From: Octopus sinensis
Taxonomy: Eukaryota
Direction: 5' to 3'
Assembly: GCF_006345805.1 (NCBI RefSeq)
Contig: NW_021825371.1
Location: 1-15,699, forward strand
DNA: 15,699 bases
Every line of letters starts with the position of its first letter. Position 1 is the first letter of the stretch. Both the position numbers and the translations under genes were made by a program. Positions 1-15,699 of this stretch are shown here, piece by piece. The notes below the pieces were generated by a model, which was given only the letters and a program-made list of their open reading frames with translations, made no database searches and had not been told where the DNA came from.

Positions 1-94
1 AAGTCACTTGCCCAAGTTGCCAATCTTAATTTTGAAAAATTATAGAAGTATAAAAATACCGCATTATTTATGGGATGACGTAATATATAAATAA

Positions 95-148
95 ATGTAT
101 GTATGTATGTATGTATGTATGTATGTATGTATGTATGTATGTATGTAT
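95..148. repeat. (ATGT)n tetranucleotide microsatellite
   Basis: Perfect ATGT run read directly; it produces the MYVC-repeat ORF at 99..320. Confidence 0.97.
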
Positions 149-336
149 ACGTCGGTGTTGTGTGGTTCCGGTTGTGCGTAGGTTCACCGGAACACGTGTG
201 CAAATATGTAACGTTATAATAATAACGATGACAAAAAATGAAGATTATAAGGGAAACTCCATTAAATCTAATTATTTCTCCTCGAAAGTTTTTAATATAT
301 TTGGGAAACTGGGTATTTAATAAATTGAAAATCAGG

Positions 337-525
337 TGGAGAGTGCAAAAAGAATGAGAAAAGGAGAGTACAAGGAAATATGAGACAGTTAGTCATAAGA
401 GGAGGAGAGCAAATGAGAGACTGTAAAGGAGTGTGAGAGGAACAGTGTGAGAGAGGGGAGGGGGACAAAATGGAAGTTTTTAACAGGTAAGAAATAGAAG
501 GAAATAAAGGAGAGAATGTACAGAG
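337..525. other. Purine-rich (GA-rich) low-complexity tract
   Basis: Strong A/G bias on the + strand; all three + frames hit stop codons. Confidence 0.6.
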
Positions 526-574
526 ATTTGTATCTAGGTTATGTATAACCCAGACACACACGCACACAAATACA

Positions 575-765
575 TCTTTTACTGGCTTTAGTCATTTCAC
601 TGCGGCCATGCTGGAGCACCGTCTTGGTAGGTTTTTAGTCGAACAAGTCTGCCCGAGTGCTTATTTTTGTTCTATCGGTCTCGTTTACTGAGCATCTAAA
701 TTATGGGGATGTAAACAAACCAATACCAGTTGTTAAGCATTTACGGGGGACAAACAGACACTCAT
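575..765 (-). mobile_element. SINE family A, diverged 3' half
   Basis: Reverse complement matches the family A tail (GGTGCTCCAGCATGGCCGCAGT...GACT...GTAAAAGA) seen in the + copies. Confidence 0.85.
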
Positions 766-845
766 ACATCTATGTGTGAGCATTTTACAAATACATACAT
801 TATATATATACGTGTGAGTGAGTGTGTGTGTGTGGATGTGTTGTT

Positions 846-1018
846 GCAGGTATGGCTGTGTGGTAAGTAGCTTGCTTCCCAAGCACATGGTTCCGGGTTC
901 AGTCCCACTGCGTGGCACCTTGGGCAAGTGTCTTCTACCAAAGCCTTATGAGTGGATTTGGTACACGGAAACTGAAAGAAGCCCGTCGTATGTATATATA
1001 TATATGTGTGTGTGTGTG

Positions 1019-1057
<39 letters not shown>

Positions 1058-1274
1058 TGAGTGAGTGTGTGTGTGTTTGTCCCGCCAACATCGATTGACA
1101 ACCGATGCTGGTGTAATTACTTCCCCTAACTTAAGCGGTTCGGCAAAAGAAAGACCGACAGAATAAGTACTAGGCTTACAAAGAATAATTCCTGGGGTCG
1201 ATTTGCTCGATCGACTAAAGGCGGTGCTCCAGCATGGCCACAGTCGAATGACTGAAACAAGTAAAAGAATAAAG
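846..1274 (+). mobile_element. SINE family A (tRNA-derived head, internal TA/TG microsatellite); tail interrupted by a TIR element
   Basis: A-box-like TGGCTGTGTGG and B-box-like GGTTCAGTCCC are present, followed by CCTTGGGCAAGT and the shared body and tail. It has a 17-bp deletion (TATAGCCTCGGGCCGAC) relative to other copies, at an AC microhomology. The tail resumes at 2208-2220. Confidence 0.93.
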
Positions 1275-1312
1275 GGATCTTTTCGGTTTGACCGGCAGTT
1301 TTTTAACATAAT

Positions 1313-2065
1313 TTCCACGTAACTAAACACTTTTAAACTTCGTATATTGGTAGAATGTGTTTATAAAACATCTTTTTCTCTTGGCTTTATTGAGAAAATT
1401 CTATAGTTTGTTAAATATTTGTAGTTTTTTTCTTCAATTTCTCAAATTTCAACCAATCACTGACGTCTATTGAGGTAAATAACACTGTGCCGTATGAATA
1501 TGTCCCTCGTTTAAGAAATAGATTGGGTTTATTTACATTTGTGAAGAAAAAAAGATACCCTTCTTCCACGTAACTAAACACTTTTAAACTTCGTATACTG
1601 GTGAATGTGTTTATAACATCTTTTTCTCTTGCTTTATTGAGAAAATTATATAGTTTGTAAGATATTTGTAGTTTTTTTTTCTTCATTTCTCAAATTTCAA
1701 CCAATCACTGGCGTCTATTGAGGTAAATAACACTGTGCCGTATGAATATGTCCCTCGTTTAAGAAACAGATTGGGTTTATTTACATTTGTGAAGAAAAAA
1801 AGATACCCTTCTTCCACGTAACTAAACACTTTTAAACTTCGTATACTGGTAGAATGTGTTTATAAAACATCTTTTTCTCTTGGCTTTATTGAGAAAATTA
1901 TATAGTTTGTAAGATATTTGTAGTTTTTTTCTTCAATTTCTCAAATTTCAACCAATCACTGACGTCTATTGAGGTAAATAACACTCTGTGCCGTATGAAT
2001 ATGTCCCTCGTTTAAGAAACAGATTGGGTTTATTTACATTTGTGAAGAAAAAAAAGATACCCTTC
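1313..2065 (+). repeat. Three tandem copies of a ~250-bp unit inside the TIR element
   Basis: TTCCACGTAACTAAACAC starts at 1313, 1564 and 1812; the units are nearly identical and differ mostly by small indels. Confidence 0.97.
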
Positions 2066-2073
2066 TCCCCACT

Positions 2074-2106
2074 CCTAACACTAACCAACCCTAACCCTAA
2101 CCCTAA
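2074..2106 (-). repeat. Interstitial telomere-type repeat (TTAGGG)n
   Basis: Three perfect CCCTAA units at 2089-2106, preceded by degenerate units from 2074. Confidence 0.85.
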
Positions 2107-2533
2107 ACCAGATAGAAATGCAATAGATCGATACTAGGGTCATAATTATGGGTGACAATTTCATATGACACCGCTAAAAAAAACTGCCGTTCAAACCGAA
2201 AAGATCCGAGTAAAGAGTAAACCACAGTGAATGCGATAGTGGCAACGTCTACCTAAGATGGTGTGGAGAACTGGCGGAAATGGTGGCTACGGAGGCGGTG
2301 GGGGGTTTTCTTCGGTTTCGCTATACAGTTGCTGAATGTCATTTTTGTCGTATTGTATGTATATCCTGTTCGCCGTGTTGTTCTTGTTGCTACGGCTGTC
2401 TGGTGGTGGTTATATTGATTTTGTTAACGTCGCCCTAATTGTTGTTATTTTTGCTTATATCGGTTTCAGGCAGTGTTTTTACTTTTTTTCTCTGTGTGTG
2501 AGTGTGTATGGGTGTGTGTGTCTGTGTGTGTTT

Positions 2534-2547
2534 GTCGCCATGACAAC
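2534..2547. promoter_or_regulatory. RFX X-box-like palindromic motif
   Basis: GTCGCCATGACAAC resembles the RFX site GTTGCCATGGCAAC and lies in non-repeat sequence. Motif match only. Confidence 0.3.
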
Positions 2548-2884
2548 GACATCGCTATCAATTTCAAATGCAACGTGTATCTTGAACGCTAGCTGAACAT
2601 TCTGAAAGAAACCGCTCTCTCTCTCTTACTTTCACCGTTAGGCTCTTGCTTTTTCCCTCACTCCCTTGATTTTTAGCGTTGAGCATTATTATTATCACAT
2701 CACTTGACTCCATCTTGTTTTTTTTTTTTTTATTGAAACGTTGATGTTTTGAAAACAGCAAAAATCAAACCATCAAAGCACGCGAAAGAGTGGAAAAACA
2801 GGGAATCTGGGCAAAAAGTTGATTGAAAGTCAGGTACTCTTAACAATAACACGTTTTATTTAAGCACAAAGTCATTGATATTAA

Positions 2885-2940
2885 GTATTTGACTGGTACT
2901 TTATTTATCGACCCTCCAGTGGTGTAAAAGGCGAAGATGA
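2885..2940 (-). mobile_element. SINE family B internal fragment, diverged
   Basis: Reverse complement contains GGGTCGATAAATAAAGTACCAGT, matching the family B core. Confidence 0.7.
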
Positions 2941-2947
2941 ATTCTGC

Positions 2948-3077
2948 AGAGGTCAGTTTTTTTCTTTTCATCCATCTGGAGTCGATAAAATAATATACCA
3001 GTGAAATACTTGGGTCGATGATGTCGCTTAAGTTCACAAACCCTGAAATTTCCTAGCCCTGTGCCTAAATCAGAAAC
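2948..3077 (+). mobile_element. SINE family B 3' part, diverged
   Basis: GAGGTC...TTTCATCC...GTCGATAAAATAA..ACCAGT...GGGTCGAT...CCTGTGCCTAAA follows the order of the family B body and tail. Confidence 0.7.
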
Positions 3078-3096
3078 AACAACAGTAATAATAATA

Positions 3097-3478
3097 GACA
3101 GCAGGAGTGGCTGTGTAGTAAGTAGCTTGCTTACCACCACATGGTTCCGGGTTCAGTCTCATTGCGTGGCACCTTGGGCAAGTGTCTTCTACTATAGCCT
3201 CAGGCCGACCAAAGTCTTGTGAGTGGATTTTGGTAGACAGAAACTGAAAGAAGCCCGTCGTATATATGCATATATGTGTGTGTGTGTCTGTGTTTGTCCC
3301 CCCCAAATCGCTTGACAACCGATGCTGTTGTGTTTACGTCCCCGTAACTTAGCGGTTCGGCATGAGAGACCGATAGAATAAGTGCTAGGCTTACAAAGAA
3401 TGAGTCTTGGGGTCGATTTGCTCGACTAAAGGCGGTGCTCCAGCATGGCCACAGTCAAATGACTGAAACAAGTAAAAA
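3097..3478 (+). mobile_element. SINE family A, full length
   Basis: Head, body, internal TA/TG tract and the GACTGAAACAAGTAAAA tail are all colinear with the other copies. Confidence 0.95.
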
Positions 3479-3482
3479 GGGT

Positions 3483-3770
3483 AACTATAACGATTTGAAG
3501 TGGGAAATACGAAAGCTGTAAAGGGAGTGGACGTGATACTAATAGTGACTGGCACGCTTGGAAAATATCAGCACTCAACTATCAACGTGGCACAAAAAGA
3601 TTGGAAGGTATATAATGCCTGCAACTTCAAGAGTCCTCCGCAGGGTTCTTGAAGCATGACCAGTGAACAAGTGTCACCTTAGTCTGGTGGCTGTGGACAG
3701 CTGATGTCTTCCATCATACCAAGCAGAATAAGCTGAAAGCTTTCATCATATAAAAATAAAAATGATAAAT
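3483..3770 (+). pseudogene. Degenerate 3' end of an R4/Dong-like non-LTR retrotransposon (restriction-like endonuclease C-terminus plus 3' UTR)
   Basis: Frameshifted peptides YNDLKWEIRKL* (3486-3521), VDVILIVTGTLG (3527-3562) and LSTWHKKIG...TSRVLRRVLEA* (3579-3659). These match the KYxDLxxEIxxLW / VxVxPIVxGALG / TARILRRVL pattern I recall for RLE-clade C-termini. Confidence 0.75.
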
Positions 3771-3959
3771 CTTTCGGCTACAAGCACATGGCTTGAAATT
3801 AGGGGGTAAGGGCCTGGTCGATTGCGTCAATCCTAATGCTCAGCTAAGTACTTATTTTATCGACCCCGAAGGGATGAAAGGCAAAGATCGTAAAGGCAGA
3901 CGAAATGCTGCTAAGCATTCTTATGCGGCGTACTTACGACTTTGCCAGCTCACCGCCTT
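3771..3959 (-). mobile_element. SINE family B with an internal deletion
   Basis: Reverse complement starts AAGGCGGTGAGCTGGCAAAGTCG (A-box-like) and lacks the B-box segment; the core CCTTTCATCCCTTCGGGGTCGATAAAATAAGTAC is present. Confidence 0.88.
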
Positions 3960-3960
3960 A

Positions 3961-3998
3961 ATAGTAAAATAATAATAATAATAATAATAATAATAATT
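3961..3998. repeat. (TAA)n microsatellite
   Basis: Read directly. Confidence 0.95.
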
Positions 3999-4000
3999 AA

Positions 4001-4185
4001 TTCGTTTATTGGCCACAAGGGCTGACAAAAATTAATTAAAACATAAAGGGACAAAACACAGGATGGAAGTTAGAAAGGGTTTTGTCCGTTTGCAAAAAAA
4101 CGTGAAAAAATTCCAGAGATAACAACGAAAATATAACAATTGAAATTCCCAATAGGGGGAGGCGCTTCGAAAGGTTACTCGTGGA
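4001..4185 (-). mobile_element. Probable retroelement 3' UTR fragment with a tail resembling one family B tail type
   Basis: TTTATTGGCCACAAGGG...AAACATAAAGGGACAAA resembles the family B tails at 12501-12545; bounded by (TAA)n on both sides. Confidence 0.5.
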
Positions 4186-4248
4186 TAATAATAATAATAA
4201 TAATATAATAATATAATAATAATAATAATAATAACAATAATAATAATG
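4186..4248. repeat. (TAA)n microsatellite, imperfect
   Basis: Read directly. Confidence 0.93.
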
Positions 4249-4267
4249 ATATATTAATATTTATAAT

Positions 4268-4436
4268 GTCAAATTTTTGCGACAAGGGCAGTGCGTAACT
4301 GGTATTTCTTTAAGCGACCCTGAAACGATGAAAGGGCAAATTCGACCTAGGCGGAATTTGAACTTACAACGTAAATACGGACGATATGCCGCAAAGCATT
4401 TCGCCCAGTGCGCTAACGACTCTGCCAGCTCGCCAC
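4268..4436 (-). mobile_element. SINE family B with a 38-bp 3' deletion
   Basis: Reverse complement: GTGGCGAGCTGGCAGAGTCGTTAGC...AGTTCAAATTCCGCC...ACCAGTTACGCACTG|CCCTTGTCGCAAAAATTTGA. Confidence 0.9.

Positions 4437-4437
<1 letters not shown>

Positions 4438-4484
<47 letters not shown>
4438..4484. repeat. (TAA)n microsatellite between two divergent SINEs
   Basis: Read directly. Confidence 0.97.
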
Positions 4485-4485
<1 letters not shown>

Positions 4486-4487
<2 letters not shown>

Positions 4488-4709
4488 GCGGTGAGCTGGC
4501 AGAAATGTTAGCACACCGGACGAAATGCTTAGATGCATTTCGTCCGTATATACGTTCTCAATTCAAATTCCGCCAATGTAAGGTCGACGACTTTGCCTTT
4601 CATTCTTCCGGGGTCAATAAATTGAGTACCAGTTGCGTACTGGGGTCGATCTAATCGACTGGGCCCCTCCCCAAAACTTTCGGGCATTGTGCTTAGAGTA
4701 GAAAAGAAT
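4486..4709 (+). mobile_element. SINE family B, full length
   Basis: A-box-like TGGCAGAAATG, B-box-like TTCAAATTCC, core GCCTTTCATTCTTCCGGGGTCAATAAA, tail TTGTGCTTAGAGTAGAAAAGAAT. Confidence 0.93.
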
Positions 4710-4993
4710 AACAATGATGCTGATGATGACGATGGTTATTATTATCAATAACGAAACAAGTGTGTAGTACTTGCATGAAAATAAAATATATAAAATAGAT
4801 TTTTTAAAATAAATACAAAAAAAAAATATAAACCAATATACAAACAAAAAAGTTGTAGAGACAGAAAAAAAAAATAAAAGAAAATCCGGAAACAAACAAA
4901 AACAATGAAAAATGGTGAACACGTGTGGAATTGAAAGATTCAGAAATGTCTGCAGGGCACTAACGAAACAGACGCGAACAAGAAACAAGAACA

Positions 4994-5047
4994 GGGTGGG
5001 CGATGGGTGGCACACGGGGTGGGCGACGGGTGGCACACGGGGTTGGC
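4994..5047 (+). repeat. 23-bp G-rich tandem repeat, 2.3 copies
   Basis: GGGTGGGCGAYGGGTGGCACACG at 4994-5016 and 5017-5039, then the partial GGGTTGGC. Confidence 0.9.
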
Positions 5048-5094
5048 AAAAATTGGTTCCTGTACAGTTTTCAGTGAAATGCTCTGACTAAATG

Positions 5095-5500
5095 TGTGTA
5101 TGAGTGTGTGTGTCCTCGTATGCATATATAAATGTATACATGAATGTATGTGTGCATGTATCTATGTATGTATGCATGCATGTACGTATGTATGTATGCA
5201 TGTATGTATACATATATATATATGTATGCATGTATGTATGCATATATACATGTACACATGAATGTATGTGTACATGTATTTATGTATGTATGCATGCATG
5301 TATATACATATATGAATGTATGTATGTATGCATGTATGTATATATACATATATATATATGTATGCATGTATGTATGCATATATACATGTACACATGAATG
5401 TATGTGTGCATGTGTTGATGTATGTGTATACGAATGTGTGTGTATGCATGCATCTATGTATGCGTCAAGGTACTTCATGTATTCATGTATGCATGCGTGT
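5095..5500. repeat. Compound (TATG)/(TA)/(CA) microsatellite with ~136-bp higher-order repetition
   Basis: CATATATACATGTACACATGAATGTATGTG recurs at 5241 and 5377. Confidence 0.9.
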
Positions 5501-5562
5501 ATGTATGTCGTTATACACATACAAAGGTTCATTCTAAGCTTTACGGTGTTGTGTGTGTGTAT

Positions 5563-5705
5563 TCTTTTATACATTTACTTGTTTGTCATCGACCCCAGGA
5601 CCCCTAAAGAAATATCAGTTACGCACTGGGGTCGATGTAATCAATTTAATCCCCTACCCCAAGCTGCCCTTGTCGCAAAAATTTGAAATTATAAATATTA
5701 ATATA

Positions 5706-5739
<34 letters not shown>

Positions 5740-6077
5740 CTACGAGTAACCCAGGACTTATTCTTTGTAAGCCTAGTACTTATTCTATCGCTCTCTTTTT
5801 GCCGAACCGCTAAGAGGCCTTAAACACACCGGCATCGGTTGTCAAGCGAATGTTGGGGGGGAGGACAAACACAGGCACGCAAACATACACACACACATAT
5901 ATACATATATACGACGGGCTTCTCTCAGTTTCCGTCTACCAAATCCACTCACAAGGCTTTGGTCGGCCAGAGGATATAGTAGAAGACACCGATTCAAGAT
6001 GCCACGCAGTGAGACTGAACCCGGAACCATGTGGTTGGGAAGCTAACGTCTTACCCCACACAGCCATTCCTGCGCTT
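5563..6077 (-). mobile_element. SINE family A with a 3' internal deletion and a 148-bp insertion
   Basis: Head at 6077 (reverse complement AGCGCAGGAATGGCTG) and body colinear down to 5750. The tail remnant TTTACTTGTTTGTCATCGACCCCAGGAC lies at 5574-5601. Confidence 0.9.
5602..5749 (+). other. Inserted inverted copy of local sequence 4173-4312, flanked by the 8-bp direct repeat CCCAGGAC
   Basis: Manual alignment shows 3 substitutions outside the microsatellite; direct repeats at 5594-5601 and 5750-5757. Confidence 0.85.
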
Positions 6078-6214
6078 ATAAATATATATATATATAGTTT
6101 CCAGTGGGAGACCGTATTTGATGGCACATAAGATTAACAATTTCTATAAAGAAAGTCTCCAAAAACAATCACCCTGGGCCCTGTATATGACGTTGGACCT
6201 CCCATAAGCTTTAA

Positions 6215-6727
6215 TCTATATATATAAAACTGTAGTTGCGTGAGTGACTGTCCCCTTCGATTTAGATTCCTAACTACTCCCACATTTTGCGGTGCAGTTT
6301 AACCAAATTCGGGTATCTTAGAGTCGTGATTCCTATCGAGCCCGTCTGGGTATTAGCGCGCGTCTACGATGAGTCTACGATTTTAAAAATAATTTAACAT
6401 CATTTTTTATTCCATTTTAATGCATAATTTTTCGTGTGTCGATGGCGGCGGAGTTGGCGTCCATGGTCACACCTGCACCTGTTTGCTTCTCCCCCTTCTT
6501 CCCTCCCTCGTGAAGCTGTGGGGAAGGGAGTGTAAGGAAATCGACGTCGTAAAGCGTTGTCAAGGAGACCAGCGTTCTTTTAGAACAACGACTTCATGGC
6601 TTGAAGACACCAAAACAGAAATGGCTAAGAAAGCCCGAATTGACATCTATAAGGGAAGTAACTCTCTAAAAATGCTTATATAGTTATTTCCCTTACAAAC
6701 CCGAGCAATGCCGGGCGATACTGCTAG
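6215..6727 (+). mobile_element. Non-autonomous Helitron, complete (513 bp)
   Basis: Host A then 5' TCTATATATATAAAAC; 3' hairpin CCCG-A-GC-AAT-GC-CGGG (6700-6715); terminal CTAG (6724-6727) followed by host T; no TSD. Confidence 0.9.
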
Positions 6728-6824
6728 TTATCTATAAAACGTGTTCTGAATGTGCGCTGCTGGAATAAGGATGTGTCTTATACGGCCGTGCATAATTTAT
6801 GACAATAAACGTAGCAAAATGAAT

Positions 6825-6965
6825 GAAGGCGCATGGCCTACTTGCAAGGGTGTTGCAATTACGATCACTAGATCGGGTGTTCGATTCCCAGGCCAAGTTG
6901 CACATTGTGTTCTTGAGCAAAGCACTTCATTTCGAGTTGTTCCAGTCCAATCGGCTGTAAATGGC
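6825..6965 (+). mobile_element. Third tRNA-derived SINE family, old copy, with a Meta/MESC-like central domain; 3' limit uncertain
   Basis: GGCGCATGGCCTA (A-box-like) and GTTCGATTCCC (B-box), then TGTGTTCTTGAGCAAAGCACTTCATTTC...CCAGTCCA. Confidence 0.65.
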
Positions 6966-7099
6966 AAACCCTACACGAGTGAGACGGTGACTCCTGAGAA
7001 GCCAACGGAACGGTCGACTCGCGAACCACGTTTCGTATTCAGTGATCGAAACGGTGAATAGCACAACTGGTCGGGATTGGTTGCTCTACCATGTCGAAG

Positions 7100-7414
7100 G
7101 ATGATGATGATGATGATGATGATGAGAATGACGAAGACGATGATGGTGATGATAGTTATGAAGACGACATGACGATGATGGTGATGATGATAATCATGAT
7201 AATTCTGATGATGACTATGTCGATACTGGTGATGATAGTGATGATGATGGTGATGATGATGCTGGTGATGATGATGCTGGTGATGATAGTTATGACGATG
7301 ATGGTGATGATAGTTATGATGATGATGATCATGGTGATAGTGATGATGATCATAATTGTGATGATGATGATGATGATGATGACGTTGATGATGGTGATGA
7401 TGCTTATGATGATG
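7100..7414. repeat. Long degenerate (GAT)n trinucleotide microsatellite
   Basis: Read directly; it generates the poly-D/M and poly-I ORFs. Confidence 0.95.
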
Positions 7415-7494
7415 TTTATCTCCACTCCTTACATGAGGGTGATAAGTATTTCAGTTCCAACAAAGTTGGTGCTGTTGTGTTGTGATACAATCAA

Positions 7495-7516
7495 GGGCGG
7501 GGGTGGGAGCGAGGGG
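7495..7516 (+). other. Canonical G-quadruplex motif containing a GC box
   Basis: GGG-C-GGGGG-T-GGG-AGCGA-GGGG. Confidence 0.55.
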
Positions 7517-7873
7517 TTAGAGAACGAGGGAACGGGTGTATCGTGACGCAACTTTGTAGCCAGAAACCCCAAACACCGAACCCCGAGCCCCGAACCCCAG
7601 AGAATCTTTTTTTCTTCTTTTTCCCTTTGTAAAGTCGTAGCAAGTTTTAAAGCAAATAATGTGTATTGCAGACCCCATAAACGGCTGAAGCAATAATACA
7701 CCATACCAGAAGCAACTTTTGTTCCCTTAAGAATAACTGACGAGCGCAGAGGTTAATCTCCGGATAACCTAACACTTGCACAGGCTGTTCGGCAAAGTCT
7801 TCTGGGTTTCTCATATTTGGTACAGTTCTGAATGGAGTTCTTTTTAAAAGGATTCTTGTACATTTATATCTAT

Positions 7874-8035
7874 AGGCGCAGGAGTGGCTGTGTGGTAAGT
7901 AGCTTGTTTACCAACCACATGGTTCCGGGTTCAGTCCCACTGCGTGGCATCTTGGGCAAGTGGCTTCTGCTATAGCCCCGGGCCGACCAAAGCCTTGTGT
8001 GTGGATTTGGTAGACGGAAACTGAAAGAAGCTGTC

Positions 8036-8078
<43 letters not shown>

Positions 8079-8310
8079 AATATGTATGTGTGTGTGTTTG
8101 TGTGTCTGTGTTTGTGCCCCTAGCATTGCTTGACAACCGGTGCTGGTGTGTTTACGTCTCCGTCACTTAGCGGTTCGGCAAAAAGAGACCGATAGAATAA
8201 GTACTGGGCTTACAAAAGAATAAGTCCCGGGTTCGAGTTGCTCGATTAAAGGCGGTGCTCCAGCGTGGCCGCAGTCAAAATGACTGAAACAAGTAAAAGA
8301 GAGTAAAAGA
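7874..8310 (+). mobile_element. SINE family A, full length, with a 13-bp TSD
   Basis: Complete head to (GAGTAAAAGA) tail; flanks ATTTATATCTATA (7862-7874) and ATTTATATGTATA (8311-8323). Confidence 0.96.
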
Positions 8311-8614
8311 ATTTATATGTATATTTAGACGTCTCTTTTTCATTTGTATGCGAGTGTGTATGTATCAATATATACAGAGAGCCCCATATATATGTATGTG
8401 CATATACATATATGTGCATATATGAGTGTGTGTGTATATCAGCCTTCAGTATACAAACAAAATTCTTCCTATAAATGCACGAGTCGGCAACACAAACGCA
8501 TTATATAAACATATGTCCGTAATACATCTCTCTCTCTCTCTCACACAGTTTTTTCTTGAGCGCACATATATATATATATGAGAGACAGATAGAGAGACAG
8601 GGGTACTTCACAAC

Positions 8615-9358
8615 ACATATATGTGTGTATATATAATATATATATATGTATATATATTATAATATATATATATCTGTGTATGTGTATATGTATATATATA
8701 TATACATATATATGTATATACATATGTATATATATACATATATGTACATATATATGTATATACATATGTATACATATATATACATATATATGTATATACA
8801 TATGTATATATATATACATATATATACATATAATGTATATACATATGTATATAACATAATATACATATATATGTATATACATATGTATATATATATTATA
8901 CATATAATAATTAGTAATATATATACATATATACATATATATATACATATATATACATATATATACATACATATATATATACATATATATACATATATAT
9001 AATATAATGTATTACATATTCTATATATATATACATATATATACATATATATGTATTACATATGTATATATCGATATATATACATATATATGTATATACA
9101 TATGTATATATCGATGTATATATACATATAATGTATATACATATGTATATATCGATAATATACATATATATGTATATACTATGTATATCGATATATATAC
9201 ATATATTGTAATACATATGTATATATTATATACATATATATGTATTACATACATACTATATATGAATACATATGATATATATATATACATATATATGTAT
9301 ATACATACATACATATATATATATATACATATGTATATATATATATACATATATATGT

Positions 9359-9410
<52 letters not shown>
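8615..9410. repeat. ~800-bp (TA)n/(TATACA)-type microsatellite tract
   Basis: Read directly; source of many Y/I/M/C-only ORFs on both strands. Confidence 0.97.
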
Positions 9411-9412
<2 letters not shown>

Positions 9413-9564
9413 GTGTGGTGTGTGTGTGTGTGTGTTATGTGTGTGTATATATATACACACACACATATGAGAGAGGGAATGAGAGATAGAGGTCCTACAC
9501 ACATATGCAAACACACACACACACACACACACGGCTCTTCTAATCTTTCTCCGCTGCTATACAG

Positions 9565-9580
9565 CTTTCTCTTCTAACAG
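9565..9580 (+). CDS. Candidate 16-nt microexon (LSLLT plus 1 nt); product unknown
   Basis: CTAAT branch-like motif (9540-9544), pyrimidine tract, TGC (9555-9557), TACAG acceptor (AG 9563-9564), donor CAG|GTAATG (9581). Confidence 0.45.
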
Positions 9581-9709
9581 GTAATGAGAAAAATTGCCCT
9601 GTGGTAGAATACTTAATTTGGCTGAAAAAAATAGGTTGTGTAGGAGTAACGAGCAAGACTCAACACTTTAAGTATCATGTGACTTAGCCAATACCGAGAG
9701 AGAGATGGT

Positions 9710-9732
9710 TACATACATACATACATACATAA

Positions 9733-9776
<44 letters not shown>

Positions 9777-9974
9777 CATAAAGATATACATATATACATA
9801 ATACATAATATATACATAAATATATACATAATATATACATATATACGTATATATATATATATACATAATATATACGTATATATATATAAACATAATATAT
9901 ACATATATATCTATATATACATAATATATATCAATATATATATATATTACATAATATATACATATATATAATAT

Positions 9975-10028
<54 letters not shown>

Positions 10029-10050
10029 TTATATAATATATACATATACA
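9710..10050. repeat. (TACA)/(TA)n microsatellite tract
   Basis: Read directly. Confidence 0.96.
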
Positions 10051-10136
10051 TTTTACACTTGAGAATTTTTTTTCAATTTTTAGTCTCTACGAGTGACCAC
10101 TGACAAGAATGTTTGTCTGCATATAATGAGTTTCTG

Positions 10137-10175
10137 ATCCTAGATGTTAAAGCTCCTGTCTTTCACATCTAGGAT
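10137..10175. other. Isolated hairpin, 16-bp stem with one mismatch and a 7-nt loop
   Basis: ATCCTAGATGTTAAAG-CTCCTGT-CTTTCACATCTAGGAT. Confidence 0.6.
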
Positions 10176-10413
10176 AAAATAATTTATCAGCAATGGTCAT
10201 ACTCGCCAACGAGTCATAAAATACAGCTATCTGTATTTATGTATATGTTCCTGGTTTTACTTTCCGAATTTTTCATGAATGGAAACAGTGCCTGCTTCTG
10301 CCCACGAAACAAGGCTGACGAAGGGTCGATATAAAAGTAATGGGATGAACAATAGGAACGAAATGGACTCTTTATATGGAGACAAATATTTTGTTTTAAT
10401 AACGGCAATACAT

Positions 10414-10575
10414 AGGCGCAGGTGTGGCTGTGTGGTAAGAAGCTTGCTTCTCAATCACATGGTTCCAGGTTCAGTCCCACAGCCTGGCACCTTCGGCAAG
10501 TGTCTTCTACTCTAGCCTCAGGCTGACCAAAGTCTTGTGAGTGGATTTGTTAGACTGAAACTGAAAGAAGCCCGT

Positions 10576-10615
<40 letters not shown>

Positions 10616-10830
10616 GGGGGGGGTGTCCCATCACCACCACCGCCTGACAACTGGTGTTGGTATGTCTGCGTCCCCGTAACTTAGCAGTTCGGCAAAAGAG
10701 ATCGATACATTAAGTATTCGTCTTTGAAAAATATTAAGTACTGGAGTCGATTCGTTTGACTAGAAGTTCTTCAAAGTGGTGCCCCAGCATGGCCGCAGTT
10801 TGAATCAAGTGAAGGGTATGAAAAAGATAA
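10414..10830 (+). mobile_element. SINE family A, older subfamily with a variant 3' region
   Basis: Family A head and body; the 3' variant ...AAGTACTGGAGTCGATTCG...TTCTTCAAAGTGGTGCCCCAGCATGG is shared with 15085-15310. Confidence 0.88.
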
Positions 10831-11134
10831 CAACTTCAGGGGGTCATCGACCAGACAAGTCTAAAAGTTCTAAGGATCAAATTAGGCGTAAAATAGATCT
10901 CTACCATCGGACTTTAGATTCACACCTGTGGTAATTAGGTCATTTGGTCAGGGAACTAACTGCTTCAGCACCAACCCTGAGAGGCAGGGCTTCAGGAAAC
11001 CGGAAAGGACATGACTAATTATTAAATTAAAATTATTAATTAAAAAATGATAAATTATAAATAGAATTGTAAAAATATTTAGACTATATCCAGATGTGTA
11101 TTATTCAAATACTGACTGACTAACACATGTATAC

Positions 11135-11450
11135 AGGCGTAGGAGTGGCTGTGTGGTAAGTTGCTTGCTTACGAGCCACATGGTTCCGGGTTCAGTCCCA
11201 CTGCGTGGCACCTTGGGCAACTGCCTTCTACTATAGCCTCGGGTCGACCAAAGCCTTGTGACTGGATTTGGTAGACGGAAACTGAAAGAAGCCCGTCGAG
11301 ATAGTGAAGATGCCGACGACCGCTCGGTTCAAAGTCTCCCTTGACCACAAGTGACCTGAACTCTTTACATGAACACCACCCTATACATAACTCCATGTCC
11401 CCCTACATGGCCTTGCTTTTTGCTTTTTGAGCCAAATAATTAAGTAACTA

Positions 11451-11486
<36 letters not shown>

Positions 11487-11705
11487 GCGTATGTGTGTGT
11501 TTGTGTGTCTGTGTTTGTCCCCCCAACATCGCTTGACAACCGATGCTGATGTATTTATGTCCCCGTAACTTAGCGGTTCGGTAAAGGGAGCCCGATAGAA
11601 TAAGTACTAGGCTTACAATGAATAAGTCCTGGGGTCGATTTGCTCGACTAAAGGCGGTGCTCCAGTATGGCCGCAGTCAAATGACTGAAACGAGTAAAAG
11701 AGTAA
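11135..11705 (+). mobile_element. SINE family A, full length, with a nested LINE fragment and a 55-bp flanking duplication
   Basis: Head AGGCGTAGGAGTGGCTG and tail GAGTAAAAGAGTAAA; direct repeats at 11081-11135 and 11706-11760 (52/55 identical). Confidence 0.95.
11298..11452 (+). pseudogene. 5'-truncated 3' end of a CR1/L2-group LINE nested in the SINE
   Basis: Encodes EIVKMPTTARFKVSLDHK*PELFT*, resembling the LPxxVVxAxSxxxFKxxLDxxW C-terminus of CR1-group ORF2. It is followed by a short UTR ending in TAACTAAC and is absent from all other family A copies. Confidence 0.7.
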
Positions 11706-12168
11706 AGACTATATCCAGATGTGTATTATTCAAATACTGACAAACTAACACATGTATATAGAAACGTAGACAAGCATGTTTATGTACACATACATAAGAC
11801 AAACATGCCCTAAGGACGCATGCGCACAGGATCATGCTGTTGAAATATGACTGTACATCCGAAACTTTGAAGTTCGGCTTTGAAACAGACGGGATCTTTG
11901 TGTGAAAGCGAAGATGAATGCTTCAAAAGATTCTCTGAGCCTTTCAAGAGACACAGAGGCCCGTCTGAGTTAGTCTAGAATATCCGGTGAATAGTCGCTG
12001 GCAATAAGGTTTACTAGGATCTGAAGTTTGAGGGAATGAGTATTTGTTGTTGTTGTTGTTGTTGTAACATTGAAAAGTAAAAAAAGGGGTTTGGAGAAGA
12101 ATGGGCGCTGCAGTGAGCCAACGCATATGAACTCGGTTTCTGGACCTTAAGCACCAAGTGCATTCTTT

Positions 12169-12227
12169 TGCCCCAGCATGGCCACAGCTCGTGAGCTGAA
12201 ACTAGATGAAATGAAATGAAAAATGAA
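12169..12227 (+). mobile_element. Orphan retroposon 3' tail ending in (ATGAA)n
   Basis: GCCCCAGCATGGCCACAG is shared with the family A tail, then diverges to CTCGTGAGCTGAAACTAG(ATGAA)n. Confidence 0.6.
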
Positions 12228-12303
12228 CTGGGAAAACAATAACCTGTAGGGGCTTCTGGGATGTGAACTACCTGAATACGGCTATCAATAATATATTGAT
12301 ATT

Positions 12304-12500
12304 GGTTTCAAATTTTGGCACAAGGCCAGCAATTTCGGAGGAGTGGGTAAGTCGATTACATAGACCTCAGAACGCAACTGGTACTTACTTTAACGACCCC
12401 GAAAGGATGAAAGGCAAAGTCGATTTCGGCGGAATTTGAACTCAGAGCGTAGGGACGGGCGAAAAACAGCAAAGCATTTCGCCCGGTGTGCTAACGTCTG
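12304..12500 (-). mobile_element. SINE family B, slightly 5'-truncated, tail type 2
   Basis: Core and the tail GGCCTTGTGCCAAAATTTGAAAC on the reverse strand. Confidence 0.9.
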
Positions 12501-12685
12501 TTATTTCTAAATTGTCCACAAGGGGCTAAACATAGAGGGGACAAACAAGGACAGACAAAGGGATTAAGTCGATTACATCGACCCCAGTACGTAATTGGTA
12601 CTTATTTAATCGACCCCGAAATGATGAAAGGCAAAGTCGACCTCGGCGGAATTTGAATTCAGAACGTAGCGGATGACGAAATACC
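12501..12685 (-). mobile_element. SINE family B, 5'-truncated, tail type 1
   Basis: Core plus the tail TTTGTCTGTCCTTGTTTGTCCCCTCTATGTTTAGCCCCTTGTGG on the reverse strand. Confidence 0.92.
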
Positions 12686-12843
12686 TATTTTTTTTCTACC
12701 CACAAGGGGCTAAACACAGAGAGGACAAACAAGGACAGACAAACGGATTAAGTCGATTACATTGACCTCAGTGCGTAACTGGTACTTATTTAATCGACGC
12801 CGAAAGGATGAAAGGCAAAGTCGACGTCGGCGGAATTTGAACT
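12686..12843 (-). mobile_element. SINE family B, 5'-truncated at the B box, tail type 1
   Basis: Same core and tail as 12501-12685; begins at AGTTCAAATTCCGCC on the reverse strand. Confidence 0.92.
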
Positions 12844-13055
12844 GGGGCTAAACATAAAGGGGACAAACAAGGACAGACAAAGGGATTAAGTCGATTACAT
12901 CAAACCCTGTACGTAACTGGAACTTATTTAATCGACCCCGAAAGGATAAAAGGTAAAGTCGACCTCGGCCGAATTTGAATCCAGACGTTAGCGGCAGACG
13001 AAATACCGCTAAGTATTTCGCCCGGCGCGCTAACGATTCTGCCAGCTCGCCGCCT
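12844..13055 (-). mobile_element. SINE family B with an intact head and a clipped type 1 tail
   Basis: Reverse complement starts AGGCGGCGAGCTGGCAGAATCGTTAGC and ends at TTTAGCCCC. Confidence 0.93.
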
Positions 13056-13063
13056 ATATATTG

Positions 13064-13140
13064 ATTTTCTTTTCTACTCTAGGCACAAGGCCCAAAATTT
13101 TGGGGGAAGGGACCAGTGGATTAGATCGAACCCAGTACTT
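13064..13140 (-). mobile_element. SINE family B 3' fragment, tail type 2
   Basis: Reverse complement AAGTACTGGGTTCGATCTAATCC...GGGCCTTGTGCCTAGAGTAGAAAAGAA. Confidence 0.85.
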
Positions 13141-13263
13141 AATTTTTAATAACGACTCTCGCCTTTCCTTCCGAGTAACTACGTGGTCACAGAAACTAAA
13201 AAAAGCTCTTAAACAGTAAAGAACCTAACATATAGCCTTGCCTAACACCCTTTCTTTACACAG

Positions 13264-13298
13264 AAGAGTTTGAATTTCTGCGGTGCAACAACGAAGCG
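13264..13298 (+). CDS. Candidate 35-nt internal coding exon ((E)EFEFLRCNNEA in the phase 1 to phase 0 reading); product unknown
   Basis: CTAAC branch point (13242-13246, A 18 nt before the exon), pyrimidine tract CCCTTTCTTTAC, ACAG acceptor, donor GCG|GTATGC (13299). It sits in a unique island between repeats. Confidence 0.6.
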
Positions 13299-13309
13299 GT
13301 ATGCATGAA

Positions 13310-13931
13310 TGCACACACACACACACGTACTGAAACATAAATCTACATTATTTATATGCATATGTAAATACATGTCAAAATTAATATATATGTATCCAAA
13401 TATCTACATTTATGTTTTTTAAGATTGCTGCAGATATGTAAACGCATAAAACACTATAAGAATAACCACACACACACATGTACATACGTTCATGCACACA
13501 TACATATACATACACTCGAACAAACACGCATAATATGCATACCCATATATTTACACACATACACACAATATATATATATATACTCATATTTACACATACA
13601 TACACACACATACACACCTATATATATATACACACACACACATATACACACACACACATATACACACACATATATATATATACACACACACACATAAACG
13701 TGCTCTCGTACACACACAACCACACACACACACATACATACACATACACGCATACACACACAAAGACTACACCACACACACATATATACACACACACACA
13801 CACACAGACAGACAAAAACGTGCTCTCGTACACACACAACCACATACACACATGTACACATACATACACATACACGCATACACACACAAACGTACATGCT
13901 GCAAAAACTACACCACACACACACACACACG

Positions 13932-13963
<32 letters not shown>

Positions 13964-14112
13964 TACACACACACAAAAACGTGCTCTCCTACACACACAA
14001 CCACATACACACACATGTACACATACATACACATACACTCACACACACACAAACGTACATGCTGCAAAGACTACATCAAACACACACACACACACACACA
14101 TATACATATATA
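13310..14112. repeat. (CA)/(TA)-rich tract with a higher-order minisatellite
   Basis: AAACGTGCTCTC recurs at 13696, 13816 and 13977; AACGTACATGCTGCAAA occurs twice, about 162 bp apart. Confidence 0.93.
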
Positions 14113-14532
14113 TTTATGAAAAAGAAAATGTCTGCCTTCGCACCGCCGTCTTCTCAGATATTACATATAGGGTGGAGCATAAGGAGCGCCCAAAGACATT
14201 TCTTGAGATTCTCTTTATTTATGTGACACCATTCCTTATTACTTCCTTCCTTTCCTACCACGGCACACACACACACACACACCACACACATACACACAAT
14301 GTATGTATATATCGGTATATGTGTATATATATGTACATATATATATGTGGATATATGCACTCATCAATGCGTGTTACTTGTAAAGATTTGACATGTTTAA
14401 CGCAGTGTTAATACAGTTTTTTTTTAAAGTGCCCCTACGGCAGCAAGTGCAAGATGTGTGAATATACACACATATATATGCACGGACATAATACTATTTA
14501 TATGCATACACACACGCACGCATATATATAAA

Positions 14533-14575
<43 letters not shown>

Positions 14576-14690
14576 CAGTGGGTTGACACCAGGCGAATAA
14601 AATGTTAATGCAGTGTCAATTTCGTAACCCCTCATCCTTCTGCCGTGTGTCTCTGTCCCCTTCGTGTGTGTATACACCATACACACATAA

Positions 14691-14730
14691 TATACGGTTG
14701 GCCCTCGTTTTATACGGTTGGCCCTCGTTT
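14691..14730 (+). repeat. Perfect 20-bp tandem duplication
   Basis: TATACGGTTGGCCCTCGTTT twice. Confidence 0.92.
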
Positions 14731-14784
14731 TACACGTTAGTTTGGTTCCGCGAGTCATGTGTAAATCGAAATCGTAAAGAAATA

Positions 14785-14937
14785 GGTATTTAGTCTATCT
14801 TTACGCTCTGAGTTCACATTCTGCTGAGGTCGACTTTGCCTTTCATCCTTTCGGGGTCGACAATTTAAGTACAAGTCGTGTGCTGGGGGCCACCCTCCCT
14901 CAATATTTCAGGCCTTGTGCCTAGAGCAGAAAAGAAT
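14785..14937 (+). mobile_element. SINE family B, 5'-truncated with an internal deletion, tail type 2
   Basis: GAGTTCACATTCTGCTGAGGTCGACTTTGCCTTTCATCCTTTCGGGGTCGA...GGCCTTGTGCCTAGAGCAGAAAAGAAT. Confidence 0.9.
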
Positions 14938-15084
14938 CGTCCTTTTTAATCAGAAACAGATAATGTATGTGTGTATGTATATATGCATGCATGCGCGTGT
15001 ATGCATGTGTGTGTTAGTATCTATTCATGTGTATATGCTTATGCATGTATACGTGACGTGTGCTTGTGTTCGTTCGTCGACCCC

Positions 15085-15310
15085 ACCACCACCCCACCGT
15101 TTGATAGCTGCTGTTGGTTTGTTTACATCCCCGTGACTTAGCCGTTTATCGCCTCAGCCAAAGAGACCGACAGAATTATTACCATACTTAAAAAACAAAA
15201 CAAAACAAAAAGACAAGTACAGGAGTCGAATCACTCAACCAAAAATTCTTCAAGCGGTGCCCCAGCGTGGTCGCAGTCCAATGAAGCAAGAAAAGCATTA
15301 AAGGCATAAA
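15085..15310 (+). mobile_element. SINE family A, older subfamily, 3' half
   Basis: GTTTACATCCCCGTGACTTAGC...AAAGAGACCGACAGAA...TTCTTCAAGCGGTGCCCCAGCGTGGTCGCAGTC. Confidence 0.8.
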
Positions 15311-15315
15311 ATACA

Positions 15316-15699
15316 TACTCTCTTACTCTCTTACATGTTTCAGTCATTTACTGCGGCATGCTGGAGCACCGCCTTAGTCGAGCAAATCGACCCGGGACTT
15401 ATTCTTTGTAAGCCCAGTAATTATTCTATCGATCTCTTTTGCCGAACCGCTAAGTGAGGGGCGTAAACCACCAGCATGGTTGTCACGCAATGTTAGGGGG
15501 GACAAACACAGACACACAAAAACACACACACATACATATATATATACATATATACGACGGGCTTCTTTCAGTTTCCATCTACCAAATCCACTCACAAGGC
15601 TTTGGTCGGCCCGAGGCTATAGCAGAAGACACTTGCCCAAGATGCCACGCAGTGGGACGAACCCGGAAACCATGGGGTGGTTAGCAAGCTTATTACCAC
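15316..15699 (-). mobile_element. SINE family A, running off the window end
   Basis: Reverse complement of the family A tail, body, internal microsatellite and most of the head. Confidence 0.93.

What the first reader, a model, noticed from the sequence alone, without database searches (positions are those of the whole stretch)
5594..5757. Locally templated inverted insertion with an 8-bp target-site duplication
5605-5751 is the reverse complement of 4173-4312, about 1.3 kb away. It spans a SINE tail, the unique linker TTATAAATATTAATATATC, the (ATT)n array and 13 bp of the next element, so the donor is probably this locus and not a family consensus. It interrupts a family A SINE and is flanked by CCCAGGAC repeats, with CC microhomology at one end. 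The copy retains 38 bp (5629-5666) that the donor lacks, deleted at a CTG microhomology, so it may preserve the ancestral donor state. Possible mechanisms are templated break repair (polymerase theta or synthesis-dependent) or local retrotransposition with 3' transduction.
Basis: partly seen in the sequence, partly recalled or inferred. Interest (0 to 1): 0.7.

Follow-up and report, generated by a model that had tools for sequence, protein, structure and literature searches.

The report
Inverted SINE fragment copied from next door
A 148-bp piece of a short repeat (SINE), plus 12-14 bases of that repeat's own flank, was copied backwards from 1.3 kb away into another SINE in what is almost certainly octopus DNA; it is a real but ordinary mutational scar, and the copying mechanism is not settled.

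Summary
Window 5605-5751 is the reverse complement of 4173-4312, with 106 of 109 aligned bases identical. The copy keeps 38 nt that the donor lacks, and the donor's (ATT)n array is 31 nt longer. The 8-bp CCCAGGAC repeat is a true target duplication, because six other family-A SINEs in the window carry it once.

Two details need correcting. The "unique linker" is just the normal 3' end of SINE family B. The 38 nt is ordinary SINE-B body, so the donor lost it later.

What still ties the copy to this locus is the 14-mer ATCYACGAGTAACC after the (ATT)n tail. It is flank DNA and occurs nowhere else in the window. The pair also shares 13 derived bases.

My estimates:
- Copied from the neighbouring locus: about 0.65.
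  - By a DNA-level template switch or repair synthesis: 0.40.
  - By reverse transcription of a read-through transcript: 0.25.
- Both are members of a dispersed subfamily that carries the 14-mer: about 0.27.

The decisive genome-wide search could not be run, because no octopus genome collection can be searched by DNA here. This is a known class of event and of low to moderate interest.

The parts
5594..5601 (+). Left copy of the 8-bp target-site duplication, CCCAGGAC
   Evidence: Read from the sequence. The family-A consensus from six other copies has a single CCCAGGAC.
5602..5604 (+). 3-nt filler, CCC, at the 5' junction. It matches neither the donor (GCT) nor the target.
   Evidence: The donor sense strand reads ...GGGTCGCT|TAAAG and the copy reads ...CAGGACCCC|TAAAG.
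5605..5707 (+). 5'-truncated body and 3' end of a family-B SINE, sense on the + strand. It includes the 38 nt (5629-5666) missing from the donor and the so-called linker.
   Evidence: Alignment with nine other B copies. 13 derived bases are shared only with the donor.
5708..5737 (+). (ATT)10 tail of the inserted SINE fragment
   Evidence: (ATT)n is the normal family-B tail, as in O. vulgaris L040 7481-7686.
5738..5751 (+). ATCTACGAGTAACC, the copy of the donor's private 3' flank. The last CC overlaps the target duplication (microhomology).
   Evidence: The exact pattern is found only here and at 4173-4186 on the minus strand.
5750..5757 (+). Right copy of the 8-bp target-site duplication, CCCAGGAC
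4248..4438 (-). Donor: a full-length family-B SINE with a tRNA-like head (TGGCGAGCTGGCAG...) and box-B-like GTTCAAATTCC. It has a secondary 38-nt deletion between 4288 and 4289 at a CTG repeat.
4187..4247 (-). Donor tail: a long (ATT)n array interrupted by G and TA, 31 nt longer than in the copy
4173..4186 (-). ATCCACGAGTAACC, the DNA flanking the donor's tail. It continues as TTTCGAAGCG..., which was not copied.
   Evidence: The first T4 run on this strand lies at 4131, 42 nt beyond the copied end.
4005..4172 (-). Downstream DNA ("element 2"). Its last ~75 nt resemble the long-tail B variant and end in their own (ATT)10 at 3968-3997. The 5' part has no other copy in the window.
5560..6075 (-). 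Host: an older tRNA-derived family-A SINE (sense on the minus strand) interrupted by the insertion
   Evidence: 71-85% identical to seven other copies in the window. Also found in Octopus vulgaris L040.
5586..5593 (+). Junction (5589|5590) of a 43-bp deletion in the host SINE (consensus TTGACTGCGG...GAGCAAAT is missing; AT microhomology). It lies 12 nt left of the insertion point.
   Evidence: Comparison with six family-A copies.

Best explanation
A break or stalled fork inside an old family-A SINE was repaired or restarted using the neighbouring family-B SINE locus, 1.3 kb to the left, as a DNA template.

**Proposed steps.**
1. The growing + strand left its template after ...CCCAGGAC (5601).
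2. It acquired three bases of filler (CCC).
3. It copied the + strand of the donor from 4312 down to 4173. That stretch is the 3' half of the SINE, its (ATT)n tail and 12-14 nt of flank, and the result is an inverted copy.
4. It returned to the original template through a 2-nt CC match, 8 nt behind the point where it left. That return creates the 8-bp duplication.

This is a template switch of the FoSTeS/MMBIR or fold-back-synthesis kind.

**Later changes.** The donor lost 38 nt by a deletion between CTG repeats, the two (ATT)n arrays changed length, and three substitutions accumulated.

**Shown:**
- the insertion and its boundaries
- the target duplication
- the shared flank
- that the 38 nt is ancestral
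- the private similarity of the pair

**Inferred:**
- that the neighbour, and not a paralogue, was the template: about 0.65
- that the template was DNA and not RNA: about 0.40 of the total
For: 1. **The copied unit is not a SINE unit.** It ends 12-14 nt beyond the (ATT)n tail in DNA that occurs only at the donor. Normal B copies end in (ATT)n followed by unrelated flank, both in the window and in O. vulgaris L040 7349-7700.
2. **The pair is private.** Identity is 106/109, against 57-73% among other B copies. They share 13 derived bases in 66 comparable columns and differ at 2 of those columns.
3. **The geometry fits.** An inverted copy of a nearby template with junctional microhomology is the published signature of MMBIR-type templated insertions (PMC8421209) and of fold-back insertions at breaks (PMC11724301).
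4. **Random retroposition rarely lands this close.** Landing within about 1.5 kb of the source in a genome of about 2.7 Gb has a chance of about 1e-6 per event. This is my own estimate. SINE load is taken from PMC13282606.
5. **The target is atypical for family B.** The other B 5' ends that can be read in the window abut A/T-rich tails or (AAT)n: 3960, 4438, 4486, 12499 and 13055. This insertion sits in GC-rich CCCAGGAC.
6. **The surroundings could stall replication (inference).** They include a head-to-head SINE palindrome with an (AAT)15 centre at 4345-4579, a G-rich 23-bp repeat at 4994-5047 and a 330-bp (ATGT)n array at 5132-5462. A 43-bp microhomology deletion lies 12 nt from the junction.
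Against: - The left junction has no microhomology, only 3 nt of filler.
- An 8-bp duplication, a 5'-truncated SINE and microhomology only at the 3' junction are exactly what target-primed reverse transcription leaves.
- Documented MMBIR-type and fold-back insertions are mostly under 100 bp long and copied from within about 100 bp (PMC8421209, PMC11724301). Here 148 nt were copied from 1.3 kb away.
- The 3' boundary lies only 12-14 nt past a SINE tail. That would be a coincidence (roughly 1-2%) if the boundaries were arbitrary.
- The genome-wide copy number of the junction is unknown.
Confidence: 0.4

Rival explanations
1. The insertion was made by reverse transcriptase from a read-through transcript of the neighbouring SINE-B. 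This is local retroposition with a short 3' transduction, or RNA-templated patching of a break. The nicked bottom strand ...CCTGGG-3' paired with CC in the RNA 12 nt past the tail and primed cDNA synthesis. Synthesis stopped early, giving the 5' truncation. The 5' end was then joined with 3 nt of filler, and the staggered second nick gave the 8-bp duplication.
For: - The 8-bp target duplication is verified against the family-A consensus.
- The SINE is 5'-truncated, with CC microhomology only at the 3' junction and filler at the 5' junction.
- The donor keeps a full head and a box-B-like GTTCAAATTCC. It has no T4 terminator until 4131, so a Pol III transcript would run through the flank.
- SINE insertion is by far the commonest insertion process here, with about 18 SINE fragments in 15.7 kb.
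- Class 1 templated sequence insertions in humans show that a LINE enzyme can insert non-element RNA with target duplications (PMC5110952).
Against: - No tail or repeat follows the transduced 12-14 nt. The copy ends inside the read-through region, 42 nt before the first terminator, so internal priming is required.
- The partner enzyme of a SINE with an (ATT)n tail is expected to start in that tail.
- The target is GC-rich, unlike the other B insertion sites in the window.
- Landing 1.3 kb from the source is about a 1e-6 chance unless nascent RNA is used in cis, which has not been shown for animal germ lines.
Confidence: 0.25
2. The neighbour is not the source. Both copies are ordinary, independent insertions of a young family-B subfamily, or of a composite unit, whose mobile form already ends in (ATT)n-ATCYACGAGTAACC. 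They lie near each other only because B SINEs are extremely dense.
For: - B fragments are very dense, with 10 in 15.7 kb. Two members of a moderately common subfamily could therefore fall within 1.3 kb by chance.
- This reading explains the target duplication, the 5' truncation and the junction polarity by canonical retroposition.
- It makes the donor's 38-nt deletion and longer tail simple private changes.
- This hypothesis could not be tested directly.
Against: - Under this reading the full-length copy at 4173-4438 has no target duplication: the upstream flank is ...ATTATTA and the downstream flank is TTTCGAAG.
- No other B copy in the window (8 others) or in 72 kb around the rhodopsin gene of three Octopus species has the subfamily tail words or the 14-mer after a tail.
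- Normal B copies end in (ATT)n directly followed by flank.
- A unique 12-14-mer after a microsatellite tail is not how SINE 3' ends of this kind are built (general knowledge of LINE/SINE 3' ends).
Confidence: 0.27
3. It is an assembly artefact: a chimeric read or a mis-join created the inverted segment.
For: Repeat-dense, microsatellite-rich DNA is hard to assemble. No reads could be inspected.
Against: - The segment has clean boundaries and an exact 8-bp duplication of a site that is single in the family consensus.
- It differs from the donor by three substitutions, a 38-nt indel and a 31-nt microsatellite difference. It is therefore not a duplicated read segment.
Confidence: 0.03

Closest known systems
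MMBIR/FoSTeS templated insertions (MMB-TI) and fold-back inverted insertions at breaks
   Same: Both give an inverted copy of a nearby template on the same chromosome, with microhomology at a junction, a small duplication at the return point, and possibly an accompanying nearby deletion (PMC8421209, PMC11724301).
   Different: This copy is longer (148 nt) and was taken from farther away (1.3 kb) than the typical events, which are 10-100 nt copied from within 100 bp. One junction has filler instead of microhomology.
LINE-mediated SINE retroposition with 3' transduction (target-primed reverse transcription)
   Same: Both show a target-site duplication, 5' truncation, 3'-junction microhomology, and source-specific flank carried along with the element.
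   Different: There is no tail after the transduced piece. The 3' end is not at a terminator. The source is 1.3 kb away instead of anywhere in the genome. The target is GC-rich.
Templated sequence insertion polymorphisms (TSIPs) of the human genome
   Same: Both are insertions of a sequence templated from elsewhere in the genome. Class 1 TSIPs have target duplications of at least 5 bp, and class 2 TSIPs have microhomology and filler (PMC5110952).
   Different: TSIP templates are distant. Class 1 has a poly(A) tail and a TTTT/A target, both absent here. Class 2 lacks the target duplication that is present here.
Polymerase-theta end joining (TMEJ) templated insertions
   Same: Both involve local templates in either orientation, filler, and microhomology at the resolving junction (PMC4912351, PMC5068794).
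   Different: From my own knowledge, TMEJ insertions are usually a few to a few tens of nucleotides copied from next to the break. They are not 148 nt copied from 1.3 kb away, and they do not by themselves give an 8-bp duplication.

Membership tests
Canonical SINE retroposition (TPRT) | The insertion is flanked by a target-site duplication | tested here: met
   CCCAGGAC lies at 5594-5601 and 5750-5757, and is single in six other family-A copies.
Canonical SINE retroposition (TPRT) | The 3' end of the insert is the element's own tail, here (ATT)n | tested here: not met
   12-14 nt of non-SINE DNA follow the tail. Normal B copies end in (ATT)n.
Canonical SINE retroposition (TPRT) | The source is a dispersed master copy, so many copies share the same ends | not testable with these tools
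   No octopus genome collection can be searched by DNA here.
3' transduction | The offspring carries unique sequence that flanks the 3' end of the source copy | tested here: met
   ATCYACGAGTAACC is found only at the donor flank and in the copy.
3' transduction | The transduced segment ends at a downstream terminator or poly(A) site and is followed by a new tail | tested here: not met
   The first T4 run is 42 nt further on. No tail lies between AACC and the target duplication.
MMBIR/FoSTeS templated insertion | The insert is a copy, often inverted, of a template close by on the same molecule | tested here: met
   The copy is inverted and the template lies 1.3 kb upstream. That distance is greater than the 100 bp or less used to define MMB-TIs (PMC8421209).
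MMBIR/FoSTeS templated insertion | Microhomology at both switch junctions | tested here: inconclusive
   There is a 2-nt CC match at the right junction. The left junction has 0 nt of microhomology plus 3 nt of filler.
Polymerase-theta (TMEJ) templated insertion | A short insert copied from sequence immediately next to the break | tested here: not met
   148 nt were copied from 1.3 kb away.
TSIP class 1 | Target duplication of at least 5 bp, plus a poly(A) tail with signal, plus a TTTT/A target | tested here: not met
   The duplication is present. There is no poly(A) tail, and the target is GACCCCAGGAC. Criteria are from PMC5110952.
TSIP class 2 | No target duplication; end-joining features only | tested here: not met
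   An 8-bp duplication is present.
Octopod tRNA-derived SINE families (A and B of this window) | The same families are present in Octopus genomes | tested here: met
   Copies 82-90% identical lie around the rhodopsin genes of O. vulgaris, O. sinensis and O. bimaculoides.

The most novel reading that the evidence does not exclude
The insertion is a cis-local, RNA-templated repair event. A read-through Pol III transcript of the SINE, still near its gene, was reverse-transcribed at a break 1.3 kb away. That would be a footprint of nascent-RNA-templated break repair, or of "local hopping" by a retroposon, in an animal germ line.
Probability: 0.2. Interest if true: 0.6.

Novelty: new member of a known kind. 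Interest (0 to 1): 0.3.

Why it matters
**What it is.** On its own this is one fixed structural mutation in non-coding, repeat-dense DNA.

**Use as a mechanistic footprint.** The donor and the product lie in one window, the target site can be reconstructed from paralogous SINEs, and the donor changed afterwards. Both before and after states can therefore be read.

**What a survey could show.** If a genome-wide survey found many such local inverted copies in octopus genomes, it would show that template switching adds to the SINE-rich architecture alongside retroposition. It would also show that template switching creates closely spaced inverted SINE pairs. Such pairs can fold into double-stranded RNA when transcribed. 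From my own knowledge, that structure is relevant to the heavy A-to-I RNA editing of cephalopods, but I did not test this here.

**Caution for repeat annotation.** A fragment that looks like a 5'-truncated SINE with a target duplication need not have been made by retroposition.

Tried and rejected
**Searches for the junctions elsewhere**
- I scanned the metagenome collection for the subfamily word CTTGTCGCAAAAATTTGA. It gave 39 loci, all chance matches with about 25% flank identity.
- I scanned the viral and prokaryote genome collections for the flank junction, the tail and the family-B core. There were no hits.
- The ORF 5553-5813 spans the whole insertion. An exact look-up and a homology search with it both returned nothing. 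ORF 6750-7061 is also not on record.
That hit, P0046, has no contig on record.
- A full-text search for SINE sequence words in papers gave only unrelated primers.
- The 400 kb of O. vulgaris transcripts held as a supplement of PMC9115989 contain none of the junction words. They also contain only 1-2 B copies, so the result has no power.

**Checks on features in the window**
- The Rfam and tRNA scans gave only sub-threshold microRNA look-alikes on microsatellites and no tRNA.
- The third, 2-mismatch match of the 14-mer at 10085 shows no further similarity to the pair, so I treat it as chance.

**Ideas rejected**
- *The 12-mer in the copy derives from family A (CGAGCAAATCGACCCC).* Rejected, because it matches the donor flank at 13/14 positions, which is much better.
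- *B plus a 50-nt extension seen in L040 and L042 is a composite family.* Rejected, because the two are orthologous, with collinear flanks and a small inversion.
- *Gene conversion between two independent B copies.* Rejected, because conversion cannot add non-homologous flank.

Full report
**What the window is.** The 15.7-kb window is AT-rich, microsatellite-rich eukaryotic DNA. It has no convincing genes, tRNAs or curated RNA families. It is packed with two tRNA-derived SINE families.

- Family A is about 320-520 bp, with 8 copies in the window.
- Family B is about 250 bp, with 10 fragments.

Both families occur at 82-90% identity around the rhodopsin gene of Octopus vulgaris (L040), O. sinensis (L041) and O. 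bimaculoides (L042). The window is therefore octopod DNA. The species was not determined. SINEs make up about 11.6% of the O. vulgaris genome (PMC13282606).

**The observation.** Window 5605-5751 aligns to the reverse complement of 4173-4312 in three blocks with 106/109 identities. The donor has 31 nt more of an interrupted (ATT)n array. The copy has 38 nt (5629-5666) that the donor lacks. The diagnostic 29-mer and 14-mer occur only at these two sites, where shuffles expect none.

The insertion proper is 5602-5749 (148 bp). It is bracketed by CCCAGGAC at 5594-5601 and 5750-5757. Six other family-A copies in the window read AAATCGACCCCAGGACTTATTC with a single CCCAGGAC. They serve as paralogous empty sites and show that the 8-bp repeat is a true duplication of the target.

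**Anatomy of the donor.** Read on the minus strand, 4438-4248 is a full-length family-B SINE. It has the tRNA-like head (TGGCGAGCTGGCAG...) and a box-B-like GTTCAAATTCC. It is followed by its (ATT)n tail (4247-4187) and then by ATCCACGAGTAACC-TTTCGAAGCG....

Upstream of its head lies (ATT)15, shared head-to-head with another B copy at 4486-4720. The simplest history is that this SINE inserted into an existing (ATT)n tract. Its own target duplication is then hidden in the microsatellite, and ATCCACGAGTAACC is older flanking DNA.

**Anatomy of the copy.** The copy begins in the middle of the SINE body (TAAAGAAATA...). It runs through the SINE 3' end and an (ATT)10 tail, and then carries ATCTACGAGTAACC. 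The last CC overlaps the target duplication.

- An alignment of ten B copies shows that the 38 nt is ordinary SINE-B body (GGGTCGATGTAATC...CCCC...), present in every other copy. The copy does keep the ancestral state, and the donor lost the 38 nt later between two CTG triplets.
- The same alignment shows that the "unique linker" is not unique. GCCCTTGTCGCAAAAATTTGAAATTATAAATATTAATATATC aligns with GCCTTGTGCCAAAATTTGAAACCAATATCAATATAT (12295-12330) and with ...GAAAATCAATATATA (about 13055-13070). It is the family's 3' end, so that argument for a local donor fails.

**What still ties the two together.**

- Their identity is 97%, against 57-73% for other B pairs. The tandem duplicates at 12.5-13.0 kb are excepted.
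- They share 13 derived bases in 66 comparable columns and differ at only 2 of those columns.
- They share the 12-14 nt after the tail. This is the strongest link.

Normal B copies end in (ATT)n followed by unrelated DNA, both in the window and in O. vulgaris, where L040 7349-7700 has about 65 ATT units and then ACGCTTGATATC. Each member of the pair also has private changes. The copy has C>T at 5614. The donor has A>C at 4271, judged against other B copies. They have therefore diverged since the copying.

**Mechanism.** The product is non-canonical for retroposition in three ways.

- It ends inside the donor's flank and not at the tail.
- It carries no new tail.
- The first Pol III terminator (T4) on the donor's sense strand is 42 nt beyond the copied end.

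Any RNA model therefore needs internal priming at the CC. The target (GACCCCAGGAC) also differs from the other B insertion sites that can be read in the window, which are A/T-rich tails or (AAT)n. A random retroposition would land within about 1.5 kb of its source about once in a million events (my estimate).

An inverted copy of a nearby template with junctional microhomology is the published signature of replicative template switching (PMC8421209) and of fold-back synthesis at breaks (PMC11724301). Returning 8 nt behind the departure point would create the duplication without a staggered cut. The interval between donor and target holds structures that plausibly stall forks: a SINE palindrome with an (AAT)15 centre, a G-rich 23-bp repeat and a 330-bp (ATGT)n array. 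A 43-bp microhomology deletion in the host SINE lies 12 nt from the junction. Whether it belongs to the same event is unknown.

Several points weigh against the DNA model.

- The 8-bp duplication, the 5' truncation, the microhomology confined to the 3' junction and the 3-nt filler at the 5' junction have exactly the polarity that target-primed reverse transcription leaves.
- The copy is longer and was taken from farther away than typical template-switch insertions.
- A copied segment that ends only 12-14 nt past a SINE tail is a coincidence if its boundaries are arbitrary.

A rough weighing of base rates against these likelihoods leaves the DNA and RNA versions within a factor of about two of each other.

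**The untested rival.** Both copies could be independent insertions of a young B subfamily, or of a composite, whose mobile form already ends in (ATT)n plus the 14-mer. B elements are dense enough (10 fragments in 15.7 kb) that two members of a moderately common subfamily could lie 1.3 kb apart.

Against this rival:

- The full-length copy would then have no target duplication.
- None of the other 8 B fragments in the window shows the subfamily tail or the 14-mer after a tail. The same holds for the B copies in 72 kb from three Octopus species.

That sample is too small to exclude a subfamily below about 10% of B copies. The decisive whole-genome search was not possible. The DNA collections on hand hold no octopus sequence, the protein-based routes failed, and the transcript supplement has almost no B copies.

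| Reading | Probability |
|---|---|
| Template was the neighbouring locus, copied at the DNA level | 0.40 |
| Template was the neighbouring locus, copied through RNA | 0.25 |
| Dispersed subfamily or composite element | 0.27 |
| Assembly artefact | 0.03 |

The first two rows sum to 0.65 for the neighbouring locus as template.

**Dating.** The pair differs by 2.8% (3/109, with a wide error). At the rhodopsin locus, non-coding divergence is 4.1% between O. vulgaris and O. sinensis and 11.5% to O. bimaculoides. The event is therefore recent, and a related species should still show the empty site.

**Significance.** Whichever mechanism applies, this is a new example of a known class of mutation. 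I rate it of low to moderate interest.

Noticed in passing
window 4345-4579: Two family-B SINEs lie head to head around a perfect (AAT)15 (4440-4484). They form a 117-nt-arm palindrome with 77% complementarity and 1 nt between the arms.
   Followed up: partly
window 3782-4438 and 12295-13138: Family-B elements are stacked in one orientation, each starting in the A/T-rich tail of the one before. This suggests that tails are preferred targets. The second array also contains a 138-bp tandem duplication of SINE 3' halves (12706-12979, 88% identical).
   Followed up: partly
window 5586-5593: The host family-A SINE lacks 43 bp of consensus (TTGACTGCGG...GAGCAAAT; AT microhomology), and the deletion ends just 12 nt left of the insertion point. 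The resulting TCATCG matches TCATCG of the donor SINE in register, 19 nt from the junction. This is probably coincidence, because CGACCCCAGGAC matches family A at 12/12.
   Followed up: partly
window 4994-5047: A G-rich 23-bp unit (GGGTGGGCGACGGGTGGCACACG, 2.3 copies) has runs of GGG that could form a G-quadruplex. It lies between donor and target.
   Followed up: no
window 5132-5462: An (ATGT)n-type microsatellite has a higher-order period of 136 bp (2.2 copies, 83% identical). It lies directly upstream of the host SINE. It also produces most of the sub-threshold microRNA look-alike hits in Rfam.
   Followed up: no
window 1313-2066: A 248-bp unit is repeated three times in tandem at 95% identity. 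It has no similarity to the SINEs.
   Followed up: no
window 7100-7414: A long, degenerate (GAT)n array of about 105 units gives an artificial 151-aa Asp/Met/Ile-rich ORF.
   Followed up: no
window 13745-14113: A 163-bp higher-order repeat (2.3 copies, 84% identical) lies inside a large (AC)n/(ATAC)n field at 13547-14113.
   Followed up: no
L042 18948-19204 versus L040 22703-22447 (and L041 23012-22757): A 257-bp segment holding a family-B SINE is inverted in place between O. bimaculoides and O. vulgaris/O. sinensis, while the flanks stay collinear. About 3.7 kb of extra DNA lies on one side in the vulgaris lineage. This is another small local inversion involving a B SINE.
   Followed up: partly
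window 5758-5800 (family A) and family-B bodies: Families A and B share the short motif GGGGTCGAT(T) and an AATAAGTAC-like word in their sense strands. The two SINE families may share a module.
   Followed up: no
L040 23535-23555 and L041 23845-23865: GATCCAACGAGTAACCGAG resembles the donor flank ATCCACGAGTAACC (one indel) but sits in an unrelated context, with no (ATT)n before it and a different sequence after it. I treat it as chance.
   Followed up: partly
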